From Callorhinchus milii (lineage: Eukaryota), in NCBI RefSeq assembly GCF_018977255.1, contig NW_024704742.1, forward strand, positions 24,430,001 through 24,494,000: a DNA stretch of 64,000 nucleotides. Reading direction: 5' to 3'. Of this stretch, positions 1 to 64,000 are shown piece by piece. The notes beneath the pieces were generated by a model. The model was given only the letters and a program-made list of their open reading frames with translations. It was not told the origin of the DNA and did not search any database. Each line of letters opens with the position of its first letter. Positions within the stretch are counted from its first letter, which is position 1. Position numbers and translations under genes: made by a program.

Positions 1-1615
1 TGCCCACTGCTCTTGCTGTGCAGACTTAGGAGGTCCTTCGCAATACCGGGTGCACAGAGCGATTGTTCCTCCTGTCCTCTGGCTGTCCATCGACATTGCT
101 TATCACATCAGAGACAAAGGACAAGGCTCGATTTTTAAATGAGTCTAATTTACTTTCCTTTTTTTTTGACAGACAAAAAAAATTATCAGAGATATTTGTT
201 CACAGCCACAATCGACAATATTGGCATGCTCTGTGCGAACGCTGAAGTCAGATGTTGAAATATAAATCCCACTGACGTAAAATTACAAATAGAAGGAACA
301 AAAGGGGCCACAGATAGATAGCTTTTACTGCATTTGATCCAACTGAAAAGGCAGTGATTTGATTCCTCAAGCATAAGAAGAAAGCAGACAGCCAGTCTGT
401 AGTTTCTTTGTGAATGGTTAATGTGCTTTCAACCACAAAATGGCAAGCTGTAGTCCTCTCAGATTTGGCAGTCGTTTTTTTAAAAGTGGTATTTAAAACC
501 AACTGGAGTCAATTAAACATCATTTTGATTTAAAGTTCGTCGGTGATATTTGAGATTTGTCTGTCTGTATTACCAGTATGGTCATTTTAGATACAAATAT
601 GTTGCTTACCTGAAAGGGTATTATTTGTGGCCTGCAGCGCTTGTGTGTGCGGAATACAGCAAATGGAAGAAGGAGGAGTTTCGACACAGTGCTGTACCGT
701 TGAGCTGTTCAGTGCTTTGTCCTCCTGTATCTGCACCATAAAAAGGTTTTATCAGTTTCATTGTTCGAACCTCATAAAGTGACACTTCTGTCAATGTTCT
801 AGAAAGAGAAACTCTGAATGATCTGAATGATAGTGCAAAGGGAAAATGTACAATCGGTGAGAGCAAGACAAAAGCTTGAACCAGTGTTCTCCCATTAATG
901 ACTACTGTTATAGATGCCCAGATAATTTACTTTGTGAAGAAACAGGGAACCTGCAATGTTTTTAAGGTTCACAAAACATTGGGAAGAATGTTAAATATAA
1001 TTTTCCTCTATTGAGAGTCTTGACCCTTTGACCTTCTGTACCTTTCACCTTTATTAATCCTTACCTCATTTGATCTGCGATTAAAAAGCAAGGGTGTGAT
1101 CACAAATGCAAGGATTTTTTCGCAGTTAAATGTGCACATCAATTTGCAATATGAAAAGGATTGGGGAAAAGAGCAGGGAATTGGGATGAGAGAAATTGAT
1201 GTGAATAGAGGAGGTAGTACCAGTTTAGGCTTGATGGGCTGAATTGTCTCCCTCTGTGTTTAATCCCTATGATTCTACATTTCATAACAGGTTCAACGAT
1301 GGAGTTTCACGACTGAACACTCCCACGATTTTGGCTTGATGTTTTGCCCAGTGTGGGAGCGTTTGAAAGTTGATCGATTGCCATCTCTGATTTAGGCCAA
1401 GGGAGAGCAAGACAAAGTGGCACTCGGACAACAGCAGCATTTAAATGCTGCGTCTATTGACGAACACTATTGGTCACAATGTTTTGATGCTCAAATGCAC
1501 TGTTCTCCACAATCGGGAGCAGGGAGATCTAAGAGACGTTTCAAAGCGATTCACAGAATATATCGTAAAATTAGGGTAGTGTTGCTAAACACATCCAAGC
1601 AATTATGCAGAAACT

Positions 1616-1847
1616 ATAATAATAATCCTTGCATTTGATCCAGCGCCTTATCACATCTTCGAGACGTCTCAAAGCGCTTCACAGTATTTACTGAAAAGTT
1701 AAATGACTGTATATTTTATGAGCGAAACATGGCAGCCAATTGTGTACAGCAGTGTCCCAGAAACTGTCATGGAATGAGTGACCAAATTATTATTATTTAC
1801 TTTAGTTTTTTTTGAAGGTATTATTACCCCCAGAAAAGTGATCCAGC

Positions 1848-1879
<32 letters not shown>

Positions 1880-1960
1880 TCAACCAACAACTGGATTCCT
1901 ACGTATTGCTAGGTAAACAGAGGCGTGTGGAGTAAGGAAACTTGCCTAATGTTTTACCCC
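1616..1960 (-). mobile_element. tRNA-SINE, longer subfamily, 5'-truncated
   Basis: Reverse complement of the (ATT)n tail, Deu-like body and the CORE-like ggcaagtttccttactccacacgcctctgtttacc segment. Confidence 0.8.
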
Positions 1961-3134
1961 GATCCACCCAGGAAAGTTATTCATACTATTTATTTATTTA
2001 AACTACAGGGGCAGGGTAAATTATGGATGATTCTGTTTGACAATAATGTTGTGGACGAAGCAGAAGGCATCTATAAGGAAGCTGGTGCACAAATAAGGGA
2101 TGCCACTCATTTCGTCCTAGCCCATTGGATGATACATTAGTGTTGTGGGATCTTTAATACCCACCCAAAGAACAGGCAGACAGGACCTTGGTTCAACATC
2201 TCATCTGCAGAACAGCATCTCCAACAATGCAGCACTTCCTCAATATTTTCCTGGAGTTTCAGTCTTGACTATGTGCTTCAATCCTGTCATGGGATATGAG
2301 CCTGAAACGGCCTTATTTAAGTGAGAGTGCTACCATATAAATGGTACCCCTATCTGATATTTGTATAAGCACACTTACTTTGAAAAAATATTTCTAAAAC
2401 ACATTTTCAATTTATATACCTGCTGAAACAACATTGAAAAAACCTTGGACTGTGTATTATTATTAATACTCTTTGCATTTGATATAGCGCCTTATCACGT
2501 TTTCAAAATGTCTCAAAGCACTTCATAGGAATATACAGTAAAGTGAAATGATTGCAGATTTTGTGGGTGAAACACGGCAGTCAATTGTGCAAAGCAATGT
2601 CCCACAAACAGTTGTGGATTAAGGGACCAAATTATTTAATTTTTTGAAAAGTGATGCCCCAGACAACTAAGAACCAGGTTCCTACTTACTGTTTGGTAAA
2701 CAGGAGAATTGTTCAGCCTTCCTAACCTCACTACTGCAGCATAGTGGGAGTCAATCTGCTCTCAGGTTTCTGGCTACAGTTGGCTTCTGGCAATGCTGCT
2801 CGAGCCAGCTATTATATGATCTGTGGGAAAGACCAGGAGTTATTTTTCCTGCAAATGTTTTCTTTCTTGTGATAAAAAACCCTGGCCTTGGTTTTCTCCT
2901 CCCCAAAAAGGCATGACTGAGATAGGGAAATAGGCCAAGAGATAAATTGACCTACAATATATCCTTCCCCTCTGGGAAGAAGTTCTGGGAGGTTTGCTGA
3001 ATGCTGCAGCACAATGCAAAGAACATTCCTTTCTCTTTGACTGTGTCTGTGGGCTCAGTGTCCAGCACCATCTCCGAAGCAGTCTAGGTAAGGGATACTA
3101 TATAAATGCATTTTACTCTTGAGTACCTTTTCCA

Positions 3135-3485
3135 AGCTCCGGCCTGCTTCACGTCCCCCGCCTTGCTCGCCTGTCCCCGCCTAACAACAACAACATCCCC
3201 CGCCTTACCCACTATCTGCGGGCAGGCCTTCCGACACTCTTCTCCCGCACTCTGGAACTCCATCCCACAGTCCCTTCGTCTCGCTCCCTCCCTTGCCACC
3301 TTCAAGACCCACCTCAAAACCCTCCTCTTTGACCGTGCTTTCGATCTCCCTGCTTCCCCCCCCGCCTACGCCCCCTCCCCCACCCCGACCCTCAGCTCGG
3401 GTCCATAACTCTTGTCTGTCCAGCGCCTTGGGATGTCCTCCCAATGTGAAAGGCGCTAAACAAATGTAATTTTGTTATTGTTGTT
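3135..3485 (+). mobile_element. L2 3' fragment
   Basis: Translates ...AFRHSSPALWNSIPQSLRLAPSLATFKTHLKTLLF; ends in the gcgccttgggatgtcctccc...aaggcgct tail and TTG repeats. Confidence 0.85.
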
Positions 3486-4080
3486 CCTATTTATGTTCGA
3501 GTCCAAACACTGTTTGAATACCACAATCAAGCCTGATCCCCATAAAGCTACTGCAGAGAAAAAGTTGCTGGATAAAGTCAGAACAGGAACTCTGGCTGAT
3601 TTCCCTTTCTGTAACCCAAGGCTGGTGAGGTCAGGTTTAGCTTCCTCACCACCTCAGCTGAGATCCTGCAATATTTAGAATCCAAATCCCAATTTGTGTT
3701 GTATTCTCAGCAGAGATGCTTCTTCTAGAAGGAGGGAACATGCATGTTATTATCCCATACATTTGAGGGTTGTTTTAGTCAACCTGATGTTCAACATATG
3801 GAAATCCATCAGCAGACCAGGTTGAGAGTTCCACCTATATATGTCTCAAAACCCTTCACAGGATTTATTGTAAAATGTAGTGACTGCATTTTGTAGGTGA
3901 ACATGTTTCCATAACACTTCCATAAAGTACTGACCAGTTTGTTAATCTACAACATGAATGTCTCCCAGGCCATTGGTTTCAGAGTTGGGACACCTGAGGT
4001 TCAATGCGGGGAATTAATCTCCGATGCTGTTATCATGTCATTTTAGAGGTGCAGGCAATTGCTCTCAGAGCAAAATGTGT

Positions 4081-4490
4081 GTGTCAGTTTGGCTCACTGG
4101 TAGAACTCTCACCTCTGATTCAGAAGGTTGTAGGTTCAAGACGCAACTCGGGATTTGGAATCACATAATCTAAGGTGACACTCCATTGCAGTGCTGAGGG
4201 TGTGTTGCATTCTCAGAGCTGCCGTCCTCTGGATGAGATATTAAACTGAATTCCCGCCTGCCTGTTCAGGTGGAAATGAAAAATCCCATGGCACTATTCA
4301 AAAAGAGAAGGGATTTTCTCCTGGTGTCCCCAAATTAAAAATTGGTCACTCCATGGCTGTTTGTGGGACATATCTGTGTACTACCCAGCTGCCACGTTTC
4401 GCCCACAAAATACAGTATATCCTGTGAAGCGCTTTGAGATGCCTCGACAACGTGATAAGGCGCTGTATCAAAAGCAAGGATTGTTATCAT
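4081..4490 (+). mobile_element. Older Deu-domain tRNA-SINE (SacSINE1/AmnSINE1-like)
   Basis: Head gtcagtttggctcactggtag...ctctgattcagaaggttgtaggttcaag; body gatgagatattaaac...cccatggcactatt; Deu-like segment and L2-like tail. Related copies at ~2125-2340, 8730-9010, 13590-13890, 26885-27275, 27830-28165, 47325-47730, 55965-56290 (all minus), 59870-60100 and 63056-63750 (plus). Confidence 0.8.
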
Positions 4491-4768
4491 TAATATAAGC
4501 AAATTGTTACCTTGGTAGGCCACTGGAATTGAGTTACATGGACACTGGAATCTTCTGCTGCTTTGCTCTAGTGCCCATTCTTTGTGGATAAGCCTAGACA
4601 GTGGAGTTGTGTAAAGACATGTGCACAGACAGAATTACATGTGCCATTAATTATTGTAATTGATAACCAATGAAAGTAATTTGTTGTCAATTACATAATT
4701 GAAGCCACCTGTAATTCTCCCTGTGCGCATGTTTTTACACACAGTTTTTGTGGAGTGCTGTAGAGTGG

Positions 4769-7700
4769 GGAGTGGCGGCAGGACAGCGCGGGGAGGAACC
4801 TGGGCCTACCTTCTCAGGTACTTAAACTCGACGCGGCAGGGAGTCCAGCTACGGGGGGTTGGGGGGGTTGGGCTGTGGGGGGTGGGGGCAGAGCGGGTGA
4901 ACCGCTGACGTCATAGTTTAGTTTTCAGGAGTGTGCGCGCGCAACAAAAAAAAAACCTCTGCGCCCCCCCCGGGCTCAGAGCCCACCATGGTCCTGTTGG
5001 GTTGGCTGCCCCAGCCTACGGGATAATGCCATCAACCTGACCGCTCGCTCCCGGTCCCCGCGTGCGCACTATGGCTGCCGCTTTGACCCGAGGCCCCTCA
5101 CCCCCTCCCTCCCTCGTCCCTCCTCTCTACCCCCAAACCCTCCCCCCTCTGCATCTCTCCCGCTCTGTCCTCCTCTCTCTCCGTCCCTCTCGCCTTCTAT
5201 CTCCACTTGACCCTCCCACAACCTCCCTCTGTTCCAGCCTGGGAATCCTCCGCCGGGCTCACCGTGGCACTCGGCGTTGGCTGTCCAGCAGCAGCCACAC
5301 CGACTGCCCCATTCCCCACCACACTCGCCAGCCACCCCGGACACAGACCCGGGGAGCCAACCTCTTCTCCCTCATCCCCATTTCCCCCACCCCTGCTTCA
5401 CAACCTGGACCCCCCTTCCTCCCCACACACCCTTCTGTCAACCGTTCTCTCCACATCGGACTACAAAACGTCCGCTCCCTCTGTAACAAGGCCCTGGTCA
5501 TCAACGATCTCATCCTTGAGCGTTGACATCATGGCCTTAACGGAAACCTGGCTCACCCCAGGCGACACCTTCCCCCTCACGGAGGCCACACCACCCGGCT
5601 ACACCTCCCACCACATCCCTCGCCCCAACCGCCGTGGCGGTGGTGTAGCCCTTATCTCAAGGACACCACTTGCCCTATCCCCCTACTCCTCTGGCTCTTT
5701 CCCCTCTTTCGAGCACCTCACCCTCTCCCACCCCTTCTTCATCTCCCTCAAAATCCTCCTCCTCTACCGGCTTCATAAAACCTCTCCCACCTTCATCTCC
5801 GATTTTTCGACACTCCTTACATCTCTCTGCCTTTGCTCTGATCGCCTCATCATCCTGGGCGACTTTAACCTGCACTTCACCCCCTCCTGCTCCATCTCCT
5901 CAGACTTCTCTTCCCTGCTCTCCTCGCTCAACCTCTCCCTCCACATCAACTCCCCCACTCACAGTCACGGCCACCCACTCGACTTGGTGATCACCCGGGG
6001 CCTCAGTGTCGCGGATGTCACTATTAGCGACAAGGCCGTCTCCAACCACCACTTCACCACCTCCACCCCCCCTCCCCACCTCCACCAGACCCACCATCTT
6101 CTACCGCCCCTGGAAGAAGTTACCCCCACAATCCCTAACTGCTGCCTTGGAGTCCTCTGAACTCCTCTCCCTCTGGCCTTCAACCCTCACTGACCCCTCT
6201 TCTCCTCTCACCCTCCTCCACAACACCCTCTCCTCCACACTCGATACTCTTGCCCCCATCACCTCCCGTACTGTCTCCTACTCTCGCTCCTCCCCCTGGT
6301 TCACCACCCACCTCCGCTCACTGAAAAGCCAGGTGCGGGCCGCTGAACGCACCTGCGTCAAATCTGGCCTAACGGTCCACCGACAAATCTGGCTGGACCT
6401 CCTCAAAATCTTCCGCTCCACTCTAGCCTCGGCCAAGTCGTCCTTCTACTCCAGGATAATCCTGGAGGCGAAGAACAACCCCAGGCTACTGTTTTCTACC
6501 ACATCCCGACTCCTCCGTCCCCCCCGCCACCCCGCGCAGGTCATCTCCTCCAACCTTCACTGCGAGGAGATGCTGGATTTCCTTGAATCCCAAATCAAGG
6601 GAATTCGCTCCGCGGTCACTTCCCCTCCAACATCCACCCATCCCCCACCCCCTCCCTCCCACACTCCGACTCCTCCACATCCTCCCCTACACACTTTGGT
6701 ACCCGTTTCCCCACCCTCTGTCACCAAACTCATCCTATCCATGAAACCCACCACCTGCTCCCTTGACCCCATCCCCACTCCACTCCTTATCTCCCAGCTC
6801 CACCTCCTTGCCCCACATATCACAGACATCGTCAACCTGTCCCTCTCCTCTGGCTCTGTTCCCATTCCCTTAAAAACTGCCACCATCACTCCCACCTTGA
6901 AAAAACCCTCCCTTGATGCGTCGCAGCTATCAAGCTACCGGCCCATCTCCAACCTCCCCTTTCTCTCCAAGGTCCTGGAACGAATTGTCGCCTCCCAGCT
7001 GCGCTCTTTCCTCTCCACCCATTCACTATTCGAACCCCTTCAGTCGGGTTTCCATAGCACAGAAACTGCCCTGGTCAAGGTCACCAATGACATCCTGACC
7101 ATCTGTGACCAGGGCTCCCTCTGTCTCCTCGTCCTCCTCGACCTATCGGCAGCATTCGATACGGTCGACCACGCTATCCTCCTCCACCGCTTGTCCTCCC
7201 ACCTCAACCTTCAAGGCACTGTCCTTGATTGGTTTAGGTCGTACCTCTCCCACCGTCTTCACTTTGTTTCCACGAATGGCTTTTCCTCCAGCCCCCGCAC
7301 TGTCTCGTGTGGTGTCCCTCAGGGCTCTGTCCTCGGTCCCCTCCTCTTCACCCTCTATATGCTCCCCCTTGGTGACATCATCCGCAGACATGGGGTTAAC
7401 TTCCACATGTATGCGGATGACACCCAACTCTACCTTTCCTCCTCTACCCTCAACTCCACGACCACCGATGTCCTGACAGCTGCCTGTCCGACATCGAGTC
7501 CTGGACGAGAGACAACTTTCTTCAGCTCAACGTGTGTAAAACTGAGGCCCTCCTGATTGGCTCACGTCAGCGCCTCCGCACCTCAGGCGCCGACACCATC
7601 AGCATCCAAGGCTGCACTCTCCACCTCTCAAAGCCAGTCAGGAACCTCGGCGTTCTGTTCGACCCTGAGCTGTCCTTTCTCCCTCACATCCGCACCACAA

Positions 7701-8373
7701 CTGGCACCGCCTTCCATCACCTCCGGAACATCGCCAGACTACGGCACTACCTCACCCCTCACGCTGCTGAAACTCTGGTCCACGCCTTTATCACCTCAAG
7801 GCTGGACTATGGGAACTCTCTCCTCGTCGGCCTTCCCACCACCTCCCTCCACAAGCTGCAGGTCATTCAGAACTCTGCAGCTCGCGTACTGTCCCGCACC
7901 AGGCTTCGGGACCACATCACTCCCACCCTCGCTCGCCTCCACTGGCTCCCCATCCCCCAGAGGATCGATTTCAAGATCCTCATCCTCACTTACAAGGCCA
8001 TTCACGGCCTTGCTGCCCCCTACCTCTCCGACCTACTATCCCCCTATCTACCTGCCCATACTCTCCATTCCTCTGCTCCGGTCTGCTCCACATCCCCCGC
8101 CCCAACCGCCCCACTTTCGGTGGCCGGGCCTTCAGCCCCCAGGCTCTGGAACTCATCCCCCAGTGCCTTCGCCGCCTCCTCCCTTTCCTCCTTCAAGGCC
8201 GGTCTCAAAACCTTTCTCTTTGACCGAGCCTTCAGCTCCCCTCTCGACTCTCTTCCCCCTCCTCGCTCCCTCCCTTCCCTCCCCCTGACCATTTCCCCCC
8301 TCCTCCCTCCTTGGGACGTCCTCCTGACATGAAAGGCGCTCTATAAATGGAATCTTGTTGTTGTTGTTGTTAT
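4769..8373 (+). mobile_element. L2-clade LINE, apparently full length (~3.6 kb, single ORF), inactivated by frameshifts
   Basis: APE motifs (NVRSL, LTETWL, GDFN) in ORFs 5062..5526 and 5207..6160; RT motifs ([33 protein letters not shown]) in 6006..7556; L2 C-terminus (HAFITSRLDYGNSLL, LHWLPI) in 7532..8332; 3' stem-loop plus (TTG)n tail. Confidence 0.95.
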
Positions 8374-8722
8374 TGGTTAGAGCATTTGCCTTGCATGCGA
8401 GAGGACCTGGGTTTGATTTCCCAGGCAAGGCAAAACTTTAGGCAAGTTTCTTTACTCCACATGCCTCTGTTTACCGAGCAGTAAGTAGGAACCCTGTTGT
8501 TAGTCGACTGGAGGATCACTTTTTCTTGGGTCTTAATCACTTCAAAAAAATAAATAATTTGGTCACTCAATCCACGACTGTTTGTGGGACACTGCTGTGC
8601 GCAATTGGCTGCTGCGTTTCGCCCACAAAACATAGTCAATTCACTTTACAGTATATTTTGTAAAGCGCTTTGAGACATCTCGATGACGCGATAAGGCGCT
8701 ATATCAAATGCAAGGATTATAT
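8374..8722 (+). mobile_element. tRNA-derived SINE (longer subfamily); its first bases lie at 4752-4768, split off by the L2
   Basis: Remainder of tRNA head (tggttagagc...gggtttgatt), CORE-like segment, Deu-like gctgtgcgcaattggctgctgcgtttc, L2-like tail and (ATT)n. Confidence 0.85.
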
Positions 8723-9139
8723 TGTAAAGTGCAGTGATTGTATTTTGTGGATCTGATGTAAATTGTCTTTTCTGGATGGATGGATGAATGAGCAATTTTA
8801 TTTGGGGGGATCGTTGGCCAGCAAAACCACCTTTTTCTTTTTGAATCGTGTCATGGAATCTTTAATGTCTACTTGAACTGGCAGATGGGGATTTGTTTTA
8901 ACATCTCACCTGAAGGACAGCACCTCCGACAACGCAACACCCCTCCCAACACTGCATTGGAGTGTCAGTTTAGAACCCACAGCTTTCTGACTCAGAAGTG
9001 AGTCACTGACATGCATAGTTTACACATGGTGTATAACACACATGTGTTTACACAACTTGTATAATATCCTAATAATAGGTTAGTAGGCTACACAGCACGG
9101 GGATGTAACAACGGAGCCTTTGTGGATCTTTACCAATGG

Positions 9140-9320
9140 TCCAAACACGGACTTTCCAGCAGATGGCAGTCAGGAGTAGGAGCCCTGGTGAAGTTTTTTC
9201 CTCATCGTAGCTCAGGAATGCCGAGTCCTAATTACTGTGTTGCCAGCACCAAGCTTGCTGAGGTCAGCTAGTTCAGCACATTGCAGAGATCAAATCTGGG
9301 ACCTCGGTAGTCTGTACGAA
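9140..9320 (-). mobile_element. Ancient tRNA-SINE remnant (AmnSINE2-like)
   Basis: Minus strand reads cagactaccgaggtcccagatttgatc...gtgctgaactagctgacctcagc...ccagggctcctactcctga, recalled as AmnSINE2-type; weaker relative at ~3560-3660. Confidence 0.45.
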
Positions 9321-11407
9321 ATGCTGAGAAGACCTCAGCAGAACTGTATTTTGTGGCCGATAGCCAAACGGTCATAGATTGAGTGGCCAAAATAATATAT
9401 ATTTATATATCTTTTTGGGGGAGGGATTATTGCTCCTGGAAAGCGATCCGCTAGTCAACTAACAATTTGGTTCCTACTTTGTAGGGATTCTTAGATGAGT
9501 GAGAGGATCTTGAAGAGCGAAGCGGGAGATCTTTAATGTCCATCGACCTGAGCAGAGATGCTGCAGGGTGACTGGGAGTGAGGAACGACATTAGACTTAA
9601 ACACTAGATTTAAGATGAAAATATTATTTAAAAATATTTTACTGAACCATGTTGGGTCATTCATGACTTTGATGCATTGCGGTGTATCTATGTGCTGTTT
9701 TGTGCTCTTATTTGTCAAAATACATACAATAGAAATTCATTGTCCTGTTTCCAGATTGTTGATTTTCTAGATTTAGGTCGCCTTCTGATTAATAGTTGTG
9801 TGGTTTTGCCTATTGTTCTTCAATACAAAAAGTGTTCCCACTGATAATACCACACAGACCTGTCAATCTGAAATATCCAGATCATAAGGTGCTTGGCAAA
9901 GGTTAGACTTCATGAGGCTTGCTTGAAAGTGCTTGTCTTTAGCTAAAAGACTGTCTGTGTCTTTAAATTTGGAAAAGATATTGCCAGCAATATACGTATT
10001 GACCCAAGTTAGGTGCTATTTATCAGATATTCAAGATCTGAAGGAGGTTTTACTGGATCTGCACTCTTGTTAATAATTAATCTGCTGCCAAGAGTTAATG
10101 CACCCGTGTTGTGGCAGACATTTTCCCTTGCCTTCTTTTTCTCACAATCATGAAATGCCACAGAATGTGCGGCTCGACATTTGGGTGAGTTTTTCACCGC
10201 AATCTTGCTTTGCTTTCCTTTTTTTGTGCCACGCTGTTTTTGCCTTTAATCGACTGGTCATAGTTTGTCACCAGGTTTCTAGACCAGATAATTAACCATT
10301 TGCATCTAATTTGCTTTCATTTCTTAAAAGGACTTCCCAACGAGAAATCTGGTTAGAATTCCCGCTCTGTTGGTGGATCTGTGGTCTGGTGTGAGGTTCT
10401 TTTGAGTTACCAGAAGGAATCTCCATTTGTACATTTTGGATGCTTATCAAGCAATCCTTACTTGTTGAGAAATGCTGCAAATTCAATTCTGTTGTCCATT
10501 CAATGAATGATTCTGCCTTCGGGAATTCTGTCAGAGAGGTTAGATCCTGTACATCCCAGGAAATAAGACACCTAACTTATCATTAGCAGTTCAGTCACTC
10601 TGGCATCATCTATAAAAATAACTGACTGTCAGGAAGTGCCTGCCGACTTGCCAAGCTGTACCTTAAACACTCGTAGAATTACCTTCTAACATGGTAGAGG
10701 TCGGTTGGCAGGTATTTTCTTCATCTCTATTTTAAGAAAAGCAAAGGTTTTCTTTCTCAGTCTGTGTATCATTCCCCAGCCCAGGCAGCAGATAGCTGAC
10801 CTGCGTGTGCATGCCTGGCACTTTTAACAAGATGTATATGAATGATGTAGAATGACCTTTCTCATCTGATCTCCTCCTCCCACACCAACCACGTGTTCTT
10901 TCCCATTACCTCCCCACTGGGAGTTGTCAATTGCCCTATAATTCTTGTTCAGTATTATGCCGGTTGCTCCATATGAGTCTTTGGACCATCCAGTCTTGTA
11001 CTCCCGAGTGAATAGGGAACTGCGGAGGCAAGAAGGTGTGAAGGCAAATACACAGTCACTCCACTTTACAGAATATTCTGTGAAGCACTTTGAGATGTCT
11101 CAATGACGTGATAAGGCACTATATCAAATGCAAGCATTATTATTATATTAAAAGTCTGTATCTGATCCATTCTTACCATCCTAGAATATTTTGTGTTTTT
11201 CTGCCACATATCATGTCTGGATCAGTAAATTGTTAAATGTGATAAAATTTTCCGCATTGTCAGTTAGTACATCAAAAGGTAAATCAAATACCCAGCATAT
11301 GATATGTGATTTAATATGTGGCCTTAATTGGATTCCTGATGTAAATGTAAAGCTGCAGGACTCCCCATAGTAAGATGCCACAATACTGCGGTATGATGCG
11401 GTGCAGT

Positions 11408-11714
11408 ATATAATAATAATAATCCTTGCATTTGATATAGTGCTTTTTTCATGTCTTCTAGACGCTTCACAGAATATACTGTAAAGTGAATTGACTGTAT
11501 ATTTGTGGGCGAAACTCGGCAGCCAATTGCGCACAGCAGTGTCCCACAAACAGTCGTGGATTGAAGTGACCAATTTTTTTATTTTTTTTTATTGAGGGTT
11601 TATTATCAGGCGTGTGGAGTAAGGAAACTTGCCCATGGTTTTTTCGTGCCGGGAATCGAGCCCAGGTCTCTCGCTTGCAAGATAATTGCTCTAACCACTG
11701 AGCTACAAGACTCC
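11408..11714 (-). mobile_element. Young tRNA(Ala)-like SINE, full length
   Basis: Closely matches the reverse complement of the copy at 63280-63610. Confidence 0.9.
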
Positions 11715-14700
11715 TAAGGCACAAACATATTTGGCATCTTACTAATATATTTGTGCTTCATGTGAAAATGCTGCTCAGTCTCATAACATGGATAAAGCAT
11801 GTAAAATCTGGGGCCAGGCAATTATCAACACAACTAAAATGCTGAGGAATTTCAATTGGTGTACATTAAAAAGGCTCATATAGGGAGAAAAAAATAATTT
11901 TTAAAATATCTACAAGCCTGCAAGAATCTACAAGAGTCAGACCAAGGTGGTGCTGTGGTTAAAGAGGTTGTGAGGTTGACTGTTCAACGTCTTGGCTACC
12001 CACCCAGCACAGGTCACCGAATGTCAGGGGAGGGGACAGAAGCAGAGCAGGAGCTGTACACAACGGGATGGTAACCCGAGGATGCTCTTGCGTATCTTCT
12101 AGTGGTTGGATACAGAGCAATATTGGTGGTAAGTGACCTCCATGCAAACTAATGATGTGCGGGCCGAAAAGACAATAGGGTTTGGAAATACAAATCAAAA
12201 ATCAATCGTTTCAGGAATCGAATGCTTGTGCATTGCAAAGCTCGATAGAGCTCAGGTGTTTTGTACAATCCGCCAAGCTTTGTGAAACACATGACAACCT
12301 TCACACATTCACACATATGCCAATAGTGTGAGTCCTAATAATCCGATGTGAAGAAAGGTTGAAAAGAGCCCCGTGAAATAGCTTGCGCCCAAAATGGGGA
12401 CAAATTTCCAAGAACTCGACATGAAAATGCCATTTTAATGATGGTTTAGTGAAGTCTGAAAGGGCTCACTGTGGATCCACCCCTGTGTGTTATTGCTTGG
12501 CACTGTTGGTGTTGAATAACTTTATGGTGTTTTTATGTGGTTTAAAGTGTTTTGGAAACTTGCCCAAATGTAACTAGTACCAAATCCAAGTCTGGCATTG
12601 ATTTAAGTGATGAACGTTTATTGTAGCACGTGATAATTAACAAAGGAACTCTAGTTAAAGGCATTATAATTGCTGGTGGGAGCCGTACTGTCGGGTGATG
12701 TAAGTTCTCAACGACAGCAGCGGAGGTACTGCCTCTGAGTTGTCATGGCAACAGTCTCAGTGCTAAGCCACAGGGATCACGCATTGCATCTGAGCAGCGA
12801 AATCCGGGGAAAAGGGGAACAAATGTTCCTTGCGTGCACAGCAGCTGGTGATGAGATTGGGACAGGCATGGCCACATTATTGAAGGCATGGAGTTATGTG
12901 CAACGCAATTTCCATTTATATAGCACCTTTGTATAGCACCGTAGATAAATCTATAGAACAGGCTCCTGAGGGACACAGTGGAAGCAGAAAGTTTGATGCT
13001 TTCAAATGCAAATTAGATAGATTTCCTTTCGTAAATAATATTTCGGGATACAGTAGATGGGTAGTTCAGGACATGACACGGGCATGTGACTGCCAGGATG
13101 GTGGAAGGTGAACTGGATGGACCTTGGTCTTTATTCATCTAGCATTTCATATGTTCCTATGTGCATTTTACATCGGGGTAGTGGGGGGGGGGGGAGTGAG
13201 TGGTGCCTCAAAGCACTTACTGCTGAGTGGGTACCCAAGCTGGGTGGGGGCGAAGAGTATGGGGTGTGGAGAGATGACTTAAAGCGCGATAAAAGAGGTA
13301 TGTCTTGGGCAGACTTTTGATGGGCTAGATCTTGCCAAGGGGAAATTGAAAGAGGCAGAGTTGGTTGAGAATAAATGTGGACCATTCTGGTTCCAGTGTT
13401 GTGAGTGGTGGGGGGGTGGTTAGAACTGAGCTGAAATCAAAGAGGTGACATCGGAGAGAAAAGATAAGCACTCGGGACGCTGAAGTAAGAAATCCAGGAG
13501 GCAGTAGTGAGGAATCTGGGGCACCATAATAGCAAGTAACCAAGTGTGCCATAGAGCATCTTATAACTCTTCACATAAAGAGTGGCTTTGAACTGTGGTG
13601 ACTTGTCACATAGGAAAACATGGCAGCTAATCTGTGACTGCAACATCTCGCAAGCAACAATGAGATAAATATCCACATTCAATGTGTTTTGGGTGAGAGA
13701 GCAATGTTGGTCAAGACACTGGGAGAAATCTCTGCTCTTCAAAATACTGCAATGGGATCTTTAATATCTGCTTGCAACAACCGACAGGGCCTTGGTTTAA
13801 TCACACCATCAGTAACAATGCAGTGCTCCCTCAGTTTTATTTTGGAGTCCCATTGTAGGCTCTGAGGATTTAGCCCACAAACCTTCCGACCCAACGCAAC
13901 TAGTACAACCATCAGAAGCAGCATTGTCAGTGAGCAGTGTGATGGTTTTATAGCACAACCCTTATCACATTCATTTTCCCTGCAGTTGAATGCCATAGTC
14001 TCTTAAAGGCTCAGGACAGATTAAAGTAAATTAAATATGAATTAGAGGGAACGAATTTTAGCAAATAAAAATAGTTTAAAATAAGTTTCAGAAATGATTG
14101 AACAGTGTAAGGAAACCAAGTAGAGATGAGAATAATAATAATACTTGCATCAAATATAACACTTTATCATGCTGTTGAAATGGCTCAAAGCACTCCAGAG
14201 GATTTACTGTAAAGTGGAGTGACTGTGTATGTGTTGGCAAACACAGCAGCCAATCTGCGCACAGCAATATCCCACAAACAGCCATAAAGCGAATAACCAA
14301 TTTATAGAATCATAGAATTCTGCAGCACAGAAGGAGACCATTCGGCCCATTGTGCCTTTTTGAAAAAACAATCCAATTAGTCCCACTACCTCCGCTCTTT
14401 CCCTATGCCTTGCAATTTTTTTCTTTTCAAGTATATATCCAATTCCATTTTGAAAGCTATTATTGAATCTGCTTCCACCACTCCTTCAGGCAGAATCCGG
14501 AGATTCAGCAGGAGAATCTCCCATAGTCATTGATATAACAAAAATTCCAAAGAGCTGTATTTGAAGGTCGGCCACTATATTTGCAGGTTCAAATCCAGGT
14601 TAGCAGCAATGAAGATAATTTAACTGAGAAAAATTAGAGCACAGAAAGGGCCAATCTTATATAAGACTGATTGAGGGTGTTGGAACATTTTCTGATATTA

Positions 14701-14729
14701 AATGCATCAGGATACAGAATGTGTGTCTG

Positions 14730-15207
14730 GTGCACAGCTGCAGATTGAATCTCCTCTTTGTGCAGGCTCTTCTAGTCTAATCCGCTTTGCCCACCTTCAC
14801 CAGAACCAGATTAAAATGGCACTTTCCTATTGTTCTTCCTGAATTCATCCAATCTGTGTTTCTCTCTCAATCACTTATATGCACGCAATCAGTTCCTGGA
14901 ACACTAAAGGCAGTTTTGTCTTTTGAACCTTGCTTATCCTGTAGTAGCATTTCCCCTCCCCCGACTGATCAAACACCATGATCTGATAGCCCTTTAAGGC
15001 GGCTGATTGCTGACCTATAGGAAACCTCACCGCAGTTGAGTGCTGCATCCCTATCCCGGCATCCTCTGAAAGATTTGCTGCAGTCTTCCAGCACAGGAAA
15101 CGTGCACAAAATAAAGATTGATTTTTTTTTCCTTTTAATTCTTTCGGGTCTCCCTGCTCTTCTCATCCCCCTCCCCACCCCCGCCCCCCCGCCTCCACCC
15201 CCAGCTG
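14730..15207 (+). promoter_or_regulatory. Candidate TRIM2 promoter and non-coding first exon
   Basis: TE-free block with several CCAAT/CAATCA/GATTG motifs and a GC-box-like C-rich tract, ending at donor CTG|GTGAGA (15208). No transcript evidence available. Confidence 0.4.
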
Positions 15208-18200
15208 GTGAGAACTTCTTGTTATTGACCTAGAATTTTTATTGCAGTGCCGCTAACGGGGTCATCGTTCTTCAGTGCTCAATGTTTTTGTTTCGCCTCC
15301 TCTTTCTTCTCTACATCGAGCATCGTTGCATTTAGCAACATATTCTATTTGCTGTAAGAAAGGCTGCACCATGGTAGGATTAAACGTCAGATGGTACAAT
15401 GCATGCAATTATTTGTGGAATGAAGCTGGAAAGGAGGGGGAGTATAAATGTGTAGCATTTCTTAACAGGATTCCTCAATTTGGGAAGCCGTTAGAATTTC
15501 CAGCAACTTGCGGGAACGCTGCTCCAGAAATAAATTGCTTGAGAGCAGAATTTTGTGGGCTAGTCAGTAAAACGTAATTCCAATTACCAGACGGTATTCC
15601 AACTTTCATGACTTGGATTCTTTATCGAGGAATTCTGTTTAAAAAAAAACCAAATTAGAGTTGAGATTTCCTGTGCATGTGTCTGAAAAGAACGCTGCTA
15701 ATAATAAAATGTTTATTAATGCAAGGCATCACTCGCTTCCTTGGAGGATATCCATATCTGGGTAATTCTAGGTAGGATTAGCCTATAATTTGTGCATAAT
15801 AAATCACCGTACGCTCAGTTCCTGTATATTACTCCGTGAGGGTGGGAGAGGTAAGCAGAGAATTGCCTTGGTGTGTTTTGCATCAACTGTGCCGATGCAA
15901 AGAAACCATTTCATTGTCTTTTATTTCTGTGTTCACAAAAGAAAATGTGTCTCTTTTTGTGTGATTCGTGTATGTTCAACTAGAATCATCACTGCCGCCC
16001 TGCGTGTGCCTCTTTTGATATCTTCCATTGCTCTATGCTGCTGTGATGTCGGGTTGATAACGGCCAGAATCCCTTGTGAATAATGATCCCTTATGGAGCC
16101 TCTTTCTCCTACCCTGGCTAGCCCTTATTTGTGAAAGACATAAATCCTAGATCAACGTGGGCATTGAGATAAATTGCAAATCTAGTTTAATTCCACAGAA
16201 TTTCTAGTTATCTCCCCCCCCCCCACCCCCCTTTGAAGTCCGTTTTAAGCGGACTCCCTTTGAAGTCCGTTTTAAGCGGCAATGGCCACAATTAAGTTAA
16301 AAATAAATATCAAAGGAGAGAAGGCAGAGATCAGGAGATTTCTTAATTTCTTTAAATAGGTCAATCATTTTGGTTTCAATGATATGAACAAAAAATATAG
16401 GATTCTGTTAAAGGAAGAGCTGTTGGGAGTTTGAGATTGGAATTATAACGTATTCAGCTGCAGCAGCAGAAGGAGGTGTCTAATGTTTCAGTCCATTCCT
16501 CCAAAAGGATGTGACGCATTAAACCCTTAAAGCCATTCTGTGTGTGCTGTGCTAGCTGTGTAGCAGCTCCAGTGTATCATGAGAAGAGAAAGATCTGAGC
16601 AGTGAGGGGGCAGAGGAGAGCCACAATGATGATTCCCAGGCTTGGAGCAGCCGAAGGAACTCGGAATGTTTTGTTTACAAAAGCAGGAGGGAGTGGAGGT
16701 ACGATTCAGGTTTTTAAAATAGTAGAAGGTATTCAATATTCTTTCAGTGAATCTGAAACTCAGGACCGTGTGATGTGATTTCCATCTTTACAGCATGATA
16801 TAATTGTGGAGAAAAATTTGTTAAGGTGAATTAACTTGTCATCCATTGCAGTGAATGAATGGTGACTGTCCAGAAACCCAAGGCTCAGAGAGTCAGCAAA
16901 TTTAGTGGCTTTAATGGGAAATGTATTTGCGTAAGATTGGGATATCTTATCATACATACAAAAACAGTGAAAAATGACGCTGTCATTTTTCGAGGTGTCC
17001 TCTTTTGCTTGCGCATTACTTAACATTACCTCTGATAATGTGCTTCTGCCCCAACTCGTTGAAGAATGGGATCTATTTTTGTGTAAAATTGGAGAACTAT
17101 TCTGCTGAGTGTTACACACATCACCTTTGACAGTGTCATCCGCTAATATGGATTTTATAATCACACAATGTCAAAAGGCGCTGCGAGGTGAGTAACACAT
17201 TCACTGGAACTTTTATCTAAATGAGGCCTGTTACTTTTTTGTTATCCATCACGGCATGTAGTGTAGCACTAGTACAATATGAGTGCACAGAGCATGTAGG
17301 TTGAACAGTTCCGCTTAAAAGCATATCTGAGACGTCTGAACAATGTGATCAAGTGCTATATCAAATGCAAGGTTTATTATTATTATTTGCAGAATGATTC
17401 CAGTTCAGCGGTTAAAATTGTCCTATGTTCAATACAATTTACATTTATATAGTACCTTTCATGTCGGGAGGACGTCCCAAACTGGATCCAGCGTGCTAGA
17501 TAGGCATCTGAGGTGGGGATGGGAGGTGAGGGAGTGGGGAAGGGGAAAGAATGATCGAAAGCATGGTCAAAGGTGCACATTTTGAGATAGGCTGAGATGC
17601 TGAGTGCAGTACAAAACAGACACGGTACTGATGGCATTACTCACTAAAATCTGAGCATTGTGAAATGTGTGATGTGGTGGAGTAGCCTGAGGATGAGGGG
17701 TGGCACCTGAAGCATGTGAAGCGTGAGGTTTAATACGTGAACTGGGGTGCCTGTTACTCGGTTCCACCATACTGAGGGCTTGAGAACATACCACTTGAAG
17801 TTGTTCACAACCTTGAAGCTCTTCACAGATGCCTTTTCTTCAGGGAACCCTGTGTACATCACCCTAACCTGTCAGGCATCGGCTCTGACCTGAGCTCACC
17901 TTGGAGCCGACTTCCTGAGAGTTGTTGTGATGTATACTGAGTTCTCAGCATAAGATGCACTTTACGCCGTGAGGAGCTTCACCTTGCGTCAAGGTGCCAT
18001 TAACATCTGCCATTTGCAGCCCCATGTACAATCTGGATTTGCCACATACCAGTGTAGTAGTAACAAATTTTCCTGAATTAGGTAAGCAGGAAGCATCGCT
18101 CCAGGGAGAGAGTGTGCATTCCATTCCAACAATCTATCTCTGGGATTTCCATGTGTAGGTGGGATGCATGGAATTCTCAGCTTGGTTTGGATACTCTTAA

Positions 18201-18701
18201 GCATAGAGATAGGTTTCCGCGTGTGTTAAACACCCGACTGACCCAAAAGAAAATTACTCATGAAATATACCCAGCAATTTATTTGGAAGATTCCCTCTTG
18301 CTGCCCTCAGCATTTCCCGGAGCTGTGGGAACTGTTTTGTTTAGTGTGGAACTGTTGAGATGGTGCAGGGTGACAGCACCTCTGTGCTAGAGGTGGGAGG
18401 AACACTGTTCGAATCTGATTCAATCACAGGTGACTACAGCATGAGTGTGCATTGAGATCTGGCCACAAAAGTGCACAAGGCTTCACCGACTAATCCACGC
18501 TCCATTCTTCTCCTAGCAGAGGCATGTCAGTCCAATTGGCTACAGATGCAAATCAGAAATTTCCAAACACTTGGCTTAATTTTGCCACATTTCTTAACAA
18601 GGTTACTTGATACAGAATCCAACCAGTCTGAATGGGGAGGCCTTTCCAATAACAAATATGTTACGCTGATATAGGAACAGGAGAAGGCAATTTAGCTCCT
18701 C

Positions 18702-19426
18702 AACAACAACAACAAGATTCCATTTATAAAGCGCCTTTCACATCAGGAGGACGTCCCAAGGCGCTGTACAGTTGGGTCAGGACCCGAGCAGGGGGAAATG
18801 GTCAGGGTGAGGGGAGGGAAGGGAGGGAGGGAGGAGGGGGGAAATGGTCAGGGTGAGGGGAGGGAAGGGAGGGAGCGAGGAGGGGGAAGAGAGTCAAGAG
18901 GGGAGCTGAAGGCTCGGTCAAAGAGAAAGGTTTTGAGACCGGCCTTGAAGGAGGAGAGGGAGGAAGCGGCGAAGGCACTGGGGGATGGAGTTCCAGAGCC
19001 TGGGGGCTGAGAGGCTGAAGGCCCGACCACCGATGGTAGGGCAATTGGGGCGGGGGATGTGGAGCAGACTGGAGCCAGAGGAACGGAGGGTACGGGCAGG
19101 TAGGTAGGGGGATAGTAGGTCAGAGAGGTAGGAGGGAGCGAGACCGTGAATGGCCTTATAGGTGAGGATGAGGATCTTGAAATCAATCCTCTGGGGGATG
19201 GGGAGCCAGTGGAGGCGAGCGAGGGTGGGTGTGATGTGGTCCCGAAGCCTGGTGCGGGACAGTACACGAGCTGCAGAGTTCTGAATGACCTGCAGCTTGT
19301 GGAGGGAGGTGGCGGGAAGGCCGGCGAGGAGAGAGTTCCCATAGTCCAGCCTTGAGGTGACAAAGGCGTGGACCAGGGTTTCAGCAGCGTGAGGGGTGAG
19401 GTAGTGCCGTAGTCTGGCGATGTTCC
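18702..19426 (-). mobile_element. Young 5'-truncated L2, same subfamily as 4769-8373
   Basis: Reverse complement is nearly identical to ~7724-8370; (CAA)n tail on + strand; flanked by TCCTC (18697-18701, 19424-19428). Confidence 0.93.
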
Positions 19427-20985
19427 TCGAGCCTGTCTTGCAATTCTGTTAGATCCACTCCTGTTAAATTATTAAATAAATTATTGCTCCCCGTGGCAAC
19501 TCGGCTCTAAGTGACCTACGTCCGGGGCTGAGGTCCTGTGGGTTGACGGGAATTCTACCTCGAATCCCATTAATAAATACTGCAAATTAGACTGCATACA
19601 GTGCTGTGCATGTATTGTTCAAAATCTTAATAGGCTCGGGAAAATTTGTAGTCAAAGTTGAGAGGGTGGTTGTGCTGTCATCAGCAGTGGCCTGGAATAT
19701 TGTGAACCCATCTGGCTCAGGAACCGGACTACCAAGACTGTAACAGGGCTGGCTCAACTCCGACATTCCACTACCAAACATGTCATCTTGGAGCCAGTTC
19801 AGCCAACATACAGATAGAAAGCAGTAGCAGCATTTGTACTTGAACTGCTGTGGGATTCCAGCCTGAGAAAATCTCAGCCCCTCAATGGTCTCCATCCTAT
19901 TGCTTCTTCTCAGGCCCAACGCTCTTTAAAATGTCTTTAAACATAGGATGTGGAATTTTGGAAAATTCCTGTTGGAAGTTGGACCAAATTTCAAATTGAG
20001 ATATACAGGGTCTAGCACCGTTAGAAATTTAGGTTTAGACAGGCCGCCTCCAGGTCCATTCTTCCACAGTCACAAACAAATAGGGTCTGAAACATTTGGA
20101 GTCCCCGTTCAGATCGCTGCTTCTAGCACTTTGCCTCTATTGCTTGAGGTCATCGTCACACCTCTGAAAGCATTACCACTGCCTTGCTGTCACAATAACG
20201 TTACAGCCAAAGGGCAGGGCCATTTGCCATCTGGAGGATAAATACAGCATATAATACAAGAATTATGGTTTTGTGGGATTAGGGAGTCAAAGCATAACCT
20301 CTAGTAGGGCCTGCCCACTCCACAAACCCATTATGTAAACCATAAACTGTACTGAATAGTCTTTTGACCCATGGCGTCATGTGGATTTAAATGGAAATTG
20401 CTTCATGCTGCTCACTGCTTAGTAATATTGCTCTCTCACCTCAGTATTTTCTTTATCACACTGTATTCTGATGATATTTCATTCAGCCACAGTATTTTTA
20501 AACTTGCTGGCATTCCTTTAATTAGCCTCTAGTTATAACAAACTGTTTTTTGTCGGTAATTATTAGACATTCCACTGTTATTTTGTTACAAACTCTTATC
20601 TGCTACAGTTGTTTGAAATGTCCATTACAATAATAAAATCTATTTCATGGGAAAAATTAAAAAATCTAACAAGTCTTTATTTGGATCAAATAGAAGAAGT
20701 TGTGAATTCATGGTGGGTTTCTTTGTTCCCCACATAGTTTATCAAAAGCGAATGAGATTTTTAAATTATGCTTCAGTTTCTATGCCAAAGTAAAAGTTTT
20801 CTTGCCATGTGCATTTTTAGCTTGTGATTTACAATTTATGTTTTTTCTAATCTTAATCTGAGCAATGAGGTTGTTTTGTTTTCTCTTTCTTTTCTTGGTT
20901 TCATTTCATATAATTTGTCTGTGTTTCTCCTTTCTTTCAGAGTGCTGGGTAAGGGCAAACGTGACCCACATGTCAGTGCGTTAGG

Positions 20986-21119
20986 ATGGCCAGTGACAGC
21001 TCGAACATTAGCAGCCCTGTGGTACGCCAGATTGACAAACAGTTCCTGATCTGCAGCATTTGTCTGGAGCGTTACAATATTCCCAAAGTACTTCCTTGTC
21101 TGCATACATTTTGTGAGAG
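20986..21119 (+). CDS. TRIM2: TRIM2 coding exon 1 (start codon, RING finger N-half); exon starts at 20941
   Basis: Polypyrimidine tract and CAG acceptor end at 20940. ATG at 20986 translates [44 protein letters not shown](R), matching the TRIM2 N-terminus. Donor AG|GTAGGT, phase 2. Confidence 0.97.
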
Positions 21120-24111
21120 GTAGGTGATCTGTTCACAATTACGATGCAAGGGCCCATTGTGAGTTGAAAGCTAATAATAACCATTAGAACCAAGTAATGG
21201 GAAGAATGCTGATTTTAATAATATTGCTCCTGCTGTGTAAAGGATTGCTAATGGGAGGCCTCTATTGCTGGAATGGATGGAAGGAGAGGGTAAAAGTGAA
21301 ATTTAGTTAAAGCAAGAATTCCTTTAGCTGGAGGGGGTTGTTCTGTTGACATTGTTCTGTTTCTCCTCCCCAAGTTGTTCCATTTCCCTTACCCCCCCAC
21401 CCCCCAAAAAAATTAATAATAATTTGGTCACTCAATCCACAACTGTTTTGGGACACTCCTGGGTACATCTGGTTGCTGTGTTTCGGCCACAAAAAATATA
21501 CAGTCAGTGTACTTTACAGTACATTCTGCGACGAGCTTTGAGTCATCTAAAGGACGTAATAGGCGCTATATCAAATGTGAGGGGCATGTAATTGTGTGTG
21601 ATTTAACCTGATGGAAAAATATTTTTCAAAGGCCCCACTTTTATTGTGGCTTGCGTCAAGGTTTCACGGTTTGCATTTAACTGAAAAAGTCTGGATATTA
21701 TGGTGCCGGTTAGTGCAGCATTTCATTATCTTTTATAAATAAAAGTCCATTCACACATTTTAGTCGAACTCTTATTAAAACTTTTTGATTTTTACAATTT
21801 TTGCTTTTTAAGATACTTCTGGTGCCTGAGGCAGATGTGCATGGAATATTTTGCTAAGAGTTTTGTCCGCAAAATATGGTCAATTCATTTTATAGTATAT
21901 TCTGTGAAGCGCTTTGACGTGTCTTGAAGACATGATAAGGCGCTACACCAAATGCAAGGATTATTATTAATAATAAGAGAGCGTCACAATAAAAACGATC
22001 AAACCAATTGCTCTAAGACACCAGCACGAGTGAGGACGCTATATAAATACATGTTGCTGTTAAACAGGTGGATGCAATACAGATTATTGGGGTCAGTGAG
22101 GGCTTCCTTGTCACTTGCCAGAGGAGTCTCTGTGACCCTTTAAAGCCTGTGTTACATCTATTTATCTGGTTCAGCACACAATACCATACACCTGTTTGAA
22201 GTCTAGATCAGACAAAAAGAGAAAGTGGGTTACTATCCGTTTTGCTATCATCCAGATGGATTTAGAAATGTGTCACTCAGGACCAACCTTGTGAATGCAT
22301 CAATCAGAAGCTGACGTTTTTATTTTACAACCTGCGCTCTGATAACCATTCCGACAGAAGACTCCCGCGTGCTGCTTTCTCGCTGGCAGTAATGAATCCC
22401 TGAATCTGTCATCAACATTGATGTCCTTGTTGCACTGGGAATTCCATGTGCAAAAACCATTGTATAGAGCCACTGAGTGCCATTTCTCTTTGTTGGCACT
22501 GTGTCCATTGAGACCTATTAAAGATGACAGAGGGAGATGGTGGAAATGCGAAGCTGGCCCAACGTCTCAGAGCCTAATGTTTTTAAAAAAAGTTGCATTT
22601 GATATAATCTCTTTCGTGTCTGCAGAATGTCTCAGAGCGCTTCACAGGATTTACTGTACGTGTAGTGACTGTGTTGTGTAGGTGAACTCGGCAGACCCTT
22701 TGCACACAGCAATGTCCCATAATCTGCCATGAAGCGAAAGACCAATTTTATCTGGGAGATTGTTGGCCAGGACAGCAGAATAAACTCCCTTCTCTTTTAG
22801 AATAGTACTACCTGAACAGGCAGAAGGGACTTCAGTATAACATTTCATCCAAAGGATGGCACCTCCAACGATGCAGCTCTCCCAGATATCCCAGATAAAA
22901 CTGGCCTTTCACGTCGTGGTAGCTTATGGGACATTGCTGTGTGCAAAATGTCGCCGCGTTTACCTGCACAACACACAGTCACTACACCTTACAGTAAATC
23001 CAGTGAAGTGCTGTGAGAGTCTGATGCTGATAGTCCAATAGCATTATGTTAGACTATCAGCCTAGACTGTAAGCTCAAACTCCTGACGTGGTGCTTGAAC
23101 CCACAACCTTCTGATTCGGTGGCCAGAGTGTTGCCGAATGAGCCAGGCTACTGCATGTCCTGGTAATCCACAATTTAGTTATTTGAATAGTAAAATGAAT
23201 CCAGGTGATTCCTTGGTTTTGTCTCTTGACTTCTTCAACCTTTCTGGACACAACTCGCCAACTCATTAGACCAGTTCACAACCTTGACCCTCAGTTCTGT
23301 TTACTCCGTGATATACAGTCCCTGATCAAGATGGCTTTTCTACATCTTTGCCTATCTCATACCTAATGTAGCTAATACCAACCGCAACCTTATCTATGAA
23401 AAACAGTGACTCCACTTTACTGTATATCTTGTGAAGCAGTTTCCTATGACCTCCAGACATGAAAACATTCTACTAAATGTAATGATTATTGTTATTTTCT
23501 GCATAAAGTTTCACGTCCCTGTCCTTGCCAACCTCACTGTCTCACTGCTTCCAATCAGATCGACCAAGTTTCTCACTCTTACCTACAAATCCCTTCACAC
23601 CCTCAAACCTCCCTTTCACTGTTATCCACTTGAGCCACACTCTTCTGTTTGCCCCCTCCTCTTGGCAAACCTGGCATGTTCTTCACTTCACCATTGACGA
23701 TCAAGCTTTCAGTCACTACACCTCTCCTTTTCGAACTCCCTCTCCTTTAACCCCTACATCTAGCCCTATCTTTGTTTCCACAGTGCATATAGTCACCTCC
23801 CTCCTCTCCCATCTCCTTGCGTGATGTTTTGAGGCATCCCTGTAAAGCACTCCAAGACTTTACGTGTCTAGTAAAGTCACTATATAAATGCAAGTTCTGG
23901 CAAAATAATAACTAGGACCTTGGAACTCCTCTCTGGGTTCAAATGCTGGACTCCTCACTTGACTGTTAGTATGATTTCAAATTTGTGAATAACAATTATT
24001 TGGAGCAGGAAAATTACCACCAAAGAACACAATCCCTCCCCTCTGTGCTATATAAGGCTTGATGGCAGGAATGGCCAGTTTCTGTGCAGTCAGATTCCTT
24101 GACATACAATA

Positions 24112-24290
24112 CAAAATTACATTTGTATAACGCCTTTCATGTCGTCCCAAGGCGTTGGACATTCAGGGATTTGGACTCGCACAGGGGGACTTAGGATCAG
24201 GGAGGTGGAGGGCAGGGTGGTAGGAGGGTGGCCGAAGACGCGGTCGAAGAGGAGGGTCTGGGGACGGGCCTTGAAGGAGGCAAGGGTGGG
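24112..24290 (-). mobile_element. Short L2 3' fragment
   Basis: L2 tail stem-loop and FKARPQTLLFD motif on the minus strand. Confidence 0.75.
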
Positions 24291-24988
24291 ATTGTGGGAC
24301 ATGTATGAAAACACCAAGGTTTGTTGCAATCCTTCATGCAAAAGGAAATAAGCTGGAGGTCCATGTGCTGGTTTGTGCTCCAATATGCTGACTTGACTTG
24401 CTGACATCTTGTATTGTTGGGAAGTGAACTGCTTTCAGTCAGAATAGATGGAATGACGTGATCTAGAGGCAGTTTTAAGCTATACACTGGTGAGATGTGA
24501 AGTCATCCGTAGGAGATTAGCAATTGCTTAGATGACTTGTTATTGTTGTGTGAAATTAAAAGGCAAACCTTAATAAAGGCATGTAATAATGTATTGTGCG
24601 TTCTGTTAGGAAGGCCTTGGAGGGGCAGTCGCTGAGGGCACGGATCCTTCCCACTCAGCTCCTGTTAACACTGCAAGTCAAAGCTCTAAAGGGTAGAATG
24701 GTCCTAGTTGGGCAAGAAGCCTAAGCTTGCCAAAGTGTGCTCTGAATGGCAGGATATCTGATAATGGTTAGTTAAACTCGAGCAGTATCCTAACTCGCTC
24801 TGGGGACCCAAGCCTGGTCTCTTGTTAACCTGCGCCTAATACTCTTTAGAATTAAGTAAGCAGTAAGAATTAAATACATATTGAAAGGGAGCTCTCAGTC
24901 TGCTTTGGATACTTATAAGAATGGTGATGGATTTCTGAATGTGGCTGATACCTGGCTAACAGAAGAACCCGAAACATTGATGTGAATC

Positions 24989-25310
24989 AATAATAATAAT
25001 AATAATAATAATCCTTGCATTTGATATAGCGCTTTTCACGTCGGGAGGACGTCCCAAAGCGCTTCACAGAACACACTGTAAAGTGAATTGACTGTATATT
25101 TGTGGGCGAACGCGGCAGCCAATTGCGCACAGCAATGTCCCACAAACATTGAAAATTGAAAATGACCAATTTAATTATTGTTTTTAGTTTTGGAGGGATT
25201 ATTAGGCGTGTGGAGTAAGGAAACTTGCCCAAGGTTTCGTCCTGCCTGGAATTGAACTCAGGTCTCTCACTTGCAAAGCGAGTGCTCTTACCACTGAGCT
25301 ACAGGACTCC
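24989..25310 (-). mobile_element. Young tRNA(Ala)-like SINE, full length
   Basis: Head GGAGTCCTGTAGCTCAGTGG (A box) and GAGTTCAATTCC (B box) on the minus strand; L2-type stem-loop; (ATT)n tail. Confidence 0.92.
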
Positions 25311-25313
25311 ACA

Positions 25314-25483
25314 AGTAATATAGTAATACAATGATATACTAATGTACAATACAGTAATATAGTAATACAATGATATACTAATGTACAATACAGTAATATA
25401 GTAATACAATGATATACTAATGTACAATACAGTAATATAGTAATACAATGATATACTAATGTACAATACAGTAATATAGTAAT
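25314..25483. repeat. 39-bp minisatellite, 4 perfect copies plus a partial
   Basis: Unit AGTAATATAGTAATACAATGATATACTAATGTACAATAC starting at 25314, 25353, 25392, 25431 and 25470. Confidence 0.97.
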
Positions 25484-27289
25484 GATAAGACAGTCAGTAG
25501 GGAAGCCACTGTGATTTATGACAACTGGTTTTATCTACTCAGCAATATTCTGAAATCTGATTTAGATTGATTGGAGTGTGATGACGTGAAACAAATGCAA
25601 GCATCAGTGTTAGATTACATCAGTCAGTCTAAACCACATTGATTTCCTGAGCTCTGAAAGAACATTAGATTTTTTAGAGGACCGCTATTGCTACACTTTA
25701 GGGGATGTCGGAATGTCACATACCAAAGAGTCACATTTTTACTGCTTCATTTTTACTGATAATAGCACAAAATAATTGCTCAAGTTGCAAAGCACTATTG
25801 TGTCAAGGGGATCCAAGTACTTGAAAAGCTTCAAATGTTTTAAATTCGATCATAATTTTGAAGTACTTTTGAATGAACATGAGTTGATGCATCATTTAGC
25901 AAATTGACCTAACATTGATTCTGAGGGCACCTTTTTCCCCCATTTCTTTGATGTTTTTTTCTTGGTCAATGATCTCGCCCTTGTAGTTGTTTGAAGCTTC
26001 TGCATCAGAGCTCTATGAGTTCAGTTACTTTCTTTGTGAGGTTGAAGCTACAGATGGTTTGGGTGGAGGGGTGGGGGAGAGCCATTGATGCCATTAAAAA
26101 CATTCACCTACAATGATGTGATTTTTATCAGACTATTAATAATTTGTGATACTCTCACTCAGTGAATTGATTATAATTCACACAAATATTGCAGATAGTG
26201 CAATTCAATATTTCTGGGGTTATTGTACCTTTTTTAAGGAAACGTTTTATCATCTGTTTAAAATTTCCTGGTGCAGAGAGTAGCATCAAAATCTCATTTA
26301 TCATTCCTGAATAATTAAAAGTAATTCAATCTGTTTTGTACCGGAACTTATGCATTTGAGGAACATGGCTAAGTGCTTTATGCTGCAGTTTATTCAGCTG
26401 AGGCTATGTTAAAACCAGGAGCAAAATACAATAAAATGGACTGGTGACCTTACTCTAACAGCCCTTCCACAGTGTTTTCAGTTGTAGTGCAGTCATTCTA
26501 AAATTAGAACCATGTAGAAAATGCTTGCACAGAGAATCCATGCACTACCCTTGATCTTGTCTCCCTTGATGCTTGGATTTACAGGACAAACAGAGAGATT
26601 TGTAGTTCTTTTAAGTGTTAGAATAATTTTGAAAGTGTCTATTTGGATTCTGGAAAACGAGATGTGTTTCTTTTGTCCTGAAGATGTTGGGGGGTTTCAG
26701 CTGAATTTTCATTCTGTTTTATTATTCAAACTCAAAATCGCCCGAATGCTAGTACAGCTCTGGGCTGGAGATTTCCATTTGTTCTGTCTATCTTCTTATT
26801 TGGTGTCTGTATAAACTGCCTTATTGAGAGTACTTTGAAGCGAGAGAAAGAGTACAGAGTAGATTTACAAGAATGTTCTAATAACAATCTTTGCATTTGG
26901 TATAGTACCTTATCATGTTGGAAAGATGTCTCAAAGCATTTCACAGGATTTAATGTGAAATGGAGTGTCTATTTATAGGCAATCGTAGCAGCACAATTGC
27001 ACACAGAGGTGTCCCACAAACAGCCATGGAGTGAACAACCTTTTTTTTATTTTGGAGAGGATTTGTTGGCCAGGAAGCCGAGAGAAACTCCTTTCTCTCT
27101 TCAAGTAGTGCCGTGGGATATTTAACGTTCGCCTGAACAGGCAGACAGGACTTTTGTTCAACGTGTTATCTGAAGGATGGCACCTCCAACAATTCAACAC
27201 CACATGAATGTTACATTGGAGTATCATCTTAGATTTGAACCTACAACCCTCTGACTCAGAGGCAAGCCAGGCTGACCTTATTATCGGGG

Positions 27290-27730
27290 ATGAGTGGATA
27301 TAGCTATCGCGATAGATTGGACAAGTTGGAGTTCTTCTCTCTAAAGTTGAGATGATTGAGAGGGGACCTCAATGGAGTGTTCACAATTATGAATGTGATA
27401 GGTGGAGTTAAATAATAGGCTATTTAACTTGTTGGCGAGTCCAAAACCAGAGGACATAAATACAAGGCAGTTAGTAGTAATTCTAATACGGAATTTAGCA
27501 GGAGCTTCTCCATGCAGAGGGTGGTGAGAATGTGAAATTCGCTGCTGGAAGCTGTGATTGCAGCAAATGCATGAATGTACTTAAGAGACAAACTTGATAC
27601 ATACATGAGGCCAAAGGGAATAGAGGTTATAGGAGAGAATAGGAGGGTGTGAGCGAGCTTGTGTGTCGTATAAACACCAACGTGGACTGATTGGGCCAAG
27701 TGGTCTGTTTCACCTTATGCAACTCTGTAA
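27290..27730 (+). mobile_element. Degenerate CR1-clade LINE 3' end
   Basis: Decayed SYxxRL...LRGDL...TRGH...FxxRVV..WN motifs, then a gggccaagtggtctgtt hairpin tail. Other CR1 remnants at ~1155-1280, 12950-13160, 35940-36070, 42690-42845, 45590-45910, 57310-57455 (plus) and 14305-14492 (minus). Confidence 0.75.
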
Positions 27731-28167
27731 CTATATTGAAATAGGTCTATTATCTCTTGGTTGAGATTTTTGTGAGTTGAATAATGATGCAAAGGTTCTT
27801 TTTTTAAAAAAAAACAAGCATATTTCTAAACCTATAATAATTTAAAGCATCTTTCACATCTGCAGATCATCTCAAAATGCTTCACAGGATTTATTGCGAA
27901 GTGTAATGGCTATTTTGTGGGTGAATGCGGCAGTCAATTTAGACAAACAGCTATAAAGTGAATGACCAATTTTATCTGGGGTTTGTTAGCCAGGAACTCC
28001 CTTCTCTTTTCAAATAGTGCAAATGGGATCTTTAATGGCCACCTGAACAGCAAACAGGACCTCAATTTAACATCTCATCTAAAGCAGCTCCTCCAACAAT
28101 GTAGAGCTCCTCCCAGCACTGGATTGGAGGGTCAATCTGCACTGTAAGCACAACCTTCTGATTCAGT

Positions 28168-28407
28168 GATAATAATAATAATCCTTGCATTTGATATAGC
28201 GCTTTTCATGTCTTCTTGACATCTCAAAGCCCTTCACAGAATAGACTGTAAAGTGAATTGACCGTATATTTGTGGGCGAAACACGGCAGCCAATTGCGCA
28301 CAGCAGTGTCCCGCAAACAGTCGTGGATTGAAATGACCAATTTATTATTGTTTTTGCTTTTGGAGGGATTATTATTAGGCGTGTGGAGTAAGGAAACTTG
28401 CCCAAGG
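28168..28407 (-). mobile_element. Young SINE, 5'-truncated, nested in an older Deu-SINE
   Basis: Body and tail match the young family; the older SINE head sequence resumes at ~28408-28444. Confidence 0.85.
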
Positions 28408-29361
28408 TGAGATGAAAACATATACCAACTGAGCCAGTCTAACATTTTACTGTCTATCATCCATTGATTGCTACCAATGCCAGTCTTTTTACTATGTCTT
28501 TAGAAATGGGATTTCCAGTTGTAAGAGATCAAAATAATTGCTATTTTTAGTGACCATCATCTGATAGACACCATTCCTACCGACTTTTAGATAGAAATCA
28601 ATCACAAAGACAGAAACTATAGATTTAGGTCCTTGTTCCTTCCAGACTTTTAAGTGAACCTTTTTACATATCTTGGTGGATTTGAGTAACACATTTTTCT
28701 TGTTCAGTTGCTCCATTATCTCTTTAAAACACATCCAAAAGAAGCTAATCCCATTGCCTCAAATCATGAGAGTCAGAGCTGGTAAAATAAATATGCTACT
28801 CCTGTATTTTGAATCTCTTTCAGATGCACTTGGTGATTATTCTGAAAATAGCCCTCAAACATTCGATTTCATGGCCTATTTGGAATGATAATGTCTGCTT
28901 AGTCATTTGAGATACAATCAATGCCTTCTTTGTGCAATGAAATTTCAGTCATTCATTGCTACTTTACTGTTGTCTCACTCAAATGTCAAAATTACTGTAA
29001 ATGGAGTATTTTCTCAATGTACGGGGATAGGGGGGGAATATTGTGAAATATTTCATTTACTTCTCGGGGAACAAAACTGTAAATTTATTCCCCTTATCAC
29101 AGGCTGCAGGAAACAGGGAGAACCTTTTATTGTCGAGACATGAAGTGATAATCTCTTTCAGCCTTTAAAAGCACTCTTCAGATCATCTTAATCATCTTGA
29201 GAATTTAGTACCATCCAAATACACAACAGTACCTGTGTGTTGTGATATGCTGTGTCTCCAATCGATTCCAGAAAAATTCTCCAAACAAATGGGATTAAAA
29301 CAAATTATGAAGAATTAAATTTATACACGTTTCACATTAAATTTATTTCTTTGCTGATCAA

Positions 29362-32090
29362 TAACAACAACAAAATTACATTTGTATAGTGTCTTTCACG
29401 TCAGGAGGATATTCCAAGGTGCTGGACAGTCAAGAGTTTCGGACCTGAGCTGGGGGTTGGGATTGGGGAGGTTGGAGGGCATGGGGGGAAGCAGGGTGAT
29501 CGAAAGCATGGTCGAAGAGGAGGATTTTGAGATGGGTCTTGAAGGAGGCAAGCGAGGGGGCGAGGCTGAGGGACTGTGGGATGGAGTTCCAGAGGGTGGA
29601 GGCAGAGTGGCAAACGGCCCATCTGCCAATAGTGGGGTGAGTGAGGCGGGGGAATGTGAAGCAGGCCGGAGCCCGCTGAATGGAGGGAGCGAGCAGAATG
29701 GTAGGAGATTAGGAGGTTACAGAGGTAGGGGGGAGCAAGACCACGGAGGGCTTTGAAGGTGAGAACCAGGATCTTGTACTGTATCCTCTGTGTGATGGGA
29801 AGCCAGTGGAGTCGGGCAAGGATGAGGGTGATAGGGTCGTGGAGCCTATTGTGGGAGAGGACACGGGCTGCAGAGATCTGGATGATCTGCAGCTATAGAG
29901 GGAGGAGTTGGGGAGGTTGACAAGCAGCGAGTTTGCATAGTCAAGCCTCATTGTAATAAAAGCATATATGAAGTTTCGGCGGCCTGTGGTGTGAGATAAT
30001 AGTAGAGCCAGGTGATGTTGTGGAGGTGGGGGAAGGCAGAGCGGTTCATGGCACGAATGTGGGGTAGAAAGGATGGTTGAGGGTCAAACAAGAGGAGGGT
30101 TTTGAGACGTGCCTTGAAGGAGGCAAAGGAGGGAGCAAGGCAAAGGGAATGTGGGATGGAGTTCCATAGGCAGGGGGCAGAATGGTTGAAGATGGAGTGG
30201 GCCGGGCGGGGGACATGAAGCAGGCCAGAGGGTGCTGATTGGAGGGAAAGGACAGATTGATATGGAGTCAGCAGGTCACAAAGGTAAGGAGGGGCAAGGC
30301 CGTGGAGGGCCTTGAAGTCGAGGACGAGGATTTTGAACTCTATCCTCTGGGGGATGGGGAGCCAGTGGAGCTGGGTGGGGGTGATGGGTTCACGGAGCCT
30401 GGTGCAGGAGAGGACATGAGCGCCAGAGTTGGGAAGGCCGACAAGCAGGGAGTTGGTGTGGTCGACCCTAGATGTGATGAATGTGTGGATAAAGGTTTCG
30501 GCGGCCTTTGAGGTAGTGGCAGAGCCGGGCAATATTGCGGAAGTGGGAAAGGCAGAGCGGGTCATGGCACAGATGTGGGGTAGAAGGGCAGTTGAGGGTC
30601 AAGCAAGATGACAAGGTTCCAGACTGGCTTAGCAAGGTGGAGTGTGCATCCAAGGAATGGTGGTGCTGTCAGCGCCTGAGATATGGAGGCGCTGACGTGA
30701 GCCAATCAGGAGAGTCTCGGTCTTGTTGACATCCAACTGAAGAAAATGAGCTCTCATCCAAGACTTGATGTCCGACAGAGCTCATTTTCTTCAGTGGTCC
30801 TGGAGTCAAGGTGGAGGCAGAGAGGTAGAGTTGGGCATCATCCACATACATGTGGAAGTTGACCCCATATCTACGGATGATGTCACCAAGAGGGAGCATA
30901 TAGATGTTGAAAAGGAGGAGACCAAGGACAGAGCCCTGAGGAACGCCGCACGAGACGGTGCGGGGGCTAGAGGAGAAACTGTTTGTGGAGATGAAGTGGA
31001 GGCGGTGTGAGAGGTACGATCTGAACCAGAGTTTTGAAGGTTGAGGTGAGAGGAGAGGTGGTGAATGAGCATAAAGTGGTTGACGGTGTCAAAGGCAGCA
31101 GAGAGGTCAAGAAGGACGAGGAGGCAGATGGAGCCCTGGTCACAGATGGACAGAATGTCTTTGGCCCTTTGACCAAGGCTGTTTCTGTGCTGTAGGCGAC
31201 ACGGAAACCCGATTGGAAGGGTTTGTGAAGGGAGTAGTGGGAGAGGAAGGAGCGAAGCTGGGAAGCAACAACAACAACATTTGGATTTAAATAGCGCCCT
31301 CCACGCCGGACGGTGTCTCAGAGCTCTTTACAGTAACGGATCCCGGGGCCGAGCCAGGGGGAGGGGGAGAAAGGTGACCAAAGACGCGGTCGAAAAGAAA
31401 GGTCTTCAGCAGAAACCTGAAAATGGGAAGGGAGGGAGCGAGGCGAAGGGAGTGAGGAAGGGAGTTCCAGAGCCTCGGGGCATAATGGCTGAAGGCACAG
31501 CCACCGAGGGTGGAGTGGAGGACTCGGGGGACGAGGAGGAGGCCAGACCCGGAGGAACGAAGGCAACGGGTACTGTTTTGAGCAACAACTCGTTCCAGGA
31601 CCTTGGAGAGAAAAGGGAGGTTGGAGAAGGGGTGGTAGTTTGAGAGTAGAGATGAGTCCAGGGAGTTTTTTTTAAGGACAGAAGTGATGACAGTAGTTTT
31701 TAATGGGGTGCAAACAGTACCAGTGGACAGGGAGAGGTTTATGATGTCTGTGAGTAGAGGGTCAAGGAGGTGGAGCTGGGAGGTAAGGAGAGGGGTAGGG
31801 ATGGAGCCAAGGGAGCAGGTGGTCGGTTTCATGCAGGTGATAGTGGTGGTGAGAGAGGAGGGGGAGACAGGTACGAAGGTGTGGAGGGAGAGATGGTTAG
31901 GGGCCGGGGGGGAGGGTGAGGTGAGCGGAGTGTAGCAGACAGAAGGGCAGAAGCAGCTGAGCAGATCAACTTTGGATTCAAGGAGGTCCAGCAATGACTC
32001 GCAGTTGGTATTAGAGTTGAGGATGGACGAGGGGTGAGAGGGTGGGTGGAAGAGCAGGTTGGTGATGGAGAAGAGGAACCTGGGGTTGAG
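29362..32090 (-). mobile_element. Composite of at least three L2 fragments
   Basis: Minus-strand ORFs 29709..29951, 29948..30565, 30669..30899 (FHMYVDD) and 31287..31994 carry L2 RT and C-terminal motifs; two (CAA)n tails at ~29362 and ~31267. Confidence 0.9.
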
Positions 32091-33734
32091 GCTATTTACT
32101 ATTTCAATTAGTAAATAGAAAATTGATACAAATGACAGTAAACATTTTCTTGAAGCACATTTTGTGTCAGATCAGTTTTCATCATAGATACCTTTCAGAG
32201 TCCTTGCTTGGGGTTATTCACATCTTATCCTTGCATTACATTGATGAATTCCTTAGACGATACAGCCAAAGCCGCTGAAGACGGACACAGGTTAACCTAG
32301 GAGCCTGGGTAAATCGGACAAAATGCTCGGGCCCCAATTCATTTGAATTCCTGCTTGTTTAAAATATGACGGTTAATTCGGACAAAAAAAACACATCATC
32401 CAGACAAACTGCTGCGCTGGTCACCACTGAGATGGGAGGGCTCAAATTGTGATTGATTAACAAGTTTGGAACTGCTTGTGAATGGATGGAGTACCTCAGA
32501 GCCGCCACTAGTTAGTCCCCCTGAAATGAGACATTAAACCAAGGTCTTGTCTACCTATTCAGATGGATATTAAAGATCTCATGATGCTGTTTGAAAAGAG
32601 AAGGATGTTTCTCCTCTTGTCCTGGCTAATAATCCCTCAAATGAAATTCTTATTCACTTTATGGCTGTTTGTGGGACATTGCTGTGTGCAAATTGACTGT
32701 CACTACACTTTATAGTAGATCATGTGAAGTGCTTTGAGACATCCTCCTGATGTGAAAATCGCTATATCAAATGCAAGGATTTTTTTAAATTTATGCTTCT
32801 GGTGCTGACCTGCCCCTGTAGCTTTTAATATTATTGTAACTTTCCCCACCCCCTTTACTGGCCTAATGGTCAAATTCTAAATCCCTAATTGTTTAAGAAT
32901 TAGAATTAAAATAATGTTTAATGTTAAAGTTTGGCCCGCTTCAGTCACCAGAACTCGATCTGTTTTCCATGTCTGAATTCTGCCCACTCATCCTTTGAAA
33001 CCCTGCTGTTTTATGTTTTCCCCACCCCACTTTCCTCCCTAATTGTGTTTGAAATAGCATCAATTGAGTTAATGAAAGACATTGACCTCATCAACTGGGC
33101 TTTTGCCATTTAGTTTTGTGATTTAGTGAGTGCTGTCTGGGTGTTGAGATATAGTTATCACTGAGAGAAAAATGGGTTCTGTTCGTACTTGGCAGATCCA
33201 GCACAATCTGTGCAGATCACAATAAAGTAGGTCGAAATAAGGAGCACATTTTTAATGAGTGTCAATCGGTTGCTGGAAAGCTACTGGTTAGTTTGAAATT
33301 GATAATTAGGATCTCTAAAGTACTTGGCTGGTGCTAACCTTAAGCGGCTGGAAAAAAGGTTGCAATTAAGAAATGGTAAGCATTGTATTTCAGTATTGCT
33401 TACTCTTGAAGTGCACAGGCAGGCTGGAGGGAATTCTCTGACTTTGCTGGTATATATTGAGTTCAGCAATTTTATTCATGAGCTTGCAGTTGGGGGCCTG
33501 GAACAGTCCCAGAACTTTGTTGCTGTGCAGAATGGATGAATGTTAATGGAACAGAGCCTTGACATTTTGATGCGTCCTTATGCAACACCCACACTGGAAC
33601 AGCCGTTGCAACACTGGATGCTTTGCTTCTAACTGTGCGGATGAAATTCACTGAATTGTCAACATTGACTTTTTTTAAAAAAAATCTGAAGAAAGTGAAA
33701 TGGCTTAAAAAAAACTGTATTTCTGCCTTTTCAG

Positions 33735-33972
33735 GTGCCTGCAAAACTACATTCCTGCCCACAGCTTGACTCTTTCTTGCCCAGTGTGTCGTCAGACTTC
33801 CATTCTGCCTGAAAAGGGAGTTTCTGCACTACAGAATAACTTTTTCATCACAAACCTGATGGATGTTCTTCAGCGAACTCCTGAGAGCAACAGTGAGGAC
33901 TCCTCCATTCTGGAGACAGTCACAGCGGTAGCGGCAGGAAAACCCCTTTCCTGCCCAAATCATGATGGAAAT
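33735..33972 (+). CDS. TRIM2: TRIM2 coding exon 2 (RING C-half, start of B-box)
   Basis: ttttcag|G acceptor; [47 protein letters not shown]...CPNHDGN; donor GTAAGT; 238 nt. Confidence 0.98.
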
Positions 33973-35043
33973 GTAAGTTGTGCTCTCTGTTAATTCTCTT
34001 TATATTCGGGTTCAGCATTAGTTGAATACAGAGCTTTCTTTCTTTGTTGCTCTGGATTCTAAGATTGCTTATTGGCGACTGTCCTGCTTTGAGGATAGTT
34101 TAAATGCTAAAGTTTTAAAATGTATTTATTTGTTTGACTTTGTTTCGCCGTTTGCTTTTGGATTGAATTTTAAGTAGCAGTGATTGTTCTAATCCTTGAA
34201 AAATGATTAATTCAAGTTAAAGTAAGCTATAATAATCGGATTGGCACCAGTTACCTCTCACTAATCTGTACTGTGGATTACATCCTATATCCTCAGGAGG
34301 GGGTGGGAGGTGCAGCATTTCTTTGGAGCTGAGCTGGCTCTGAGATGATATATCCCAACACACACTCTGGGGTCCCCAAATCTTAGCTCTTGCCAACCTG
34401 CGCTAATACTCTCCGGAATTAGGTAAGCAGGCTGTGTCCCTCCAGGGAGTCCACATCCCATTCCAATGAATATCTCTGGAATTTTCCTGCGTAGGTGAGA
34501 TAAAGATGTTCGGTTTGGATAATACTCTTAAGCATAGTTATAGGTTTCTGCATGTGCCAGGCACCCGGCTGACCCAAATAAATCTTCCTGACTCCCTCTT
34601 TCCTTCTCTTACCCCACTCCCATCTTCCCTTTCTCCAATTCAGAAAGTGTTAGTACAAAAAAGGGCTTGAGGCAGTACTGGAGATGATGCTTTCTACAGT
34701 GTAGAAACCGAATTGCATTAACTTGTCAAAACCTGGCAGTACACTGTCCCTTCGGTGGTCTGAATACATGCAGAGTGATGGTGAGCACTCTTTGTTATCA
34801 AGGTTTTGTAATTTCAAGGCAAATCTGTGGTAGGTAGTGGATGTGTGTACTACTTCTCTGGTTGGGATCCAGGTATCCCAATGGTAGCTGCTGTCATCCC
34901 TTTCTTTTGATATACTCGCTGAATTAGTAGCTAGTCAGCATGAGTATTTCCTTAGGGCAAAATGATTTCGGTTAAAATCCTGTTCTTGCCCTTTGCCCCT
35001 TCCTGCCTTCCAATGTAACTCCTCTGTCACTGCCTTCTCCCAG

Positions 35044-35195
35044 GTGATGGACTTTTACTGCCAGTCCTGCGAGACTGCAATGTGTCATGAATGCACCGAG
35101 GGTGAACATGCTGAGCATCCAACTGTTCCCCTTAAAGATGTAGTGGAGCAGCACAAAGCGTCCCTGCAGACTCAACTGGAATCCGTCAAACAGAG
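35044..35195 (+). CDS. TRIM2: TRIM2 coding exon 3 (B-box 2)
   Basis: ctcccag| acceptor; [50 protein letters not shown](R); donor GTAAGT; 152 nt. Confidence 0.98.
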
Positions 35196-35621
35196 GTAAG
35201 TGTGGTGCGTGGACCGCTTAGCTGTTGATTGCACCATGGTTTGCTAGAGATTTGCAGTGTTTTGTAATAACCCTTGACTGACCACCTTCTTTATCTGGGC
35301 ACCTTGTGTTTTCAAGGTTAGAAATAAATTCACTTCTCTATCTATAGCATCTTGCAAAAGTGTAAATTGGGATATGTAGTTTAATTTAGTCATAGAATGC
35401 CATACACCTAACACAGAAGGAATTCATTCTGACCCCCATATAAGAAGTGGTGCTGAAAGGCAGGAGTTTTTTCTTCTGCATATTCTCACACTTACATTTA
35501 AGGCACTGCAATAACTGAGGCCAGCTCCTGTTTTTTTTCTTTGCAAAATTAGTGGCATGGATTGCACTTCAAAATAACTCCTCTCTCTTTACCAATGAGG
35601 CAAAAGAGTGTTGCAATACAT

Positions 35622-35900
35622 CAACAACAACAACTTGCACTTAAATAGCACCCTCCACGTAGGGTAGTGTCTCAGAGCGCTTAAAAGTGGCGGAGCCTGA
35701 CTCTGAGCTGGGGGGAGTGGGGAGGTGGCCATAAGCACAGTCGAGTAGGAAAGTCTTCAGGTGAGACTTAAAAAGAGGGGAGAGAGGGGGCAAGGTGGAG
35801 GGATTGAGGGAGAGTGTTCCAAAGTTTTGGGGCATAGTGGCTGAAAGCACGACCTCTGATGGTGGGACGGAGGGTGCGCGGGACGAGTAGGAGGCCCACT
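35622..35900 (-). mobile_element. L2 3' fragment
   Basis: (CAA)n tail; ORF 35641..35850 contains FKSHLKTFLLD. Confidence 0.8.
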
Positions 35901-38900
35901 CCTCATTAATTGGTAAAGATGTTGGTTAGACACTTACTTGGAGAGGACAAGTTTGCAGGGCTATGGGGAGAATGCGGGGGAGTGGGATTGATTTGGATAG
36001 CTCTTTTCAAAGAGCCGGCATAGACACGATGGTCCGAAAGGCCTCTTTCTGTGCTGTATGATTCTATGCACATCCTACCTTATCTATGAAACCATCTTGC
36101 CTTGAGCAGGACTGTCAATTTAGATTCCGTTTTTAAATTTCTGTACCCACAGTCATTTTGATGCTTTCACTTTTGGTGCGAATACAAAATAACCGTGGCT
36201 TTTAGATGAATGCAAATTTCATGGGTTGAAACTGCTACGTCCTTCGCTCATTCAGCAGTCGCTGGGTTCTTTCTGTGCTTGTCCCAGCTGTACCTTTTCA
36301 AAAGAAGTGAAAGGATGATCAAGTGATGTGAACTGTTTTGTCCAGTAAATGACCTTTGTTAGTTCACACTCCACTCATTCTGATGTAATGGGAGCAGGCA
36401 GAACGGTAAGAACAAGGAGGTGCAAGGGTATTCTTTTCTACACTGATTTTAAAAAAAAAAGCCGTCATTGTCTTGTTAAAAAAGAATTGTCTCAGCATTA
36501 TAGCCACAACCTACCATCTGCTCATTACCAGGAGCTATCGGGGTATTCCATCAATTCTACTGCAACTGAGAATAACGGGATGTTCAAAATGAAGCTTGTA
36601 TTACTTGAAATTTTTTGCAAGGATCTTAAAATTCAGCAACACAAATCGTTGCAAATGGATGATGCACTGCAACCTATTGCCGATCATCTTGCGAACGCTG
36701 CCGCTATTTAATTAGCACACTGCGAATCTGCCATTATTGGAGAGTGAAATGTCTATCCAAGTCACAAGGAGCTGCAAAGATACAATCCAGTAATTAGCAA
36801 CCTGCTGCTTTAAATCCCCTTTTTGGCCCTTGAAGTTTCAGGGATTGTATCTTCTCACATTTTGCATTCCATGCAGTTTTGCATTAAGGGCTGATATATT
36901 ATGCACAGGACAATTAGAATATTGCCTACTTCTACTTTTTGCTGCTGTTTTGCCCTTCAAGGTGAGAAATTTAGAGACGTCTGTGTGGTGTAAAATGCAC
37001 TCAAATAAACGTTTCTTAGTCAACAATATTTCCCACTGCACTAAAATAAAAGTTCCCTTTTCCAACAATGACCACTGTTCACAGTATCTCAACGGCTCGC
37101 CCAGCTTACCAATAGACAATACCAACTCTCACAAGTCTACTTTGAAGTCTCCACATGACTAATTACGATAGAGACCAAGATGTGCTTTGTGCTGTGGATG
37201 TATCTGTTTGTAAATGGGTGTCCCACAGTGGAGTTTTTCATCTTGCATTGGATTTTAGGTGAAAGGATTATATTCTAACTAAATGTACCATGAATGAAAT
37301 GTTTCTTATTTAGTGATTGTGTTGGGATTGCTGAAATCAATTTAAAAACTGCCTTGATAGCAATGCATTGCTTTGTTCTTTTTGGTTTACTGTTAACCCC
37401 AAGATGCATCTTATAAAGATTTAAGTAGAGATGTATTTAATGCAAATTGATTTGTGTTGTTAATAATCCTGTCAATTTGATAGATCGTGTCAGCTGGCAT
37501 CAATGCAATGTATTAATAATTTGATTGAGGATTTATTGATTTTTTTTTGCTTTGAGTGGATTTAGAAGAATTGATCTTTTACAAGGTGCACATCATTCCG
37601 TCATGGTTACTTTATACCTCAGTATTATTGAAGACCCAGAAATAAACTGTACTCAAATATCACTGGTTGTAGAGCTATCTTTGTGTTTCTGTCTATAAAT
37701 GATACTGATAATGCTCTCTGATTGCAAGTTGTTTTAAACTTGAGGTTGGATTTGTTCTGACTTCAGGAGCAATCTCAAGTAAAATACAAGATTGTAACTA
37801 CTGTAATCAATCCTGACCCTATATAATGCCACAGAGGCAACAAACAAAGGAAATTACGTAAGAATATATGACCTATTTCAATCACTTCACTTTGACAGAC
37901 ATTTGCTCTTGAACTCAACCCCTACTATATGTGCTATTTATTTCTAGAAACCTGGTTAGTGTTGCATTCTAATCTGTTTTCCCCCAAAATACCACCATGC
38001 ATTTGCTTGTTTCTGCTCATAGATCAAACCACTCATCCGTGGTACCGTTCTAGTAAATTGCCTCTTTACCCTGATATTTTTTCTAATCTGGGGACCTAAT
38101 CTGGAACTCCCTGCTTCAAATCCCTCGTTCCCTCTTTAATCTTTGAATCCCACCTGAACACCTACCCTTTTGACTTGGCCTATGGCCATCTTCCCCCTTT
38201 TCCCTCACTCAGCATCCAATCCTGCCACTATGCAACACTAAAGAAGATATCCTCTGTGAAAGGTGCTACACAAATTGTTGGCGGTTTGTTAATGTTGAGC
38301 AGGATTGAGGCGCATCAGTCCCACATTTTCTGCTCCCTTCACTTATTACTGTCCAACGCCCCTTTGCACTTGCTGAGGCTCTCTTCTCTTTGCTGATTTC
38401 AGACATTTTCACCCTGAACACACACCCTGAACTTTCTTTGTCAGTTTTTGTCTCTTCACTCTCGTGTCCATCTTCTTTATGCCCGCTCTGTCCTATCCCA
38501 AAATACTCCAGCCTATTGCTGGTCCCAGTCACTGTTCCTCTATCCCCAGCTGGCTGTCATAGATCTCCATCCATTTTACCTTTTTGTAAAATTTATATTT
38601 TTTTATTGCATCTTCCTCTTCCACAGATTGAAACCTATCCCAGCTATAATAGGAGAGAAATTCCTCCTGCTGCTCCGTGTAGCATGATATATTGTTCTCA
38701 TGGGAAGTTTTGCATTCAAATGTACAATGTAATCTCTATTTAGTGGGAGTAATTTCAACTGAGGTGTTACAGGCATCTTGCCCCTGTATTCAAAGCTAGT
38801 TGAGTTTTACTCTGCATTGGGAATTAATCGCAATGGGCTCAATCCTACACTGATTACTAAAAATAGTGACCTTTTCACTCTTATTTTTACATTATGGCAT

Positions 38901-39242
38901 TTCTCATTAAGAAGCCGTTAAAAAGACTAGATTTCAGTATTTTGCATGTGCTAGATAGAACCTAGCAATCATTACTGAAAAACAATTTCAAGGTTTGGAC
39001 CGCACACATCATCGGAGGCTACTTGTCTTGAATGTCTATTTCAGTGCGGTGTATGTACTCTTTTTTAAATTTAGGCGGGGGGGTGATTTTTTTAGCTAGG
39101 TGATGGGAGGGTGGGGAGAAGAAGAGAAATGAGCAGAAATATACAATCAACTCACCTTACAGTCTTGATGATGTGGTAAGGAACTATAGCAAATGCAACC
39201 ATTATTATTATTAACTAACCTTGTTTGGCAATCCATTCCCAG

Positions 39243-39423
39243 GCTGCCTGAATTAGACTCTGCTCTGAGTTTCCTCTCAGAAATCTTGCAAGATCTGACC
39301 AACGAGAAAGTAAGCATCGAAGAAGAAATCCATGCCACATTTGATGAGCTCCAAAAGACACTGAATGTACGAAAGAGTGTTCTTCTTATGGAACTGGAGG
39401 TCACCTATGGTGTTAAACAGAAA
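39243..39423 (+). CDS. TRIM2: TRIM2 coding exon 4 (coiled coil)
   Basis: ttcccag| acceptor; LPELDSALSFLSEILQDLTNEK...LEVTYGVKQK; donor GTAAGG; 181 nt. Confidence 0.97.
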
Positions 39424-39737
39424 GTAAGGAAACATATTTATTTATTAGCGCATTGATGGTCAGTGAAGAAAAGTATAATTGGTTATGTAGGCTCTTGCTT
39501 TCATAAGCTGTATTTCTTCCATCACTGCTGATTTAGATAAAAATGAAGTAGCCTAAGTACAATTATTAACATTCTAACTTTCACTGGAATGAAGAATTAG
39601 CACAATCCTAGTTGCTTCAAGCTAAGCTGTTATCCCACGTTAAAGTAGATTGAATTTTTCAAAGGCAGCAAGATGTTTATGAGAGAACCTAGAAAGCTCT
39701 CTCAGCAGATCAACTGCATAAGGGACCCATCACATAA

Positions 39738-40052
39738 CAATAATATAATAATAATCCTTGCATTTGATATAGCGCTTTTCATGTCTTCTAGACGTCCCAA
39801 AGCGCCTCACAGAATATACTGTAAAGTGAATTGACTGTATATTTGTGGGCGAACGCGGCAGCCAATTGTGCACAGCAGTGTCCCACAAACAGTCGTGGAT
39901 TGAAGTGACAAATTTATTATTGTTTTTTTTGGAGGGACTATTATTAGTTGTGTGGAGTAAGGAAACTTGCCCAAGGTTTCGCCCTGCCTGGAATTGAACT
40001 CCGGTCTCTCGCTTACAAAGCGAGTGCTCTAACCACTGAGCGACAGGACTCC
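39738..40052 (-). mobile_element. Young tRNA(Ala)-like SINE, full length
   Basis: Same structure as 24989-25310; tail loop variant TAGAA. Confidence 0.92.
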
Positions 40053-41720
40053 ACTCTCTCCACATGCAAATCACACACTCTTAACAACATTTCATTTGGA
40101 AATTCGTGCATCCACTTTCAGCAGGATTTAACTATTTTAAGTGGGAATCAGCTAATGACCTGATTGGATCTCTGTGGTATGGTTTAAGATGAATCTCATT
40201 TGCTACTTTCTCATTCTGGATATTCATTTCTTCTAAAACTCGGAAAGCATAAGTTTCTTGTTAGTACGTTAGAGCAATTCCTAAGATTACAAGTGAGATT
40301 TGACTTTCTGGGACTTCTATTATATGAGTAAACTTGCTTGAATTAAATAAAATGACTAAACAGAGAAGTTGTCATGTTTTGCTGTGTCCACAATCTGTCA
40401 TAAATATTTCTTTATCAATGATTTATGGTGCCAGAAGACAAAGAATTAACAAATAATTAAAATGTGTCTGAAACCTTAAACAACATGTAGTAGGGTCAAA
40501 TGTGAGCGAGGAGTTTAAACACATGCACTTATAGTGAGAGTGACTTGCCGCTTGGAATAAGCCAATTACAGCAGAAGGTATTCAAGGCATTAATACCCTA
40601 GTGAAGTATTTGAAAGCTACTTTTAAGTCCATTATCTCGGAAAATCTTATAAATAGCAAGTTCTCTCTCTCTCTGATTAATAAAAAGGGAGATTAGGTGA
40701 TTTTCTGCCCCCCCCTCCCCCCCAGTCACTGGCAATATTGTGTCCTGCATATTTTTAAAAATACAAAAGATTGAATACAAATTTGTCAGAGTGAAATGCA
40801 AACATTTACTGTATCAAATAGTTGGAAGACAACTGGGTGAGGAATATTATATTTAGGTTAAAACAAATCATGAAAACTGCTGTTATTTATGCAGAACAAA
40901 GATTAGATTTGAACATTGCATTTTTGTCACTCTTTGCCAGGAGACAAACTGAACTTTGTAGATGAAAGAACCAAGAATTTATGATGCATATCCTTTCTTC
41001 TTTCCCACCCAATTATGCTTTCGAGAGACATATTGCATGTTATTTTGTGATAACTTGCCAGTATTACATTCACTATCCCCTTCCAGCAGGAAAACAATGC
41101 ATTCTTCACCTGTAAGGCTAAACCCGACATAGCAATTGGCCATTTTTGTTATCCAGACAGTTTAGCCATAGTGAGAGGATTGTAGTCTGACTACACTGTG
41201 GTCTCAAATGCAGAATCCTTAAGGAATGCCATGAACAATTCTACACTTTAGATTCTGAGGCGTATAGTTGTGTAAAGTATGGTTGGATCTGCCCCCTCCC
41301 TTGCTCTGTCAAGTGTGACATCAGGCTGCAGCTCAGGCTCATCACAACTACAATATTACCATCTGAGAACCAGACATTCCTGAATAGATCTGAATGGTCC
41401 GTTTCCACCCGCACAACATTTGAGGGCGGGTGTCCTGACAGCGGGGCTCCTGGCGGTCACCATCTTCTGCCTCTCAGGGCCCGCCATCGCACACGGACAC
41501 AGAGAGAGACACACACTCACAGACACATTGACGCGCACAGAGATACACTCACAGGGAGATATCAGTGTGAACTCTCACAGCCTGTGGGTATACCAAATAC
41601 AAAGCACTCTTGGCACTTTGCTTTTTAGCTCTAATCTGTCTTGTAGCAGATGAATTTCGAGCAAACGCTGACTTTCCAAAGTACAATCTCAAATATGTGG
41701 TTTCTCTCTTTCTGCTGCAG

Positions 41721-42453
41721 GTTCTTCAAGCACAACTGGACGCATTATTGCAAGGCCAAGAAAGCATTCGGAGTAGCTGTAGCTTCACTGAACAAGCCCT
41801 AAATCACGGGACTGAAACCGAAGTTCTCTTAGTTAAGAAGCAAATGGGAGACCGTCTGAATGAACTCGCAGTCCAGGAGTTTCCTTTACAGCCACAAGAA
41901 AATGATCAACTGGAGTTTGTGGTGGAAACTGAAGGTCTTAAAAAATCCATTCACAATTTAGGTACCATAATAACGACAAATGCTGTAGCTTACGAGACTG
42001 TGGCCACAGGCGAGGGTCTGAGGCAGTGTGTGATTGGACAGCCTACATCTGTTACCATAACTACAAAGGATAAAGACGGGGAACTTGTGAAGACGGGAAA
42101 TGCATGTCTAAGTGCTGAAATCTCATCTCCAGACGGCAGTGTGGTAGACGGAGAGATACTTGACAATAAGAACGGCACTTATGACTTTCTGTATACCATC
42201 CAGAAGGAGCAGAAAGAGGGTGACTTTACACTCGCTCTCAGACTTTATGATCAGCACATCAAAGGAAGTCCATTTAAATTAAAGGTGATCAAGCCCACTG
42301 ACCTCTCTCCCACGTCTGATGGAGTCAAGCGCCGGGTGAAGTCCCCAGGCAGTGGGCATGTGAAGCAGAAGGCAGTAAAACGCCCAGCCAGCATGTATAG
42401 TACTGGGAAAAGAAAAGAGAATCCAATTGAAGATGATTTGATCTTCAGAGTTG
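41721..42453 (+). CDS. TRIM2: TRIM2 coding exon 5 (coiled coil, filamin/ABP280 repeat, basic linker)
   Basis: Lies inside ORF 41610..42500; [14 protein letters not shown]...DNKNGTY...GSPF...[25 protein letters not shown](G); acceptor ctgcag, donor GTAAAT; 733 nt. Confidence 0.98.
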
Positions 42454-42937
42454 GTAAATCGACTTTCTTCTTCTCCAAGGCTGTCTACTTAACTGCTTAA
42501 TGAATTTCTCATTGAAAAACCATTAGCTAATTACTCCTAGAAGTGTAGCTGAAGTGCATAAAATATTGCAATACTTCACTATGTTGTTTTCTCACTTGAT
42601 CTAAATCCTCAAAATCTTTCATTACATTTAATAGTATTTAATATAGCAATAGGTTCTCTGCAATCCCCAAAAACAAGAAATTAAGGATCTATGAGGAGAT
42701 CAATAGATTTTTAAAAACTAAAGGGATTAAGGGATATGGGGATAGGGCGGGTAAATAGAATTAGGTTAGAAGATCAGCCATAATCTTATTAATTGGCTCG
42801 AGGGGCCGAATGGCCTACTCCTGCTCCTATTTCATATGTTCTTATAATCCAAAACAGTACATTTGCAATGAGAGAGGAACTCGACTAGTAATGTAGATTT
42901 GATTTATAAATCGATGGTCAGAAATATTAGCACCAGC

Positions 42938-43585
42938 ACAACAACAAATTGCATTTATACAGTGACTTTCACATCGGGAAGACATCCCAAGGAGCTGGAC
43001 AGTGGAGGGTTTGCACCCGAACCAGGGATTTGATCGGGGAGGGGGATGGGGGAGATGACCAAAGGCGTGGTCAAAGAGGAAGATCTGGGAAGAGGCAAGG
43101 CATAAGGATTCTGGAATGGAGTTTTCCAGAGAATGGAGCAGATAGGCTGAAAGCCCAACCACTGATGTTAGAGCAGGCAGGCTGGTTGGGGGGTGTGAAG
43201 CAGGCCAGTGCCTGCCGAGTGGAGTGAGAGGTGGGTTGGTAGGGTTTAAGAAGGTCACTGAGATACGGTGTGAGGCAAGGCATGGAGAGGTTTAAAATTG
43301 AGGGGATTATAGGCTTGTGCTGGAGAGGATATGAGCTGCAGAATTCTGTCGGGTCTGAAGCTTGTAAGGGGAAGAGTTGGGAACTCTGGTGAGCAGGGAG
43401 TTGGCGTAGTCTAGCTGAAACGTGATGAATGCATGGATAAGGATTTCAGCAGCCTGAGAGGAGAGTTGGTGGCGGAAGCAGCCAATGTTGTGGAGATAGA
43501 GCAAAGCTGAACAGATCGGAGCATGGATGTGGGTTTAAAGGATAGTTGAGAGTTGAACTAGACGCTGAGGTTAAACCAGGATTAA
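42938..43585 (-). mobile_element. Degenerate L2 3' fragment
   Basis: ORF 43307..43504 has AAEILIHAFITFQLDYANSLL...QNSAAH; L2 tail at ~42940-43000. Confidence 0.85.
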
Positions 43586-44503
43586 TGACTATATTTTCCA
43601 AGATGAGAACATTGATACAGAAAAAGTTGAGAACATATGTATCTTTAATCATCAAACATGAAAGTCTTAACCACATTCCAGATAAGTCAAACAAATATGT
43701 TCCAACTAAATAACCACAAACTTGTAAAGTACTGTAGTTTAAACACCTAAATTTTATTTATTATATTGTGACTTAGCCTGTTAGATTAAAATAAACTTCA
43801 GGCTTGAAAATATCAGTGGTTAAGCATAAGCATATACAAGTAATTTAAAGGAATATATAAGGATAAGATCCTATAGTGGAGAATTCCTTTAAAAGTAATC
43901 AGCATCCACATAACTGATATTGCGTGGCTTCTTCCCACACCTCCTTTCTTGCTCTGAGCTACAATCACTTGTGGGATCAATAAATTCTGCATTACTACTG
44001 CTAATATTGGTTCAATTGTTCTGTTAATGGGGAGCTGTTTGCAATTTGGCAGTTTGATAGTTTAATTCTTATCTTAGTTTAAATTCTGATTTGATTTTGA
44101 AATGCTTTATCCCACTACGTGCTTAAGAAATGCTCCTGCATTCACGCAAAAGCTACTTAGTTCAAGTCCACAAGTTGAATAGCTTTATCTTGCTAATATT
44201 CAATGGACTATTCTACTTATAATGAAAGTGGTGTGAAATGTTAGCTCCAAGACTGGGTAAAAGTGGATTTTATGTCAATACTGCTTAGATTCTTTTTTTA
44301 GTTAAGACATTTGCTTTTATGGTGGTGAAGTAAGTACAGCTGTCTGATTCATGCTGTTCTGTGGTGTATTGCTAAGATTCTTTGCGAATTTGCAGGAGGG
44401 GCCACTCTCAACCTATAAACTTTCCCTTGTCAGCAGCTGCACATTTCCATTAACATTTCTGAATGAAATGCAAACTCTGTTTACTTCATAATTTGTGTTA
44501 CAG

Positions 44504-44607
44504 GTAATAAAGGAAGAAACAAAGGGGAATTCACTAATCTGCAAGGAGTGGCAACATCCTCCAGTGGAAAAGTCATGATAGCAGACAGTAACAATCAATG
44601 TGTGCAG
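44504..44607 (+). CDS. TRIM2: TRIM2 coding exon 6 (NHL repeat 1)
   Basis: (G)[34 protein letters not shown]; acceptor ttacag, donor GTAAGG; 104 nt. Confidence 0.97.
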
Positions 44608-45175
44608 GTAAGGACACTGTCAGGGTTTTGGAAAGGCTTCTTCCCACACCACCAACTAATCTCGGAGCTATAGTCACATTTGAAACTGTTATCCAATCAG
44701 TACAATCTGTTACTACTATATTTTCTGTTAATGAGAAAGTGTCTGTTTGCAATGAGATTCATTAGTACTCAGTTAGAGCTGTTGATAGGTAAATAGATAT
44801 ATCACAGCCAACTCGCAGTATGCCAGTTTCCGAGAGCCAGAAGTGGATTGCGAATTGACTTTGCATGCTGTAAGGTTATCAGTTGGATTGGCTGTCGCTG
44901 GCTGATGGAATTGTGGAATAGACTTGCAAACCCTGATATAAGACTGGGTATTTTGGAAGGATGAAATCAAATGGACCAAACCTCTTGGTGTGCCTTCCTA
45001 TTATGTTTGGGTGAATGCATGGATTTTATTCTGAGTCCTTTGTAAAGATTGGTTAGTGAACATTATGTAGTATTAGTTGGGGCTTGAACGATGATAATTT
45101 TAAATGATGCTCCAATGTATATATTGGTTAATATGTAACTGTGGCATTGTACAAGTCATAATAAATGTCTTCTAG

Positions 45176-45343
45176 ATTTTCTCAAACGATGGACAGTTCA
45201 AGAACCGTTTTGGGGTCCGTGGCCGGTCTCCTGGGCAACTGCAGCGTCCAACAGGGGTGGCTGTGCACCCAAGTGGTGACATCATCATAGCAGATTACGA
45301 TAACAAATGGGTGAGCATTTTCTCACCCGATGGGAAGTTCAAG
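45176..45343 (+). CDS. TRIM2: TRIM2 coding exon 7 (NHL repeat)
   Basis: [56 protein letters not shown]; ttctag acceptor, GTGAGT donor; 168 nt. Confidence 0.98.
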
Positions 45344-46475
45344 GTGAGTACAGTTGCACATGGTCTTTAATGTAGTAGAATAAGCATGTCATTCATCTGA
45401 ATAACACAATGGGCCAAATGGCTGCTGCCTATGCTGTAAATTTCTGTAATTCTACAAAACTCTGGGTTACACATTATAACTCAGCAAAAATAATGATTGA
45501 CCTTCTGTTGCTCGAAAACACTGCTTCTACCTATTTAATCCAATTACTGTAAATTTGTATCTCAATTAATATGATTATGAATGGGAATGGTCTTTGAGGG
45601 AACCCATGGAGGCGTATAACAACTTTAAATGGGATTGAAAAACAGTAAACTCCGACCAATAATTTAGGATACATCCAGATGCTAGAACGAGAGGACCCAG
45701 GTTTAAAGTTATAAAGAGCAATTGCAGGACAGAGACCAGAACGATTCTCTTTTACTCAAAGGGTAATCAACAACTGGAACAGGTTGCCAGGAGACTGGAC
45801 TTATTTAAAAGCAGCTTGACACTGTGATGTAGTACTGGTGGGAGGTAAGACGATAGGGTCAGTGTTCTGGAAGGATAAAATTAAGCTGAAGGGCCTTCTT
45901 CATGCAAACTGATCTTGTGGTGATAGCTCTGGACATCTCCCTACGTTCAGCGTTTTTCCCCATTGCTGGTTTTTCCTCTGATTCTAAGGTGGTATTTTAT
46001 CCCTCCCTGGAGGAAACAATAGGATAACCTGAATGTAATTTATTGCTGTCTTGCATATGTCAGAATTTAGTTTAACATATTGTGTTCCCAGTTGAATTTT
46101 TAAATGTATTGCAGCGTAAACATACAAACTGACAAAGTAAAATCAACCAGAGCAAAACATGTTTTCTTATTCGTATCTCTAACACACAAATTATAAATGA
46201 AATAAATACAGGATGTGCCCCATTCTTTCACTCATTTGTGCTAACATAGTCGAGTGGCTTATCAAAAGCCAAGTGCTTTGCTACAAAAAACAAGGGAATT
46301 ATAAGCCCTAGATCTTTGATCAGGCTCTCAAGTACTTTCCAAGGCAACTTAATAACAGAAAGGTGTTTGAACAAGCCTGGAGGCAGGTCTTTTGCCCATT
46401 TTCTTGCCTGAGGAAGATCCAGAGGAGAAGTCAGAATTGTAATAAAATGACTATAAGGTTGATCTCTCCTGACAG

Positions 46476-46644
46476 ACCAAACTAGGTTCTGGAAAGCTGT
46501 TGGGACCCAAAGGCGTAGCAGTGGATCGGAATGGTCATATCATCGTGGTGGACAACAAGGCTTGCTGCGTGTTCATCTTCCAACCTAATGGGAAGCTGGT
46601 GACGAAGTTTGGTAATCGAGGAAACAGTGACAAGCAGTTTGCAG
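46476..46644 (+). CDS. TRIM2: TRIM2 coding exon 8 (NHL repeat); alternative donor could extend it to 46656
   Basis: [56 protein letters not shown](G); donor GTACAC at 46645; 169 nt. Confidence 0.97.
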
Positions 46645-49600
46645 GTACACTTGATGGTAATACTTGAACCCCCTTTCTTGCCTCTTCTGCACACATTTGC
46701 ATGAAGACTCAGCATGCTCAAAGGGTGTTGTATAAATTGCATGTGTGCTTGTCTTGTACAGTTGAGACACAAGATGCACGCTTCCTGCCAAATTCATTTC
46801 ACCAGTAACCTCATCTGTGTAATGACTCATAAATCCAATAAATTCAAGAAATGATAGATGGTAACTTAGTGGTTACTTATAATGCCTTCTGGCAGAGGGA
46901 AATACTAAAAAAAAATTAAAAAACTTAAGAGGTCAACATATTTAGTTCAGTGTATCTTACAATACAGTTACAAATCCTGAACAATCCTGAAAAATAGACC
47001 CTAATAATAATAAATGCTTTTTTATAACACATAGTCTTAACACACTACGCTGTGCCTCTAATATGGAGTTTTGCTTTTGGGAAGGCACCAGTGCCTTCTA
47101 TTGCTGTGACTAAATAATGCAAAAATATCTGGTAAGCATTGGTGCAAACTATGGCAATGCACTGTTATGGTAACATACTGATTCAATATATAATTGCTTT
47201 TTAAAGAGAATGAAAGTTCATTGTGGTAGAATGGGACACTATATTGATGATCTAACCTGCTACAATACATCGCAAAATGACCAAGATGGCAATCTGTTTT
47301 TGGAGGTTATTGATGATGATAATTATAATAATCCTTCCATTTGGTGTAGCAACTTTCACGTAGGGAGGATGTCTCAAAGCACTTCATAGGATTTTTTTGT
47401 GAAGCGCAATGACTAAATTTGTAGGAAATCCCAGCACATGGGAATATCGCACAAACAACAATGAAACAAATGATCAATTTAACTTGGAGGATTGTTGTCC
47501 AGAACACTGGGAAAAATTCCCTTCTCTTCTCGAGTTGTACCATGGGATCTTTAACATCCATCTGAACAGGCAGACAGAATCCCACTTTAACATTTCTTCT
47601 GATGGCCGGCACCTCCCAACAATGCAATATATCCCCAGCACTGCATTGGAGGGTCAGCTTAGACTATGTGAGCTTGAACCCACACCTTTTGATTCGGAGG
47701 CGAGAATGTTACCAACTGAGCCAGGCTGACACGTTACCATCTCGCGAAGAACCTTATCACCATTTTGGGATGTAATCTAGACAACTAAATTGTATTTTAG
47801 ACTTTGTTTCCAAAATAAGTATGTCAACTGTTCACTTCATCCTTTTCAATGCCTTGCTCAACCCTTCTTTGTCTCTATCTCTTTTGTCCCCTCTTGTTTC
47901 AACCCTTTCCCTTGTGTTTTTCCAATATTGAGTTCCTGTGGTGTCTGGCTACCTGGTTATGATTACTGTCTGTGACTGGCCTGGTGTTTTTGAGTGCAGA
48001 ATTACAATATCTATGCCTCAGTTTTGGGTGACTCTTCAAACCCTGATTACATATTTCTTCTGCCCTATCATCACCTTCTAACTGTATTAGGACTGCAACA
48101 ATTTTGTAATGAAGGCTAAATGAAATAATTGAGCGTTCAAAGCAGCCTTTTTCCCCCTGAAAGAATGGATTATGGTAAAATTTAAATCCATTTCCTTCAC
48201 TAGGTTTGTGCCTCAAGATTCTCACTTAGGGTAGGTGGAATGCAGTATTGCTAAACTGTCTTTAATAATGGATTTCAGGCTCTCCTCCCCCCACCCCCCA
48301 CCCCCCCCCACACACACAGAGCTGGAAAATGATATTGCCCAACAAGCTCTACAGATTTAAGATATCAGGTGCCTTATTTTTAAATAAGTGAAGATCGTGG
48401 TCAAATTTTTTCTCGTGTGTAGTAACACAATTTCTACCATACTTCAAATCACACTGAGACCCGATTCTTGCCATCGTAAAAGCAAATGTATGCTTCCAGC
48501 ATTGAATCTTCAGGGTCTGTGGTAAATCATTCTCCTGAAATGTGTTTGGTCCCAAATCTCTTGTTGAGGGCATGAATTAACCACATTTTATGTTCAGCTA
48601 ATAAACTGTTCTTTAATTAAGGAACAGCAGACTCCTACCAGCAGTGGGAGGAAGATCCTGAAACGGAAAGAATATTTGCGATCAACTAAATTTTCAAATA
48701 CCTTGCAGATATCATATCTACAGGCACAACATTATTTATACATATAATATATATACTTTATTTTTATATATACATACTTGCCTAGGGTCTTGTGTCCTGT
48801 TTTTATGCAGGACTTTCTTTTGCCTCTTCTTCTGTGTAAAATTTAGCCTCTCCTAGTTTAACATTTTATTTCATGAATCACTATCACAATTCAATCTAAA
48901 TTCCCAGTAAAACATTGTAAAATGCATCTCTTAAAGTACTGTGCATGATTGAGTGTCCATCCCTCCCCCTGTCTAAATAAATGTGCGAATAAATTTACAA
49001 TTTTTATTGTACAATGTTAGAAGTTGTTATCTCCCTGATGAATATATTCATGTGCAGAATAATTGTGACCCATTAGTTGAACAGAACTATAGTGGTTAAA
49101 AGTAGTCAAAATGATTGATTTTCAATGGGTGAGATCTGTTGTTGTAATATGACTTTTTAAATGGTTAATACTTATAGATTTCTTAGCCCACCACCTTCCG
49201 CAGTCTCATCCTGCTTAAAAAATTCAATTTAATGAATTGTCAGGTAATAGCGGATTGAGTCTTTCAATTATTTTGTCCACTGCACACTCGTCTCCTCTGT
49301 GAGATGCTGATAACAAATTAAGTTTAACTCCAGATTATTCTGTGACATGACCCAGTTTTAAATGTGTGCCTGCAGTTTGAATTCTTCAGATGCTTCATCA
49401 TTTGCAGTTGCCATGTCGCTTGTTACAGACTACCTCGCTTCCACACAGCTGCTTGACGAGTGAGAAAGAAATGACGGGAAGGGAGGGAGAAACCACAAGG
49501 AAAGAACTGCAAACCTGATAGTCATCAAGAAATCTTAAATTAGAAATGCATTAATTGTTGAACATCACATAAGATATTACACGCTGTTCCTAATATCTAA

Positions 49601-49761
49601 TGCCTGTACTTTCCTAACATTAATTAATGTAATGAGTCAAGATTACCGATTGGCTTTCTATTAAAAAATGTTTTAAGCTGGTTTTAAATTCAAATGTGAA
49701 TGGAGCTGAATAAATGGACTTTAATTTCTTCATTAAGATTTTTATGTTGCGAAACAAATTG

Positions 49762-50134
49762 CAGTAAATCCCTGGCTTACTGGACTCTAGATATCTGGAA
49801 TTCGTAGCTGACCGAAAGTGATTTGTTTTAGTTCCCTGGGCCTACGTGTCTGTAGATTCCCGCTGGCCCATTCTCATAGCTTGCACCCTCATCTCAAAGT
49901 GCCTCCTGGCCTTCGGTGACCAGGGGTTTTGACTTCAACTCAGTTTAAATCCCACAAACAGAAAATAGCTTATTCACTATCGTTTGCTCATGGGATTTAA
50001 ACAGTTATGATGTACTGGAAAAAAATGATGCTGCTAAATGCCGATAACGCCATTGTAATTATACTTAGTCGGAAATTCTAGCTCACCGGACTGGATGTAT
50101 CTTCCACCATTAGTCTGACGAGCTGGGGTTTGTG
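49762..50134. mobile_element. Possible degenerate pogo/Tigger-type MITE
   Basis: Imperfect terminal inverted repeats (cagtaaatccctggcttactggact versus agtctgacgagctggggtttgtg) with TA on the right flank. Confidence 0.35.
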
Positions 50135-50334
50135 TATGAAGAAATGCTACACTTAATCACTAATTAAACTATCTTCGTCTGATTGTTATATATTTTTTTC
50201 TATCTACCAAAAGCATCATATACAATGTTATGGTGTTTGGTGTACATTTTGTGTTTTGAGTGAAATCATTGCTCAGTGTTTTATTTACTGTTGTACTTTA
50301 CTAAATTACTAATTTTTTTCCATTTGCCTTTCAG

Positions 50335-50405
50335 GCCCGCACTTTGCAGCAGTCAACCATAATAATGAAATCATTGTTACTGACTTTCATAACCACTCTG
50401 TTAAG
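50335..50405 (+). CDS. TRIM2: TRIM2 coding exon 9 (NHL repeat)
   Basis: (G)[23 protein letters not shown]; ctttcag acceptor, GTACAG donor; 71 nt. Confidence 0.96.
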
Positions 50406-51728
50406 GTACAGCAAGCTTTATATGCCGGTGATCTGACAGACGTGTCTTGTAGGAGGACAGAGCAAATCCAAGCCAAATGCAGAATTGTAAACTTGCTCTT
50501 CCTCCATTTCATTGGCAAACTGAAGTATTTCATGAGGTAATGGGGATGAGAACCAAATGTGAAAAGAAAGCCAAAATGGATGGTTTTGGGATAAGCATGA
50601 ACTTAGTGAAGTTATGATGGATGTTAATACTAGAGAGTGGGCAGTATTTTTATCACCTAGCCTCAGCATCAAGCTTACACCTAAATCATGTGTAGCAAGC
50701 CAAATGCAGTTCGCTTAGATCACCGTGTACTGCATTGAGAGAGAAATATGAAGTAGGAAGTCGAAGGCTGGAACCAAAATGGTGTCCTTTTGCTTATGTG
50801 TCCTGGATGTGTGTCTCATGCCTTCTCTGTGGCCTTTTTGATATTGCCAACCGTGTTAAATTATGAGGATGTTTGTGCTGGTCCCTACACTTACCTAAAA
50901 TTTAAATTAAGACTCCCCTCTTTCCTCCCCCACTTCCATAAGTTTTCATGTGGAGCCCTTGTTAGGAGAGAGGAAACTTTAGTCATATGAGATATTCCTA
51001 GTAACTGACACGATTTGAACAAGACCTACTTTATTAGATGAGATTTTGTCATTTGAGATTGGGTTGCATTCTGAGAATCTCCCCATTATGAAGGGTGCTG
51101 TAAAATGCAAGTTGTTTAAAACAACCAACAACCAGATTTGTGGAAAGTTTCCATTCAGCCAAGTGTGTTTCTTAATAAGGGTATGTTCAATATGTCCCAG
51201 GGATGACTGCTAGTGTAAAATGCTTATTTTCTACAGTAAACATGCTGATTTCTGGTAATACAACAATTCTTACATTTGAAATAGTGCCTTTCACATTGGA
51301 GGACGTCCCAAAGTGTTTCACAGAATTTACTGTAAAAGGGAGTGACTGTGTACTTGTGTGAGCAAATGCAGCAGCTAATTGTGCGTAACACCAAGGTCGC
51401 ACAAACACCATGAACTGTGTAACCAATTTTATTTGGGGGATTGTTGGCCAGGATACCGGGTCACCCACAAAATACACAGTCGTGCCTCTTTACAACATAT
51501 CCTTTGAAGTGCTTTAAGATGTCACAATGACACAACATGCTGTATCAAATGCAATTATTATTATTTTAAAGGCCATAAAGATTTTTAAATTGGTTCTCAT
51601 CTTGCATTGTCACATTGAAAGTCTTCCAACAAACTTTTAAACGAAGTGTGTGGTTTCTTGAAGAGTTTCTTAAACCTATCTTGAGATTAGTAGGTGGAAC
51701 ATGTATTTGTCTTTTTATATACACACAG

Positions 51729-51869
51729 GTGTTTAATGCTGATGGGGAGTTTGTGTTAAAATTTGGATCTAATGGAGAAGGAAACGGTCAATTTAATGCA
51801 CCAACAGGAGTGGCTGTGGATTCTAATGGAAACATTATAGTTGCTGATTGGGGAAACAGTCGTATACAG
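51729..51869 (+). CDS. TRIM2: TRIM2 coding exon 10 (NHL repeat)
   Basis: [47 protein letters not shown]; donor GTAAAA; 141 nt. Confidence 0.98.
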
Positions 51870-52072
51870 GTAAAATAAATTAACTAGGTTTCAATAAAAA
51901 TGTAACAATGTTTTACATCTCACTATTTCATCAAATCTGAAGTGCTTTGAGACATCCTCCTGATGCTATATAAATACAAATTGTATTGAAAAAGAGTAAG
52001 AGTTGCTTTCTGGATGATAATACATATATGGATTTATTGTCTGGGTTTCAAATTAGATTTTTTTTTAAATAG

Positions 52073-52225
52073 GTGTTTGATGGAAGTGGATCATTCCTCT
52101 CTTATATTAACACATCTGCTGATCCGCTCTATGGCCCGCAAGGCCTGGCACTGACTTCGGATGGCCACGTGGTGGTAGCTGACTCTGGAAATCATTGCTT
52201 TAAAGTCTATCGTTACCTGCAGTAA
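52073..52225 (+). CDS. TRIM2: TRIM2 last coding exon (final NHL repeat, stop codon)
   Basis: [53 protein letters not shown]. The 11 exons sum to 2244 nt = 747 aa + stop. Confidence 0.98.
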
Positions 52226-54400
52226 TTCTTGTTGGAGCAATTCTTGTTGGGTGAACTGGATGAGTTCCTGCTTTAATTAACTGGTTCAGTTTCCATTTCA
52301 GGACAGAGTCACCTGCTTTTGTGACCCTTTCCTGACTTGGTTTTATTTAAGTGAACCGTGTACTGTATATGTATGAACAAATGCAGATTTGTACCTAAGG
52401 ATTTCCTCTGTCCTTCACAATACTGTATGTTCCAGCTTCATGAGACTCTTTCAAGTGTTTTCATAAAATGACTAAATAAACTATTGTATCTGAACATGCA
52501 GATGTGGAGGATATAGTTAGCTGCTCATTCTTTAGAAGTAAAATATTCCAGCATATTAAATAGAATCTGCATCCCTCAGTGCCAAGAGCTCCATCTCATC
52601 AAACATCCTGATTATATATAGAATGTGTAAGTGAGTAAATGACATTAATTCAATTGAGTCCATGTTCAAAAGCAAATGGAGGTGCAGTTTTATTCGATGT
52701 AGATGTACTGATCACCTGAATAAATGACTGCAGTTACTCACTTACAACTGCTTTCACTCACTTACAATTATGTTTTATTTTTCACATTGTATAATCTCAA
52801 GATGGCTCTAACTATTAATTCCTAGTATTAGTACAGAAGATAAATGGGAAAGTCTGCAGTGATTGCGCTGTCAAACTAATTTTTTTACACTGGCAGTTGC
52901 CTCACAGTGGTGCTGACTATCCATTTTAACGATTTTGGCCAGTTGTGATGTACTAACTGCAAGTATAATATTGTTACTTGTTTCACATGAGGGTAAAATG
53001 GAAATATTTTGCAATTCTAAAGCAACATAAGAATTAGGAGCCTAGTATATTTGATGCTTCATGTATGTTTTTAGTTGCTTGATGTAATACAGTAGTGGCA
53101 TTAAATATAGGTAATTGGTTGTTTTTTCTTAGGACACATTTTTAACCAAAGTCTATAATGCATGCCTTGTGCCACGCTTGTTAGCTGTGCAATGTCATTT
53201 TTGATGCAAGAGAAAAAAAAGTTGAAGGAAACTGATGAATCCTTGAAGGAAACTGAAGGTCCTCAAAACTATTTAATGTCCTAAACTAATTCAGGCAGGA
53301 GCATAATCTTGTTTTACAGAAGGATGCAAAATTAAGGGACACAAACCGCATCTTTACCACTAAACTGGATCCTGCCGGTATTTAAAATGCATTAACTTGA
53401 TTACTTTGATTTGTTAGTTCTTCAGCAGTCTACTCAGGTACTTGGTTTGCATCTATTTATCAATTCCAATTTGTTCTAGGATTGCATAATTGGGAAATGT
53501 TCTCTAAATGTTGTGAAATGCACTATAAAAAGAACCAGAGCTAATTTACTTTTTAAAAATCTGTTTGACTGCTGTTTTAGAACTGTATTTAATTTGCTGC
53601 TGTGTGTAATTTTTTTCATTCTAGGGAGGGGTGGGGTAGGGGAGGGAGCAAGTAGGAGAAACTAGATTAAATATTCAAGTTTGTCAGTAAACAGTGTAGA
53701 TTAGGAGTTCTTTATTTGAATTCAGTAAATAACTGATCTTTCCTGGAAAGGGAGAGGAATGAAGTCCCCACACTGGGCTGTAAATTTGAACTTTGTTATT
53801 TTGTCTGTAAAGAATGCTCAAAAAAGCTTATTTATATTTTATCACTAATGTATTAACAAATGCATGTGTTGCCAAACTTTGATGGGGAATTAAGTGCCCA
53901 GAGAATTTTGTTTGGGAGGATATATTCGAAACACTAAAGGAAAAAAAACCATGTCAGTGGCATTTTGGAAAAACTGAAGCTTGAATGTGTAATGTATAGA
54001 TGTAACCCTTCTCTTGTTCCTTTTGTAACGCGTGAGTTGTGCTTGATGGTGAGGTTCAAACGATGAGAAAGTGATTATTTCCCAGTCTGGGTGGAGCTAG
54101 TGTTGTGTGCGACCAGCATGGCCTTAACATGTATACTCTTCTTCAATACTTCAGAAACTTAGTTTACCGCAAGAAGTTTGGGGAATCTGCATAGACTGTG
54201 CAACAAGACTGGAAGTCAGTTTATTAACTTCTCTTTTGAAAACGCCATGTTAACAAATGCTTATGCTAATGTTTAAGAGGGAAAGTTTATACATTATTTG
54301 AATGTTACAAACATTCCATCATTGTGATTTGTTTTGTGTACAGCACACGAGTAAATAAAATGTCATGCACTCCAAATAAAATTGTGTAGACTGGTTTTCT
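52226..54400 (+). other. TRIM2: TRIM2 3'UTR (approximate)
   Basis: AT-rich, no recognisable TE fragments, ending at two AATAAA signals. Confidence 0.7.
54354..54380 (+). terminator. Tandem polyadenylation signals of TRIM2
   Basis: AATAAA at 54354-54359 and 54375-54380, upstream TGTA motif, downstream GU/U-rich tgtgtagactggttttcttt. Confidence 0.65.
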
Positions 54401-55407
54401 TTTACATTAATGCTATTAATGGATATAAAGTTGATTGAGACGTACAGTTAAAAGTTAGATATTACATTAAGATAAATGGAGAAAAGGAAGAAAAATGAAA
54501 TTAAAGAGGCTCTGAAAACAAATTCTCCGTGGTGAAGAATGAACAGCAGCTTACTGTTCGACTCTCTCGAAATAAAGGCAAGAAACAGTGATTGACAGTT
54601 GCATTCAGGAAAATAGTCAGGAGTCATCAGGTCAAACGGATCTGTCAGCTTCCTAAGGGAAGCCCTCAGGACATTATTGCAGGCACACTATCTGTCATTC
54701 TTTAGACAAAAGAAAAACGGCAGAAACTGTCCATGCTGTGAGCTCCCGTCCACCAGCCGATACAAAGCTTTACTCACAACTGATAGAATTCACATTGTTT
54801 CAAATGAGAGAATGGTTCTTTAACAGGAGGATAAAGCTGAAATATTGTTCATTATACATAGGCCAAAGTTCAAAGAGTAATCTCAATGATTAGGGGCAAG
54901 GGAGCTGCAGGCAAACTCCATTAAAATTAACTTGTCACTTGGAACATTTTATTTTCCGTTATTGATCTGAACACAGGCAGGATTCCCCGAGCACAGTATG
55001 CTGAGTGCCTTTCATTGTTTGAAGATCGTCCTTCCTTTGTTTCAATTGGAAAATCTGCGTGGGTACAAAGTGGAGGATGGTTAGTTGTCTATCAAACTCC
55101 AAGTACTGCTATTTTGCCATTTTATGTGCAATTAGTGACACACAGAGTAGGGGGAAATCAAAGCAGCAATGTAGCCCAAACAGATGTTACGTCAAGCTTG
55201 GATGGTTGGTTGCTATTGTGTTTAATCGGGTGGAGGCAATGTTGGGATCTGAGTTGTGGAAGTCCAGTAGTTTTAAATTGAAGATTTATCCAACGTGTTT
55301 TGAAGCTTTCTCTTAGCTGAAAAGTCAGAGAAACAAACCAAGCATTCTGAAAGAAGACTAGACAATAAAATGTGATCCTGACTTTGTAAATTAGTTTGGA
55401 TGCAAGA

Positions 55408-55730
55408 TAATAATAATATAATAATCCTTGCATTTGATATAGCGCTTTTCACGTCGGGAGGACGTCCCAAAGCGCTTCACAGAACACACTAAAGTGAATT
55501 GACTGTATATTTGTGGGCGAACGCAGCAGCCAATTGCGCACAGCAATGTCCCACAAACAGTCTTGGATTGAAAATGATCAATTTATTATTGTTTTTGGTG
55601 TTTGGAGGGATTATTATTAGGCTCTGTGTGGAGTAAGGAAACTTGCCCAAGGTTTCGCCCTGTGCCTGGAATTGAACTCAGGTCTCTCACTTGCAAAGCG
55701 AGTGCTCTAACCACTGAGCTACAGGACTCC
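55408..55730 (-). mobile_element. Young tRNA(Ala)-like SINE, full length
   Basis: Near-identical to 24989-25310 and to the reverse complement of 63280-63610. Confidence 0.92.
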
Positions 55731-57466
55731 ACTGCCCTTAGGGGATGGGTATGATGCCCTTAGGGGTAAACAGTCTGCCATAACAGTTGATTCACTAGCA
55801 GCTAAACAGACATTTGGCTCTACATAACAATAGAATAAAGCAGTAAAACAGTCTATTTCCTTTTCCAGCATCAGAGGATGGTCTGTATAATTCCTCACAT
55901 GTGAGTTCTTAAGCTTGACTCCATTTTCAGGGGAAGATACCAATAGGTATCATTTTACCAGGTGAAAGCAATTTGTGCACAGCAATGCCCCACAAACAGC
56001 TATGAAGTGAATGACCAATTTTATTTGGTTTTTTTTTTTGGCAAGGACACTGGGGGAAACACCCCTTTTTGAATTGAGCCATGTGATCTTTAAGGTCCAC
56101 CTGAACAGTCAGGCGGGACCTCAGTTAACAATTCATCCAAAGGATGGCAACTCCCAACTATGCAACACGCCCCAGCACTACATTGATGTGTCTGTCAGCT
56201 TAGACGAGGTGAGTTCAAGTCCTGACATAGAGTTTGAACCCACAACCTTCTGACCCAGAAATGAGAGTGCTACCACTGAGCCAGGCTGACATCAGGGAAG
56301 CAGAGGAGAAAAGAAGAGAAGCTTTGCAATCTATGCAGACTGGCACTAGTTTGAAGTGACACATTTTTTAAAACGTAACCTATTTTGAAAATAAATGAAA
56401 CTCTTGATTTATTGCTAACAGCCCTGTCTACATCAAGCTTAGTGTGGTGCCTTCAAGTTCATTCAGACATGAATCCTAATGACTTCTGTTTTGTTTCTTT
56501 ATGCCCCAGTGACTTTGGAGCCATGAATTTTCAATTCACGTTAATAATTTAACATTGAAGCAGACTGTGCAAATTGAAAAACTGGTTTCAGCAGTATTGT
56601 TGCAGGCTCCTGGTCGAACCTGTCAAAACTCACTAATTCAAAGTAAATAAAACGTGACCCACATTTGATACATCTTTACTGTAAAAAAACCTCAAAGATA
56701 GAGGTGCCAGCTTTTTTTTCAGTGCCCAGAATTTTCTAAAATGTAAACTGCTCCCAAATGACTGCTGATGAATTGATAATACACTGGGGCATAAATGATA
56801 GGAACAGTTGGTGGGGGGGTGGTGGTGTGGAACCTTTTCCAAACAGCAGGTGGTTAAAAGATGGAATACAGTGCCAAAAATCTCTACTGACCAACAAAAA
56901 AATATATATTTTTAAATCCTTACAAAAGTGGAGATGTACTTGAGGTCGCATGCGGTAGACAATTTGCACACAATCATCCCACAAACCATCATGCAATGGA
57001 TCCGAGGATGGCACCTCCAACTAGGCAGCACTCCCCCAGCACCGCACTTGAGGTGGGTCTTTGTGAGCTCAGAAAACTGCCCGGCTTGATTCATAGGATG
57101 ACCCATACATCTCTAATTTCTGGGGACAGTCCCCAGATGAGGTATTGTGTTCCCGGGGCCAAATTTGCCCCGTCTTGAGGTCAGCAACAAACTGAGCAAG
57201 AACAATAACATTCTTAAACCATCGGAGAAATACAGCTATTAACCCAACAAGCTTTTACGTCACTGCCAGCATCAGGAATTTGAAGAGTTCAATTTTTTTA
57301 TATACAAAGTGTGCCCTGGATTTGGTTTACAAAATATATTCTGGGTATCAAGAGATATGGGGAAAAAGCAGGATATTGGAATTGGCAGGATTAGTTGAGG
57401 TACAGATCAGCCATAATCTAATTGAATGGTGGAACAGGCTCGAAGGGCTGAATGGAGATGGGGGTG

Positions 57467-58748
57467 TGCACACACCCCTCCCTACAACACACCCACATGC
57501 ACCCTTCCCCACATACACTCACACCCTTCCCCACACACACATAACTCCACACTCACACACGCACACTCATACCCCTCCCCACATACACTCACACACACCC
57601 CTTGTCACATCACTCAGACACAAACCCCTCCCCACACACACACACACTCACAAACACCCCTCCCCACACACACACACTCACAAACTCCCCTCCCACATAC
57701 ACACTCAAAGCCCTCCCCACACATACACACCCCTCCCCACACACTCGCAGACACCCCTCCCCACACACTCATTCCCCCTCCTCACACACCCCTTCCCACA
57801 CATTCACAAACGCCCCTCCCCACATACAACAAGATTATATTTGTATAGCGCCTTTCACGTCAGGAGGATGTCTCAAGGCGCTGGACAGTGCACAGCATCT
57901 CAGACCCGAGCTGGGGTCAGGGAGTGGGGGAGCGGAGGGGAAGGGGGGTGGCCGATGGCATGGTCGCAGAGGAGGATGTTGAGGTGGGACTTGAAGGAGG
58001 CTAAGGAGGGGGCGAGGCGGAGTTACTGGAGGATGGAAGTCCAGAGGTTGGGGGCAGATTGGCTGAAGGCTCTCCTGCTAATGGTGGGGCGGGTGGGTCA
58101 GGGGACATGGAGCAGCCGGAGCCGGCTGAGCGGAGGGAGCGGGTGGGCTGGTAGGGGGTTAGGAGGTCGCAGAGGTAGGATGGGGCGAGGCCATGGAGGG
58201 CTTTGTATGTGAGGACCAGAACCTTGTACTGGATCCTCTGAAGGATAGGGAGCCAATGGAGTCGGGCGAGTGGGGGAGATGGGGTCACGGAGTTGGGTGC
58301 GGGAGAGGACACGGGCTGCAGAGTTCTGGATTATCTGCAGCCTGTGGAGGGAGGAGGTGGGAAGGCCGACAAGCAGAGCATTTGCATAGTCGAGCCTGGA
58401 TGTGATGAAGGCGTGAACAAGAGTTTCATACACTCACAACCCCTCCCTACACACCCCCACCCACACACACCCCCACCCACAGTCCTCCCCACACACCCCC
58501 ACACACACCCCCACACCCCACACCCACATACACCCCCACACACACCCACACACACACTCCTCCCCACACCCACACACACCCACACACACACCCACACACA
58601 CACTCCTCCCCACACCCCCCCCCCACACACATACACCCCCCACACACACATACACCCCCACACACACCCCCACACACACCCCTCCCCACACACCCCCACA
58701 CACCCCTCCCCACACAGCCCTCCCCACGTACTCTTACACACACACATC
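57467..58748. repeat. CA/C-rich low-complexity tracts (57467-57825 and 58428-58748) either side of an L2 fragment
   Basis: Degenerate CACAC/CCCCAC/CCCTCCC repeats. Confidence 0.9.
57826..58427 (-). mobile_element. L2 3' fragment embedded in CA/C-rich simple sequence
   Basis: ORFs 58098..58433 (ETLVHAFITSRLDYANALL) and 58001..58312 (LHWLPILQRIQYK); L2 tail at ~57830-57890. Confidence 0.9.
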
Positions 58749-58749
58749 A

Positions 58750-58905
58750 TGTGTGGCCTCCTGCACACACGCCGCCGTCGCTAGGTAACCAGAGGCACAC
58801 TGCGCTGCGTCACCTCTTTCTTATCGGAGGACTCCTGCTCGCCTCGTTGGCGGATGCGCGAGGCATGCTGGGAGCGCGCCAAACTTCAATCTACAGTTCG
58901 TACAG
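58750..58905 (+). promoter_or_regulatory. CpG-rich promoter core, probably of MND1
   Basis: CpG-dense 150 bp containing RFX X-box GTCGCTAGGTAAC (58777-58789), ZNF143/Staf-like GCATGCTGGGA (58863-58873) and E2F GCGCGCCAAA (58874-58883). Confidence 0.65.
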
Positions 58906-59279
58906 AGGGCGAGAGACAGAGGAGAGGGGGACAGAGGGCAGAGGAGAGGGGGCAGGGGAGAGAGAGAGAGAGAGGGGGACAGAGGGCAGGGGAGAGGGGC
59001 AGGGGAGAGAGAGAGAGAGAGGGGGACAGAGGGCAGGGGAGAGGGGGCAGGGGAGAGAGAGAGAGAGAGGGGGACAGAGGGCAGGGGAGAGGGGGCAGGG
59101 GAGAGAGAGAGGGCAGGGGAGAGAGGGGCAGGGGAGAGGGGGCAGGGGAGAGAGAGGGGCAGGGGAGAGAGGGGGCAGGGGAGAGGGGGCAGGGAGAGAG
59201 AGAGAGGAGGGGCAGGGGAGAGAGAGAGGGCAGGGGAGAGAGGGCAGGGGAGAGGGGGCAGAGGAGAGAGAGAGAGGCC
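58903..59279. repeat. Polypurine repeat (AGGGGCAGGGGAGAG-type units with (GA)n)
   Basis: Almost purely G/A on the + strand with many G4-G5 runs. Confidence 0.95.
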
Positions 59280-59530
59280 AGGAGAGATAGAGTGAGATAA
59301 AGGACAGGAGAGATAGTGTGAGATAAAGGACAGGAGAGATAGAGTGAGATAAAGGACAGGAGAGATAGTGTGAGATAAAGGACAGGAGAGATAGTGTGAG
59401 ATAAAGGACAGGAGAGATAGAGTGAGATAAAGGACAGGAGAGATAGAGTGAGATAAAGGACAGGAGAGATAGTGTGAGATAAAGGACAGGAGAGATAGTG
59501 TGAGATAAAGGACAGGAGAGATAGAGTGAG
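59280..59530. repeat. 26-bp minisatellite, 9 copies plus a partial, followed by a G25 run (59553-59577)
   Basis: Unit AGGAGAGATAG(A/T)GTGAGATAAAGGAC at a 26-nt period from 59280 to 59514. Confidence 0.97.
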
Positions 59531-59699
59531 AGGGAAAAGGGGAGAAAGGGACGGGGGGGGGGGGGGGGGGGGGGGGGAGAGAGAGACCACAGTGTAGAGA
59601 GACAGGAGTGGAGGGCAGGGGGGTGGGGGTATAACAGTAACATTGAGAGGGACTGGGCTCTGGCTCAGTAACAGGAGCGGGTCCGGGAGAGGGATCACG

Positions 59700-59702
59700 A
59701 TG
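59700..59702 (+). CDS. MND1: MND1 exon 1 coding part (ATG only)
   Basis: cacgATG|GTGAGT: ATG in good context followed directly by a consensus donor; splices in phase 0 to the exon at 60965 giving MSKKKG. Human MND1 also ends exon 1 on the ATG (from memory). Confidence 0.75.
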
Positions 59703-60964
59703 GTGAGTGAATGAGTGAGGGCTGTCGATGTGGTTCTGTCGTGGGAGAAACCAGGCTTTGAAGCCGTGAACCAGCCCAAAGCATGAACTGTTTACCCAAT
59801 CCAGTCCGACTGTCACCGTCTTGATTGGAGAAATGCAGTATTTCCTCTGGTAACTCCTGTAAATCAGGTGTCAGCGTATCTCAGTTGGCAGCACTCTTAC
59901 CTCTGAGTCAGAAGGCTGCAGGTTCAAGCTACACGTCGGGACTTTTGGCTCACAGTCCAGGCTGATACTCCAATCCAGTGTTGCAAGTGTGCTGCATTTA
60001 GGGGCTGCGTGGGTAATGTTGCTCCCCAAATCCCAACCCCCTGCTACATTTGAAGACGTATTGTCCTTCAGATGAGATGTCTGCCTGTTCAGGTGGTTGT
60101 TATAAAATCACAAAAAGGTGATACTTAATGTGCATTCATCTTTAGTTCCACCACAGTTAAGAGTATTGTTTTCATTTTGATCACCCTATAGGCCATAGAG
60201 AAGGTCACTTCACCTATGAGAAGAGACTGAAGAAACTGGAGATTTGGGGGGATATAGTTGCAAGATTTTATAACCAATGCAACGTATTGCCTAGTTATGC
60301 ACAGAATATAATTTATCTTTTATTTGTTGTCAGACAGCTTACCTAATTCCGGAAAGTATTAGGCACAGGTTGGAAGAGACAAGGCTTGGGGACCCCAGAG
60401 TGTGCGTTGGGGTACTGCTGGTGTTTAACTACCTAAGACAGGATAGTTTGCCATTGAAACCGTGTCCAGCAAGCTTTCTCGCTGCTTGTCCAGCTAGGAC
60501 CACCCTACCCAGAAGGGCTTTGACTTGCAGCAATAGCAGGAGCTGAATGGGATGACTCCTTGCCCCCAGTCCTGCTCTGCCCTGCCAGGTACTGTTGATG
60601 AGCCAGGCTGGCTATGCTGTCATCAGCAGTGCTCTTGATGTGGTTCTGATGCCCGCCTGGCTCAGGAACTAGACTACTGAGACCGCCACAGAGGGCTGGC
60701 TCGATTACGACATTCCATTGCCATCCATGTCTCCTTGAAGCCAGATCAGCTCCAAGGAGACACCGCTTACCTCCTCCCAAAATTAATCATTCACTTCATG
60801 TGGGATATTGCTGTGCACAAGTTTACTGCTGTGTTTGCCTACAATGGATAATCACTATATTTGCTTTAAATTCTGTGAATTGGTTTAAGACATCCTCCCG
60901 ATATGAAAGGCGCTATGTTAAATGTGAGATTTATTATTTATGTTTGCTCTCAAATTCTTTCTAG

Positions 60965-61030
60965 TCTAAGAAGAAGGGACTGAGCTTTGAGGAGAAGCGA
61001 GCTCGTATGACAGAGATATTTTTTGAATCT
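60965..61030 (+). CDS. MND1: MND1 (meiotic nuclear divisions 1) exon 2; gene continues beyond the window
   Basis: ttctttctag|...|GTAAGT; SKKKGLSFEEKRARMTEIFFES versus human SKKKGLSAEEKRTRMMEIFSET; 66 nt; position downstream of TRIM2 fits known synteny. Confidence 0.93.
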
Positions 61031-61556
61031 GTAAGTAATAGGTTACCTGTTCATAAGCTTATGCTCTGACTATTGATATGTTACATTGCTGATATAGAAG
61101 TGTACTGTCAGTTGATATAATGACACACAGCTGCATGGATGGAGATTGGAATTCATTCATTTCTTAGAGTAGCTGCTAAGGAATGGAAGACCAGAACAGT
61201 TTAAATGATCAGAGCAGAGGTATTTGAGCACAGTAGATGTAGTGCTATCTGACTGAAAAGTGAGTTAAATGTAAAACCGATTATTTTAACTTTGGGATTT
61301 TTATTTCAGTTCCTGATGTAGATGAACTCAGCAACTAAATTTCCTCTACGTCGTTAATATACATTCCACTAGTTGAACACAAAATGATTGAGGAAAATTA
61401 GCTAAAAGGTTGTTAAGTTAATATATATTTTAAAAGACAGTAAAAGGTACTGATGGTAACACTCTTAACTTTTTGCCTCAGAATATTTGAAGTATTTCAA
61501 TTTAATGCGTCACCTCTGGAGACTCCTCTTGATAAGTAGACTGCATAAAATGCCAG

Positions 61557-62480
61557 CACTGTGTTGAGCCGGGCTGCGCTGTGTTGAGCCGGGCTGCGCT
61601 CTCTTGAGCCGGGCTGCGTTGGCCTGCGCTATGTTGGACTGCGCTATGTTGGACTGGGCTGCGTTGAGCTGGCCTGGGCTGCGTTGAGCTGGCCTGGGCT
61701 GCGTTGAGCTGGGCTGTGTTGAGCTGGGCTGGGTTTTGTTGGGCTGGGCTGGGCTGTGTTGGGCTGGGCTGTGTTGGGCTGGGCTGTGTTGGGCTGGGCT
61801 GTGTTGGGCTGGGCTGCGTTGGCTGGGCTGCGTTGGGCTGGGCTGTGTTGTGCTGGCCTGGGCTGTGTTGGCTGGGCTGGGGCTGCGTTGGGCTGGGCCG
61901 GGCTGCGTTGGGCTGGGCCGGGCTGCGTTGGGCTGGGCCGGGCTGCGTTGGGCTGGGCTGGGCTGCGTTGGGCTGGGCTGGGCTGCGTTGTGCTGGCCTG
62001 GGCTGCGTTGGGCTGGCCTGGGCTGCGTTGGGCTGGGCTGGGCTGCGTTGGGCTGGCCTGGGCTGCGTTGGGCTGGCCTGGGCTGCGTTGGGCTGGGCTG
62101 GGCTGCGTTGGCTGGGCTGCGTTGAGCGGGCCTGGGCTGCGTTGAGCGCCTGGGCTGCGTTGGGCTGGGCTGGGCTGCGTTGGCCTGGGCTGCGTTGGCC
62201 TGGGCTGCGTTGGCCTGGGCTGCGTTGGGCTGGGCTGCGTTGGGCTGGGCTGCGTTGGGCTGGGCTGGGCTGCGCTGGGCTGCGCTGGGCTGGGCTGCGT
62301 TGAGCTGGCCTGGGCTGCGTTGAGCTGGCCTGGGCTGTGTTGAGCTGGCCTGGGCTGTGTTGGGCTGGGCTGGGCTGTGTTGAGCTGGGCTGGGCTGCGT
62401 TGGGCTGGGCTGCGTTGGCCTGGGCTGTGCTGAGATGTATTGTGCTGAGATGTGCTGAGCTGGGCTATGCTGAGCTGTCC
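61557..62480. repeat. Pentamer-based G-rich satellite in MND1 intron 2
   Basis: Mosaic of GGGCT, GCGTT, GTGTT, GAGCT and GGCCT pentamers over ~920 bp. Confidence 0.97.
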
Positions 62481-63279
62481 TGAGCAGACTCACTTCTTGC
62501 TGGCCTTCATAGTGGCCGGGATATCGACTTTGATTGCTTATTTGCTATCTTCTCACGGGATTCATACCATTATAATGCCCACCCCCCCCCTCCCCCTCCC
62601 CCCACCCCGGATTAGTCCGGTTTGCCAGGTCCAAGTATATTGCTCTTTAGAAGCCCAGTGAGCTACGTGCAATATGTAGTTGCATTCCTGGAGCAGTGGA
62701 ACCTTTCATGTTTGACTGGTACTATGTAACACAACTGTTTGGAGCTGTTCTGGGCGATAATAATTTGGTCCTACTCCATTGCAATACAGTGCAACAGATT
62801 TATTATTCTGTTTCAGACTCAGGTTTATAGATTACAAGAATGGGACTCTGTTTCAAATTTACTGTGGTTTTGATGCAGTGCCAATACACGACACACGTAC
62901 AAAATTAGTCTTGAGACTGTCAGCTGACTTGTATGCTATTGAGTGGAACAGTCTTCAGTAATAATACCCTTTCAATAATAGTGATTATTTACAAATAACA
63001 GATGAGTGTGTTATGACACGAATCAAAGTTTCAGAGAGCCTGACACCAAATAACAGGTGTCAGCCTGGCTCACTTGGTGGCACTCTCACCTCTGAGTCAG
63101 AAGATTGTGAGTTCAAGCCCCACGTCAAGACTTTGAACTGTGATGCAGTGATGGGAGAGCACTGCAATATTGGAGGTACTGTCCTTCAGCTGAGATGTAA
63201 ATCTGCCTGTTCAGCTGGATGATAAATATCCCATAGCACTATTTGAAAACAGAAAGGAGCTTCTCCTGATATCCTGATT

Positions 63280-63610
63280 GGAGTCCTGTAGCTCAGTGGT
63301 TAGAGCACTCGCTTTGCAAGCAAGACACCTGGGTTCAATTCCAGGCAGAGGGCGAAACCTTGGGCAAGTTTCCTTACTCCACACAGAGCCTAATAATAAT
63401 CCCTCCAAAAACCCAAAACAATAATAAATTGGTCATTTTCAATCTACGACTGTTTGTGGGACATTGCTGTGCGCAATTGGCTGCCGCGTTCGCCCACAAA
63501 TATACAGTCAATTCTCTTTACAGTATATTCTGTGAAGCGCTTTGGGACGTCCTCCCGAACTGAAAAGCGCTATATCAAATGCAAGGATTATTATTATTAT
63601 TATTATTATT
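63280..63610 (+). mobile_element. Young tRNA(Ala)-like SINE, full length, nested in an older Deu-SINE
   Basis: GGAGTCCTGTAGCTCAGTGGTTAGAGC...TTTGCAA...GGGTTCAATTCC head; flanked by TATCCTG at 63270-63276 and 63610-63616 (putative target-site duplication). Confidence 0.93.
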
Positions 63611-64000
63611 ATCCTGTCCAACAATCCTTCTAGATAAGATTGGGCATTCGCTTCATGGTTGTTTGTGGGACATTGATGTGTGGAAATTGATTGCTGCATT
63701 CCCCCACAAGATACAGTCACTACACTTCAAAGTAATTTCTGTGAAGCAAAGTGAGAAGGTGGTATTTCAACTGGAAGAATTGTCTTATTATGAACCATTT
63801 TATTAATTGTGGATGAGCTTTTTCCCCACCACTAACTGAACATGAGCTTCCCACAATATCTTTACAACAAATTGCATTTACTTAGCACTTTTCACGTCGG
63901 GATTCGTTAAGTATTGGCTTGGAATACAGTGTGCATGGATCCTATTGTTGGGAATTTTTTCAAGTTGTATGAAGACATCTGCTCGGTTTCTGCCTGAGCT

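Follow-up and report, generated by a model that had tools for sequence, protein, structure and literature searches.

Two short upstream open reading frames and a conserved start-codon block in the 5' leader of an L2 element assigned to CalMil_L2-1

The element and its surroundings

The window, by which we mean the whole 64,000-nt stretch of Callorhinchus milii DNA analysed here, carries on its forward strand a retroelement whose parts are collected in Table 1. Judged by its sequence, the stretch in question is the 5' leader of a frameshifted copy of an L2 LINE without ORF1, belonging to the family CalMil_L2-1 of this species. A motif search in the supplement of PMC13343379 matched the CalMil_L2-1 consensus, which is 3882 nt long (supplementary tables 2-3), and this match, together with the domains for endonuclease (APE) and for reverse transcriptase (RT), upholds the initial annotation in its description of the stretch as an L2 5' leader. 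ORF2 is intact in 141 of 326 copies of CalMil_L2-1 (table S3) and in 0 of 92 copies of CalMil_L2-2, whose consensus letters are of low confidence in the part of the leader compared below (PMC13343379).

Table 1. Features of the L2 element and its leader, in window positions
Feature	Positions	Strand	Basis or remark
One ~88-nt G+C-rich monomer; tandem in other copies	4767..4849	+	Depth onset near 4767; joint 4849->4767
Leader remainder: G-rich tract, TGACGTCA, A-run, C-run, no ATG	4850..4987	+	Segment order same as in consensus (by eye)
uORF1, 12 codons, first leader AUG, -3 A/+4 G, TAA 5024-5026	4988..5026	+	No other letter shown at ATG or TAA
TAATG stop-start overlap; TGATG in CalMil_L2-2	5024..5028	+	Sequence, contigs, consensus
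uORF2, 4 codons plus TGA, in ORF2 frame, closed 30 nt before ATG 5071	5026..5040	+	Family state
Conserved block: hairpin predicted (core 5053-5088, ATG 5071 within its 6-nt loop); alternatively a promoter-motif cluster	5043..5093	+	Fold, CalMil_L2-2
Start codon (most likely) of ORF2, then N-terminal extension of YS..LL / GILRR..HRG type, to first APE motif	5071..5523	+	blastp
Apurinic endonuclease domain	5504..6013	+	PF03372, E 6e-13
Reverse transcriptase domain	6900..7445	+	PF00078, E 1.7e-29
ORF2 C-terminal part, in another frame in the window copy	7463..8239	+	tblastn, P0095, P0116, P0176, ~50% identity
3' tail ending (TTG)5, shorter than in the related copy 18701-19426	8310..8371	+	Sequence comparison

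The reading frame of the window copy shifts near 5520, 6050-6070 and 7450-7480, and the frame of ATG 5071 takes in only the beginning of the APE domain. Successive frames of the element align to single fish proteins, so that its architecture is that of one ORF with APE and RT. The closest relatives of the RT, among the best 120 of 3088 matches, are fish proteins of 35-52% identity. A quick RT tree of 121 rows, with no labelled references among them, places the window RT inside no well-supported set; the rows nearest to it are fish proteins of the YS/HRG type, one of which, P0121, carries an esterase. Within the fetched set of proteins, the frame of ATG 5071 matches the N-terminal extension of the fish L2-type protein P0116 (blastp E 5e-12). 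As a lone query the 161-aa N-terminal frame had no matches in large database searches, and its homology became visible only inside the fetched set. A piece of P0076, a DNA2 gene model of Heptranchias perlo, is 62% identical to the window endonuclease and is probably an L2 fragment within a gene prediction.

Other repeats lie in the same window. On the reverse strand, 18701-19426 holds another member of this L2 family, 93% identical and truncated at its 5' end; its 3' region contains a tandem duplication and its tail is more complete. Other L2 families are represented by pieces of ~70% identity at 29359-32150 and 57826-58428 on the reverse strand and at 3193-3491 on the forward strand, none of them reaching the 5' leader. 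The tail of the element adjoins a SINE at 8374-8720 without its first bases, and the L2 ends show no evident target-site duplication; this SINE, presumably tRNA-derived, has several copies in the window with an L2-type 3' end common to them. Directly upstream of the element, at 4608-4741, there is an imperfect palindrome (80% over 135 nt), possibly a MITE. Rfam, searched with E values up to 1, gave no matches in the leader and three weak hairpin matches at 4608-4741 only, these being of miRNA type and far below the gathering scores. Finally, 61559-62485 is a tandem repeat array with ~80% identity between offsets.

The leader and its upstream open reading frames

Contigs of four of the 24 listed runs (X1, X5, X6 and X14) were aligned to 4700-5300 at a likeness of at least 80%. 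Their depths are summed contig figures, rare variants are dropped by contigs, X1 is possibly the window's own sample and X14 is a second organism. Contig depth begins near 4767, the joint leading from 4849 back to 4767 is present in X5 and X6, and three tandem monomers stand by eye at the start of the CalMil_L2-1 consensus. The window copy begins inside a monomer array. Over the first 400 nt of the consensus, which is the extent of our comparison by eye, the two share the monomer, the G-rich tract, the motif TGACGTCA, which we take to be CRE-like, the A- and C-runs and the start of uORF1 at nt 391. They differ in that the consensus has three monomers and the window copy one, diverging from them at roughly one letter in seven, and in the frameshifts of the window copy.

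Exactly three ATGs occur in the leader (4767-5075), at 4988, 5026 and 5071; in 4767-4987 there are none, against 2.5 expected. The uORF1 ATG is by eye also the first of the CalMil_L2-1 consensus, the 390 nt before it containing no ATG, and this agrees with section 15 of PMC13343379, according to which chondrichthyan L2s have no ORF1, and with the earlier claim that the element has no ORF1. The passages of PMC13343379 on CalMil_L2-1 that we consulted do not mention uORFs.

The initial annotation had placed GCCCACCATGG at 4981-4991, a 12-codon ORF (MVLLGWLPQPTG) at 4988-5026, a TAATG at 5024-5028 and a TGA followed by C at 5038-5040, and all these coordinates are correct, as is its statement that ATG 5026 shares a frame with GTG 5062 and ATG 5071. 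It had further proposed a check on the conservation of ATG 4988 and of the TAATG, and in the contigs of the four runs both turn out to be the family-majority state. Two tandem uORFs of 12 and 4 codons, joined by the TAATG, are thus the state of the family, and each ends before ATG 5071. The sequence TAATG is itself common, with 85 + 70 = 155 occurrences on the two strands of the window. The context CCRCCATGG is rare, being found at 1 of 2206 ATGs. Since the CalMil_L2-1 consensus has T at -1 of the uORF1 ATG, the shared context is -3 A and +4 G only, and comparison of the two sequences indicates that the near-perfect Kozak context at ATG 4988 is in part specific to the window copy or its subfamily. 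One in-frame insertion of 6 nt is the only indel shown in uORF1 by the contigs of the four runs. The stretch 4991-5024 within uORF1 folds as a predicted hairpin (z -3.2), and four family variants keep its pairing, but with P 0.15 this is not counted as evidence. The exact 25-nt leader pattern was found in 0 metagenome contigs. A degenerate uORF2 pattern gave 11 matches in viral contigs, all of which are chance, with no L2 sequence around them.

The initial annotation had suggested that the TGA at 5038-5040, the one stop between the AUG of the TAATG and the polyprotein frame, might be a CGA>TGA decay of a CpG in this copy. All four runs cover 5038 (a mean depth of 35,481 in the bin in X1, single contigs in X5, X6 and X14), and none of them shows a letter other than T there; the weakest of the variants shown reach at most a 15% share or a depth near 10, which leaves any hidden variant smaller, below ~15%. 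None of the 40 variable places shown, out of 56 in 4700-5300, falls at 4988-4990, 5024-5028, 5038-5040 or 5071-5073, and in X14 all 10 variable places are accounted for outside codon 5038. Single CpG sites at 5090, 5251 and 5264 show 1-2.5% decay in X1, as against at least ~85% T at 5038. A private change of the window copy at 5034, synonymous in uORF2, is clearly visible in the contigs (21,808 of 21,909). The series of stop-ATG, three codons and TGA is moreover kept in a divergent loose end of X1 and in the CalMil_L2-2 consensus, whose CpGs are retained. The TGA is the state of the family. One may still imagine an active master that had CGA at 5038, with the UAAUG opening the polyprotein and the window copy mutated afterwards: one of the six T>C places of X1 is among the 16 variable places not shown, so that a minor C subfamily is possible, and the contigs, at least 80% alike, drop rare variants. 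With T the majority in four runs of four and the TGA present in CalMil_L2-2, this history is largely refuted and we give it hardly any credence. Because the TGA belongs to the family, the AUG of the UAAUG leads to a dead end of four codons and not, as had been thought, into the polyprotein.

CalMil_L2-2, compared like the bichir and opah sequences by eye only and without folding by program, matches the window copy free of gaps over 5013-5093, a match that takes in the stop-ATG overlap, the 4-codon ORF and the conserved block. It differs in having TGATG for TAATG and TTG for ATG 5071, an ORF2 AUG further downstream in another frame, and upstream ATGs in a long overlapping frame. Its counterpart of ATG 4988 is nearer by 10 nt, and the TGA of the TGATG does not terminate that frame; hence the 4-codon ORF is shared and the 12-codon uORF1 is not. 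Two other ORF1-less L2 5' ends, LeuEri_L2-2 and PolSen_L2-16, have by eye no such uORF. The metagenome relatives (80 loci, 28-63% identity) are too distant for a test of the leader. A long RT-bearing ORF is present in 12 of these loci, each with at least one ATG no more than 300 nt upstream of its first Met; in none of the 12 does a TAATG or TGATG fall on that Met, and one (L074) has an ATGA overlap.

Within the family, the nine variable sites in 4988-5070 spare the 11 signal positions with P 0.26. Against CalMil_L2-2, the eight differences in 5013-5042 spare the seven fixed signal positions with P 0.08, and TAA is exchanged for TGA. Conservation of the uORF signals is not significant.

Two further observations concern the leader. 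In the third frame, 4917-5210 on the forward strand is open for 97 codons without an ATG; by eye the matching frame of CalMil_L2-2 has two ATGs and forms a long uORF overlapping the ORF2 start, and the differences between the two show no third-position preference. Among the joints shown in the contig alignment none is of splice type; by eye, the leaders of the CalMil_L2-1 and CalMil_L2-2 consensuses have splice-donor-like motifs in the part matching 4920-4980, and the former has an acceptor-like site 3' of the C-run.

The ORF2 start and the block around it

From the sequence, ORF2 most likely starts at ATG 5071. No other AUG stands between uORF2 and the conserved N-terminal motifs of ORF2, all of which lie downstream of this one; like ATG 4988 it has A at -3 and G at +4. 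The HRG motif follows after 61 residues, the range among the 31 of 120 RT homologues with the motif being 10-209 (median 54). Moving the start 15 codons upstream would bring it to 76 residues from HRG, again inside this range, so the distance neither needs nor excludes 15 more residues. Placing the start of the 1128-aa top ORF2 of CalMil_L2-1 at the 5071 position leaves 22 nt between its end and that of the 3882-nt consensus, in agreement with the TAA at 8344-8346. This is a weak indication: the arithmetic is rough, mixing a genomic copy with a consensus, and both window copies stop earlier.

A fold of 5020-5100, computed before CalMil_L2-2 was seen, predicted the hairpin at 5053-5088. All eight differences from CalMil_L2-2 in 5043-5093 fall at unpaired positions of this predicted hairpin. 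In six local folds their mean unpaired probability is 0.86-0.99 against ~0.4, their placement is the best of 51 (or 36) circular shifts, and a same-base permutation gives P <= 8e-4. The eight are clustered, amounting to approximately four events, and no two-sided compensatory change is among them. The stability of the hairpin is not unusual (z -0.6 to -1.7), and folding 4900-5200 or 4767-5200 no longer yields it. We rejected a protein-coding constraint on the block at 5043-5093, the three frames having 1, 4 and 3 of the eight differences at third positions.

The motif of the 3' arm, TGGCTGCCGC, is present in 4 of ~1000 consensus 5' ends, all four of them L2, and lies within the first 40 nt of PolSen_L2-16 and L2-18. 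By eye, TGGCTGCCGC retains a pairing partner in PolSen_L2-16 and LamInc_L2-8, where the 5' arm is a different one. A related block is found at L2 5' ends in bichir and opah, and in the bichir L2s it forms the very 5' end. A shorter form of the 3'-arm motif stands beside AAGATGG motifs at the 5' ends of Rex1 and L2 elements, at 13 places in all (7 L2, 4 Rex1, 2 CR1), and these motifs resemble the YY1-like TISU element (PMC2518114). In the light of the predicted fold and these comparisons, the block may act as RNA, in the form of a hairpin, or as DNA, in the form of an old internal promoter; either way it may represent an old 5' end, upstream of which the monomers and uORFs were added later.

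Translation of ORF2 and its alternatives

The arrangement of the two uORFs is real and family-wide, and it is not a stop-start coupling to the polyprotein. How, then, might ribosomes arrive at ORF2? We think it rather probable that they do so by scanning reinitiation at AUG 5071 after uORF1, with leaky scanning adding to it, the UAAUG being a dead end and the output of ORF2p being lowered. Scanning ribosomes would initiate at AUG 4988 and terminate at UAA 5024; some would resume scanning and reinitiate at AUG 5071, 44 nt on, while others would come to AUG 5071 by leaky scanning. For ordinary reinitiation AUG 5026, with its overlap of the stop, stands too near, and its use would yield no more than four codons; on these grounds it would be a bystander or a weak decoy. 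The net effect would be a lower output of ORF2p, the role that translation of ORF1 has in LINEs with two ORFs, and more speculatively the hairpin around AUG 5071 may modulate initiation. It is plausible that in this way a short uORF replaces the lost ORF1 as a brake. This mechanism is argued from what holds in general for uORFs of small size. uORF1 has the features of a short uORF that permits reinitiation, namely 12 codons, -3 A/+4 G, a stop upstream of the main AUG and a gap of 44 nt; uORFs of fewer than ~30 codons that end before the main AUG are permissive for reinitiation, and most lower the output of the main ORF (PMC5972666, PMC10275272). In a bat L1, removal of the AUGs of small spacer ORFs made retrotransposition ~3.3-fold lower (PMC4072516).

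The uORFs could instead be passengers of a recently acquired 5' segment, kept by descent from few masters and of little effect, with ORF2 reached by leaky scanning or another route. The sparing of the signals, which falls short of significance in both comparisons, would suit such a view, as would the different frame of uORF1 in CalMil_L2-2 (by eye), the ATGs upstream of the first Met in all 12 metagenome loci with a long RT ORF, and the presence of short uORFs in approximately half of vertebrate mRNAs (PMC5972666). Yet in window copy and consensus alike, the AUG that comes first in a 390-nt leader is flanked by -3 A/+4 G, so that a scanning ribosome should use AUG 4988, the sole indel shown in uORF1 preserves its frame, and TAA is swapped in CalMil_L2-2 for another stop. 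We regard passenger uORFs as unlikely. Somewhat more unlikely is that an older promoter, the ancestral 5' end, survives inside the element as the block at 5043-5093 and gives rise to a transcript with a short leader and no uORFs that would supply ORF2p, the long monomer-derived RNA being the template. For this speak the related block beginning at nt 2 of PolSen_L2-16 and L2-18, the recurrence of ATGGCTGCCG (5071-5080) next to AAGATGG motifs among the initial 40 nt of L2 and Rex1 consensuses, and a YY1-like element containing AAGAUGG, described as acting in transcription as well as in translation where leaders are very short (PMC2518114). However, the loose ends listed for X1 (with 219 more unlisted) include no large class of copies starting near 5048, CalMil_L2-2 and the bichir elements are without the ATGG core at the matching place, and the differences from CalMil_L2-2 follow the pattern of a hairpin. 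One X5 contig begins at 5054.

A leaky stop would bring the initial proposal back in another form, with a UAAUG restart as in SART1 and readthrough of UGA-C helped by the downstream hairpin, giving an ORF2p 15 residues longer. Readthrough is favoured where UGA-C is combined with a 3' stem-loop; UAAUG as well as UGA-C is the state of the family, and the predicted hairpin starts 2-12 nt after the UGA. SART1 needs structure downstream of its UAAUG (PMC3894237, PMC5972666). Against this, a strong in-frame AUG stands 30 nt past the stop, so that readthrough is not needed, a start at 5071 agrees better, on a rough calculation, with the 1128 aa reported for ORF2, and stop-start coupling has been described after long ORFs (PMC10275272). 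The readthrough features are present in CalMil_L2-1, but UGA-C and the in-frame continuation are not conserved in CalMil_L2-2, where by eye the letter after the stop is T and the frame fails to continue into ORF2, though the hairpin block is kept. We consider a leaky stop very improbable. Returning to scanning reinitiation, one can extend it to the boldest reading compatible with the evidence: an L2 lineage that lost its esterase ORF1 might have put a 12-codon hairpin-forming uORF and a 4-codon decoy ahead of an ancient 5'-terminal hairpin whose loop displays the ORF2 AUG. The leader would then be a switch for reinitiation, gated by structure and under selection, possibly eIF2-responsive as in ATF4, that sets the dose of ORF2p, the hairpin being an undescribed RNA element of chimaera, bichir and opah L2s. 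We offer this extension as a doubtful one.

For the way in which LINEs without ORF1 limit their reverse transcriptase, 2A peptides have been put forward as an answer (PMC3894237). A leader of 100 nt with two uORFs would be a second answer, small and directly testable in a family with many intact copies, and the block around the start codon may be an unannotated cis-element of L2s; should the uORFs be passengers, they are an ordinary detail of a catalogued repeat. CalMil_L2-1 is already catalogued; what we describe would be, if it acts at all, a modest variant of control by uORFs, and the lead worth following is the conserved block. Our literature search, with most subscription papers outside its scope, turned up no publication dealing with uORFs, or with a 5' hairpin, in the leaders of L2s. 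The ORF1-less non-LTR elements that bear 2A have the same proposed need to damp ORF2p without ORF1 (PMC3894237), whereas the brake in the window L2 would be a uORF; the motif DxExNPGP of that paper is by eye absent from the three frames of 4900-5590.

Among the systems with which the leader can be compared, SART1 shares the UAAUG overlap in a non-LTR element and possibly structure downstream of it (PMC3894237, PMC10275272, PMC5972666). In SART1, however, a long protein-coding ORF1 is coupled directly to ORF2, which the AUG of the UAAUG opens without a stop, whereas in the window L2 an ORF of 12 codons overlaps one of four, closed by TGA in all four runs and in CalMil_L2-2, and the ORF2 AUG lies 44 nt on. 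The structure downstream of the overlap, the hairpin at 5053-5088, is predicted in local folds only and lost in longer ones. Reinitiation of the GCN4/ATF4 type likewise involves short uORFs ending before the main AUG, but in the window L2 the spacing from uORF to AUG is much shorter than in GCN4. Translation of ORF2 in L1 offers a likeness in distance, 44 nt being comparable to the L1 spacer of 63 nt (PMC5972666), and, should the leader work as proposed, another in the dependence of L1 on an upstream stop (PMC4072516).
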